A DNA stretch of 61,901 nt, the filler included, from Basidiobolus ranarum (Eukaryota), in NCBI GenBank assembly GCA_040143965.1. It is 6 parts of 6 records of this genome, joined end to end, with 100 filler letters (N's around TTAATTAATTAA, not from the genome) between each part and the next. Parts side by side here need not be neighbours in the genome. Positions count along the whole stretch, not along the records: positions 51,707 to 61,901 come from JASJQH010000729.1; 5 more parts are not named here. The stretch is one strand, 5' to 3'. The notes beneath the pieces are model-generated. The model had not been told where the DNA came from. It saw only the letters and a list, made by a program, of their open reading frames with translations, and made no database searches. The position numbers were made by a program, and so were the translations under genes. Below are positions 1 to 61,901 of the stretch, piece by piece. Numbering within the stretch: position 1 is the first letter of the stretch; every line of letters starts with the position of its first letter.

Positions 1-2100
1 TGTATATATTCAAGTGGAATTTTGAAAAGATTTCTGCCTGATAAGTATTGGCAACATTGGGAGTTGTTTGGAGTATGAAGGAAAAACATAGTGCAAATAT
101 GCAGAAGTTTTCTTCAGAAGAACATTCAACTGGACATTCAGCCCAGTGCTGACCATGCAGATATCTGGGATGCACTTGATACAGAGTGGCACAATATTGC
201 AAAGTATCTGCCAGCTAGCTGGAAGAATGTTGATTCAGCAATATAGATACAATGGTGGACTTTGATGAAGATATTGATACAAATCTGTGTTGGAAAGGAG
301 CTAAACCCTGGGTATGAAGAACTCTATAAAAATATTCCAGAGAATATATCAGCAAAACTAGAGATTTTGAAGATGAAAATTAGCATTCTTGTGGTAAATA
401 TGTAACATTTGAGTTACATTCTTTGCACATGTTTTGATTTATAGTTTTCTGAGATTGTAGCCAATCATCTGCAACTATTTTGCAAGATCTTAAATTTAAC
501 TTCTGAAACTAAAAAAATCAATTAAACTAAATGTTACTTGTCAATTATCTGATGGTGAGTAAACGGTCAATCAAAAATTGGTTAAAATTGTGCTGGTTTC
601 CTAGCAATAACAATCCTCATATTTCTGTTAGAGGCATTGAACATTTGCGCACAATAGTCAATCACTGAATTAGGTAAATATCATTCTTATTTAGCATATA
701 TACTATTAACACCTTGTCTTAAATCATCAATGAAATCACCTGATACAGATCATTGATCCAATATTAAAGTACTCACCATAAAGCCAATGGTAATACCAAT
801 ATATTTGATGGATACCACTACAAGAGGCTGAAAAAAGTAGGTTGCTTTGAGAACACAGATGGTCATGCATTTGCATTGGCTCTGGATGGCTTCTCACTAT
901 TGCACCTTCCTTAATGCTTTCTACATATTATTTTGCTTACATCTTGAAAAAACTATAAATATCAACTCTCTACTCAATATATCAATAAATGAAGATCACC
1001 AATTACTCTATCTTTTTAAACCACTTTCCGTAGGCTCCCAAATACTTCCACAAGCTTCTTTAAGGGATTAATTGTGGAATTTGAAAGGCTGTCCAATGGG
1101 GTTCAGTTGGGTAAGTAAAGTTTCAAAGCTAATATCTTCATATGAATTGGTGACACACCTGAAATTAGTAAGCTTAGAGGCTTTTGCATGTGTAATGCAC
1201 TATCTTGCCATAAATTCTGTCAGATAAATGGAGTTTCATGTACTAAGCATATGAATAACTACTATCTAAGTGCAACACTAAACTCAATGATTCTACCACC
1301 AAGAGCCCAGTCAAATTTTAACAAGCTCACTGATATCAATTCACTCCATAGTCAGTATAAAATCAAACTTGGGATTAGCCATACACCCAAGATTTTATTG
1401 TTAAAGAGGATCAGCTGGAGCAAGCACTTCCCACAAGGCACTATGAAGTTACTATTCAGCAACATTCCAATACTATGCACTCAGGTATATAACAGAATAT
1501 TCAATCTGAATGAGCCATAAAAGATAGGATCAAAGTTTAAATCAATAGAGAAAATACTGCAAACATCAATATATCATTATATTCTACTAAGACTCCTATC
1601 AATATCTGATCATCTAGGTGTTCATATAAAATGCAAATACTGGAAGTATGGGACTTATATATTTGAGTGGAATATTGAAAAGATTTCTGTATGATAAGTA
1701 CTGGCAATATTGGGAGTTGTTTGGGGATAGTGCTAATATATTCTTGTGCATCAACTCAGCTTGGCAGATCTCAGGCAGATACAGCATCTATGTGAAGAAT
1801 TTGTAATTGGAAATGAAAAATGTATTATGGGTTAAAAGAAGACAGACTGAACCTATGCTTTGTATCATAAATTGAATGCTTAAGTAAAAAGGGTATTACA
1901 CTCTGAGGAAAATTAATCTCAAGTAACAAAAGATATGCTGATAAAAATGCTGTAGAACATAGTTTCTAATGATGAATCTCACCAGAGACTTATTGGTATG
2001 AACAAATCAATCATATCACGAAGGTTTACTAGATAGCGGGCAGCCTATACAAGAAGCCAGCACTGTTTAGCCACATGCAAATAAAGTAATATTCATAGTT
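1..2100 (+). mobile_element. Decayed CACTA/EnSpm-like (Tnp2/Transposase_21-type) DNA transposon relic; boundaries approximate
   Basis: Broken frames retain LALALDGFS (~871-897), CHKFCQINGV and FPQGTMKLLFSN (resembling FPxDxMHLxFxN). Bases ~72-640 match the reverse complement of ~50810-51365 and partly ~9545-9785. CpG is nearly absent. Confidence 0.6.
3..70 (+). repeat. ~70-bp imperfect direct repeat with a second copy at ~1656-1724; suggests two tandem or rearranged transposon copies
   Basis: tatatattcaagtggaattttgaaaagatttctgcctgataagtattggcaacattgggagttgtttgg vs tatatatttgagtggaatattgaaaagatttctgtatgataagtactggcaatattgggagttgtttgg. Confidence 0.85.
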
Positions 2101-3799
2101 TTAAAGTTATGAACAGAATAAATGTTGCAGTATTGAGTCTTGTATTCCGAACTAACCGCTGGGTAAATTATGAGTGATTGCGCATAAATATCGAGTACAC
2201 ATAAATAATCTAGCTAATCGTACTACAAACTAGCATACCACTACCCTCTCCAGCTGACACTCGATACAGCAATAATGATGGAGATCCATCCGTAGATTAT
2301 AGACCTAATACCACGAAGACCAATCCAACAAAATGCAGGACAATACATCTAGACAGAGTTGGCATTATTCAAACGTGATGTTTAAATTATTAAAAGGATT
2401 CACTACCGCCGTACTTTGGTTCGGTTTTGTAATTGGTACTTCCCACATTAATTACTGAGAATTATCTACCAATATGTAGGTAAAATACGATGGTGTAGAC
2501 AGAATTCTTGCATCCAAAACAGAATCTACAGTACGGAGAACGTCGCATAGTTGCGGTCACTGAGATGCCCTCTATACAGGTTTCACAGAGCATAATGACG
2601 CACATCTATAGTTCTCAGAGCTCAAATACATGCCTCTTGCAATATGTTTAATCATTTTTAGTTGACGAGTAAACAGCTTTCTCTACCAAAAACCATAACC
2701 ATCATACGCTTGAGCCCATGGAGTGGACTCCAAGTACTATAGAGCATGATTGGTTGTTGGGAGTTCGGGTAAAGCAGAATTCTTATGTTGTTGGACTCGC
2801 TATACCAAAGTAGATTATCAATGGAATAATAGAGAAAAAACAAACTTAGGTCGAAGCGTATCAACTCTCATGATTTCGTTCATAGTTTGCTTCAGACATC
2901 TAAAGAATCTAAAACCTGTATACCTTCATTTACATCGTTACGCATAAGTACCAATCAGTAGCTTCAAGATGCAGCTGTAGTTGTACATATTGTTTCTCGC
3001 TCAATATTACGTATATCACTGGAAAGTGGGGAGGATATCGCACTTCATTTTGCACCTATAGATCGGCTTACTATCACCGACGATTCGTTGAATGGTATTC
3101 AAACCCCATAAGGGCAGTACATGAGCCAACTCCATGTCAATTATCAAGAAAATTTAGGAAATACTCATTGTTTCCTGGATTGGTTGACCTATGAAGTCTC
3201 TGAGCGTCACTTCAAAGCTCACATGAGCATCCGAATACTGTAACCAACAGTGTTTGTGTAATGGCCAAACAATGATCCAGGAAATGGAAATTCCAAGTAT
3301 GCATTAACGGGGACGAGTAAAACGGATTTCATATTGAGTCCTTCTGCTAACATTCCTTAAATGTACCGATAGCTCCGGCCTATCTAACCAGCAATCTATT
3401 CTCAACTTCTTTTTGGAATTTCGATGAAATTGATAGATATTAAGAATTGTGCTGTAAGTTGAATCCAAAGTAAGAACAACCTGCACTAATCCTGTGCTTG
3501 CTATTTTCATAATAGGTTAGTATGCAGCATACTTGACGCGCCATTAAAAACTCTACTTTGTGTACAGAGTGCATGATCCTCATATGGTGGTCTAGAACCA
3601 GAATACATCCCAATTAAAGTATGAAATTCATTATTCTGGGAACCTATCTGCTGATCTGGCTCGCTTTACCTTTCGACTCTTTGTTCGATCTCTGCGGCTT
3701 ACTAATACTGTCTCTTTAGCTACTTCATGCCTAAATAGCGAAGTAAGGAGGCGTGGAGAGAAAAACAATATGATTTATTTCTTTAGAAGAGGGAACTAT

Positions 3800-5050
3800 T
3801 TATACTTGAGAATGGGGTGGTGGTGGGGGAGATGTCATATTAGGATAGCCAAATGACTGTAGCATAAGACTCTGATTACTAGAAAAGTTATTCAATCCAG
3901 AGGGATTTAGAGGGTGATCGTGGGCTAGTAAGTTCATCATACTTGGCGTTGCTTGTTCAAATATATTAGCCCTTGACGTATTAGGTACTAAATATGGGCT
4001 CCTATTGAAAGAGGTAATATTCTCTGTAGATGAGGAAGGCCCAGTGACGGTAGTAGGTAAAATAAATCCGGTATCTGTTAGTCTTTGTGGATTAGCAGGC
4101 ATATGAGCATGAGAATGATAAGGCGACGAGATTGGACTTGATGGTAGTATAGTTAATGAAGGCGAGGGGTGCATTAGAGAAGTCAACTCGTCTTTCGAGC
4201 TTAAAGTGTCACTTGAACTTTGCAGCTTGACCATCTGTGACATAAGGGTATCTTGCGATATATGAATATCCGTATCAAGATGAGTATTGGGAATATTGGC
4301 TGTGCAATCCTGATTAACTACTATCATAGGGGGATTTACTGGCGATTCTAAATAAGGAGTGGAATTTTCACGTTTCAAACTCACATTTTCCAGCCTTAAG
4401 TCTTCAACCTCAGTTTGCAAATCTTTGATGTATTCAATTGCTAGTCTGAGAACATTTCCTCGAGCGTACTTTATTCCCTCTTCTTGTACATTTGGTACGA
4501 TCTCGGAAAGTTCCTCAATGGCCGTATTAATTAAGTCACGCCGCCTCCTCTCGACTCTGTTATGTTGCTCTCGACGTTTTTGAATTCGGTTCATGGCGAC
4601 CAAGCTATCTACTTCATCACGATTCAATATATTCACTCCATTAACAACGTAAGACTCCGAACGCTTACTATCTTTGTTTTTGAAAAGTTTCTCCGGAGTA
4701 AATTCTCGAATGGAGTCCTCAAATCGATATCCTTTCAAGCGTCGATTAGCCATATAACTAGTGAGTGAAGGTTTCTTATTGCTGGGCGGAGGATCTGAGG
4801 ACTGGTTTGAAGTGGAGCAAGTTGACGACCCTTCCATAGGGTTATGAATACCACTGCGATGTGGATTCATAGTTGGAGTGAGAGAGGCTCGAGAGGTGAC
4901 CGAAGGTGAATGCGGTAAAGAAGTACCCCCGGTCGATGGGGGGTTAGACCTCGGAAAAGGGTTCTGCTGTGACCTAGCCCGTGAGGGATTAGGCTTTTCC
5001 GAATAGTTACCCTGACGAAAAGAAGGAAGTTTCTCACTCTCTCTGTCCAT
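3800..5050 (-). CDS. bHLH-leucine zipper transcription factor (USF/MITF/Cbf1-like), intronless, 416 aa
   Basis: RREQHNRVERRRRDLINTAIEELSEIVP...RGNVLRLAIEYIKDLQ followed by heptad leucines; Ser/Pro-rich flanks. Confidence 0.9.
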   Translation of the reverse strand: MDRESEKLPSFRQGNYSEKPNPSRARSQQNPFPRSNPPSTGGTSLPHSPSVTSRASLTPTMNPHRSGIHNPMEGSSTCSTSNQSSDPPPSNKKPSLTSYMANRRLKGYRFEDSIREFTPEKLFKNKDSKRSESYVVNGVNILNRDEVDSLVAMNRIQKRREQHNRVERRRRDLINTAIEELSEIVPNVQEEGIKYARGNVLRLAIEYIKDLQTEVEDLRLENVSLKRENSTPYLESPVNPPMIVVNQDCTANIPNTHLDTDIHISQDTLMSQMVKLQSSSDTLSSKDELTSLMHPSPSLTILPSSPISSPYHSHAHMPANPQRLTDTGFILPTTVTGPSSSTENITSFNRSPYLVPNTSRANIFEQATPSMMNLLAHDHPLNPSGLNNFSSNQSLMLQSFGYPNMTSPPPPPHSQV

Positions 5051-8000
5051 TTAGCAAATACTAAGCGACCTCGAATTGGTACTTCAATTGGAGTATTGTT
5101 TAGGTATTATAACAAGGTGGTGTATTATTTCGTCTCGGCTACTACAGGCTATCCAAGTTTTACTAAAAGTACAGAAGGCTATTATTCTATGGATAAAAGA
5201 ATTTGTGGAAGGAGAGAGTGGGAAAGAAGCTGTAAGCTACGGGCTGGAGGGTAGTTATTAAGAATCAGGACTATGCAATGGAATACAAGATCTAAGCTAT
5301 AAGTCAAGATGTCACTATGAATTGTCTCAGGTATTAAGCGGAGAAATTCATATCACATCATTGGGCTTCAATTGGCCGAATATGTCACAAATATTAAATC
5401 CAGTAGTCAAACCGATATCTGAAAAGTTTGCGAAGTAAAGGTGATGCAAGAAGATCAACCAACAAGTCAATCGTTACTAAATTTTGTGACTAGTGTGGTT
5501 CATCATCTTATGCTGTACTCATGTTAAATTTCTTATCAGAAGTTCAAAAGTTATTTGGAGGTCTCGTCTCTACCTATCCTTCTATATTAGTCACCAGCGC
5601 CAGTTTAGGTATGGGACGGAATGCAAACACGACTACGCCGCACACAAACTGCTCACACCAAACAGGCACAATCAATGATACACACAAAAGCTACCTAATT
5701 TGTTGAAGCAGCTCTTTTTGTTTGATGATCACAAGATACCAATGAGGTTTGGCCCAGACCAAGAAATTAAGTTTAAATCGATTAAAGTTGACCACTGTTT
5801 CACTGGAGCTAGATCAGAATTATCAGTGCCCAAGTTGGAGTTACGATACGTACAAGATACATGGGTTGACCACATATATTCAAATAGATTGTCACTTGAA
5901 ATAATCTTTTGCAAGTTGCTTAAAAAGATGCGAAATTGTAACAGGATTCTGTCTCGATTTTCTAAAAAGAAAATTGCTTCTAGGGATTATTGACTCTGCA
6001 TCTCGAGTATCTGTTTTGGATGCTTTTGATGATGCAACAATATGAGTGATTTGGGCCAGTCTCATTTATTTCACGTTATTTCTTACGAGAAAGAAGTGGC
6101 ACAAAGCTTGGCAAGCTCTACTCATAATTCTTGTGTTCACTCTTTGTCCTTAGCGCTTACTGATTTACCGTGTGAAATATACTGTACTTCTCTGCATTGT
6201 ATTCTCAGATTGATTCCAATCGAAGATTCGTTCAGACGCGAGACTTTAAGGGGTGCCCAGTCAAGCTTTATGATGTCAATTGATCGCCATCATACCAAAG
6301 AACTCATTTCCTATATCCGACCGCGCTTACCATGAAAAGTAACTTCATAAGTGGAAAGCCATTTACGGAGTCATAGGTATACCTCATTACTACAGGAATA
6401 CAAATTGATCCAAATATAGTAAGCACTCTGTTGTGGACGCGGGTGTTGTGTGTGGAATAGCCATCTTCTATGGCATCGCATTGCGCAAATTTCGACACCC
6501 AAGTTTCTTGGCATGTTAATGTTTTCCAATCCATCTGCTAAATATACCTGCCTATTCAACACAACTGCACCTTATAGAGTTATTCATGAAGAGTACTTTT
6601 AGTCTCCTCATATATTTTTTTTGGCAATACTTCTCATGGTCACCTCAAAGCCCATTGCTAATGATAATATCACTAGTTACATGTGCATTGTGAATGATCA
6701 AGAGGTTTCGTAAATCAAATGTTATTATAATCCGGGGAATCCCAGGAAGTGCAATCGTCCCCGGAAAATCCCATTATGCACCTATATGACGGAGGAGCTA
6801 TATATTTATGACACTAATATTCCGCAAAAGTAGCTCATTTTGTACTTCAACGCTTAAATCTACGATTCAGGCCACGCTAACTACCAATCTTATTATTAAC
6901 TTCAGATGGGTCAAGATAATCTCGTATTTTTTGATAAATATCAGTTAATGTTTTGAAAGTGCTTAGCTACACAAGCAAATAAAATCCATGGCGGGTATCG
7001 CATGATTGCAGTGAGCGGTCTCATTGGCTACAAATAGTATACATGGAAGATTCAGATAATTTCCGATTCAATTGGTAGTTCCAACTAATAATGTCCTAAA
7101 ATGGATGTGACAGCAATTAGTACGAATCCCCCTTTATTCCATAAAAGGCGATGAAATGTAATTTCTGTTTAATAGCGATTCTTGAATTGGGCGGTAACTC
7201 TCAAGACTTTTATGGAAGCTCCTCTTATCTGCTAGAACTAACTACGAATGTAACACCATTTTCACCCGTCGATGCTTACTAAGGCTCAGGCGACTCTTGC
7301 ATTGAAAACACCCTGATTTCACTCTGAATGCGTCTTACCATATATGGCCCTACTCGGTTAGAAAGAATCCACCAATATCTCTGAGCCAAATCACGGGGGA
7401 ACTGATGTGCTCCTCCAGATAGATTCGGCCCAATAGCAAACCAGCTGTAGCCTCGAATTTAGTCAGATTATTTGGGTTGAATCGGGTTCGTCGATATCCA
7501 ATTTGGCGACTCTTGATTTTCAATCGCTTTTGAAAACTTTATTGGCGTGCATAACAACCTTGCGTGTTGTCATCTAAGATTGATGAAATAAATGGATTGC
7601 ATAGAAAGCCCTAAATATCATGATACATGAATCAACTTCAATGGTGCTTGGATACTAAATGTGGGCACAGAATGTTCCATTTTCCTTGAAAGGTCTATTC
7701 GAACCATTTAATAGGGTACAATAATACCCTTTACAAATTGGCCCACTGACCATACCTAGAGTGAATCAATTGGCTAAACGTTTTCGATGTAGTATACTTT
7801 GCGAATATTACTATCGTCTAATATACAGTAACAGTGAGGCATGGACTCCTTGTGTTTGTAATTATGGTTCAGAGACATGTTTCTATATCGAACACTAGCA
7901 GATTTATTGGTATTGTTCATGTTGCTTGAAGCGAGACAAGTTTGGGAGCCATACCTGATACTAACCCTGATCTTTATTAGGTCGCAACATGTACTTTATA

Positions 8001-8179
8001 GATGGTTACTATAACATCCACTGACACAGAGAATGGTAAAATGGCAGCGATTGCTAACTGGTGTATGTTACAATATATATGTCCTTTCAACAAGCATCGA
8101 AAGATTTAGTAGCTTCACTCCTGATTACTGATAGCAGATATTTCTGTGAATACCATTCTCCCCATAATCTTTAAGCATG

Positions 8180-9785
8180 CTATTCCAAAACTTGTCCTGT
8201 TCTCTACGTAGACATTGGGTCAAACTCTTACTTATAAAGAAGTTCCAAGTTTTCACTTGCGATACTGCTTCCCTGGCTCCTAATCATACTGCCATGGTAA
8301 ATTGGGAGATCTTTATTGCTATTAGCTACCGTCACTTGGGCTGTAGTTGCATCAACAACATAAGCATGCTGTTGGTCACAAATGCTTCCTGATCAGATAG
8401 TTTTGCTTGAGGTGTTGAGCCATTGTGGACTCAGGAGTTGGATTTGAATGCAATCTGAACAGAAGATATCAGCATGGTAGTTCATAACCATTATGTGTCT
8501 TGCAAAATAATAAAGGTTTAATACATCATAGAACATAAGTTTTTTTGTCAGTAAAAATTCCTCTACTAGCATTTTTAGTGAGCTAACTTTTAGGTAGGCT
8601 CAATATATATCACTAATATCAATGTGCACTAACCATTGTAATATAGCATAAATCCCCATCCAGTTGATTGCAAACACCAGTTGAAATTAATCAGAGTCAT
8701 TCACAAGCATCCCACATTTTCATGAATGAAAGTCCTATTCTTTTACAGTCTAGAGAGCATTTCCTTTTGCACAACAGTAGCAAAAATGTAGGAAACAGAC
8801 ACAGCTTTCCGGTGATGGTGCAAATAGGGCTTATAAAGTGCAGATAATCTTAACATTGGTGCCAACCATCCTTTTAGCAGATCTATTCTTATGAGCGCAA
8901 TACTTCTTAACCTGCTGACCACTGGACAAAAGCCTATAGAAGTTGTTCTAGTATAAGTGGCAGAGTTCATAGAGCAACACATTGTACATAAATTACTCTG
9001 ACAGAGGTACTGTAAATATTTATTGATCCATCAAAGTTATTTCTCATATAGCTCCTTGATAGCCATGTTTTGATAATAGCAACTACAAAATAGATCTATG
9101 GCAGAGATGCTTACTAACTGTCCATAAATGCAAGAAGACTGTGGGTATTGGGGTGATTCATTTCGAAAGCCTGTGAAAATATTAACGCAATTTCAATACC
9201 CAATGAACACCATCACACAGAGGCCATCAATGTTCAATATTACACTGGTTGCCAATTTTGCTATTACATTTGTAGCTTGGTCAGGTTATGGTGTGACTAA
9301 TAATATGCAACAGCAAAAGGATTTTGTCATATTCATAATCTCTAAGGAAATGGCATTAAATATACTAAGGGCCTTTAAACAAATAAAATCAAGTAAGATC
9401 CACATATGAAAGTTAACACAGAAATGACAAGGATTGGATCCTATAGATACCAAAGGAATATTACTGAGGTACCTTACCATTGACAGCAAAATGAACATAG
9501 TTGCTTTTGCATGAATTAACCAATAGTTTTCTGATTTGTTCCCCCTAACAGAAATTTGAGGATTGTTATTGTATGCAAACCATCACAATTTTAATCCATT
9601 TTTGATTGACTGTTTACTTACCATCATAATATCATCAAGTTAGATTTAATTTTGATCAATTTTTTCAGTTTCAGAAGTGAAGCTTTAAGATCTTGCAAAA
9701 TAGTTGCACATGATTAGCTAAAATATCAGAGAACTGTGGACTAACACATGTGTAAAAAACATAACTCAAATTTTATCATATTCAC
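8180..9785 (-). mobile_element. Decayed CACTA-like transposon relic related to 1-2100; boundaries approximate
   Basis: 9545-9785 resembles the reverse complement of ~400-630 and the direct copy at 50805-51035; CpG-depleted with broken ORFs. Confidence 0.55.
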
Positions 9786-9789
9786 AGTC

Positions 9790-10265
9790 CTGAATAGCCT
9801 GCCACACAAGTTTCAGGGCCTAGTCATGACTCTAGAATCAAGAACTGAAAAATTTACCATAAATTATGTATTTGGTAGACTTCTGGATGAAGATTGATGC
9901 AAATCAGGATCCAACCAAAAGAATGAAGCAAATGCTTTAATAGGTGATGGGACACCTTCCTATAAAGACCCAAAGCACTTTAAGAAGAAGAGTAACACAT
10001 TCTGTGATTATGGTAAAAGAACTGGCCATTTAAGCAAAGATTGCTTTAAAAGAATTGCTAAAGAAAAAAAATGTACTGAATCTGGAAATATGGTCACAGC
10101 AGAAGATCACTTGTTCATATCTGCTCTATCTATGATTACCAACAAGGATTCTCAGACATGGTATATTGATTCTGGAGCTTCCCAACATTTCCCAAATGAA
10201 AAACATTGGTTTGTGGATTGTAAAGAAATCCCAATTAGAAAGGTTTTCATGGGAGATGACTGCAC
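9790..10265 (+). mobile_element. Ty1/copia gag-protease fragment, decayed, cut by contig end
   Basis: LPHKFQGLVMTLESRTEK (gag), degenerate zinc knuckle CDYGKRTGHLSKDC, protease motif WYIDSGASQH. Confidence 0.85.
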
Positions 10266-10365
10266 NNNNNNNNNNNNNNNNNNNNNNNNNNNNNNNNNNN
10301 NNNNNNNNNTTAATTAATTAANNNNNNNNNNNNNNNNNNNNNNNNNNNNNNNNNNNNNNNNNNNN
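10266..10365. other. Artificial contig linker
   Basis: N44-TTAATTAATTAA-N44, with stop codons in all six frames. Confidence 0.99.
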
Positions 10366-13030
10366 CTATACTCCACATGACAATATCCACAGATTGTGTG
10401 AATATTCTCCATATCCAATATATCGTATTTATCGCAATAGTAAAGCTCATTTAAGGCAGGTTTGACCACATTAAAATTGTACTTCTTGGAAGTCTCTCTG
10501 GCATTTGCAAAGAATCTGATTGTGAGCTGTTGCGATCGTTTGTCAACTCGAGTAACCTCACACACTCTGTAGAGGGGTTCTCCACTGCTCGGTTGTACCA
10601 ATAAAGTATCTCCAATTTTGTATTGTTCGATGTTGTAAAACTCTGATTTCGATAAAGTCGAGTTAGAATAAGCTGCACAGCCGCATACTAAAACTTGCTC
10701 CGAATTGGATATTTCTTCCGGATCAAGCGACCAAAAACAACCGTTCGAATGATCATAAAAAGACCTACAAAAATATACGTGCGGAAAGTCTTATAATTTC
10801 TCTTATTTTAATAGGGTAGAGAGTAAAACAAGTGAAGCAAAGCACATTACCTGGACATGTATCCTTATGAAAATGCACTTCGCATTTACGCTTGATACAG
10901 TTAATTGGCTGATAGTCATCACATTGGCAAAATGTGGTATAAAATAACTACATGAAAGACTTAATGTAAGCATAGATCACATTGACGCCATGGGTAAACT
11001 TGTACCTCTTTAGGATCATAGTTCTCTACATCCCCAATGACAGTCTGACAAGGAGCATGAAGCCAAACCATCCGAAAGCTTCCATTCTTTGCATCTTTGA
11101 TGAGCTGGGTTACTTGAGCTATCCAGCGGCCACCTGCAGATTCCCAATTGGTGGACTGGTCACGGTATAACTCCACTACATCTCCCACCTTGATAGAGAA
11201 CCCACCATACACAATTTCATTGTAGATTCCCTCTTCAATCAAGATCGGCTCCCTCCACTCAACCACCGAGGGTACAAAATCTACGTCAAATCCGGTGATC
11301 TGACCCGCACTGGTATCCGCAGAAACAACGATAGGATCTGATTGTGAGTCAGCTAGATTGAATAGATAATGTTAATGAGGTAGAAAAATACTCTATATTT
11401 AGTGAGGTACCTACGATGAAGGCTGATCTTATGCATATGACGCCCAAACAAGTTCCTAAACCAAACCATGGCTTTTGGTGTAACTGATGTATATTCCAGC
11501 CACTGTGCATAGCCAACCATTAGTATATAAAGGTACGTCTAGACAGGTGAGAACAAGCAATACCTTCAATTTCGTCGAGATACGATGAAGTTCTTTTTTC
11601 ACAATGCAAGAGTCTATTATTCATATGAAGTGTGACATTAGTTATGATATTTGGCAAGACAGAAAATTCCTTACGCACCACTAAAGAACGGCAATTGTGC
11701 AAAGTCCTCACCTAAAGAAAGCACCTAACAGTGAAAAGGTGAGTATTTACTCTGAGTTATGATGATTATTAGGCACTCAAGTACTTGAGACCACAGGAAG
11801 TTGCTATTAGCAGCTACAACAAAATCCATATCCTCTTCGGGATTGGTGCTTGTTAATTTATGTAGATTGGTCGAACTAATCGGAAGTAGCAATCTTACTT
11901 TCTCGTATTTTGGATGCCCACTCTCTAAAGCTTACTAAACTTAAAAAATTAAAATCGAAAGCCAATAAAGCGTAGATAACTTTGGAATCATCACCATCCT
12001 GCCTGTAAGTTCTGTGTATCCATTTATAAAAAACGTCTAAAATATCCCACATCAATATGATTGACCAACAAGGGCAAACAGTTTAAAGCACTTGAGTAGA
12101 CCTTTGATATCACTGAAGGGCCTTTCTGGCTCCACCTGTACGAAATCGCTAAAATACACCTTGAGTATACATTCATGATCGATTAACAAAAAGGTACCTT
12201 ACATGATGTATTTTATAAACTGAGTTTTCCAGAAGAATTTCTCCCAAGATTTAATGTACCGTTTTGCAGGGTTTTTCAACAAGTACCAAGTATCGTCCTG
12301 TACAGTAGATTGTATCCATATCAGCGGTTTTTGAGTACTAGTTCCATAGCCCCCAATGGAGAATGCGACAAAATTTCCCTACGTTGCAGAACTTAGTTAG
12401 ACATGAATCTAATTCCACTAGATTACGGGGCAAGTTTACCATTTTACACCTAGCCGATGGCACAGAGGAGTCGGGAACTGAAAAGATACCATCAAAGTAA
12501 ATATCACAATCTATATCTTCAGCCAATTCAACTGGTTCGCCTCTAGTATTGTAGAAAACAAAATTGTCCAGATATAATTCATAATATTTTTCTTGACTTC
12601 CTTCCTCTGTACTTGCACCTATATATTTTGTCTTTTCATTTTCACCAATATAACGTTCAAAAATTGATAAATAAGGTGACAGAAACTGGACATTCATAAG
12701 ACATACCAGCAACTGAATGATTCCTGTTTCGTCTCCATCAACTACAGCCTTATTACTTTTATCAAACTTTGGAATAACTACCAACACTGAATCCTCAAAA
12801 GTTCTTCTCCTTTTAACGGGTATCTCCACTATGATTTGTCTCTTCAAGGTGGTGGTGGTACTACGTGTATTAGAAATGCTAAAAAATTGACTAGCAGTCC
12901 CATTCACAAATACTTCGTTGGGGCCTTTTTGGATTAAGACTGAAACTTTCTTCTGTTCTTGAGTGAAATTTAACTTTCTCGTTATGGTCCATTTTTTCTT
13001 TACTGAAAGCTTTCTCTTTAATCTCCTCAT
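10366..13030 (-). CDS. DIM-2/DNMT1-family cytosine methyltransferase, N-terminal part (RFTS + BAH1 + BAH2), multi-exon; catalytic domain lies beyond the contig end
   Basis: Spliced exon ~12203-12378 reads GNFVAFSIGGYGTSTQKPLIWIQSTVQDDTWYLLKNPAKRYIKSWEKFFWK (DNMT1-RFD signature). Also SVTPKAMVWFRNLFG, BAH1 IKVGDVVEL...WIAQV...WLHAPCQTVIG...DPKE, and BAH2 YKIGDTLLV...NELYY. GT-AG introns. Confidence 0.85.
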
Positions 13031-13591
13031 GGAATAATGTGGTTTTTAGTGGTTGGTTTATAGATATTATCGACTGCCTACTTTTATAGAACTACGCAAT
13101 AAATGTTAAATATTATTAGTTGAGCTAATATACAAATGACAGTCACTTGATCTGGTTTCGTAGCTTATAATCTTTGTCTTAAGAGCAGCATAACCTTGAA
13201 AAACGGATTAATCTGGCTAAACTTGATAGCAACAAGCGGATGATGTCGAATACGCAGTTTGATTGGGCTATGTAGTTGTCTCAACCAACGTAAGTTCAAA
13301 GCCAAATTGCTTAAACCTGAATTGTCATTTCAAAGAATAACTGAGTATAAGTTTAAACTAGAACTTACGTGAACTTGGTAATTGTCAGATGGAGTGACGA
13401 CATCTCCAACATATAGTCTAAAGTTTTAGTGATGGCAAGAGAGATAGCCGTCAATGATTGTCTCTGGAGGAAATGAGGTTGCTGACGGCAATAAAACTAT
13501 GAACGATGCAAATTCATCATCCATAAATGAATTATATATGGTCCACTCAGAGTTCTGCTTGAATTGGAGTAGAGAGTATGTCTCTTCAAAG

Positions 13592-13757
13592 ATCTGATAA
13601 TCTGAACTTGACTATGTTTGAAGTAGCAATTAATATATTCTGAAGAAATGCTAATCGTTAAATAGCTATATTACTACCTTACTAATCAACCACCAATCAT
13701 AATCACCCCTATTTATCTGATTTTCCATGAGAAGTTATCAGATCCCGCTTATCAGAT
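13592..13757. promoter_or_regulatory. Cluster of four extended GATA boxes (ATCWGATAA), the SreA-type iron-repression motif
   Basis: ATCTGATAA 13592-13600 (+); TTATCTGAT 13713-13721, TTATCAGAT 13735-13743 and TTATCAGAT 13749-13757 (all on -); CCAAT at 13693; upstream of a siderophore synthetase. Confidence 0.75.
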
Positions 13758-14647
13758 TTAGACCTCAATCTCCTAACCCCTACTGGCTCTCACAGCATGC
13801 AGTAGAGTCGACCTTTGACATACACAATAACTTGTATACATCCAATCATTTATACAAAATAAACTTCGCCACTGACTGCTGAGCGAATAAACACTTTCTA
13901 GTTTCTCACGATTCCCTGTTGCCATTTATGTCGTTTATGTGCATTTAGAGGAATCATGATCGGTTCCAGCTTAAGTGAGCAACAGTTAAAACTCGGACTT
14001 ATACCTTCCATTTTTAGAAGTATTTTTCCGACATACTGCCAATTTGCTTCTTCCCTGAGATGAGGTCAAGCTATGTGGAACATCGTGCAAGCTGCTAGTA
14101 GCTGGAAATTTACCTTCCATTAGCTATACATTGCAGCACTATTCTTTAGAAGAAAAGTGGGGCATTCTATTTTTGATGGATTGCCTCTTGTTTATAGAGC
14201 ACTAACTACTGCTCACGTACCCTGAAATTGTATTCTACGATCATCCGAGCAATCTCAGATGGGTCTCCTGTACTACAGAGCATTTCATGTGGTGAACATA
14301 TTTATGCAACTATTTCATTTGAATTAGTTGCTTCAATTCCTATTAGTAAAGCGTTGCTCCTTTGGAAGTTACTATCTGATTATTGCATCCGCTTTTAGAA
14401 ATTATGATACTAGGTCTAACAAAGAGGATCCGACTATTCACTGTAGATTGATACAAGATCTTGTTCTAATTAAGTTATTGCCGGACCTACTGAACTGGTA
14501 TTCGTCAATCCAACGGGCTTGTTGATCTGGAAAGTCCAAGCAATTAAGAATGGTAAAATCTCATGATCCAATATCGTCAATTCTAGAATCCTCAGATCCT
14601 CCGTGATTGGCTCTATCATTTGTGTCAAAGTGAATTTTTTCCCCCTG

Positions 14648-14655
14648 ATATAAAT
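14648..14655 (+). promoter_or_regulatory. TATA box of the NIS synthetase gene
   Basis: TATAAATA about 70 bp upstream of ATG 14721, followed by a pyrimidine-rich leader. Confidence 0.6.
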
Positions 14656-14720
14656 ACCCTCGCAAGTCTAAATCATCAGTTTCATATCACTCACTTCTCT
14701 TCACATCCTCGTTGACTGAA

Positions 14721-16761
14721 ATGTCTTCCAAAATCACTTTTAAATTTCCCCTCGATCTAAGTAACTCCAATACGAAGATCGAGAAAACTGGTTGCAGAAA
14801 CATTGACATCCTCAAGGGCCCCATTTTCCCCAATTTGCAGCATAAAGCCTATTTTGCCACATTCTCTCGTTTGGCTGCTTGTCTAGTCAACGAAAGTCTG
14901 GTTCACTCGCGCTTGATCAACGCCCAAATCCTGGGTGATACTCAACACAAGTGGTGGTGTGTGATAGCAAATTCAGAGTTCGAAAACGAAGATGATGAAT
15001 CGTTACTGAAACAGACTGGGATTTTTTTGCTTCCAATGCTTCATCGTCCAATAGTCGATGACGTTGAGGATGTTCAAGTGGTTCGTTTTGTGGATCCTAT
15101 GGATTGTGACTATCCTGCTTACGTTGCTCACCCTAATTCTGATAAGGTATAGTTCGTCCTACATCCCATTGGTTATGACTACTCAGTTTGATTCAGTCTC
15201 TAACTTGCAAATCGCAATTGTTGAATTTACAGGTTGTACATCTTGCTGTTGAGATTGATCCATGTATATTACTCAGACAAATAGGTCAATGGAGGAACAT
15301 TGAAGCAAGTCTGATCGAGTCGATCTGCGGAGAATTATTAAGTTCTGTTGAACATACAGAACACGCCTATCGAGCTAGAAAACCCGCCCCTACTTGGGAA
15401 TCATCGAGCATCGAATGGGAGCAAAGTATTATTGAAGGACATGCAACTCACCCTGTAAGCTTATTTTGATTATATATTGTATACTGACTAAAAAATATAC
15501 TAATTGTTATATTCTTTCAAAGATGCACAAAGCTAGATTTGCTGTTCCTCCTCTTCCACCGCTTCCCTCAGAGGCTGATCTTTCAACACCTGATATCTGT
15601 TTTGTGGCTGTACCCCGTCAAAAAGTGATGATCCGCGGTGATTTCGAGAAACTCATTCAGCCTGCTTTATCTTTAATGTCCGAGGAGGATCGTCAGTTGT
15701 ACGATTCTAGAGAGTGTGTGATACTTCCTGTTCATGAAATCCAACTTCCTAACGTTTTTGATAAGTTCCCTTTCGCCAAACTTCTCTCTATTCGACAACC
15801 GGCTAAAGCTTTGGCTGCTCTTCGTACGGTGTCTTTGGATGCTCTCTCTAACCTCAACTTGAAACTTTCTATTGGTATTAAAGTAAGCTCCTCCATGCGC
15901 ACAATCACACCTTGGACTACCTACCTGGGACCAGCTCTTCGACCTGTCATCGACAGAGTAGTTAAAGATAAGCAAATTCTCAAAATAGCTGACGAGCTAG
16001 CCAGTGCTGTGATTCGACATGACGATACAGATATTGCTAAACATTTGAGTTGCATCGTTCGCCAAGACACAGATTTGGTTCTTGATGGTGCTCACGAAAA
16101 GGCGATAGTTTGCTGCTCCTTAGTAGAGCGTGATGCCGATGGGGAAAGTTACGTAGTTAAAACATTTGAGTTGAATACACATCAGAAACGCCTACGATTC
16201 TTTCAAAAATATGCCGAGATATATCTTCAATGTTTTGTTAATCCGGTAGTTCATCATGGCTTTACCTTTGAAGCTCATGGACAAAACGTTATCGCTAGAT
16301 TCGATGCAGAGACTCGTGAGCTTGTAGGATTTATAGTACGTGATTTTGGTGGTATTAAGGTTCATCAAGAAACCCTTAAAAAAACCATTGGTATGTCTAT
16401 GGATGTGCTACCTAATGGTTGCGTGGAGGCTGAGAATTTAGAGGATGTTTACCACGTAGCTTTCCATACGATGTTTAATTGCCATATCCACCGTCTTATC
16501 CGCGCCTTAGATCTCCATTACTCTGGAGAAGGTTGGAGTATAGTTCGTGAAGTTCTCAATCAGTTGATCCCTCAAGAGTCACTCTTGCACCGAGTTTGGT
16601 TAGAAACACCGGAGGTGGATCTCAAATGCTTTATTCAGATGAAATTGGGTGGATTATATCGTGATTACATATATTGTAAGGTGCCTAACCTTCTATTGTA
16701 CCAAAACGAATTCCAAGTTACTCAGCACTGTAGATCTCCTTCACCTCCTGCAGACCGTTAA
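14721..16761 (+). CDS. NRPS-independent siderophore synthetase (IucA/IucC family, rhizoferrin-synthetase-like); exons 14721-15146, 15233-15454, 15523-16761
   Basis: Spliced WEQSIIEGHATHPMHKAR, plus LPVHEIQ, LRTV, LKLSIGIKVSSSMRTI, FEAHGQN and VRDFGG; two GT-AG introns restore the frame. Confidence 0.93.
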
Positions 16762-17995
16762 GGCATCATCTCTTCAAACAGTTGATGTTAATGTTTTGTA
16801 TAGATATTGATTAGTCACATGTTATGGTCTCGAAAGCGTCAAATTTTGCTAGATAATTGATCCAAGTCTTAAGTTCCTTTTAGAACTTATTCATTTATAT
16901 ATATATAATCCTGATCTAATAAATACAAATTCTATTGTTATTCCAAATTGCCAATTAGCATTTAGTGAAATGGTCAACTTAGAATGGATATAAAACGTGG
17001 CTCTTTAATTTAGGGCTCCTTATTACGTTTCATACTCATTGGATATGAGCCTATATGTATACTTCAACTACATGAAATATATCATATTGGCAACCTCAAG
17101 GTTACAAAAGATACAACTCCGTACGGCAAATAAGATTCCAAATTTTCATCTCTCTGTTTTATAGACAATAAGACGGCAACATAATGAGATACTGGAAAGT
17201 TGAACCTGTTCTTCATTTCAACACCAAGGAGGTGACGATTGTGTTTGACAGAAAGATGACACTCTTTGGTGAGGCTTCTTCCAAATATTCAATCTTGCCA
17301 AGTTTCTTAGAGGTTATTGTTTTTGATGGAACTGTTTAATCGACGATATTCTTGTGCAAAATCTTTATTGTAAAAAATAACGGTTAAAAACAGATTTTTC
17401 TTTGGATTGTGCTTTGAGATTTTCAATCTTTGGACGAAGTAGTAATAGTGCTATATTGAAGTTTGGTTTGTAGGATGTCCAAGTAGGTTAATATATCTTT
17501 GCATAATTGAGTTGGTTAACATATATAGCAACCCTGGAGCTCACCAGGGATAGACTTTCAAAGGCTCCTGTATTCTAGGGTGAATTTCTACTCTTTGATA
17601 TTTGTTTTGGGGGAGTAAGTATATTTTACTTTCGGAGGATATTGATCCCTAGTAGATTCGGGGAGTAGTCATCAAGGCAACCTTGATGTGCTAGGCGGAT
17701 ATGATGTCAATTACTTTTTCTAAACAAAGACAGACCCATTTCTATTGGCTTTGTTGATGAGTTGAAGAATCGATATGGCAATACATCTACCTCATTCTGA
17801 TCGCAATACATCAATCTATGTACTTGACAACCAAGTCACATTACACAACCATCTATCGACAACTATATGATTGAACATTCATCTGATAAAATCTACTTAT
17901 TTTTGCCTTTTGTACACCGTCTGCGAAGTATACCTTCTGATATTGGAATCTTTGGTTTGTTTGTTAGTTTGACCGGAATTACATATCTCTGAAGG

Positions 17996-19150
17996 ATGAA
18001 CCCTTTTCAATTACCATTCATCGCTTGTTTCCTAAGTGTATTCCTCAACTATGGATTTCTGGTGAATGCCCAAAATACTACAGTTCCTTCAGGAACCCAA
18101 GCTGTTTCCAAAGCAATTTTGGCTACTCCTACACCTGAATTACCAGATTTATCCTCTTGCAACGGTTACAAAGAGTTGTGTAGACGTGAATATGATAAAG
18201 TTTCTTATGCCACAACTCACAATTCATTTGCCTTATCCCCAAACCCAGCTGGCAATCAAAACTTTCCTATACAAACTCAATTACAAGATGGTGTCCGCGC
18301 CTTAATGCTTGACATTCATACTAGTCTTTCAGATCCGAAAGTACTTGAACTATGTCACGGTGATTGTAACTTACTTGATGCCGGCCCATTTGTCGAGGGC
18401 TTGAAAATAGTACGACAATTTTTGGACAATAACCCGTTGGAAATTATAACAATATTCCTCGAAAATTTTGCCGTAGTAGAGGCCGCTCAAGTTGCAGAAG
18501 CGTTTACGAGTGCAGATCTAGTTAAATACACGAAAATACAGCCTTTGAACGCAGCATGGCCTACATTACAAGAAATGATCCGAAACAATACTCGTCTGGT
18601 AGTATTTATTGATGATCAGGCCAATTACGCTTTATATCCTTGGTAATCATTCTAATGTTTCATTTTCATGTTTCGATGATAGTACTAACATGAAACAACT
18701 AGGTTACTCTGGGAATATGACTTTGTGTGGGAAACTCCTTACTCCATACCCGTCAATAGCCCCTATTCATGTGCCATTGATCGACCCAAAGATGTACAAA
18801 AACCTATGTATGTGTTAAACCACTTTGTTTTCGGGCAACTCAACATAGGTAATGGTGGCTTTCCTATTCCAGCAGGTAGCTACGCGAAAATAACAAACGA
18901 GGATCAACTCAGAGAGCACGCAATACAATGTCAAAATGAGCGTAACCAAGTTCCGAACTTCATAACGGTTGATTTCTATGATGTTGGAAATGTATTTCAA
19001 GTGGTGGCAGAATTCAATAATGTAACATATGTACCTCGTCCTCGATCCAGTAATCCTCCCCAGTCACCGTCGAATAACTTGGCTTCATACACCTTGCCTA
19101 ATCATATCGGTATCATATTTTCATTTTTACCTCTGGTGCTGGTGCTCTAG
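17996..19150 (+). CDS. Secreted, possibly GPI-anchored PI-PLC-X-like phosphodiesterase; exons 17996-18642, 18703-19150
   Basis: Signal peptide; CNGYKELC, THNSF, QLQDGVRALMLDIH, LCHGDC, WPTLQEMI...RLVVF, PNFITVDFY; hydrophobic C-terminus. Confidence 0.9.
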
Positions 19151-20079
19151 ATTCCAAATATTTGTATACCTTTTACACTCGCACTATTGTCAACATTGGA
19201 TATCACCTAAACGTTGAATTTACCCAGATTTTCCCTAGAATACTACCCACCATACTATATAGTTTGCTGTACCCTTCATAAAGATATGATCGAATTACCA
19301 TCAATTTTTCAAGGGTTTATTTAACCTTCGTCGCTTGTCTTCCAGCATACTACTTTAACTACGCCTCAAACCTTCATTGATTCAATAATGCTCACGTGGC
19401 TAAACAAAGAGCCTTTAAGGTTGTCACAGTATTTGTTGATCTATTAACCCAAATCCAGTTTAAAAGAAACGTCTCCGTTGAATATTTGGGAATTGATGAA
19501 GGATGCAAATTATACCAAATATATTCAATTGAGGCTTTGTATAGCAGCTAATGGAATGACTCTGGTGTTATTCAAGTACTAAAATATCTCAGAGCTTGCA
19601 GTGTCTACGCGGGATAAATCTGTCGATGATAGCTCTAAAAATAGGAGATAGCTGAACATGAATTTCATCGACAAGTTCGAAATTTGGCCAGGTTGGAAAC
19701 AACCTAATCCGTTAGCTACTAACTGATTACATAAAATCCTAAGAATGCTCTGGGTCATGAGTCATCGGATAATAGCCAACAATCGACGATGATGATCATC
19801 ATGAGAAATCAGCCGATCCTTCAAGAAAAAAAACCCCCATCGAGTAACCCTTTCTTTTACTTGGGTAACATTAAAGGTGGCACCAAAGGCCTAATTAGTA
19901 ACCCTAGTAGGAACTAAACTCTTCCGTAGTCATCTAGATGGGATCATAATCCCTAGTCTAGAAGAAACGGACAGGTACAAATAGACAGTTTACGCTCTAT
20001 CTTTCGGTCCCGAACAAATAAGATTCGGGCTGTTACATAAAGCAAATCTTTATATCACTTTCTCTTTTAATATTCTATC

Positions 20080-20535
<456 letters not shown>

Positions 20536-20622
20536 TAAGTGGGACAGTAGAGCCTAAACTCACTGGCTCCTTTGCTTTTCCCTTGGGTTTACTAACTTCC
20601 TGCTCCTTCAATACTTCTTTAG

Positions 20623-20722
20623 NNNNNNNNNNNNNNNNNNNNNNNNNNNNNNNNNNNNNNNNNNNNTTAATTAATTAANNNNNNNNNNNNNNNNNNNNNN
20701 NNNNNNNNNNNNNNNNNNNNNN
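20623..20722. other. Artificial contig linker
   Basis: N44-TTAATTAATTAA-N44. Confidence 0.99.
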
Positions 20723-20801
20723 AGGAGCCTAGTGCTGATTTAGCCTTTTCTGATGAACCCAAATCAGTACAGGAGGCTGTGGAGAGTCCCACCACAAAGT
20801 T
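20723..20801 (+). mobile_element. Fragment of a third copy of the same copia family in the opposite orientation (host of element B)
   Basis: Translates EPSADLAFSDEPKSVQEAVESPTTK, matching EPSANLAFSDEFKSVQEAMESSNTK at ~27240-27320 (-). Confidence 0.85.
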
Positions 20802-23800
20802 TATTGGGGGAAACTATGGGCTGTTTGAAGGAACTTTAGAAAAGTGAAGTTGTGATCAGCTTTGTGAGATAATTATTTATTTGGCAGAAATAAAGCATTT
20901 ATATGTTTAGGTGGATATACAGAAAGCTAACACTGGGGTTGCATTCTGAACATCTATGGGAGTAAAATGAGCTATATTTGGGGCAACTTGGACAAGTTTG
21001 AAATTTCCAATATGGATTTGCCAATTCTGACATTATTTGCATATATAAAATATATGTTCTGATTTTCAGTTGAGTGATATTTGACTAAGTAATCTGAGCA
21101 AACTTATGTATGATATATCAAATAGTTAGATGTTAAAGATAGGGAGAACAAATATGATAAAGACAATAAACTCTAATGCACCCAATCAACTAAATATTCA
21201 TATATCTTAATCCTAACTTAAATCTTAATTCTTCAAATTTTGGCCTGGGTAATGCTTTGATAAGGATATCAGCAAGCATGTCCTTAGTTGGACAGTACTG
21301 TAGTTGGATGTGCTTATTCTCAATAGTTTCCCTAACAAAGTGATGTTGAATATCAATGTGCTTACTTCTAGCATAAAATTTGGGTTTTTTAGTTAGAGAA
21401 ATTCAACTTTGATTATCCTTCAAAATTATGGTGGGTGAACCTTGAAAAGGCCAAAGTCTTTGAACAGTTTCCTTAACCACATAGCTTCCTTTGTTGTATG
21501 TGATGCTGCCATGTACTCTGCTTCAGTTGCTGAAAGTGCTATGGTGTGTGGTTTCTTGCTATTTCAAGATATGGCTGCTTCACTAAAGACAAAGGTATAT
21601 CTGGTGATAGATCTTTTGCCCTCAATGTCATATCCCCAATCTGCATCACTAAACCCAATTAGATCCTTATTCTCATAAGAATATGTGCATCTTAATCCTA
21701 GATCAATGGTCCCCTTCACATATCTGAAAATCTGCTTAACTGCTGCATAATGTTCAGATCCTGGGTTTTGCACATGTTGGCTAACTACTCCCACTGCATA
21801 AGAGATATCTGGCCAGGTTTCAGTCATAGTATAGATCAAATTCCCTACCATAGATTGAGAAGGAAACGCAGGGCTTTCAAATGACATATTTTGTGCAATA
21901 TTTGTCCAATTTTCATCATTTGTGATGGGATTTTTGAGAAGTTTCACACCTGGATCCATGGGAGCTGCTACTGGCTCACAATATGCCATCCTGTCACATC
22001 TGAGAATGTCTGAGATATGTTTAAATGGATTCAGAGTAATAGATTTGCACAATATATATCTAAGGGTCTGCAGGCCTAAAAAAGACGTAAGTTCACCTGA
22101 ATAGGTCATCTTAGATCTCTTTTGGTGTTCCTGAGAGCTTCATCATTATTGGTAGCTATAATCAGATCATCTACACATCAGGAAAGTATCAGCATACTAT
22201 CCTTATCTGTCTTCAAGTAGATCCCAAAATCCGCCATACTCTTTAGGAAAGCAATTGACTCCAAGTATGTATCTATCTTGGTGTACCAAGCCCTGGGTAA
22301 TTGCTTAAGTCCTTGAAGTGATTTTTGTAGCTTACACACATCCTCTGGGTGCTCAGGATCCACAAAACATTTGGGTTGATCCTTCAAGACATCCTCTTTC
22401 AGGTCCCCATTCAAAACAGCAGTTTTTACATCCATTTGATGGATTTTTAAGCTGTATTTTGCTGCTATTGCTGGTATGGTTCTGATGAAATTAAACTTTG
22501 CTACAGGAGCAAATGTTTCATTGTAGGCTACTCCTTCCATTAGAGAGTATCCTTTAGCCACAACTCTGGCTTTTTATCTTTCTACTGATCCATCTGCTTG
22601 CTGTTTAACTTTAATCACCTATTTGCATCCAATTGATTTTTGGTAATCAGGTAACTTAACCAAAGACCAAGTTTGGTTATCTATGAGTAACTGATATTTC
22701 TCTGCCATTGCAGCATGCCAAAGTTCATGTTGGGACCCTCCATAGCCTCCTGTACTGATTTGGGTCCATCCAAAAAGACCAAATTAGCCCTAGGCCCCTT
22801 TTGGCTAGTGTGATAGTAATCAGGAGGAGTTCTCATCTGATTGGATCTCCTAAGATGGGAAATGTGCACTAGAACGTCTGGTACAAATTTAGGCAATGAA
22901 ACCACCTTGGGCTTGGTTGAGGAGACTGCAGGTGAAAAACTTTCAATGTTTTTCTCACTGATCAGGATCTGGTGAGAGAAAGAAGAATTTTCATCAATTT
23001 TTGGTTGCTTTTCTTGATCCCGGATTGTTTTGATTGAAAGTTTTTCTTCTTCAGTAAATACCATGTCCCTTGACTTGATTAGCCTCTTATTTTAGTGTTA
23101 TGCAGTCTGTACCCTTTTGTTCCATCACAATATCCCAAAAAAGGACATTTCTGTCTTTTTTGGTCTAATTTTGATCTCTTCTGGTGCACATTCTGCTACT
23201 CCATTTTGCTGTGAAGAATATAGCACTGTAGTCTGGTTTTTTAACCCATGTGTTGAGCAGAAGACAGAGAAGAGCCTTGAGGTATATTCCCCTCCATTAT
23301 CAGTACAGATAATCTTAACCTTTAGACCTGTATCAGTCTTGACCATTGCTTTGAATTTCTTGAAGGTACCAAAGGCTTTATCCTTAATGGCCAGAAAGTA
23401 TACCCAAGTATCCTTTGTCTTGTCACCAATAAAGGTCATAAAATACATTTTTCCGCCTAAGGATTTTTTCTGCATTGGGCCACACAGATCTGATTGTATC
23501 AGGCCCAATTCTTGATTGATTCTGCTCATTCCAGAGCTCACAAATAGCTGTCCATGTTGCCTACCATATAGGTAACCTTTACATAGCTCCAAAACTGGTG
23601 GAATTAAGAAATTTAGTCCCAAAACCATCTTGTTTATGATTAAATTTCTCATATTTTTGGCTCCTATATGACCTGATCTCCTGTGCCATATTTTCCAGTC
23701 TATCTCTTTAGCTGTGGCAGTATTAACTTCTTCATATGTTGGCTAAATATATTGAAGTTTATACAAGCTATTTTGCTTAGCTCCAAAAGCTATGTAATTC

Positions 23801-24266
23801 TCTTTTTGATCCCAGATTGTACAGCCCTTTTGATTGAAATTAAAGATAGATCCCTCAGATGTAGCATTACTCACTGATAACAAATTTTTTGCTATCCCAG
23901 GCACATATAGCCCGTTTTTCAGTGCCAAATACATGTCCCCAGAGATGCCCCCAAGATCCACTTCAATTTCTCCCACTCAGAGCTTCTAGTATCTGGTCTT
24001 CTCCCATATAAACCTTCTTGTTTATGTCAGTTTTGAGTGTCTTAAGCCAGTTTTTTTGATTAGAGAAGTGTTAAGAGGCTCCAGAATCAATATACCACAA
24101 CCTACAGTCTTGCTCAGAGGTCACTAATAGGGCAGAAATGAATAAGACTTCCTCTTTGGTTGAAACTTGATTTGCTTTTTCTGACTTTGCACTTTTGTGG
24201 TAATTTCTTGATTTGCAATCTTTTATCTGGTGTCCTGGTGTGTTACAACCATAACTTAAACCTGGG
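20802..24266 (-). mobile_element. Ty1/copia element B: 5'-truncated at the gag zinc knuckle, 3' LTR at ~20802-21178, decayed PR-IN-RT-RH, ~220-bp deletion in integrase
   Basis: WYIDSGAS, SDLCGP, TDNGGEY, QQNGVAE, ETFAPVAK, HQMDVKTA, GFSDADW; colinear with element A. Confidence 0.93.
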
Positions 24267-24269
24267 GAT

Positions 24270-25312
24270 AATTGTGATAGAAAGGTCCACAGAAGTGCTG
24301 TTTTCCATATTGTTTGAGTTTGAATCAATTTAAACAATTGGTTCAGGTGAAAATCAATTTTTGTCATCATCTGAGGTCATTATGGATGAATATTATCAAT
24401 TTCACTGAACAAAACATTCCTGGACTTGACTACCTTTGAAATTTTGGTAACACAGAGTCTGTATGCCTTAGTTTGAGTGAAACAATCCATAAATATGCAT
24501 TTCTTACTTTTTGGATCAAATTTGGACCAATTTTTGGTCACAATTTTGATATCAGCAAGGCATCAAAAGATTGTCAAATGTTTTACATCAAGTTTAACTC
24601 CAAACAAGGCTTGATAGGGTGTGGAGTAAGAAAGACTTCTAACAAGACTTATATTCTTCAGACATAAAGCTGTAGCAACAGATTCCGCCCAAAGGTTATA
24701 AGATTAATTCTCTGCTTTTATCATGATTTTTCCATTTCTATTATAATCCTCATAGCTCCTTCAGCAACTCCATTCTGTTACTGTGTATAGAGGGTAGTAG
24801 TATGTTGCTTAATTCCAAGAACTTTACAAAAAGGGATTAAAGAGTGTTGAAGTATATTCCCCACCTTGATCAATACATATTTTCTTGATTTCAGATCTAG
24901 TTTCAGTCTCCCCCAGTGTTTTAAAGTTTTCAGAGACAGAGAGAGCTTCTCCTTTTCTTTCCATAAAGTTAACCCAAGTGTATCTTTTATGTTTGTTTAT
25001 AAATGTGAATAAACATGTTTTTCTATGTAAAGATCAATTTTGCCTACATCCACACAAATATGAATGAACTAGAACCAATTTTTTGACAGATTTGATTAAA
25101 CCAGAGCTCTTGAACAGTCACCAGGCTTGTTTTTCATGTAGACTACCCTCACAATTCTTCATGTTGGTTTGGTGGTCAAACAAATTCTAAAAATTAGCAA
25201 TTTTTGATCATTTCACTCAAATGGTCAAATCCAATATGACCAAGTCTCTTATGCCATAATTGAATGGTTACTTGATTGAAATAGCTTATAATTACACATA
25301 AATCTCTTGGAT
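24270..25312 (-). mobile_element. Older, different copia family (element C): integrase region, continuing at 30081-30195 beyond element A
   Basis: Minus-strand frames read WHKRLGHIG, LVHSYLCG, QNGVAE, LWAESVATA, TPYQALFGVK, KFDPKSKKCIF and KAYRL...KSRNVLF. Confidence 0.85.
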
Positions 25313-25690
25313 TATTAGGAGAATATTAGCTGTTTGGAGGAACTTTTAGAGAAATGCAGTTGGAATAGCTTTGTGAGAAAATTATTTATTGTCCAGAAAT
25401 AAAGCATTTATACATTTTGGTAGAAATACAGAAAACCAACACTGGGGTTGTGTTCAGAACATCTGTGGGAGTAAAATGAGCTATCTTTGGGGCAATTTGG
25501 GCAAGTTTGAAATTTCCAATATGGAATTGTTAATTCTCATATTATTCACATATATATATAATATATGCTTTGATTTTCAGCCAAGTGATATTTGACTAAG
25601 TAATGTTAGCTAACTTATATGTGATATGTGAAATAGTTAGGTGTATAAAGATGGAGATAACAAATAGGATAAAGACAATAAACTTCAATA
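25313..25690 (-). repeat. 3' LTR of element A
   Basis: Direct repeat of 29703-30080 and ~20802-21178. Confidence 0.93.
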
Positions 25691-28600
25691 CTCCCACTGA
25701 ACTAAATATTCATATATCTTAATCCTAACTTAAATTTTAATTCTTCAAATTTTGGCATGGATAATGATTTGGTAAGGATGTCAGCAATCATGTCCTCGGT
25801 TGGACAGTACTGTAGTTGGATATGCTTATTCTCAATAGCTTCCCTAACAAAGTGATGTTGAATGTCAATGTGCTTACTTCTAGCATGAAATTTGGGATTT
25901 TTAGTTAAAAATATACAACTTTGATTATCCTTGAAAATTATGGGGGGTGAACTTTGAAAAATGCCCAAGTCTTTGAACAGCTTCCTTAGCCACATAGCCT
26001 CCTTTGTTGTAAGTGTGCTGCCTTGTATTTTGTTTCAGTTGTTGAAAGTGCTACAGTGGGGTGTTTCTTGCTATTCCAAGATATTGCTGCTTCACTTTAG
26101 AGAAATGTATATTTAGTGATAGATCTTCTGTCCGCAATATCACATCCAAATCAGCATCACTAAGCCCAGTTAGATCCCTATTCTCATAAGAATATGTGTA
26201 TCTTAATCCCAGATTGATTGTCCTCTTCAAATATCTGAAAATCCACTTAACTGCTGCTTAATGCTCAGATCCTGTGTTTTGCACATGTTGGCTGACTACT
26301 CCCACTGCAAAAGAGATATCTGGCCAGGTTTCAGTCATAGTATAGATCAAACTGCCTACCATAGATTGATAAGGGAACTCAGAGCTTTCAAATGACATAT
26401 TATGAGCTATATTTGGCCAATTTTCATCATTTTGCTGTGATTTTTGACTAGTTTCAGGCCTAGATCCATGGGAATTGCTACTGGCTTACAATTCTCCATC
26501 CTGTAATGTCTGAGAATGTCTGAGATGTATTTAGATTGATTCAGCATAATAGATTTGCTTAATATATCTTTATGGATCAGCAGGCCTAAAAAATACAAAA
26601 GTTTACCTAAATTGGTTATCTTGAATTGGACCAATAGATCTCTTTTGGTGTTCCTGAGAGCTTCATCATTATTGGTAGCTATAATCAGATCATCTACATA
26701 TAAGGCAAGTATTGCCTTGTTGTCGTTTTCTGTCTTAAAGTAAATCTCGACATTTGCCATACTCATTTTGAAATCAAGTAATACCAAGTATGTGTCTATC
26801 CTAGTGTACCAGGCCCAGGATGATTGTTTAAGTCCATAAAGTGATTTTTTATCTTACACATGTCCTCAGAGTTCTCAGGATCAACAAAACCATCAGGTTG
26901 ATCTATAAATATATCCTCTTCCAAGTCCCCATTCAAGAAAGCAGTTTTAATATCCATTTGATGGATTTAAGCTGTGTTTTGCTGCTACTGCTAGTACAGA
27001 TCTGACATAATTGAGCTTTGCTACAGGAGCAAATGTTTTATTGTAGTCCACTCCATCCATTTGAGAGTATCTTTTAGCCACAAGTCCTGCTTTATATCTT
27101 TCTACAGATCCACCCACTTGCTGTTGAACCTTAAACACCCATTTGCAGCCAATTGATTTTTAGTCCTGAGATATCTTGACCAAAGTCCAATTTGATTATC
27201 TATGAGTGGCTGATACTACTCTGCCATTACAGCACTCCAAAACTTTGTGTTGGAACTCTCCATAGCCTCCTGTACTGATTTGAATTCATCAGAAAAGGCT
27301 AAGTTAGCACTGGGCTCCTTTTGGCTAGTGTGAGAGTAGTAATCAGGTGGAGATCTCATCTGATTAGATCTCCTAAGATGGGAAATTCCCACTACAAATT
27401 CTGGTACCAATTTAGGCTGTGAAACCACCTCATGCTTGGTTGAGGAGACTGCAGGTGAAGATTTTTCAATGCTTTTCTCACTGATCAGGATCTGGTTAGA
27501 GAGAAAAGAATTTTCATCAATTTTTGGTTGTTTTTTGTGATCCTGGATTGTTTTGATTGAAAGCTTTTCTTCTTCAACAAACTCCACCTCCATTGACTTG
27601 ATAAGCCTCTCATTTTCAGTGTCATGTAGTCTGTACCCTTTTGTTCGATCACAATATCTCAAAAAAAGACATTTCTGGCTTTTTTAGTCTAATTTTGTTC
27701 TCTCTGGTCTGGAATCATCACATGTGAAGTACTTCCAGAAACTCTGAGATTAGTTACATCAGGTTTACTTCCAAACCAAGCTTGATAAGGTGTCATAGCC
27801 AATAGAGACCTATTAGGTCAACTATTCCTAGTATCTACTGCAGTAGCATCCAATTCAGCCCAAACTGTTTTGGTAAATCTTGATCATGAAGCATTGATCT
27901 TGCCTTTTCCATTATTGATCTGTTTGCACTTTCTGCTACTCCATTCTGCTGTGGAGAATAGAACACTGTAGTCCGCTGTTTTATCCCATGTGTTGACCAG
28001 AAGATAGAGAAGAACTTTGAGGTATATTCCCCTCCATTAGGATTGCAGATGATCTTAATGTTTAGACCTTTTTCAATCTCCACCATTGCTTTGAATTTCT
28101 TGAAGGTATCAAAGGCTTCATCCTTACTGGCCAGAAAATATGCCCAAGTATACTTTGACTTATCATAAATAAAGGTCATGAACTACCTTTTTCCACCTAA
28201 GGATTTTGTCTGCATTGGGCCACACAGATCTGAGTGTATCAGGCCCAATTTGTGATACATTTTGCTCATTCCAGAGACCACAAACAGCTGTCTGTGTTGC
28301 CTACAATATAGGCAGCCTTCACATAGCTCCACATCTGGTGGAATTAGGAATTTTAGTCCCAAAACCATCTTGTTTTTGATCAAATATCTCATATTTTCAG
28401 CTCCTAGATGACCCAATATCCTATGCCAGATTTTCCAGTCTATCTCTTCAGTTGTGGCAGCATTAACATGTTCATATATTAGCCTAATATAATGAAGTTT
28501 ATACAAGTCATTTTGCTTAGCTCCTGGAGCTACATACTTCCCATTTTGATCACTGATTGAACAGCCATTTTGATCAAAATTAAAGCCATATCCCTCAGAT

Positions 28601-29689
28601 ATAGCTTTACTCACTGATAACAAATTTTTTGCCATCCCAGGCACATATAGCACATTTTTCAGTGCCAAATATATGTCCCCAGAGATGCCCCCAAAATCCA
28701 CTTCAATTTCTCCAACTCCTAGAGCTTCTAGTGGACAGTCATCTCCCATATAAACTTTCTTATTTATGTCAGTTTAGAGTGTCTTAAACCAGTTTTTTGA
28801 TTAGAGATATGTTGAGAGGCTCCAAAATCAATAAACTACAAGCTACAGTCTTGTTCAGAGGTCACTGATAGGGCAGATATCAATAAGACTTCATCTTTGG
28901 TTGAAACTTGATTTGCTTTTTCTGACTTTGCACTTTTCCGGTAATTTCTTGATTTGCAATCTTTTAACTGGTGTCCTGGTTTGTTACAACCATAGCATAA
29001 ACCTGGATTCCTTCTTTTGTAATCATTGTACTTGCCAAAGCTAGATTTTCCAGCTCCAAAAAGAGCCACTTCCTCAGATTTGTTTCCAAATTCTTACTTC
29101 TGAGGTGTTGATCCATTAGTCTTGCCACCACAAACTCTAAAGACAACTTGTCAGATCTTGCTTCCAAAGCTCTGACCAAGTTTGAATACTGTTCTGGTAG
29201 AGTACTTAGAATGGTCATTATGACAACCTTTTCCATTAATGTTACACCAATATTTTCCAGTTGTTTTGCCAAAGATCCCACATTTACAATAGGAGTAATC
29301 ATGCAATCAGACTTTTCCTTCTTTATATGGAATAATTTTTGTCTGAGAAAGAGTCTATTTCAAGACTCTGTGCTTTATAACACTCTTCCAATATAGTCCA
29401 TGCTTGATGGGAAGTCTTTGCATATTGAATATTCACAAGTTGTGAATCCTTCAAACTTTGACAAATGACATTAAAGGCCTTCTGGTCTCTTTTCTTGTGA
29501 GCTTCCAACAAAGAAGGGTTAGAAGGTTCCTTTTCATCTCTAGATACTACATCCAAAAGCTCCCTGTCTTCCAGCATGATTTGCATATTGAACTTCCAGA
29601 AATTGTAGTTTTCTCCATCAAGCTTTTGAACACTTGTGTTGATAAAAGTGGTAGTAGTGGCTTCTGTCATGGTGTAAAGGTTAGAACAT

Positions 29690-29702
29690 GGGGCTCATAA
29701 CC
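29690..29702 (-). other. Primer-binding site GGTTATGAGCCCC (half-tRNA-iMet type)
   Basis: Abuts the 5' LTR; complementary to the CAU anticodon arm of initiator tRNA, as in Drosophila copia and yeast Ty5. Confidence 0.8.
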
Positions 29703-30080
29703 AATTGGGAAAATAAGAGCTGTTTGGAGGAACTTTTAGAAAAGTGGAGTTGTGAATAGCTCTGTGAGATAATTATTTACTGTCCAGAAATAAAGCTTTA
29801 TACATTTTGATGGAAATACAGAGAACCATCACTGGGGTTGTGTTCAGAACATCTGTGGGAGTAAAATGAGCTATCTTTGGGGCAATTTGGACAAGTTTGA
29901 AATTTCCAACATGGAGTTGTTGATTCTGACATTATTCACATATATATATAATATATGTTCTGATTTTCAGCTAAGTGATATTTGACTAAGTACTGTTAAC
30001 TAACTTAAATGTGATATATGAAATAGTCAGGTGTATAAAGATAGAGATAACAAATATAATAAAGACAATGAACTTCAACA
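29703..30080 (-). repeat. 5' LTR of element A
   Basis: Ends ...TTCAACA at 30080, immediately followed by the TSD. Confidence 0.93.
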
Positions 30081-30316
30081 TGGATTATATGTAAGTTTGT
30101 ATTTGTTATGCTCCATATTTCCTAAAGCTAAATACTTCACATTTTCATCAGTGATGGTGCATCCTGACTTATCAAAATTGAATTAAATCCCTTCTGGGGT
30201 GGCCGTGCATACAGATGTTGGATTGTTGCCAATATCTGGAGCATGCAATACTTCCTTAAAGGTATACACTTTCTCTTCAGAAGCTCCAGTTAAAGTGAAT
30301 TGAATTGTTCCAGTGG

Positions 30317-30967
30317 TGTCCAAGAAAAAAGTAGATAAAAAGTCTCAAACTTAACTGAACCAACAAAACAGTTAAGTGCAGAATCTTAGAACTGTTTAAG
30401 TAGGATATATAAGCAGAGCAGATCTAACTAATATATGTCTTGGGAATAGCAGTGGGTTGCTATGTTATGGTAGATAGTAGGTTTGCTAGGCAGCTAGGCT
30501 TGGTGTTCTGTAGATGTTAGTGGATACTAGGCTTGGATAGCAATGAGAGAGGAATATTGAATTTGGTGAGACACACTAGAAGTGTTGAGATCCTATGGTT
30601 GTTGAGACATACAATAAACCAAAAGGTTCACTTAGCTTTACTTATACTTTTTGAATGCAAAGTGAATTAGTCAGTGCCAAAATATTAGATGACTAATGCT
30701 GATAAAAGATAATGTTACTGAATAGGTAGATAGATAGATAGATAAGTGAGTTGTGCATGTTGAAATTAGGTAAATAGCAACTCATTATTTAGTAGTTAGT
30801 TTATTCATATTCTGATTATTTAGCACTCAATTCTGTTATTCAAAAACGTGTGTTTGTTGCTCTAATTGATAGAAATATCAATTAGATCACTTTTACCAAT
30901 TTTCACTATTTTCTCAAAACTTCTCCAAATCACCTCAAATTTTCACCCATGCTTAACAGGCATGTTT
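30317..30967. repeat. Dispersed repeat, probably the LTR or terminus of another element; second copy at 51449-51606; right boundary uncertain
   Basis: Both copies begin at TGTCCAAG and align for ~158 bp, including TATATAAG; short (TAGA)n run at 30727-30744; CpG-depleted. Confidence 0.7.
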
Positions 30968-31067
30968 NNNNNNNNNNNNNNNNNNNNNNNNNNNNNNNNN
31001 NNNNNNNNNNNTTAATTAATTAANNNNNNNNNNNNNNNNNNNNNNNNNNNNNNNNNNNNNNNNNNNN
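30968..31067. other. Artificial contig linker
   Basis: N44-TTAATTAATTAA-N44. Confidence 0.99.
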
Positions 31068-34000
31068 CATTAGACGAAGAGTTTGGAAAGATGCCCTTTT
31101 CATCTTTAATTCGAATCTCATTTTTGGAAATATCATCATAAATCTCTTCCAAAAACTTATCAGGTAGATCGGCTTTATCGTCGATTCCAGCATTATTTTT
31201 AAGGAACTCGGCCTTGGTCATTCTGTTCTTTACTTGAGGATTGTGAAGATCAGTGTTAAGCATAATCACTGAATAAGCCAAAACGTAGGCTGTATCGGCG
31301 TTAGCAAACACACCGGCGTTTCCAATCACGTAACGCTCAGCAAACTTGAGCATAAATCTATCGATTTTTTGCGCTTCGCCAGGTAAACGGAAGGGTTGAA
31401 GGAATTTTCGAAGTGCGTCAACAAAGTGCATCTTACTAAAGTTTAAGCTATCGACAAATGCATGCATAATCAAGATATTTTCTTCACTCCCTTCACCTAA
31501 GAATTCACCCAACGTCGTCTTATTAACTCCTTCCGATCTAAGCAAAAAGCGAGCGATGGTTTTGGCTTCACTATTTTCGATACAATGTGTGTCAAGGAGG
31601 AAGCTCAACCCTTTCTTAGGTCTCCAATTGAACATCTGAATACCCTGCTGAAGTACCTGCTTTCTATGTTTCAGGTTTTCAAATTGACTGGGATCGTCCA
31701 GTGCAAGTGATCGGACACTCGGAGCAGAGGTGCTAAGTACAGGGCTAGGGGATGAATACCCGTTCAACTCTGCAACAGAGCCTGTGTTAATTTCATATAC
31801 ATCTTCGCTCTTACGTGGACTAGAGCGGCCTAGTTTATCGTCATCAAAGGTACCATTTTCTCCTTCCGACATCATCAAGCCCTTGTCACTCCATGTTGTA
31901 AGAGACCTGAGTACAGCAACAAGACACTCTAACGCTTTCTGTCTGATGTCATTTTCATTGCCTTGGTTTTGAAGTTGAGAAGCTAAGGTGTTATTGAATG
32001 ACGTAGTCGTCAATGAAGGTTGAATTAGGCCATTCGAAGGGGAGGTCGAATTGGGATGCTGGCTAGGGTACGAACTTCCAGGAGGTGAGGGAGCAGTATG
32101 AATGGTAGTAATCTTCGAGATAACGTTAACTAGTCTCTCATAAATATTATCTAAGGCTTCTTTATCACAATCGTAATTCAAATAGATTTCGACCAGTGTT
32201 TGGGGATCATTGCAAATACTCTCCAATACACCGAGTAAAGCCAGCCTCTGGTGGAAGGAGGCCGAACGCATCTCCAGAATGGGGAGGAAGATTTCCTTGA
32301 AAAATACCTCGATCTCCTTCTTCAAAAGCATTCTTAACCCTTGTAGAAGCTTCAAAAATATCTCAAGTGAGACCTCGAAGACACCACTCACAGTAGAAGT
32401 GAGATTTCTGCTTAAACTCAAGCATAGATACTGCTTGACAGATGTCAAAAGAGTGACATGAACGGGTTGGTTGTTATCGGTGTATGTGATGAACCCTACG
32501 TTGGATGAAGCGAAAATTTCCAGGTGAGAGGTGATGATGGTTAGGATAAGATGAAGAGACAAGAGTTTTGAGCGCATAGAGAGAGATTTCACATCGGATG
32601 CCCCATCAGTCGTGATGGGTTTCATTGACAAGCGGCAAAGTGCTCTGAACAACAAGTATGCGTCTCGAACCTCCAGGTCATTTAGAGGAGCGCTTTGGTT
32701 CTCCACATTCTCATGTTCTTTGGGAAGGTCATCTTGTGTCGTTGCCATGGATTTAGCAATCTCATTGTCCTTAAATGCGCTTGATATACTATCTGACTTC
32801 TTGTGCTCATGAGATGATTGCTCTTCGTCAGAGTTAGCTGGTTGAGGTTGATTTTCGGATGTCTCACTTACTGTATGTGGGGTTGACTCGTCAAGAGCGG
32901 AGTTTTCGGTCGGTGCTTCGACCTTGACATCAGCAACGTCCGCTGATTTTTCAATATTCGAGTCTAAAGGAATATCCACCAAACCATCGTCATCAATATT
33001 TGCAAACTCATCACTGATAGACTTGATTTGCTCATGTTCAGGAGTGGTATGAGCTAATGAACTTTCAACAGGCGATGAGCTCTCATCTTTGCCTTCAATA
33101 TCACTGCTTGCTGTGACATTCGGACTTTTTTCACCCTCAACTGAACTCTCTTGCTTGTCTTCTATGGTTGTGGAGGACAATTTATTTTCCAGGTCAGCTG
33201 TGTCGGACGTGGAGATAGATAGATCTCCAGAGTCATGTGTTGAGGGAATATCCTTGACATCCTGGCCGGAATCACTGCGAACAAGCTTAGCAGTGTGTGC
33301 TGCTGGGTCAAGGTCGCCATTTGATTTTGCGTCTTTCTTCATCCGAATTCGAGCAAAAATAGCGTGGACCATTTGAGTCAATGTACCTTGAGCAATAGTT
33401 TGATTTACTGGATCTCTAGAGAGTAGGAAGATGTTATAAGTGGTTCGAACAGCCTTGAGTAGTACTCTTTGATGAATAGAAAAAGTATCCGAAGTAATTG
33501 CCGCTAATAGAGCCTTTAAGAGGGGAAATATATCTTAATACAATGACTGATATTAATTTTACTTTATAAATAAACCAATAATTACCTTGATAATTTGTAA
33601 TTGGATCTTTTCATTCGTGTTTTCTCCAGCAAAGCAATCACATACAAGATCAATAAGTTGATCTGTTAAAGGTATCTGTCCGACAGGTGGTAGGTCACCG
33701 GCAGAATCTTCCAAAGATACCTTACTCTGCCCTTCTATAACTTCCGAAGTAACTTCTGCAGTAGAAGTTCTCGGTGAAGTGGGAGCTATAACTGAGGTTG
33801 TCTCACCATTAATAATGTAATTATAAGTAATGAGACTTCCTAAGCAGTCGATGGCAATAATAATAAGATTGATTGCCCCAGTTTCGCAAGCCATTTTAAG
33901 AGGTAAAAAAAGGGTTTCTGAATCACTAAAAAAAGAGCTTCAAGATTAAAGAGGAACTTCCAAAGGTAAAGTAGTGAAGGGTTAATACCTAGCAGTACAA

Positions 34001-34323
34001 ACAGATGCGTCTGGGTAGTTTCTTATCACGTCTATTGTTTAAGTGAGGTTACATTTAGATATTTCGGATTAGGACTGTGTTTGGAACAGAGGAAACAATA
34101 GTAGTTAATAAGTTTAAGAAATGAACGTGCCTAAAGCTTTTGTTACGGCCTCATCAAGTTGCTTATTCTTTTTTGTCTGCTTCAACTTCTGGAGTTTCTC
34201 AAGCGCATTAATGATAAATAAAGCACCAGCAGCTAGGTGGCTTTTCGAGGCAGCGGTAGATGACGAGATGTCGGTAGCCGTCGAAGCCGTGGGGGAAGGA
34301 GGTCCTGTTGCAGTTTCGGACAT
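31068..34323 (-). CDS. SEC7: Large Arf-GEF Sec7/BIG (DCB, HUS and Sec7 domains), multi-exon, 3'-truncated by the contig end
   Basis: LFLPLKMACE, QLQIIK, VRTTYNIFLLS...AQGTLTQMV, DAYLLFRALCRLSMK, HUS box YLNYDCD, FRLPGEAQKIDR, IMLNTDLHN. Confidence 0.96.
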
Positions 34324-35086
34324 CGGGAATGCCTCTACCCAAAGAATGTAATGAAAGTAAACTTTAGGGGGAAAAGGCGGAAGTTGTAGAGATAAAAGTT
34401 ACAAGAAACTACACAAAAGTACAAAGTGCATGGAAAACACGAAGTGGAAATTTGATATATCTCAGAATTTACTCCACCCTCGGTCAACACGAATCAGTAG
34501 AAATTGGCAATATTACTTGCTAACTTCATTCAATCAAGATCCTATTTTCTGACAAATACTGTCCATTAATAACAGATTTGGATGTGATCGGAATATCTAT
34601 GGCTATGTTTAAGTAAGCTGCTTGCAAGATCCGTTGAGATTGCTGGAAATTATTCCGTATATCCACAGCAAACAACTACACAAACATGAAATACCGTTCT
34701 ATGCGATGCCAGGACATAGAGCTACGATAACATTTTGCTATGCCGAGTCTTCGGGAAATTCAAACGGGCTTTGTCATGTGATTATCCGATCGATCAGTGT
34801 AACTAACTGGTGAGGACTGTAAAAAAATACTGAATATAAGGGAACGCACTAAGCAAAGTGCTGTTAGTGTTTTCTGGGATATGTACAGTATCTCATCTCT
34901 CACGTTGGTGCACTAAGCTATATGGCGTTCAGATATTGTATAGAAAATCCATCATGTTTTGATTTTAAGATCGAATAAAATCCATGTTTACTACAAGTAA
35001 AATCCAAATATTACACGCAATTGTGATACATTTTGTTTGTGTTCGAGACAAAGTTACCAAAGCATTGCCCTCATTGTGGTAAAGAT

Positions 35087-36918
35087 ATGAGTGAACGAAG
35101 AACAAGAAGAAAACCACGTCAAAACGTCAGGTAATATAGGGGAACATCTGTCAACTTTGTCGACCTATTTTAAGCTTTAGTGTAGGCTAATGTTCTTTCC
35201 TTCAGTGCTGCTCACTATGTCGGTTATGTTGAAGACAACGAGTCAGTGGAAGCGATTATGAAGAAGTTCGAGGAATTAGAGAAGATACAAAGCGAAATCG
35301 CTAAATCAAATGCTCAAAAATCTGTGAGCGCCATTGAGACTGCCGAGCCTATCAATACTAATCCAGGCGTACTCTCTGAAGTTAGTGAGGTGAATTCACC
35401 CAAATCTTCTGAGAGAAAGATAGAACAAGGTCTCACCGAGGAACAGTTAGAAGAGGTCTTTAAGCAGACAAGTGGATTCACTGTCAGATCAGCCGTTACT
35501 AACGAGGATATCGATGCAGTTGATGATTTAGAAATATGGAGAATGGATGTGGCTAATGGTGACACGGCTGAATTCGAAGAAGAAGAGTAAGCAAATGACG
35601 AAATGTAATCTCGTTAGATTGTCAAGTTTATTTACTTGTTCAACTTTTAGTGATTATCTGGCAGTTGATGATGATTTCTGGGATGAAGAGTTCGGTGCGA
35701 TTAGAAAAAGAAACAGAAAAACTGGAGTTCCTGGTGAAAGAAGGGGCAGATTGGACAAAGAAAGTATTCTACAACGTTATCGAATTATGCATGTTAGATT
35801 GCAAGATCGAAACGGTAACTTCTTCATGGTCAAGAAGAAAGTCAGGTATCAAAAGTATTTTATTCTCTTGGACGTACTCACATTACTCATTATTGTTGAG
35901 TTTCAATAGTGCTATAGATCCTAGTCTTCCTACGTACGTCAAAATCCCAGCCATTCCAATCCCCAGGTCTTGGGTCCATACTATACTCGAGAAGAAGGCG
36001 ATTGAACATGAGATACCCGGTTCTAGGTAATGTCTAGTTGAACGAATGTCAAATAGTGGATGGAATTCATTGACATGTCCTCCCCTCAGGTACTACGAAA
36101 CCAACATCATGTCCCTTGACCTTCTCGCTATTGGTAAACACTTTCAGGTGATATATATGGATCCACCACTTCTTCTCCCTAACGAAAAGCCATCACCTGG
36201 AAAAATCACACTTGAGCAACTGGTAAAACATGTTTGTGAAGTATTTTGATGGCTAGTATATACTGACTTGGCTACAGGCTGCTCTTGAAATCTCACGCAT
36301 CGTGCCTGTCGGTTTTCTTTTCGTGTGGATTGAAAAGGAGTATCTCCCAGATATTGTACAAATTGCCGATAAATGGGGCTTTAAATACGTAGAGAATTTT
36401 TGCTGGATCAAGAAAAACATCAACAACCAAATTGCGTGTCAACCCTCCACGTATTTTAGAAAATCAAAGCTGTCTTTACTAATATTCCGAAAGGTAGCTC
36501 TTTCTAGCCCATCGACTACATGGACCATATGTTTAACCTGAGATTGCCCATTGTAGGAGGGAGATATCGAACTCCGTCATCAACGTAATCCCGATTGCGT
36601 TTTCGACTTTATTAAGCCTTTACAAGGTATGTCGCGGTGGATGTTTTTGTAGATATTGTGTGACTAATGTGCATTTGCTCCAGAGCATGAAATTACGGAA
36701 AGAAAGCCAAAGTTCATTTACAACGTTATTGAGACTATGTTGCCAACCGCTCTTCACAGCGAAGATAATCCGGGTGGAGAACGAATGCTTGAATTGTAGG
36801 AAACCATGTTATCTTACTTGCACTATATATGTCCTAACCCTCTATGATCCTTAGGTGGGCCAAGAAGAACTCACGAAGACAGGGTTGGACGACGATTGTC
36901 GACCACACTGCTTTATAA
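35087..36918 (+). CDS. MT-A70 family protein, MTA9/AMT6-7-like partner subunit of the ApT 6mA DNA methyltransferase complex; about 8 exons
   Basis: Spliced product contains YVGYVEDNESVEAIMKKFEELE, FQVIYMDPPL (DPPW motif altered), GFLFVWIEK, GFKYVENFCWIK, YFRKSKLSLLIFRK, ELRHQRNPDCVFDF, KPKFIYNVIETMLP and MLELWAKK...RQGWTTI; stop at 36916-36918. Confidence 0.82.
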
Positions 36919-37193
36919 ATAATAGATCTATTTTTACAGAAACATGCCGCCCTCGTACATCATCAACCCACCCATAGACAATGTTGATTATTCTCAGTTG
37001 ATCGCATGTTACTCGATTTTGTCTTTGTACTACGCTTCAGTAAGATTGCCCATAATAATAATACTTTGACCATGAAATCTTCGATGATTGGACAGAAATA
37101 GAGCTTCCCGAACCAATTTTAGACATATGTCAAGTGAGAGAGGCATATATGACTAGTTAATTTTAGAAATTGTTCTATCTCTCAACCATTACC

Positions 37194-37733
37194 ATGAAAT
37201 CCTTTAGAATAGTTGAAGCCCATGTTAACCCGGAGGTTATTGCGCTACCAGCAGATAGCTCTGACATGCCCGAGATTATGAACCTGCTCATTGAAACTGC
37301 TAAATGGCTCTCGAGTAAGGGGATTGCTCAATGGTCCGAATTGATTGAAGGCGAAGATAAGCACAACATGGCCAAACGCATCGAAGAGGGAAGTGTATTC
37401 AAATTCGAGAAGTACCATAAATTAGTTGGGGTAGTTATTTTGCTGGAACATCCAAGCCTTTGGGATGTGGAGCTGTGGGGAAGTGAATGCCATGAAGAAT
37501 CCCTCTACTTGCATAGACTTGCCACTAGTAGAGAACATACTGGCCTTGGGAGAGAGATCATGAACTGGGTAGAGCATGGTGTGTTGTTTTCAAACAAGAC
37601 ACAGATTCGTTTAGATTGTATTGGCACTAGTGTTCCACTCAATAACTTCTATAAGAGCCTTGAATATAATTACCGAGGACAAAGTCCTTCTGGTTTTAGT
37701 TTATTTGAGAAAGCGCTAATAACCAAGTCTTAA
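37194..37733 (+). CDS. GNAT-family N-acetyltransferase, intronless, bacterial (Bacillales)-like
   Basis: AKWLSSKGIAQWS, LYLHRLATSREHTGLGREIMNW (acetyl-CoA motif A), IRLDCI...LNNFYKSLEY; ATG in an ACCATG context. Confidence 0.85.
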   Translation: MKSFRIVEAHVNPEVIALPADSSDMPEIMNLLIETAKWLSSKGIAQWSELIEGEDKHNMAKRIEEGSVFKFEKYHKLVGVVILLEHPSLWDVELWGSECHEESLYLHRLATSREHTGLGREIMNWVEHGVLFSNKTQIRLDCIGTSVPLNNFYKSLEYNYRGQSPSGFSLFEKALITKS

Positions 37734-38121
37734 TATGTTAATAAAGTCAATGCATTTGCACATCACGTGCACTCCTAGGAAGCTCATAGATACTGATGGA
37801 ATAGAGAGGAATGGAAATTCGCATGATGTTATGGAGATGGATCTTTTTTTTCGGTCCAAGATTGAGATTCCTTTTTTTAACCCAAATTGAGTCCCAAAAT
37901 TGAGGCGACTTTTTGTTGGTGGTAACAAGTTATTTTTTTGACCCCCTTTTTCTCATCTTTCTTGAGCTTGACAGTCAGAAAGGTTCTCTTTGCTTCGAGT
38001 GTTAGCGCTTTTTTTGCATTTAATAGCTCGACATTATAGTACTGTTAATCATTTTTCTTACTTAAAAACACCTTTTTGTTTTATTATTTCTTTGTTCTTA
38101 GTTTAAACATTCGTTTATAAG

Positions 38122-39551
38122 ATGCCACCCAAGAGAGCACCCAAGGTCGACAAGACCGTCCAAAAGGCCAAGCAAAAGGCGGTAGAAGATAAAACCTTCG
38201 GGTTGAAAAATAAAAATAAATCTACTAAAGTGAAAAAGAACATTCAGCAGTTGCAGGCTCAAGCTACCTCAGTTGGTAACAATAAGGCAATGGTAAGAAC
38301 ACCCATCTTTTGGTTATTCTCATTCTCTCCTTTACACTTCTGATTCCTATTATTGTAAACCGATCCTGTTGGATATTTTTAACATTCTCGACTTGATGGT
38401 TTTTAAAATTTATGCAACCGGTCGATTAACCTTTGTACTTTCATATTATAGAAAGAGGCGGAGGAGAGAAAACAGAGCGTATTGACCAAGAAGGAACTTG
38501 AGGCTAAGAAGGCAGCAGAGCTCTTCGAGCTTTTCAAACCTGTTCAACACCAAAAGGTACCTTTCGGTACTGATCCCAAGACAGTTCTCTGCGCTTTCTT
38601 CAAGGCAGGCCAATGTCAAAAAGGAAAAGCATGTAAATTCTCCCATGACCTTAATATCGATCGTAAAACTACCAAGAAAGATCTTTACACCGATCATAGA
38701 GATGATGGAGATCAAGGTATAGTAATCGATTAGTGAATTACTCGACAATATTCAAACTCGAGTCTGACATTTCTGACAGGTACTATGGAGGATTGGGATC
38801 AAGCTAAATTGGAAGAGGTCGTTAGCTCGAAGCACGGAAACCCTCGTACTACAACTGATATCGTTTGTAAATTCTTCTTGGAAGCCATTGAAAACGAGAA
38901 GTATGGTTGGTTTTGGGAATGCCCCAACGGAGGTAAGAAATCAACACCAAGATGTCGAAAGGATTGCTTCTCACTTTGATTTATGCTTAGGTAACAAATG
39001 TAAATATCGTCACGCACTTCCCCCTGGTTTCGTACTGAAATCAAAGAAGAAAGAGGAGGAGAAGGAGGAAATTAGTATCGAAGACTTCCTGGAAACCGAG
39101 GTAAGCACTTGTCATAATGTACTTCATTGGTTGCCTTTCTTACTAAATCATTCTTCAACAATGACAGCGTCACAAACTTGGTAAAAACCTCACTCCAGTT
39201 ACTTTGGAAACTTTCGTTGAGTGGAAGAAAAATAGAAAGGCCAAGATGGAAGCAGATGCTTCTGCCGCTGTCAAGGCTAAGGAGGCTGCTTTCAAGGCTG
39301 GCAAGTCAGGCAACATGAGTGGTCGTGAATTGTTCGACTTCAATCCTGATCTTATCACAGAAGGCTACTACGACGATGATGACGGTGTATTTGACTTCTC
39401 TGCCTATCGTAATGAGGAAGGTAATGAAGAGGGTGGTGAAGAGGCTGACGATGTCGCAGCAGGAGTTAGCAAAATCAATGTCAATGATGAGTCTCTGTTT
39501 GAGCAAGAGAATCTTGACGACTTAGATGATGATGACGATGACGATGAGTGA
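38122..39551 (+). CDS. TMA46: Tma46/DFRP1/ZC3H15 CCCH zinc-finger translation-machinery-associated protein, 5 exons
   Basis: [86 protein letters not shown], acidic tail. Confidence 0.95.
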
Positions 39552-40122
39552 AGGGTCTCGCCACCTTGCCGCTCTGTACCAACTATACACCTTCAATAAA
39601 TCTAAAAATGATAAATAATTGCATAACATGCCATATTTCTCCTACTCTTAGTTCCAAGTTAACATCTAGCTTAATTTATACATAAATTAACCAAAATGTG
39701 GTAATTATGTTTAATCAATGGTCGAGAATATCAAATTATTATTGATTCCATTGTAAGTCAAATAAATAGCCACTACTGGGATGTATACAAAGCATAATAT
39801 TGGTACATGTCACATTGGCCAATGAGGAGCTATATCTCGAGAGAATATCAACCAATGAATGTCACGATGAGATGCTAGTCAGTTCATCAATTCTGAGTTT
39901 ACATTGGTTGCGAATGAATAGCTGAATTAAAGTTTACTTTGAATGCAGTATTCTATGGTATTCGGTGGATATCACCCCTCCCCAACCCCCTTGCTTTAAC
40001 AGCTATCTCGATAATTCTTCATACGACATGGGGTGATAGCAATTCTTTCGTCATAGGTTGCTTTATAATTTGTGAGTTGGTCATTCTTTCCGTATTCTCA
40101 TACTTTCCAAACTTTTCACACA

Positions 40123-41296
<1,174 letters not shown>

Positions 41297-41396
41297 NNNN
41301 NNNNNNNNNNNNNNNNNNNNNNNNNNNNNNNNNNNNNNNNTTAATTAATTAANNNNNNNNNNNNNNNNNNNNNNNNNNNNNNNNNNNNNNNNNNNN
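41297..41396. other. Artificial contig linker
   Basis: N44-TTAATTAATTAA-N44. Confidence 0.99.
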
Positions 41397-43346
41397 AAAT
41401 ACTTTGACCAATAAATCAATAAGTGAAGACCATCAATTCTTGTTCTCCAAATCACTTCCAACAAACTCCCAAAATACTTCAACATTTTCCACACTGAAAT
41501 TATAAATTCTCACTTTATTTCTAAATCCCACATTTTATGAGATACAAAATTTCAACATGATGGTTTTGGCCATTGTCGATATATGTCTCTTCAAATCTTG
41601 CTTGCTAGCACCAATCCAATTTCTTACATTTAATAAGTAATGGATACATAAGCGAATTCTGAAGTAACATTTCCTTTAACATTTACATAATCTCATAAAT
41701 GTTGATGAAAAAAAATGTCTGGATCAGAAATCAAAGTCAATAGAGACAAGTTCTGTTTCCATTATAATAGCAAATACATGCATTAAAATAAGCTCTATTC
41801 AATGGAATATCACTGCCAGCTTGATGGATTGTATTCAATGTGATGAAGCAATGCAACAAAAATCAACTTAATACATTGAGTAAATGAAGAGATATTGTCC
41901 ATTGAAAAAAGTGAATCATTTATGAGCGCTAGCGTATGAACTTAGTGACATTCTTACTAATGGGTAATTGGAATATTATATGGGATATACAAAATAGTTA
42001 GAAATCTAATGGTAGAGATAGAAGCTTAACAGAAACAATACAAATCAAATCATTGATGGCTCTATTTGAGGATTCAACTTGGATAGATAAAGTTGCATAA
42101 CTTGTTCAGACTTCTAATTGTTCATTGAAGTGCGTAGCTGGCTCAATATATCAGCACATTTGCGCAACATATGTTTACTAGATTTGCTCAAGCTACGGGC
42201 TTCCAAAGCCTAGTACCTGAGTATTTTCATCGATATCTAGCAATGTTAACCGTATTGTGGTGATAACTGTCAAATACCTAAATAAATTAGTGAATAATGA
42301 AATGCTGCTTTTGACAAGCAGTTATCAAAGTTCTTCCAAAGGCCATTTATGAAGTTCTGGTAGGTCCTGATTGTTAGTTCAGGAGTTCACAACATCTATT
42401 GATCATGACTTGACATACATAAAGATACTATTGGTAAAAGTTTGAATCCGTTGTGCAAATATTGTAACCTAGGCCAAGCCTCTACTCCTGCTCTTTGGGG
42501 GATATATAGGCATTTCAGAGAGCTAGTTTGCAAATTAGGCAATGGTTGCTAAAGCTTAAAATAAATCAAGAACTTTGTATGCTGTATTGTAGCATGTGCC
42601 GAAGGTATATAAGACTCTGACACGAACGTTCTGGAAGAGATTACCCAATCTGGCTAATATGTCTTATCACCATAGCTACTTAACCCAATCATCTTCCAAT
42701 TGATGCATACTAACGATGGTTTGTAATAACTACTAGTTATTGCCGAGTTCCGTTGTAATTCCAGTATTAGATTATCAGTATTTGTAATACGGTCTTATTA
42801 ACCGGAGAAGTATACGCATTCCAATCTACGAGTATATTATAGTATGTATTTCAACGAGTATCGCAATCTAGTGACACGATACTTTTTCGAAGTTGGTCAA
42901 TTCGATGACTGATCTGGAAAAGTTCGAAAGAGTCAAACAGGAATAAGCATGCTTAAACCAGCGCGATTGCATTGGAAATGCGTCGGAATTCTAGGATTTC
43001 AAATTCCCATGTAGTAGTGGCAACCATCACATTATCACTAAAACCATTCAAAGCTACCATTATCCAGTTGTTACTAGGAACGAATCAATGTGAACTTTTC
43101 ATCAAACAAATACAATTTATTATGAACCATGCTATCAAATATTTCTATTAACAAATGTACAACGTTGGGGAGAGAGTCTATCAGAATTTCAGATAGAGTC
43201 AATGCTAGTCACCGCTAAAACATATATACCGTCGGGAATAATGTAGAAGACGGGGGCTAATAGATAAAACTTATACGCTGCCACAAACTCTCCAGGAGTT
43301 TAGTGGCGTGATGGGGAGCTTCTCATCCGTTGTGTTGGGAAGATTC

Positions 43347-44423
43347 TCAATTGATAAGAGTGCTGATGTGATTAGGTATTGACATGCGTTGTGAATGTTT
43401 GGTTGCCTTAGAAACGACGGTTATAACAGGCTTACGTATCAGGTGTCGACTAGCTCTTGATTTAATACTATCAGTGGGTGTTTGTTGGTATGAAGGAGGT
43501 AGAGACCGCGAGTCTTCGTAAAATGGGGGTAGTTCTCGAGAGAGGACTTTCTGCCTCGCAATCAGCACGGGAAAGCTAATTTGAACATTGACATTAGGGA
43601 ATTGAATCTGTCCATAGAGGAAATGTGATATTTCAACAAAATCCGATTGGTGGCTATATTGGACTTTACTAGCAGATATTGGAACTTGTACGAGAAGTGT
43701 TTGCTCGGTTTCATCTGCTTTGCACGGTTCCACAGTTGCCACTACCCACGATTCCTCCGAGGCTTTGTGTGTGTAAGTTTCTTCCAATGGCATCCTATAG
43801 GTCACTAGTTCACGAATTCCGCATGCGATAAACCTGGGCTGTATGTGTTGCTGGAGCAATTGAAATTTGAAATTCACGTGGAAGGAGTCACCACGACAAA
43901 AATCAAGAGCAGGAATGCCTACTTCATACGCGATAAGATCCTTGTAAATACCTTGACGACGGGTGCCACAGTCAACTCCAAGAATGGGGCCGATAAAGTT
44001 ACATATGGTGATCTTCTTACTAGTCTTTAAATTCGATCGAAATAGGGATGTTTTGGCAGTGGCATAGAAAAGATACTCAATTTTGCAGTCAGAAGTCTCC
44101 AGGGATTCGGGAAGATCTCCAGGAAATTCGAATAGAAACCCGAAAGAGTGTGGCTGTGGACCGAATGTACACGAAGACCCTTCCTGAGAGATGAAGTCCC
44201 ATGATTTTTCTATCAAGATCTTTTCGAATTTCTGATACTCTTCGGTAAGCAGTATTCGACCAACGAACTTCAAAGTGATATGGCTTATCGAGACTTTACT
44301 GGTGGGGAAGAGTACCAGGTTACCCTTGATGGTAAGATCGTCTCGCCAGTTGTGCAGATTATGATAGAAAATCTCCTCCGCCATTTGAATCTGAAAAAGC
44401 GACTTGCTTATCCTTAATCTCAT
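43347..44423 (-). CDS. Alpha-arrestin (ART/Rsp5 adaptor-like), intronless; start at ATG 44423 or 44384
   Basis: ITLKFVG, FLFEFPGDLPES...KIEYLFYA, ISHFL, FPVLI; C-terminal PY motifs LPPFY and LPPSY; TATA-like TTTATAAA at ~44500. Confidence 0.85.
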   Translation of the reverse strand: MRLRISKSLFQIQMAEEIFYHNLHNWRDDLTIKGNLVLFPTSKVSISHITLKFVGRILLTEEYQKFEKILIEKSWDFISQEGSSCTFGPQPHSFGFLFEFPGDLPESLETSDCKIEYLFYATAKTSLFRSNLKTSKKITICNFIGPILGVDCGTRRQGIYKDLIAYEVGIPALDFCRGDSFHVNFKFQLLQQHIQPRFIACGIRELVTYRMPLEETYTHKASEESWVVATVEPCKADETEQTLLVQVPISASKVQYSHQSDFVEISHFLYGQIQFPNVNVQISFPVLIARQKVLSRELPPFYEDSRSLPPSYQQTPTDSIKSRASRHLIRKPVITVVSKATKHSQRMSIPNHISTLIN

Positions 44424-44675
44424 GAAGAATGTGGAAATTGCTAGAAATTGGTCGAGTTGTAGTGAAGCGGAATCGTCCACAGAGGGTGCCGGAGAGCCCT
44501 TTATAAACTGGTGTCTTCATCCTGAATCGAAAAGTAGAGCCGATTGAATGATCCTCCGCTGGTCGGATCCCGCTCGCTACACTCCCCTTACTTACTAATT
44601 TTTGGATCTTCGTGACTTTAAACCAAGCTATGTTGTGATCACTGATGACAGTGAGACTTCATTGGCTGACGAGTC

Positions 44676-44683
44676 TGACGTCA
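44676..44683. promoter_or_regulatory. Possible CRE/ATF site upstream of the arrestin gene
   Basis: Perfect palindrome TGACGTCA about 250 bp upstream, next to a CCAAT box (ATTGG at 44661). Confidence 0.35.
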
Positions 44684-47600
44684 TAAAATCCAGTTGACAG
44701 TGTTAAGGCCAAAGTAAAGGATTTATCGGATCAAGGCGCTGTTTCTAGGATTAAGTAAGGCCATAACCGGATTTTTTGAGGTTAAATCCAGAAGCGCATT
44801 GAAGGAGCTTCAAAACTCAAGGAAGAGCGATGGGGGTTGATTTAGCCGCAGAGGGTCATGCTTATAATAAAAAAGAATTTTGGGACAAGTTATATCCTGG
44901 GTCCAATTACACACACTGGCAACAATAGGCTAAGGGCGGAGAAAGCAGTCGCTGCGTGAATGCTCGAAATAGGCGCACGTCTCGCGATGTTTTACTGATT
45001 GTATTATTGTGCTGGGGTCATATTGCAGTACTTGAAGCTATTGCCAATGCCATTCGGATATACGAAGGAGGGCTATATATATATATATACAGGGGATGTG
45101 CGGGCTGCAACAGACTGAACATTACGTCTCAGCACTGAAATCAAACTCAGCTTAATAAGCGGCTAAACAGTAGTAACTCGAGGCATTGAGTTCCTACTAT
45201 ATATGGCATAACGAAATACTAATCCGTGTCTTAATGTTTAACGAAACTCCGTGAAAATGTTCGAAGTTAGCTCTAGCTCAGATTGTGATGCTATTTTGAT
45301 CAAAAACAGTTATGTCGGTCTATCACTCCAAAAATGGATTGCTATTCTGAAATTAGTATTAGTACGAATTATATGTCACGCGTATTTCGCCTCATAATAC
45401 TCCAGCCATTATATTCCTCTTCATTTCCCTCCCGAAGGGAAGCCATCACAGCGAGCAAATAGTACAATAAGTGCTGTGACCGCACTCTTATATCTGCTCG
45501 TACTTATGTAGGTTACTTACTCTACTTAAGAGGCTTAGGAAACGAAACATCTGCTAATGATATTTATAGTTTACTTGGTGGTCATTGCGAGGCGAAGTAC
45601 AGTGAATTCTGCTTACGTCTGAGTTAGAAACAATCAACGACTATTCTCCTTTCATAGACGATAGTTGTCCGGGTTTTACTCGTAACCTGAAGAAACTCTC
45701 TTACAGATGAGTAGTCATATCAGTAAAGTCATCATCCATTAAACGAGAAGATAAGGTAAGCTTATCCCAACTCAAACTCCCCAGTGTAATATAGTTATCC
45801 TATGAATTAGATTGTTCGTTCAGGGAATTTCCAGTCCTTCCTTTATAAATGTGGTTCATTTAATCACTGCCGCCTTGGTCACATGCTTCATACATCTTTT
45901 TCTGATATTCGTGTTCTCTGTGTGGGGAAATAAAAATCCTTCAACACTATACACTAGTTACCTGGTAGCCCACTTTCTATACTTGATATCCTATTGTCAG
46001 AATAGGTTATTTCCAAAGAGATATCTTGTATCCACAAAAACTGAAGCAAATATTAATAACCGATGGATCTGTCTAGTTCCTGAAGATACACTAGCCACAA
46101 ATAGCCCAATGTACTTCCCAGACATTGAGACACTTTGAAATCATAGATGGACGATCATATGTACTCAATTGTCCTCGTATAGTATTTCTACCTTGACTAG
46201 CAATCCTTCACTATCATGATCTGTTTGCTGATCAGTAATTGCTATATGCACCTCTGTTTCCCAAGAACATTGCACAGAGAACAATTGGCTTAGATGGATT
46301 CCCAGTCACTAGTTACTATACCGTTTTCTTCATCATCTTATGCTACAATACCGGTTGGACTCATATAGAGTCGTAGCTAGATTATGCCAAGCTACTAGAC
46401 TGCTTTATGCAATCGTAGTTGGTAATAATCGCCGAGAATTCCTGTGAAGATCATGTTGAGGGTATTTATCAATTGTTGCCTGTTAAATAGTAATCCATAT
46501 ATTGGTTTCACCAGATTGTACACAAGAATCAATATGCTATGGACTTGTGCTATGAGGATAAGTCGCACTCAAAGCTTCGCTTCTTGGCTCTTCACAGAAC
46601 TTTTAACTAGGCAGTTATATGCTGATAGTGAAAGCAGCAACCAAAAACGCCCATGCATTATAAAAATTAAGTTTCTCAATGCCTGGTTGCTTTAGTTCAA
46701 ACTTGGACCTGAGGAAAGGCTAGTAACTTGACAGAGCATTCTGCTCATATGGTGTAGCCGATTGAGCGCCTGTCATCGAATTTATTCCGTTAGTTTGGTC
46801 GAGATCTTCTGAAGAATAGAATAAACAATCTAGAAAGAAAACCCCACAACTAAGGCCAATATGTATCTCACAAAGTACAATAAACCGGAATTTAGCATGC
46901 TTGCGTCATACTTCTGCTCCAGAATCTAGCATTTACCATTGGAAGGATCATTATGCAAAGCTAGGAAAACACACTGAAACCACTTGCACTGGCTTTTCAT
47001 GAATATCTGCCGGTAATTGCCGCCAATAAAACAGTAACTGTAAGGACGAATGGAAAAAGATTGCTAATGTAACTAACCTTTGAAAGCTCTTTGAAACTGG
47101 GGGTTACTATACGTATCAAGAGAGTCTTAGTTATAGGATCAGGGTTAGGCTACAATTTTGTTACAAGGAGCCTTAAATTCTAGAGACATGCAAATCTGGT
47201 ATGTGGAGGCCCCTACGTGTATCCCAATATGCTACAAAAATAAGCATTGTGGATGGGCAATGTAGGTGGTTAAGTACCAATATGTACTTTGTAATTCAGA
47301 GAAATCAAAGTAACATTACGGAGTAGAAATTTTTTCCATTCCTTCCTAATTTATATGAGAGTCATATTATTGGTGTCCTACTAACAAAGCTTAATAATAT
47401 ATAACTGAATATATTTCCAATACATTTTGTAACTGCTGGGAAAGTCAAGCTATATGCTATTCCACAACATTGCTGCTATCATATTTCTAATTTTCAATAC
47501 AGATATGAGTTTTTATTTTCAATCTAAGGAATAAAAGGGTTGAGATATTGGTCCTCCAATTATCTTAAATTTAATAGATCAATAAAGTTTGTGATTAAGC

Positions 47601-47829
47601 CCTAAGAGTGCACCAAGTCAGGCTGTTACTGTTGAAATTAGCATAGCCTAAGCATCTATATAGTCATGTACAGCTTAGTATTTAGCTATTCCTTATCTCA
47701 ACAAGATATCTCCCACTATTCTCAATTTGAATTTAGTCAGTAGTTTTCAGATATATAGATTTTTCAAGTTTGGGCTAGAAGCGCCAAACTCTGCGCACCT
47801 GATCCTAGGACCTTCCTTAGCACATTCTA

Positions 47830-48600
47830 CACATTTGTTTATTCACATCTTGACAATCCATTGAAAAATTACATGGAATCAATTAGGAATCTGATGAATA
47901 AATATGAAAAATCTGCTGCAAGAAAAAGGACTTTAGCATACTTTTGTAAGAGAAAAAAGTAATGCAAAGTTGTCAAGACCAAAGCTCTACTGAAGGTTAA
48001 AAGAGAATAAAGTGCCTTTGCTATGATTTGTCTAAATTACAAATCCAATGTTCAAGAGCCAACTGCCAAGAATGCTTGAAAAGCCTTTCCCAATGCCTAC
48101 CAAAGATTTTCTGCTGCCAATATGATGTTTCAAAGAGAACAATACATCAACTTGAAACTGATGCCAGGTGAAGACCCAAAAGTACTAATCAATATAGTAA
48201 CTATTTTAATGGATAACAAACAGAATATATTAGGTATCAACTACTAGGCAGGAAATCAAAGTACTAGTCCTATATATCCTGCCAGATGGTTTCAGAGTCT
48301 TATTCTGGCTCTAAAATCCAGAACTGAAAGTTTGTTCCAACATTTTAAATATAGTTGTTGGTGAACATTGGGGATAGACACAAACTGTTAGCAATTTCAA
48401 AGCTATATAGCTTCTGTTGTTGCTTCACAGACAGTTATGTATTTAGCCTCTGTTGTAGAAAGAGTGACACTAGGTGCTTCTTTGAATTGCATCAAATAGA
48501 TTCATTACAGCATAGAAAAATGGGCTTTGTTGAAGATCTCCTGTCTGCAATATCTCTTCCCTAATTTGCACCTGAGGATCTCCCATATAAAAGTTAACTT
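47830..48600. mobile_element. Heavily decayed copia fragments: gag-like (+, ~47860-48335) and RNase H-like (-, ~48370-48590)
   Basis: FQSLILALKSRTESL-like gag remnant; SVTLSTTEAKYITVCEATTEAI RNase H remnant; CpG-depleted. Confidence 0.6.
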
Positions 48601-48999
48601 CAGATGCTCTAGATCAGATCATGATTGATTCAATGGAATACCATCAGAAATCCTTCATAATACCAGCCACTTGAATTTTGACCACTTTTATATGGTTAAC
48701 CTATGGTTGTCTGACTGAATTCCTGTGGTAGTTTTTGTTGCATATTTTTAACTTATCGTAATCACAACTACATAATCCTGATTTTTAAATCTGTTTGTTT
48801 CTGGCCAAAGAAGTTTTGCCTTAGCATGCATAGTCTTAATTATTAACAACACAATTAATCCAGTAGTAATGGGAGTCAGAAAGTAACATAAATTCTGCTT
48901 TCCTCAGTTCAATAAATGTATAAATGTGCTTAAGTGTATATAGTCCCTTAATTTCAACACTTTCAACACTCCCAATAATCACCACAGCAAAGTTGCTAT

Positions 49000-51365
49000 G
49001 TATTTTGTATCACTGGAAACATATATATTTTGCAAACATGCACTTCTTCTTATTCCTACTCACCAACATTAACCATCATTTTGGGTAAACATCTGCTTAG
49101 TGTTTGGCCAGAATATCTCTTTGCTCATCAGAATTGAGCATTAATATATCATAGCACTAGTTGCCACCAGTGAGCAGTAGCATTGGTGTAACCAAGACTG
49201 AAGTTTATGTTGCATCTGCAAGCTTCTGCAGTTTAAATTGAATGTAACAACAGGTAGGAGAGGTTTTGGCCAGCTACCAGAAGGGGGAGCATTGACCCGT
49301 TTTGCAATCCTAAGCAACAACTGCATAACTGGAAGAGAGCATGAACTAAGTATTAGCAGAGTTTGATTTATTCATGATTGGATCGACAAACAACCATGCA
49401 AAGTTTCTTACAAATTGCTTGCAAAGCTATTAAATCTGACACAAGTCAGCTGCGGTCAAAAAATACCTTAGAAATATATTAGCAGTATCTGCAAAGAGCT
49501 GCCAATGCTTCCAGTATATATTATGCTAGTAACTTTTAAATATGTTGCTGGAATAGTTGCATATAAAGTACTCTCAGTCCTTGCACTTGTATAACCTTAG
49601 GCTGGTGTAAATGTTGAACAGGTATTTAGTGAAATATGGGAGGAGGTTTTAATGTGCTAAATCAATGAGCCTATTGTAGAGAATTTTTCTGTCATCAGTA
49701 AAGGGTTTCTGAATGTTAAATCTCCCCACATATAACTGTGTATTCAAGATAGGAATATTATTGAATAGAGGGTGCATGATCCCCAATGGCAAGCTGCTGG
49801 CCTAGCCAAAACTCTTGAGTAAGATGATGGCTGGTTGACTGCTGAGTCCTTACTTTGTTATTGGTTCACAATTTACTAGGCTGCTGATTTCACTGCTTGT
49901 AGCTGTCAAAATTGACAACATTCCTTTGCATCACATCCTTGGAACTGCCAGTATTACTCAGTGCTAGGGTATAACCAATACACACAATATTTTGCCCTTT
50001 CACCACAGCACCTTCTATACTTAGTTCATTGGAAAGATACTGATATTCATCTATCAGTAGCTTTAGAAAGCTGTCATAGCTGCCAGGGGATTTTGGGTCA
50101 GACATCAGTAAGAGCACTATGATATTTTAACTCTTGTAGTGCTTAGTTGGTCAAATTTTCATTACAGGCAGAGTTACTAGCCAACAGATCTTGCCTATGA
50201 TATAAGTACTTGGAGCAAAGCCATCAAGTGCCAAAGCTAATGCATGATCAAAGTACCCACTGTAAAAGCCCCTACTACAGAGTGCCTTATAATGAATTCA
50301 ATCAAATGCATCAGAAACATATTGAGTAACTTGAAATTATCACTTTCAAATATCACCAACCTTGATTGAGTCAAACACATTATGATCTTGATGTAGAGTA
50401 TCACTGATAGATATGTTCAAGGTGAATAACAGTTACTAGAGGATTGAATGGGAACCTCATTACAGTGCATGCACTCTGTGGTATGTTTCTCATTACCAGC
50501 CAAAGCAATGCAGCTGTATGGACATCATTGCATACAAAATATCACTAGATAATTGGTGGATAACCACATTAATGCCTTCCACTTGCACCATATCATTGGT
50601 AATCTAAACCAATTTTCAAATGGCTAACCCATACAAAGGGGAATGATGTAAGGATGATCAGTGACCTTACATTGATGGTCTTGGTGGAAATATATTCTTT
50701 GTGGGATGATATGATTGATTAGGTTTCATGGAATATTTCAAAGAATATACCTTCCATACAGGACTACCAGGATAAAGTAGCACCAGATTACCAAGAACAC
50801 TAACAGAAATTTGAGGATTGTTATTGTAGGAACACTATTACAATTTAATCCATTTGGGATTGACCAATTACTTTCAATCATAAAATTATCAAGTTAGATT
50901 TGATTTTAATCAATTTTTTATGTTTCAGGAGTGAAATTTCAAGATCTCACAAAGTAGTTGCACATGATTGGCTACAATAACACAGAACTATGAGTTAACA
51001 CATGTGCAAAAAATGTAACTGAAATATTAGATATTTACCACATGAATGCTAATTTGTTGCCTTTGAAATCCCCAGTTTCTTTGATATATTAACATTAACA
51101 TTATTATAGAGTTCTTCATACCCAAGGTTGAGCTCATATCCAACTCAAGTTTGCATCAATATCTCTATCAAAGCCCACCAATATGTTAACATTGGTGAAT
51201 CAACATTCTTCCAGCTATCTGGCAGATACTCTACAATATTGTGCCACTCTGTATTAAGTTCTTCCCAGATATCTGCATAGTCAACACCAGACTAAATATC
51301 TAGTTGAATGTTTTTCTTATGAAGCCACTTTGTGCATACTTACACAGCATTTTTCCCTTCATACT
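49000..51365 (-). mobile_element. Decayed CACTA/EnSpm-like transposon copy, same family as 1-2100; boundaries approximate
   Basis: DPKSPGSYDSFLKLLIDEY (Tnp2 GPKxPxxxDSFLxPLxDEL motif), ALALALDGFAP near 50215-50247, nucleotide match to 72-640. Confidence 0.7.
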
Positions 51366-51448
51366 TTTGAATATACTTGTCAAGCACTTTGACTATTTAC
51401 ATATGTCCTTACAGTGTTACACTACCAAGAGTACTTTGCAGTGTGTTA

Positions 51449-51606
51449 TGTCCAAGAGAAAAGTGGATAAAAAGCCTTGAACTTTACTGAACCAAAGAAA
51501 CAGTTAAGTGCAGATTCTTAGAACTGTTTAAGCAGGATATATAAGCAGCGCAGATCTAAGTAATATACATCTTGGGAATAGCAGTGGGTTGCTATGTTAC
51601 AGTAGA
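51449..51606. repeat. Second copy of the TGTCCAAG-starting repeat (see 30317), cut by the contig end
   Basis: Direct alignment with 30317-30475. Confidence 0.85.
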
Positions 51607-51706
51607 NNNNNNNNNNNNNNNNNNNNNNNNNNNNNNNNNNNNNNNNNNNNTTAATTAATTAANNNNNNNNNNNNNNNNNNNNNNNNNNNNNNNNNNNNNN
51701 NNNNNN
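51607..51706. other. Artificial contig linker
   Basis: N44-TTAATTAATTAA-N44. Confidence 0.99.
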
Positions 51707-52945
51707 GAATATATGACAAAATATTTTTTCGTGAAGTTTTTTTGTCTCTTGTTGACAAATGGGTTAAAGATGGAAGTACGACCGGAAAATCCCGGCTTTC
51801 AGCCAAAGTGCGTCAGGTGAGAGAGAAAATAAATGCTTATAAAGAAGAATATTGTCAACTTGCTTCCTATGCACCTATTAAATTGGTGAATGCTCAACAA
51901 ATAGCAATCTATGAAAGCATCAAGATTCATACCGCCTACATTAATAAGGTAGCTCTTCACTTTGGAAATCGTCTCAAAATGTTTCTAAACAAGGCTTTAC
52001 AAAAAAAAGAAAGGATTGACAAGCTGACTCAAGATATGAAAAACAACAGCTACTCAGAAGAGGAAATAAAAACTTCAGTCAAAGCCAATATACTTGATGT
52101 TTACGATAAGATTAAAGCAGAAATATCTTCAAGAACTGTACCAACTGCCCCTGCATCAAATTCAAAACTTTTTGGATGTTTACCCAGACAATCACAAGTT
52201 TGCAAAGGGCTCTGTTTACTACAACGCCAAAGCAAACCTGCAGCAGCATTTACGTGCATTTTATATGCTCGCAAAAATATGTGAAGATAATAATATGAAA
52301 TCGTTTAACTGCTTCCCACTGCGAAAAGGATTTATTCCTTCTTATATGACAATAGACACTAAGATCTTGAACTATTATATATTGAAAAACAAGAATTTCA
52401 CTGGAAATAAAGTCGATATTTGGGGTAGTGTCGTTCATCTAAACTGTAAAGCTCTTAAAAGTTAAAATACCAAGACAATGAAGTTTGAAGGGACCATTGA
52501 AACAGACGGAGTCGGTATGTCTATACTCAAACAAAACTTTAGTACTGCCAGAAGAAGTACTTTAAGCGGTTGCCGGAAAATGAGGGCTGTTGATGATGGT
52601 GTTCCTTATATTGAAAGGTTGTCAAAAGATGAAATCCTTAAGACTATAGATAAGTGCGTGCTTATCGATCCTGGTTGTGGTGATCTTTTATACTGTATGC
52701 ATGAAACGAGTACTCCTCAAGATAAGCCTGTTTTTCGATACACAAGAAACCAGCGAGCAATTGAAACGAAAGCAAGACACTTTCGAAAGCTTTGACAAAT
52801 CTTAAAACCTGCCCATATACAAGAGCTTGAAAATAATCTTAGTAAAACACCTGCTTCAACAGCGATGACTGAAAAATCTGTCGAGTACCTCAAGATGAAA
52901 GCCAGTGTTTCAAAGCCACTAAAAAGCTACTATTGTAATAATGAA
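51707..52945 (+). pseudogene. Fanzor1-like (eukaryotic TnpB/Cas12-related nuclease) pseudogene; 5' end cut by the contig edge, 3' end lost after RuvC-I
   Basis: FFREVFLSLV, QIAIYESIKIHTAYINKVALHFGNRL, KGSVYYNAKAN, FPLRKGFIPSYMTIDTKIL, FEGTIETDGVGMSI, RuvC-I CVLIDPGCGDLLYCMHE, FRYTRNQR; frameshift at ~52150, stops at 52463-52465 and 52793-52795. Confidence 0.85.
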
Positions 52946-54460
52946 GATACGATTCCTTTGGAGTTAAATGCTGGAGCTCAGCATCCGGAAGGTCTTACTG
53001 AAGTAGAGTCGGTTACTAATGAAGAAGATAATACTGCTGATGTTGTTGTCGCAGGCGTTGCTACTATTAACTTTGCTGATACTGATCCCGCTACTGCTCT
53101 TTCCCAAGCTAAGCGTAATTTGAAACTATCTGTTGATCGCGTTCGTGTTGTCCTTCAAGATAAACATTCTTTTTCAAAACTTAATATGGACGAGAAGCAA
53201 AGATTGGATGCCTTGAATCAAAAAAAATCAAACTCTCTTCCTCCTCAGTTATCGCTGTAGGAGTACAGGTAAGATTTTAAAAAATATGTTGATCGTTTAG
53301 AAATCATCATGTCCACAAAAAAACTAAGACGTCTAGTTTTACTGTTGACCTTCGTCTGAAGGCTTTTCTATGATTTTCTAATTACTTTTTGCAATCGTCT
53401 AATTTTAGGTTAAAGCCCTGTAGTCATATTAATGGCATGTGGAGCTGACAAATACTATCTAAACAGAATCTTAGGAGCTAGTTACCATTGTTACAAATCA
53501 ACATATATACTAAGCAGCTGTAGAGTCTAAGCCAATGATCATCCAGTTTTATCCATAGACTAACAACGATTGTTAATGGAAATAGAAAGCGACGGGATTA
53601 GGCAGAATTGAACATTCCATAAAACAATTCCCACTTTCTTATTAAGAGCTAAATGGAATTTTGATTGGACTGGTTTGATGTGAGAACTTAAGGTAAAATG
53701 GCAGTCACGACTGATTCTGAAAATATGCTGAAAGTTGCCATTTACTGCATATACATTCAGACTTAAACACAAAATATGATTCATTCGTTCCTTACGCTTC
53801 ATAATTCAATCCTTATTGCGTAGCTCATTACTGTGTGATTGCCAGGATTTACCAATGTTCCACTACAGCAAGCACATTAAAGCTGAACCACATCAACTCC
53901 ACAATAAAATTCTGACCGTCTGGTATTTTAGTTGGCTTTCTCCCTTTGATATCCGTGTTAGACCGAATCAAGATGTCATTCAGGTTATTGGTTCCACACC
54001 ACTTAGAGAAACCATCGATATCTTGGAAATAAATCCATGATTTTCTTGAAATCCCACTCATTTATTAACGAAAATTTGAGAGTTGATTTAAAAATATAGC
54101 GGATCGGATAAAATTAATTCAAAAGTCACACTACGAAGATTTAAAAAAACCAACGAATTAAAACGTCCCATTTACAAGAATAATCAATACAAAGACAACT
54201 AAGAACCTGTTAATGCTCCAAAGTCAATAACCTTAGTGCACATGTAAAACTACGAAAATCGGCTATTCACACTAGAGAATCTCAGTGCGAGAAGATGAAT
54301 ATTAAAAGAAAAGTAAATAGTGATGAAAGTAGAAAGAAAAAAAAATAGAACACCAAGCTACAAGTGCAGCTATTGTTTTCCCGAAAAGAATTTCTAGAAA
54401 TCAATGCTTCCTCTATGCCCAGGAAGCTCTTTCCACATACACTTTTCAACAGTTTATAGC

Positions 54461-54667
54461 TCAGTTTGATGTTCTTTGATAAGGCGGAGGTAACAAGAGT
54501 GACTCATATGTAGGAAGTCGGGTGGGTTCATATACCGGTAACGGGTCCTCTTGACAAACTGTAATTACCGGAGCAGCAGCAACAGAGGGATTTTGATACC
54601 TTCGCATTAAACGCTCAAAAGGATTACTTTGATGGGGAGTAGGTCGCTGAACATTTTCGTGTGGCAT
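54461..54667 (-). CDS. Possible 68-aa PY-motif microprotein
   Basis: ATG-initiated ORF ending LPVY...LPTY...PPPY; starts only ~46 bp after the upstream gene's stop. Confidence 0.35.
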   Translation of the reverse strand: MPHENVQRPTPHQSNPFERLMRRYQNPSVAAAPVITVCQEDPLPVYEPTRLPTYESLLLPPPYQRTSN

Positions 54668-54713
54668 ATGCTACTATGGTCACTACTATTCAAGCGTTGC
54701 ATTTTTCAGGTTT

Positions 54714-57700
54714 TTAATGCGAAATGTTGTGCCCTGTAAATACGTCAGCATCGATATCATTGCAGCCTCCTCTAGATTCTTTGATGTTCATTTTTACCGA
54801 TATCGGGTCTGTGATTTGATTTGATTTACTATCGTTTGAATTAGTGCTCCTTTTTTCTTCTAATGTAGTAGATGAAGAAAGCGGTGTAGAGACGTCAATA
54901 GCCACTTCGCTCATACTCAAATTAATTGAATTTTCATACGAACGACCCAGGTTAAGTGAACTTATATTTTGGTCTTCATACTGTCCGGAATCTTTGTTTT
55001 CCACTTCATAGAGTGTTTCTTGCGTCGTGTCTGAGCTCTTAATACCAAGGATATCTTTACAAGTAGTGCTTAAAATATCCTCATCTTCCAAAGTAGTTAG
55101 GAGTTCGTTAGATATCTCACCCCGAAGACATTCAGCATACGTCTGATACTTGATTAATTCATGTAGGATATACTGCGATTTTCTTTCCCAATTCGAAAAC
55201 GCTTTGGTCATATTACTCGAACCAGGAGAAAACTGAGGAATAAAATGGTGAATACGAGTAATCTTGCGTTTTTACAGTTACAAAATTGACTTACTCGTAT
55301 TTGTAAAACAGAGTGCAAACTCATGTGTCTCTCTAGTTCATATTCTAATTCAGCCACGTGTCTTACTAATGAGTGGTATTGTTGTATCTTTTGTTTGTTT
55401 GGGAGTGGAGAAAGCCTGTTAGTACGTTCCATCTCAATATATAAATGCAAAAGAAAAGTAATGGCTTACCCTATGTAAGCCAGATGGTACCATAGGATTA
55501 GAGGGCTCTACCCATTCGTGTAGTCCTAGATGGTCCTCAAACTTCGAACCAACTAAGACTGGTTCTTTCACGGAATCAGTGTCGTCGGCCATTTTTGCCC
55601 AAGAAGAACGAACAGAGCCCCAACCGTAATCTAAGTTTGATACTGCACCAGGTAAAGGTTGTTTGCTTTCTTTGGCAGCCCAATAGTTACATATTTTGAT
55701 CCAATCTTGTACCTCTTCACTGCTTCGCACTTGAAATAAGTAGACGCCTCCGTGGCTTAATTGTAAAGCAAATACGTATGGACGAAAAGGAGAATGCCCT
55801 GGGGCCGGAAGACCCGAAGTTAAAGTGTGACGCAGAGACAGTCTACCTAATTGACTATTACTGTCATCCAACACCTCGGGGCCTAATTTCCCACCTTTTT
55901 CGGATTTATACATTCGGAATTCTCCCTTATCAATAACCACAAAACAATCTCTCCATTGTCTGCATGAAGCCTTCTTGCCGGCTCTTTCGAACAAGTGCTT
56001 ACGAACTACGTGACCTAACTTGGTATATTTCACATTCTCTTCATCGACTGTGGATAAAGTTACGCCATGACGCGTTGGCATATCGTCATTATCTTCCAAG
56101 CAGCTTCCCTCCAAATCACTATAGATGGTAGAGCGACTCAGTTGAGTTGAACTTCGACGGGATGTCTCTTCATTCATCTTATTGATATCAATAAGCTGTT
56201 TAGTCATGAATGTATAGAATGGAGGAGATACTACTTAAGATGCTTACACTTAAAGGATCAGAGCATAACGAGTCGCCCCGTTTCCTAGCTCTATTCAATT
56301 TGTTGCTTGAACTAGACCTATAAAATTTAAACCCGCCAAATGAGGAAGTAGCCACGCTAGGTGAGTTCACTTTTGAAGTTGGTTGGGGAATACGCGAATG
56401 CTTCACTGAGGAATATATTTCCTAAGACGTAACCACGCTTTAATTCTATACTGGGCATATCAGAAACAAAAGGGACAATATAAAGATCCTGGGAGCCCTA
56501 TGATAGTAAATCATGTCGAACTAGAAAATTATTTACCTTTAGTATCTCCGTCAACGATTCTTCTCCGAAGCTTGTCTTACTGGACAACGAGTATACACTA
56601 GCTTGCTCCATATCACTATACTCGTGAAAGGAATTCAACGAACTCAACTCGGACGTGTTTTCATTCTCTTCCGTTGCTCGACTACGTCGAATCGTTAAGC
56701 TAGCTTTTATCGTCGCCAGTGTGTTTTTAACAAACTCATTTTTACTGATTTTATGATGGTTTTGTGCCACATGTAAATCCGTATTCAACAATAACACAGA
56801 GTAAACGATGGTGTAAAGAATGTCTAAAAATGGATTTAGGGTAAGGAATACTGCGATATTTTACTCTCCAAAGACTTACCTCGATCAGGGATACTGCGAT
56901 CTCGATTACATACCCAATACCGCTCAGCGAAGGCGTACAAAATTCGATCGATTATTTGAGATTCCCCATGAAGTAGCAAATGGGAACAAAAAAATCTATT
57001 GAGATAGAAATAATTCAATATACAACTTTCGCTAAATGTTATCATTGTGTGAAGTAACTTCAATTACCTAAATGCCTGCTCTAATTTCATCCCTGTAAAG
57101 TTAAAATGTTCCATGTATTTACGCAAAACTATTCGATTCCATTTACCACTGAAGAGTGCGGAAAGAGTGTGAGAGGTACCACTTTTGTGAAAATGAAAGA
57201 GTAATAACTTACCGTTTTCCCAAAATTTCAGCTACTTCGCTTATCTTAAGTTCTTCAGTTTGTGAAAATAGTTGCTTAGCTAACTTGTCAGCATCATCTT
57301 ATTCGGTTTCTTCTCCATCGACGCTTTCGATTTCGGAGTCTACAAACGGTAATGGTTTTTCGAAATCCATGGGACTCATTACCATAGCTGACACTGGTTT
57401 TGAGGAAACAGATTTGCAATTTTTTTGAAATGGGGAGAACTGAAACCTAAATAGACTACTAGGTCTTCTTTCTTTTCGTCCATCAGGGCTCGGCGGTAGA
57501 TCCTCGCTATGAAAGAAAGAGGGTGGAGTGGGTATACTACTTGTAGAACATTCTAAGGAGGATTCCTCCACAGATCCAGCTGTAATAATGGAGCTCTTAT
57601 ACTCTTGCGTAGTATAACGTTGCTGGTAAGATATCCGTAGTGTCTGAAAGCCGACTATAATCTGAGAGCGCGCTCTAGTATCCGAGGATAGTCTAGCGCT

Positions 57701-57854
57701 CGTTTCTCGTTGATCAAAAGAGTGACAATGTGAGAGCTCCTTGTAGATAGGATCTAGGGTATCTTCAATACACTCTAAGCCAATATACGTAGATGAGTAT
57801 TTATCAATCGAAGAGATTGGCTATGTCGTACTTACTTGTATTTTGCGAATTCAT
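54714..57854 (-). CDS. Sec7 + PH domain Arf-GEF (Syt1/Yel1/EFA6-like), multi-exon, with an in-frame TAA at 57299-57301 (possible pseudogene, null allele or sequencing error)
   Basis: LAKQLF...EVAEILGK, YMEHFNFTGMKLEQAFR, LHGESQIIDRIL...FAERY, LLLNTDLH; PH domain VRKHLFERAGKKASCRQWRDCFVV...RPYVFALQL...W...CNYWAAKESK; probable ATG at 57854 followed by a GTAAGT intron. Confidence 0.85.
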
Positions 57855-60800
57855 GATTCTCGAAACGTACGGACCGACAATGGAAGGAGTTGAGACAGAT
57901 TGTATCTTTTTCAAGATATTACTGAAAGAATCAGAGGAGCCTGTTGTCTTCCACTCCGACTAAAATAAAAGACTACTAAGTTTAGGAATGTTTGCTTTCC
58001 TGTAGCAGATAGAAAAGCTCGATCCTAAAGTAATGAATTTCAGGATGGGATGCACTTGTCAGTTTAAAGCGGCGATGAACAGAATCTAGAGATGATTGTT
58101 TTGAAACGAGTTTGGGAAAAATGAACACTGTAGCCAAATAGTTCAAGGGGAAGATAGTAGTAGGAAAAGGCGATCAAGACAGAAGAAGAACGAAACACTT
58201 TAATAAGGTTGGCGATAGACAGGATTCACGAACCTATCAGCAATTGGATATTACTGTTGAATTCGGTCAATGAGTAAATTCTTCGATTGTAACAGCCTTG
58301 TGTGAGAAAACAATCAATTTTGGGACCTTGAAGAACAATTATCGTTTAGTTTTTTCATTTCCATCATGAGATATGTTTAGGATTACCCTAAACCTTTGAC
58401 TAGAACAAACCACGTAGGGCCGCTTTCGATGGCAAATCGAAGAGAAATGTTTCAAATAAATCAAACAAAACGCTGCTGGACACAAGTAATGATAGCTTAG
58501 TAAAAGTATAAGTAGTCGTAGACACGTAGTTGTCAGTGGGAGTCACGGAAGGGGTTCGAAAGGAGTGCTGGTGTCGCGATGGAACAAACGGTATTGATCA
58601 GAGTCGGGGCTTGGGTTGATGCTTCGAAGAGATTCAAAAACTTGATGTTTCCATGCTTTCCCACATGGATATACCTTGTGTTCAATCTGATTTATACTTT
58701 TCACGGCTGCGCTTATTTCTTGATTCAGCAACAATGAGTTATATTGTGGACATTCGTCTTCCAGGGCTGAGCATAGAGATCGCCGTAATTGTTGGGCATG
58801 GCATTCAAAAGGGGAACCTCCGGTGGATCTAGTTAACATGCAGCCGAGCCACTCAATAAGGGGATAATGGGATGTGGATTGTTTCTTGTTGGAGCATTCT
58901 TTACTACAATCGATACATTCCCTATTATTCGCAACAGTACACCTTCAGACGCTGATGGAGCGCTCTTTTCGATAGGGTAGAGCAGCTGAGATCTCAGCAC
59001 AAGTCACCCCCGCATATCCGTTGAATCACCACTCTATCGGAGTGTACTTTCTGAAGATGAATAATCATCAATACAATGCTTGACTTAATGAGATCATCGG
59101 CAACTTTCAGCCTGCATGTGCGTGAGGCTCACGGATGGTTTTTGTTAGAATGGATCGTAAACAATCATCTTTCCAACATCAATGTGACAATTGGCTCGTA
59201 GATAAGGAAACTGTCTTACAAAAAGTGTTGCGACAAGTGGCCCAGGTGATTCCACTTGCTGTGTTTTTTCAAGGAGTTCAACCACTCTTGGACTTGCATG
59301 CCTCAACTTGAATTTAAACTTAATCTAAGCATTTCGTTGCAGAACCGCCTCAGGCTTTAAAGGAGAAAGCTGGAGAACCACAACCTCTCTTTAAAATACA
59401 AATGCTATCCTTAATGTAGCTGATCAATATGTCATTGGTGCCTGAGGATGAGGCGTTATCTAAGAGCATTCAATCAGTATATATGTGTTACTGTACCTGG
59501 TCTTGAGAATCAACATATATTACCCCAAGATGCTCTAGATTCTGCCATAAACTGTCTTTCGATGCGTTACTACGACTACTTGTTCAGTAGGTGCCTTACA
59601 ATCTTGTTTCCACTTCCTTACATGTATCCCCCTTTTGGACATGATTTGCATTCCCGAACTTCTGACACTCCATTGCCGGTTACCATGACGAAAATCACGC
59701 AAAACATGTCCAGTATTCATTTGATGTAGGAAGGATCGTTAAATCTATGTATATTACTGTACTGATATCATCAGCTTAATGGTGACGATAGCTGGTACAA
59801 AGTTATTCACTCACGCTATAAGACCAATATTAAACCTGTCATAGTCTCAGACTCACAACTTTTGTGTCTTTTCCAGAGTCGCTCTGCGGTTCACTGTTCT
59901 AGGTTTCACTTGAGGATTCTTATGATCCACTGGCACATCATATTGGAATATTCATGGCTACATAATACATCCTGTTGCCATCTCAAAAATCTATCCTAGC
60001 TACAATTGGTCCTCGCCCTAGGCTAAAACCGAGAGTGAGTACCCCAAGTGAGCAACAAGGAAGCCTATTTCAATTCCTTGGTCGCTACTTACGCAATGGC
60101 CTTCTATTCTTCTAAGTGACATAGGAAGGAATTTCCTTCTATTCATAAATATGCCCGAAGCAGGTAATCTACACTTTGCCATTCATTAACTTTAAGGCAT
60201 GTTTTGTCCATGTGGAGAATCGTGAGTCCGACTAAACTGATGTAACGGTTTGCCTTAGTAAAAGGGCATGTATGCTCTTAAGTATTATATGAAACCAAGC
60301 AATGGAAGCACGAGTGATGACCAGTCTTTTCATGATTATTATTTTTCATGAATGTTGGTGGACACCTAAGAGTAAGCAGTATTTAAAGATCCTCACCGTG
60401 TGGTTAAATAAATCCAGCCTAGTTTATCAAACACTATTGCAAGAAACAAACGTCACCTTGCTCTTAGGTCACGACAAACAAGTTCAACGATCTTGTCGAA
60501 AAGATCTTATTTATTACAGATTTTTGCTTTGTATTGTATAAGTATTCATGTCCAGGTCTCTCCTAAACCTAATGAAAATCATTGTCACATGTCTCATATA
60601 ACCGGATCCTGCAGTGTATGAATGTATGAACCTTAAACGGGATCATCCAACTTTCTTACTCACTTCGCCCTCCTGAAAAATCAGCCTGTGAATTCTCCAG
60701 AAGCCTTGTATTTGCGTATAATTATATCTGTACTTTGGAATGAATCAGTATTGAAAACACTTCAGCGAGAAAAACCTGATTTGATGCCATTTCTTAGCTT

Positions 60801-61448
60801 CCCACGTATGACAACTAAGAACAAGCTCATGGTGTACAGTTGAGCACTCATCTAGTAAACCACGAATGAAGAAGGATGCCTCAATACAGCATCTAGTAAT
60901 CTTTTATGATTGTTTTGTTTCCTGAGGAATAAGCCGAATACTCGTACTTGTAGAATATGAATTGTTGGAGCCTATCATTCCTCATAGACGATACCTAACC
61001 CTAGGTTCTACACTAAATCTTCTTGAGAATAAGAAAATATCCTAAATCAGATTATTGCTACCGATTTTTGCTATTTACGGTATTATTGCAAAGCTGCCAT
61101 AACTGTGCGAGCTGCGAGTTACGACTTTCTATTGCCAAGGTTGATGCTCCTCAAAAGTCGATATTCCTAAGTACTTCGGATTGATGTGACGAAAGAACGA
61201 ATGTTTCAAAGAGACAATTTATTCAATGATGCTTCCCTATGTAAAAAGAAAAAGATTGCAATGTTTATAAGGAAAGATAACAACGATACTTCCTATCTTC
61301 CCGAAGCTTACATTCAAAATTCTACCGGGATTTCAGTTCAAGATTATATACAGAGAATTTTCAAAATGGACAACTTCGAAGATTAGTTTCGTCTATAACT
61401 ATAGCGCGATAAATAACCGTAAAGAGTTAAACAAAAAGATCCATCCAA

Positions 61449-61901
61449 CTACTTCCGGACGAGGCTCTTTGCTTTCCGTTCTGCACACCTTCTAACTGAA
61501 TTGTGTCTTTTGAGCGCATCGAGCCTACCAAATGTTCTATCGCATATAGAGCATCGGTATGGTTTATACCCCAAATGAATCTTTTGATGTCGTTTCAAAT
61601 CATGGTTTCTACTAAACGATTGATGGCACACATCGCACTTAAACGGCCGGTCGGACGTATGAATCTTATAGTGGCTTCTTAGATTATAAATACAATTGAA
61701 CGTGTTATTGCAGTTGGGAAACGAACACCCGTACAACTCATCCCCAGGTGGTTGATCTTCCGACGAGCTGCCTTCAACGTTGTTTTCCTCTGGATTAGCT
61801 GGCTTGGGAAAGACAACCGCATTTGTCAAGCTACTTAAAGATTCCCGAAGATTTTTGCTCAATTGAGAATATCCACTGGGTAGTGGGGTTTTGTGTTTTA
61901 T
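61449..61901 (-). CDS. C2H2 zinc-finger transcription factor (three fingers), 5' end beyond the window
   Basis: CSFPNC...HYKIHTSDRPFKCDVC...HQKIHLGYKPYRCSIC...H; frame stays open to the window edge. Confidence 0.9.
   Translation of the reverse strand: MKHKTPLPSGYSQLSKNLRESLSSLTNAVVFPKPANPEENNVEGSSSEDQPPGDELYGCSFPNCNNTFNCIYNLRSHYKIHTSDRPFKCDVCHQSFSRNHDLKRHQKIHLGYKPYRCSICDRTFGRLDALKRHNSVRRCAERKAKSLVRK

What the first reader, a model, noticed from the sequence alone, without database searches (positions are those of the whole stretch)
51707..52945. Fanzor1-like RNA-guided nuclease relic, split over four ORF fragments
Seen: joining ORFs 51742, 52094, 52478 and the start of 52865 across one frameshift (~52150) and two stops gives ~410 aa with ordered motifs FFREVFLSL, YINxVxxHF, FPLRxxFIPSYMTIDT, FxGxIxTDGVGxSI, VLIDPGxxDLLYC and FRYTRNQR. 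Knowledge: this motif order is that of Fanzor1 proteins I recognise from Mucorales-type fungi; the Asp of DPG (52667-52669) is the RuvC-I catalytic residue and is intact. Inference: the lesions are few and simple (TAA from probable CAA, TGA from probable CGA, DPGCG from DPGRR), so the family was active fairly recently and intact siblings with an omegaRNA may exist in this genome. This copy is dead: RuvC-II, the zinc finger, RuvC-III and the 3' omegaRNA region are missing.
Basis: partly seen in the sequence, partly recalled or inferred. Interest (0 to 1): 0.8.

Follow-up and report, generated by a model that had tools for sequence, protein, structure and literature searches.

The report
Dead Fanzor1 transposon copy, right end kept
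This is the decayed, internally deleted remnant of a transposon that once encoded a Fanzor1 RNA-guided DNA nuclease; it sits next to ordinary genes of a Basidiobolus-like fungus, it cannot work any more, and its only unusual side is that its nearest intact relatives are in Rhizopus moulds.

Summary
Read through its breaks, window 51709-53260 matches the solved Parasitella parasitica Fanzor1 (E 7.7e-69 and 1.7e-27) and Spizellomyces Fanzor1 (E 4e-19). A model of it matches only Fanzor1 structures. The RuvC-I Asp (52667-52669) is present. RuvC-II, the zinc finger and RuvC-III are absent from the whole window.

Corrections:
- The window is six ~10.2 kb segments joined by N linkers. The relic starts at the first base of segment 6, so the 5' limit is a contig end.
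- The remnant runs on to about 53422, not 52945, with two more stops (TAG 53258, TAA 53270).
- The frameshift is a ~26-nt deletion.
- The 3' end is not simply missing. Window ~53302-53422 aligns with both arms of the 135-nt terminal inverted repeat of a related element, so this is an internal deletion that kept the right end.
- The host is Basidiobolus-like, not Mucorales. All six Basidiobolus relatives found are 92-166 aa fragments, so recent activity is unsupported.

In trees the Basidiobolus clade is nested among Rhizopus Fanzor1s, so horizontal transfer is possible. Ordinary in kind; modest interest.

The parts
51607..51706 (.). Artificial linker (N44-TTAATTAATTAA-N44) between two separate ~10.2 kb segments. 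The relic begins at the first base of segment 6.
   Evidence: five such linkers, at 10310, 20667, 31012, 41341 and 51651.
51709..52155 (+). Fanzor1 coding remnant, frame 1 (REC/WED lobe; equivalent to PpFz1 residues ~165-303). The N-terminal ~80-165 codons and the left end lie off the contig.
   Evidence: E 1.7e-27 to 9cf0, chain residues 574-712; tblastn with P0003, P0004, P0028 and P0041.
52153..52156 (+). Frameshift junction. About 26 nt (8 codons plus 2 nt) are missing relative to the sibling P0028 (its stretch NFLDDMAV) and to P0003/P0010/P0041.
   Evidence: Frame 1 aligns up to the Ala codon at 52153-52155 and frame 2 starts from the His codon at 52154-52156.
52154..52462 (+). Coding remnant, frame 2 (FPLRKGFIPSYMTIDT region).
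52463..52465 (+). In-frame TAA; aligns with Gln in PpFz1 and in B. ranarum P0012/P0037.
52466..52792 (+). Coding remnant with the TDGVG block and RuvC-I. Asp at 52667-52669. The Cys codon at 52676-52678 stands where P0003/P0014 have Arg.
   Evidence: this Asp (D200 of P0001) is >=90% conserved in 87 sequences.
52793..52795 (+). In-frame TGA; aligns with Arg in PpFz1, P0003 and P0010.
52796..53257 (+). Open remnant. It holds a helical stretch up to YYCNNE (52945), then a subfamily-specific acidic insert at the position where PpFz1 has its FRI domain. The insert is shared with Rhizopus P0003/P0010 and B. ranarum P0014/P0095.
53258..53272 (+). Two further in-frame stops (TAG 53258-53260, TAA 53270-53272) in the last weak coding remnant.
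53302..53422 (+). Right-end terminal inverted repeat of the element. The outer 48 nt (53377-53423) are 79% identical to the right arm of the L001 repeat. The end lies at ...CCCTG followed by TA (53421-53422). An internal deletion of about 0.65-0.75 kb joins the coding remnant to it.
   Evidence: (E 1e-5 and 0.002); the last exon of B. ranarum P0014 maps to 53363-53410.
53423..54713 (.). Flanking, apparently non-coding host DNA with no Fanzor homology.
54714..57820 (-). Neighbouring host gene (Sec7 plus PH domain, Arf-GEF-like). Best hits are Basidiobolus ranarum (77%) and B. meristosporus (66%).

Best explanation
Window 51707-53422 is the 3' two-thirds of a dead copy of a Fanzor1-carrying DNA transposon, integrated in the genome of a Basidiobolus-like fungus. 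An intact element of this kind is a pair of long terminal inverted repeats around one gene. That gene encodes Fanzor1, a TnpB-derived nuclease. Fanzor1 binds an omegaRNA transcribed from the right end and uses the flanking bases as a guide. It cuts matching, TAM-adjacent DNA with a split RuvC site (Asp, Glu, Asp/Asn) supported by a zinc-finger (TNB) domain. This mechanism is established for SpuFz1, GtFz1 and PpFz1 and is inferred here by homology. This copy keeps the REC/WED lobe, RuvC-I with its Asp, a subfamily-specific acidic insert and the right-end inverted repeat. It has lost about 0.65-0.75 kb internally, covering RuvC-II, the zinc finger, RuvC-III and the 3' UTR. It also carries a ~26-nt frameshifting deletion and four in-frame stops. 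It cannot make a nuclease. Its 5' part is cut off by the end of the contig, not necessarily by biology. It belongs to a small family of similarly decayed copies in Basidiobolus.
For: Sequence identity as Fanzor1: (9cf0 E 7.7e-69 and 1.7e-27; 8gkh E 4.2e-19). One search gave 996 relatives at E<=1e-3, 423 at <=1e-10 and 69 at <=1e-30. Fold: a model from an 87-sequence alignment (mean pLDDT 74.4) gave 26 PDB matches at E<=10. The 7 at E<=1e-3 are all Fanzor1 chains: PpFz, SpuFz and GtFz. RuvC-I Asp is present and conserved. The C-terminal motifs (LPFRK, G[DN]W, E-TSS-CxxC, NRD) are present in P0003, P0004, P0008, P0013 and P0159 but absent from the relic. tblastn with 7 full-length homologues against the whole window, and with their C-terminal parts against segment 6, found nothing else with E below 0.3, apart from one P0009 hit that falls inside the known remnant. 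Lesions. Right-end repeat. Integration in host DNA: Sec7/PH and C2H2 genes lie on the same segment, with best hits in Basidiobolus. Sibling fragments are 79-86% identical and lie on five B. ranarum contigs.
Against: The local Pfam copy finds no family for the pieces. The intact homologues P0003 and P0004 also score nothing there; the precomputed PF26935 label they carry is not in that copy. TM-scores to solved Fanzors are low (0.31-0.39), as expected for a truncated multi-domain piece. The repeat assignment rests on one related element (L001), whose protein is only 47% identical. Only the outer 48 nt are clearly similar; the inner part aligns with a 21-nt gap. Reads could not be consulted, so the lesions and the internal deletion are not verified against raw data. 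The exact deletion junction (about 53290-53310) is uncertain.
Confidence: 0.9

Rival explanations
1. Ghost-type locus that still works in trans. The protein gene is dead, but the retained right end is transcribed into an omegaRNA whose guide is the flank (53423 onward). An intact Fanzor1 encoded elsewhere in the genome would use it.
For: The right-end inverted repeat is retained and its outer 48 nt are the best conserved DNA between distant subfamilies. In S. punctatus the omegaRNA scaffold spans the region from the stop codon through the 3' repeat, and 134 protein-less ghost loci exist (PMC10432273, section 7 read).
Against: RNA folding of the end is no better than shuffles (z 0.27, -0.01 and 1.17). 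No intact Fanzor1 from Basidiobolus appears in either length class searched. The element as a whole is decayed. No expression data were available.
Confidence: 0.07
2. Assembly artefact. The real locus is a full-length, or at least longer, Fanzor1 element, and the internal deletion and/or frameshift come from collapse or mis-joining of repeat copies in a fragmented assembly.
For: The contig ends inside the element and the assembly consists of ~10 kb pieces. The family is multi-copy in Basidiobolus.
Against: Four stops at conserved positions are hard to produce by misassembly. B. ranarum gene models show the same kind of decay, and one of them (P0014) also runs from the insert region into the repeat.
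Confidence: 0.04
3. Contaminating Mucorales DNA in the assembly rather than a resident of this genome.
For: All named full-length relatives are from Mucorales.
Against: The same 10.2 kb segment carries host genes whose best hits are Basidiobolus (77% and 66%; a Mucorales hit reaches only 39%). The nearest relatives of the relic itself are six B. ranarum fragments.
Confidence: 0.01

Closest known systems
Parasitella parasitica Fanzor1 (PpFz1; PDB 9cf0-9cf3; Xu et al., Cell 2024, PMC11423790, passages read)
   Same: The match is colinear from PpFz1 residue ~165 to ~573 (46% identity on the core) and weakly again near 633-656. It covers the same REC/WED lobe and the same DPG RuvC-I motif.
   Different: PpFz1 is intact (D485, E755, NRD 816-818 in P0004) and has the ~100 aa FRI domain that binds cyclophilin. 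At that position the relic has a different, acidic low-complexity insert, and only the last helix resembles FRI. The relic lacks everything from LPFRK onward.
Rhizopus microsporus / R. stolonifer Fanzor1 subfamily (P0003, P0010, P0039, P0041)
   Same: These are the closest full-length relatives: 63.5% identity over 252 core columns to P0003 and 63.3% over 128 to P0041. P0003 and P0010 share the insert after YYCNxE. They form one clade with the relic, support 100/99.
   Different: They come from a different phylum. The Rhizopus genes keep RuvC-II and the zinc finger, and P0003 also keeps RuvC-III; P0010 ends before it at the end of its short contig. The relic does not.
Partial Fanzor loci and ghost Spu-1 elements of Spizellomyces punctatus (Saito et al., Nature 2023, PMC10432273, section 7 read)
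   Same: A Fanzor1 gene flanked by inverted repeats, with many partial or protein-less copies in one genome. The right end is where the omegaRNA is encoded.
   Different: The Spu-1 repeats are 30 nt; the related element L001 has 135-nt repeats. The SpuFz1 protein is only distantly related (E 4e-19). No omegaRNA has been shown for this family here.
Fanzor1 elements of Mucoromycota described by Bao and Jurka 2013 (PMC3627910, passages read)
   Same: The protein family is the same, and it resides in non-autonomous DNA transposons with terminal inverted repeats.
   Different: [quoted passage not shown] In L001 and the relic the repeats end in ...CTxTA with no matching 9-bp flanks in L001; a TA duplication is possible but unproven.

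Membership tests
Fanzor1 (eukaryotic TnpB-derived omegaRNA-guided nuclease) | Significant sequence homology to biochemically validated Fanzor1 proteins | tested here: met
   PpFz1 E 7.7e-69 and 1.7e-27; SpuFz1 E 4.2e-19; all 7 fold matches at E<=1e-3 are Fanzor1 chains.
Fanzor1 (eukaryotic TnpB-derived omegaRNA-guided nuclease) | RuvC-I catalytic Asp (the first D of D-X(125,275)-[TS][TS]-x-x-C4-X(5,50)-RD; Bao and Jurka 2013) | tested here: met
   GAT at 52667-52669 aligns with the DPG/DPN Asp of PpFz1 and SpuFz1 and is >=90% conserved in 87 sequences. Equating it with SpuFz1 D383 rests on the paper's residue list and on motif spacing, not on a checked numbering.
Fanzor1 (eukaryotic TnpB-derived omegaRNA-guided nuclease) | RuvC-II Glu | tested here: not met
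   Absent from the alignment, and no C-terminal homology anywhere in the window.
Fanzor1 (eukaryotic TnpB-derived omegaRNA-guided nuclease) | [TS][TS]-x-x-C4 zinc finger (TNB domain) | tested here: not met
   Absent.
Fanzor1 (eukaryotic TnpB-derived omegaRNA-guided nuclease) | RuvC-III RD / NRD motif | tested here: not met
   Absent.
Fanzor1 (eukaryotic TnpB-derived omegaRNA-guided nuclease) | Uninterrupted reading frame | tested here: not met
   One frameshift and four in-frame stops. The locus is therefore filed as a pseudogene descended from a Fanzor1 gene, not as a functional member.
Fanzor1 (eukaryotic TnpB-derived omegaRNA-guided nuclease) | omegaRNA encoded at the right end, with the guide in the flank | tested here: inconclusive
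   A right-end repeat is present, but folding gives z about 0, no Rfam family matched at gathering score, and no RNA data were available.
Fanzor1-carrying DNA transposon with terminal inverted repeats | Terminal inverted repeats at both ends, with a target-site duplication | tested here: inconclusive
   The right end is found by homology to both arms of L001's 135-nt repeat. The left end lies off the contig, and the repeat core motif occurs only once in the window. A TA duplication cannot be checked with one end.

The most novel reading that the evidence does not exclude
The Basidiobolus Fanzor1 family, to which this relic belongs, was acquired by horizontal transposon transfer from a Rhizopus-like mucoralean fungus, across phyla (Mucoromycota to a Zoopagomycota lineage). 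It then amplified to at least half a dozen copies and decayed. Evidence: the relic and 4 B. ranarum fragments form a clade (99/98). That clade sits in a 9-row clade with two Rhizopus lineages (100/99), nested within Mucorales Fanzor1 diversity, while Coemansia (Zoopagomycota) lies far outside. Holding the 29 Mucorales rows together costs 22.1 log-likelihood units (AU p 0.004). Core identity between the relic and Rhizopus (63.5% and 63.3%) is about the same as between the two Rhizopus lineages (65.8%). The neighbouring host protein is only 39% identical to its best Mucorales hit. Caveats: this is a multi-paralogue transposon family. The root is not inferred. The constrained group was named after the quick tree had been seen. 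There is only one host gene as baseline. The Basidiobolus rows are short fragments. Sampling of Zoopagomycota is thin.
Probability: 0.4. Interest if true: 0.5.

Novelty: new member of a known kind. Interest (0 to 1): 0.3.

Why it matters
Fanzor1 is the eukaryotic counterpart of TnpB/Cas12 and is of interest for genome editing, but partial and dead copies are common where the family lives. S. punctatus alone has 42 loci with full-length or partial Fz genes and 134 ghost loci (PMC10432273, section 7 read). This locus adds three modest things:

- It places the Mucorales-type Fanzor1 family in a Basidiobolus-like genome. Full-text searches found no paper mentioning both Fanzor and Basidiobolus, though supplementary tables of the Fanzor surveys could not be read and may list such hits.
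- It shows a second kind of insert at the RuvC position where PpFz1 carries its cyclophilin-binding FRI domain. The insert is shared with Rhizopus.
- Its right-end repeat keeps 79% nucleotide identity over 48 nt with an element whose protein is only 47% identical. This points to strong constraint on the terminal ~50 nt, from the omegaRNA scaffold, from transposase binding, or both.

If the cross-phylum transfer is real, it would be a concrete case of the eukaryote-to-eukaryote spread of Fanzor that Saito et al. proposed.

Tried and rejected
- Pfam scan of the two pieces: only sub-threshold chance hits. Intact homologues P0003 and P0004 also score nothing in this Pfam copy, so the blank says nothing.
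- Rfam at gathering score and a tRNA scan of the whole window: 0 hits each.
- Own-genome search: no genome is held for this window. Neither was retried, so copy number, intact siblings and read-level checks of the lesions remain open.
- Earlier findings of this scan: nothing by place or by sequence.
- Self-comparison of segment 6 against the whole window: no shared repeats.
- First structure model, from 11 sequences: pLDDT 43.1, discarded.
- Metagenome scan for close siblings: 1 confirmed locus out of 61 pattern matches. It is a Rhizopus arrhizus-like element (47% identity), not a Basidiobolus sibling, but it supplied the terminal repeats.
- RNA folding of the retained right end in the window and in L001: z between -1.25 and 1.17, so no support for a conserved structure.
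- Idea that the frameshift is a 1-nt slip in the CCCC run at 52148-52151: rejected, because siblings and Rhizopus relatives carry about 8 extra codons exactly there.
- Idea that the gene continues after an intron at 53268 (GTAAG): rejected, because no C-terminal homology exists downstream.
- A five-term paper search with min_terms 2 was poorly designed. None of the 15 listed papers mentions Fanzor, and nothing is drawn from it.
Full report
**1. What the window is**

The 61,901-base window is not one stretch of genome. It is six segments of 10.2 kb each, joined by N44-TTAATTAATTAA-N44 linkers at 10310, 20667, 31012, 41341 and 51651. The finding starts at 51707, the first base of the sixth segment (51707-61901). 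Its 5' limit is therefore a contig end. GC content is 33-41% throughout. No whole genome is held for the window. This scan holds no earlier notes on it.

**2.

- The frame changes near 52150.
- TAA (52463-52465) and TGA (52793-52795) interrupt the second frame.
- GAT at 52667-52669 encodes the Asp of DPG.

I read window 52070-53260 through with X at the two stops (P0001) and took 51709-52164 as P0002.

**3. Identity**

- P0001 matches the solved Parasitella parasitica Fanzor1 (9cf0, E 7.7e-69, chain 721-984). It matches Spizellomyces punctatus Fanzor1 (8gkh) at E 4.2e-19. No other PDB sequence scored below E 10.
- P0002 matches 9cf0 at E 1.7e-27 (chain 574-712). The next hits are at E 0.2.
- The two stops align with Gln and Arg in PpFz1 and other relatives.
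- An exhaustive HMMER search of 1.84 billion representatives gave 996 relatives at E<=1e-3, 423 at <=1e-10 and 69 at <=1e-30.
- The local Pfam copy gave nothing for either piece. It also gives nothing for the intact homologues P0003 and P0004, so that blank is uninformative. Homologues carry a precomputed PF26935 label that this Pfam copy does not hold.
- A first AlphaFold model from 11 sequences was poor (pLDDT 43.1) and was discarded.
- A second model from 87 sequences reached pLDDT 74.4. Foldseek against the PDB returned 26 matches at E<=10. The 7 at E<=1e-3 are all Fanzor1 chains: PpFz at 9e-19 and 2e-17, SpuFz at 1.5e-9 to 3e-8, and GtFz at 5.5e-4. TM-scores are low (0.31-0.39), as expected for a truncated multi-domain piece.

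**4. Extent and lesions**

The best full-length database relative is a 761-aa Rhizopus microsporus protein (P0003). It continues through an acidic, low-complexity stretch to about 53300 and crosses two more stops, TAG 53258-53260 and TAA 53270-53272. Basidiobolus ranarum fragments P0014 and P0095 cover this tail at 64-85% identity, so it belongs to the family.

The frameshift is a deletion, not a 1-nt slip:
- Sibling P0028 and the Rhizopus relatives have about 8 codons between the Ala codon at 52153-52155 and the His codon at 52154-52156. The window lacks them.
- That is a deletion of about 26 nt.

The DPGCG motif differs from the subfamily's DPGRG (P0003, P0014) by one residue. DPGCG is also seen in P0036 and P0010.

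The conserved C-terminal motifs are LPFRK, G[DN]W, E-[FY]-[RK]-TSS-CxxC, HGLLRC and NRD.
- P0003, P0004, P0008, P0013 and P0159 have them. The relic does not.
- tblastn with seven full-length homologues against the whole window found only this locus. All other hits had E >= 1.5.
- A more sensitive search with C-terminal parts against segment 6 gave nothing below E 0.3. The one exception is a P0009 hit that lies inside the known remnant.

**5. The right end is retained**

A metagenome scan for siblings returned one locus, L001, out of 61 pattern matches. It is a Rhizopus arrhizus-like Fanzor1 element, 47% identical in protein.

L001 has 135-nt inverted repeats, with arms at 1721-1855 and 4446-4580 that are 89% complementary. 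They bracket its Fanzor1 gene.

I ran BLASTn of window 53261-54713 against L001:
- Window 53377-53423 hit the outer 48 nt of the right arm (79% identity, E 1e-5).
- The same stretch, in reverse, hit the outer end of the left arm (E 0.002).

In a three-way alignment, window ~53302-53422 runs along the whole repeat with one 21-nt gap. Similarity ends in all three sequences directly after ...CTxTA. So the element ends at about 53422, with TA at 53421-53422. The repeat core motif occurs once in the window, against 0.01 expected by chance. The last exon of the B. ranarum gene model P0014 maps to 53363-53410, inside this repeat.

The copy therefore lost about 0.65-0.75 kb internally, between the insert region and the inner edge of the repeat. 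That size is estimated from P0003 residues 570-761 plus the ~85 nt between stop codon and repeat in L001. The copy did not lose its whole 3' end.

Saito et al. (PMC10432273, section 7 read in full) report the following for SpuFz1 loci:
- The 75-nt omegaRNA scaffold spans the region from the stop codon through the 3' inverted repeat.
- The 14-15-nt guide lies just beyond the repeat.

By position, the relic may therefore still hold scaffold-coding DNA. Folding gives no support for this: z was 0.27 for 53318-53600, and between -1.25 and 1.17 for the terminal pieces of the window and L001. I rate the omegaRNA question as inconclusive.

**6. Surroundings and host**

Beyond 53422 there are about 1.3 kb with no family hits. 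Then come minus-strand ORFs of a Sec7 plus PH-domain gene (54714-57820) and a C2H2 zinc-finger ORF at 61449-61901. The PH-domain ORF has these best hits:
- Basidiobolus ranarum, 77%
- B. meristosporus, 66%
- Coemansia, 55% and 44%
- a Mucorales species (Gongronella), 39%

The relic is thus integrated in a Basidiobolus-like genome. It is not a contaminant.

**7. The family**

The closest relatives of the relic are six short proteins of 92-166 aa. Five are 79-85% identical to it and one is 65% identical. All are annotated in B. ranarum, on five contigs of 6.6-23 kb.

No Basidiobolus protein appears among the 48 hits of 217-693 aa or the 7 hits of 694-2000 aa. All named hits there are Mucorales, plus two Coemansia fragments. 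A further ten representatives looked up by name were:
- seven from Mucorales (two Rhizopus microsporus clusters, one of which also holds R. azygosporus; two Thamnidium; Helicostylum; R. arrhizus; Cokeromyces);
- one labelled Albugo candida, on an 863-bp contig;
- two unnamed.

On the tree's kept columns the relic is 79-86% identical to four of the B. ranarum fragments, and those fragments are 80-84% identical to each other. Together with four stops in about 1.6 kb, this points to an old, decayed family rather than a recently active one. My searches used the relic as query. They could not find Basidiobolus fragments made only of the C-terminal part.

**8. Phylogeny**

I built a quick tree of 55 rows, chosen by me from the 203 proteins then held: all named homologues with good coverage plus long unnamed representatives. 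I then built a careful tree of 36 rows after dropping 19 unnamed rows and keeping P0010. Both trees agree:
- The relic plus four B. ranarum fragments form a clade (99/98).
- That clade joins R. microsporus (P0003, P0010) and R. stolonifer (P0039, P0041) in a 9-row clade (100/99).
- The 9-row clade is sister to the PpFz1-containing clade (98/98) and is nested among other Mucorales lineages. Coemansia lies far outside.

An AU test that held the 29 Mucorales rows together lost 22.1 log-likelihood units (p 0.004). I named that group after seeing the quick tree.

Core identities:
- relic to P0003: 63.5% over 252 columns
- relic to P0041: 63.3% over 128
- P0003 to P0041: 65.8% over 111
- relic to PpFz1: 46.4%
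- relic to Coemansia: 34.5%

This pattern fits cross-phylum horizontal transfer. Old paralogy with losses is not excluded.

**9. The insert**

Xu et al. (PMC11423790, passages read) describe a ~100-aa FRI insertion in the PpFz1 RuvC domain. It binds cyclophilin through P614 and P616, and they found it only in Parasitella and Rhizopus.
- In P0004 the insertion lies between YYGNE (570) and LPFRK (684), with PQP at 613.
- P0013, P0159 and P0165 have almost nothing at that position.
- The relic, P0003, P0010, P0014 and P0095 have a different, acidic insert there. Only its last helix resembles the end of FRI, and that PDB alignment piece is itself not significant.

**10. Verdict**

Five points need correction:
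- The locus is longer than stated.
- Its 5' limit is a contig end.
- Its right end is retained.
- Its host is Basidiobolus-like.
- Recent activity is not supported.

It is a pseudogene descended from a known family, so it is ordinary in kind. The possible Rhizopus-to-Basidiobolus transfer and the conserved terminal 48 nt are the only parts worth following up. No paper in the searchable library mentions both Fanzor and Basidiobolus.

Noticed in passing
window 10266-10365, 20623-20722, 30968-31067, 41297-41396, 51607-51706: The window is a concatenation of six separate ~10.2 kb segments (lengths falling from 10265 to 10195) joined by N44-TTAATTAATTAA-N44 linkers. Features next to a linker are cut by contig ends.
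   Followed up: yes
L001 1-906 (+): Upstream of the Fanzor1 element in the metagenome contig lies an open-ended 301-aa ORF with a weak Phage_integrase (tyrosine recombinase) match (E 6.4e-4, below the Pfam cut-off). It lies outside the inverted repeats, so it is probably a neighbouring Crypton- or DIRS-like element.
   Followed up: partly
L001 1721-4580: This looks like a complete Rhizopus arrhizus-like Fanzor1 element of 2.86 kb. It has 135-nt terminal inverted repeats (89% complementary), subterminal GTCT[AC]A-type repeats, termini TATAGTG...CACTATA (a TA target duplication is possible), and one intron at about 4037-4096.
   Followed up: partly
window 52946-53257, and P0003/P0010 residues ~410-570: A second type of insert, acidic and low-complexity, occupies the RuvC position where PpFz1 has its cyclophilin-binding FRI domain. 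It is shared by Rhizopus and Basidiobolus members of one subfamily.
   Followed up: partly
P0052: A 194-aa relative (53% identity) is labelled Albugo candida, an oomycete, and sits on an 863-bp contig. It may be contamination or another transfer.
   Followed up: no
window 52463, 52676, 52793: Three of the lesions (TAA for Gln, TGT for Arg, TGA for Arg) are all compatible with C-to-T transitions, two of them at CpG. R-to-C at the same DPG+2 position recurs in P0036 and P0010, which suggests deamination-type decay.
   Followed up: no
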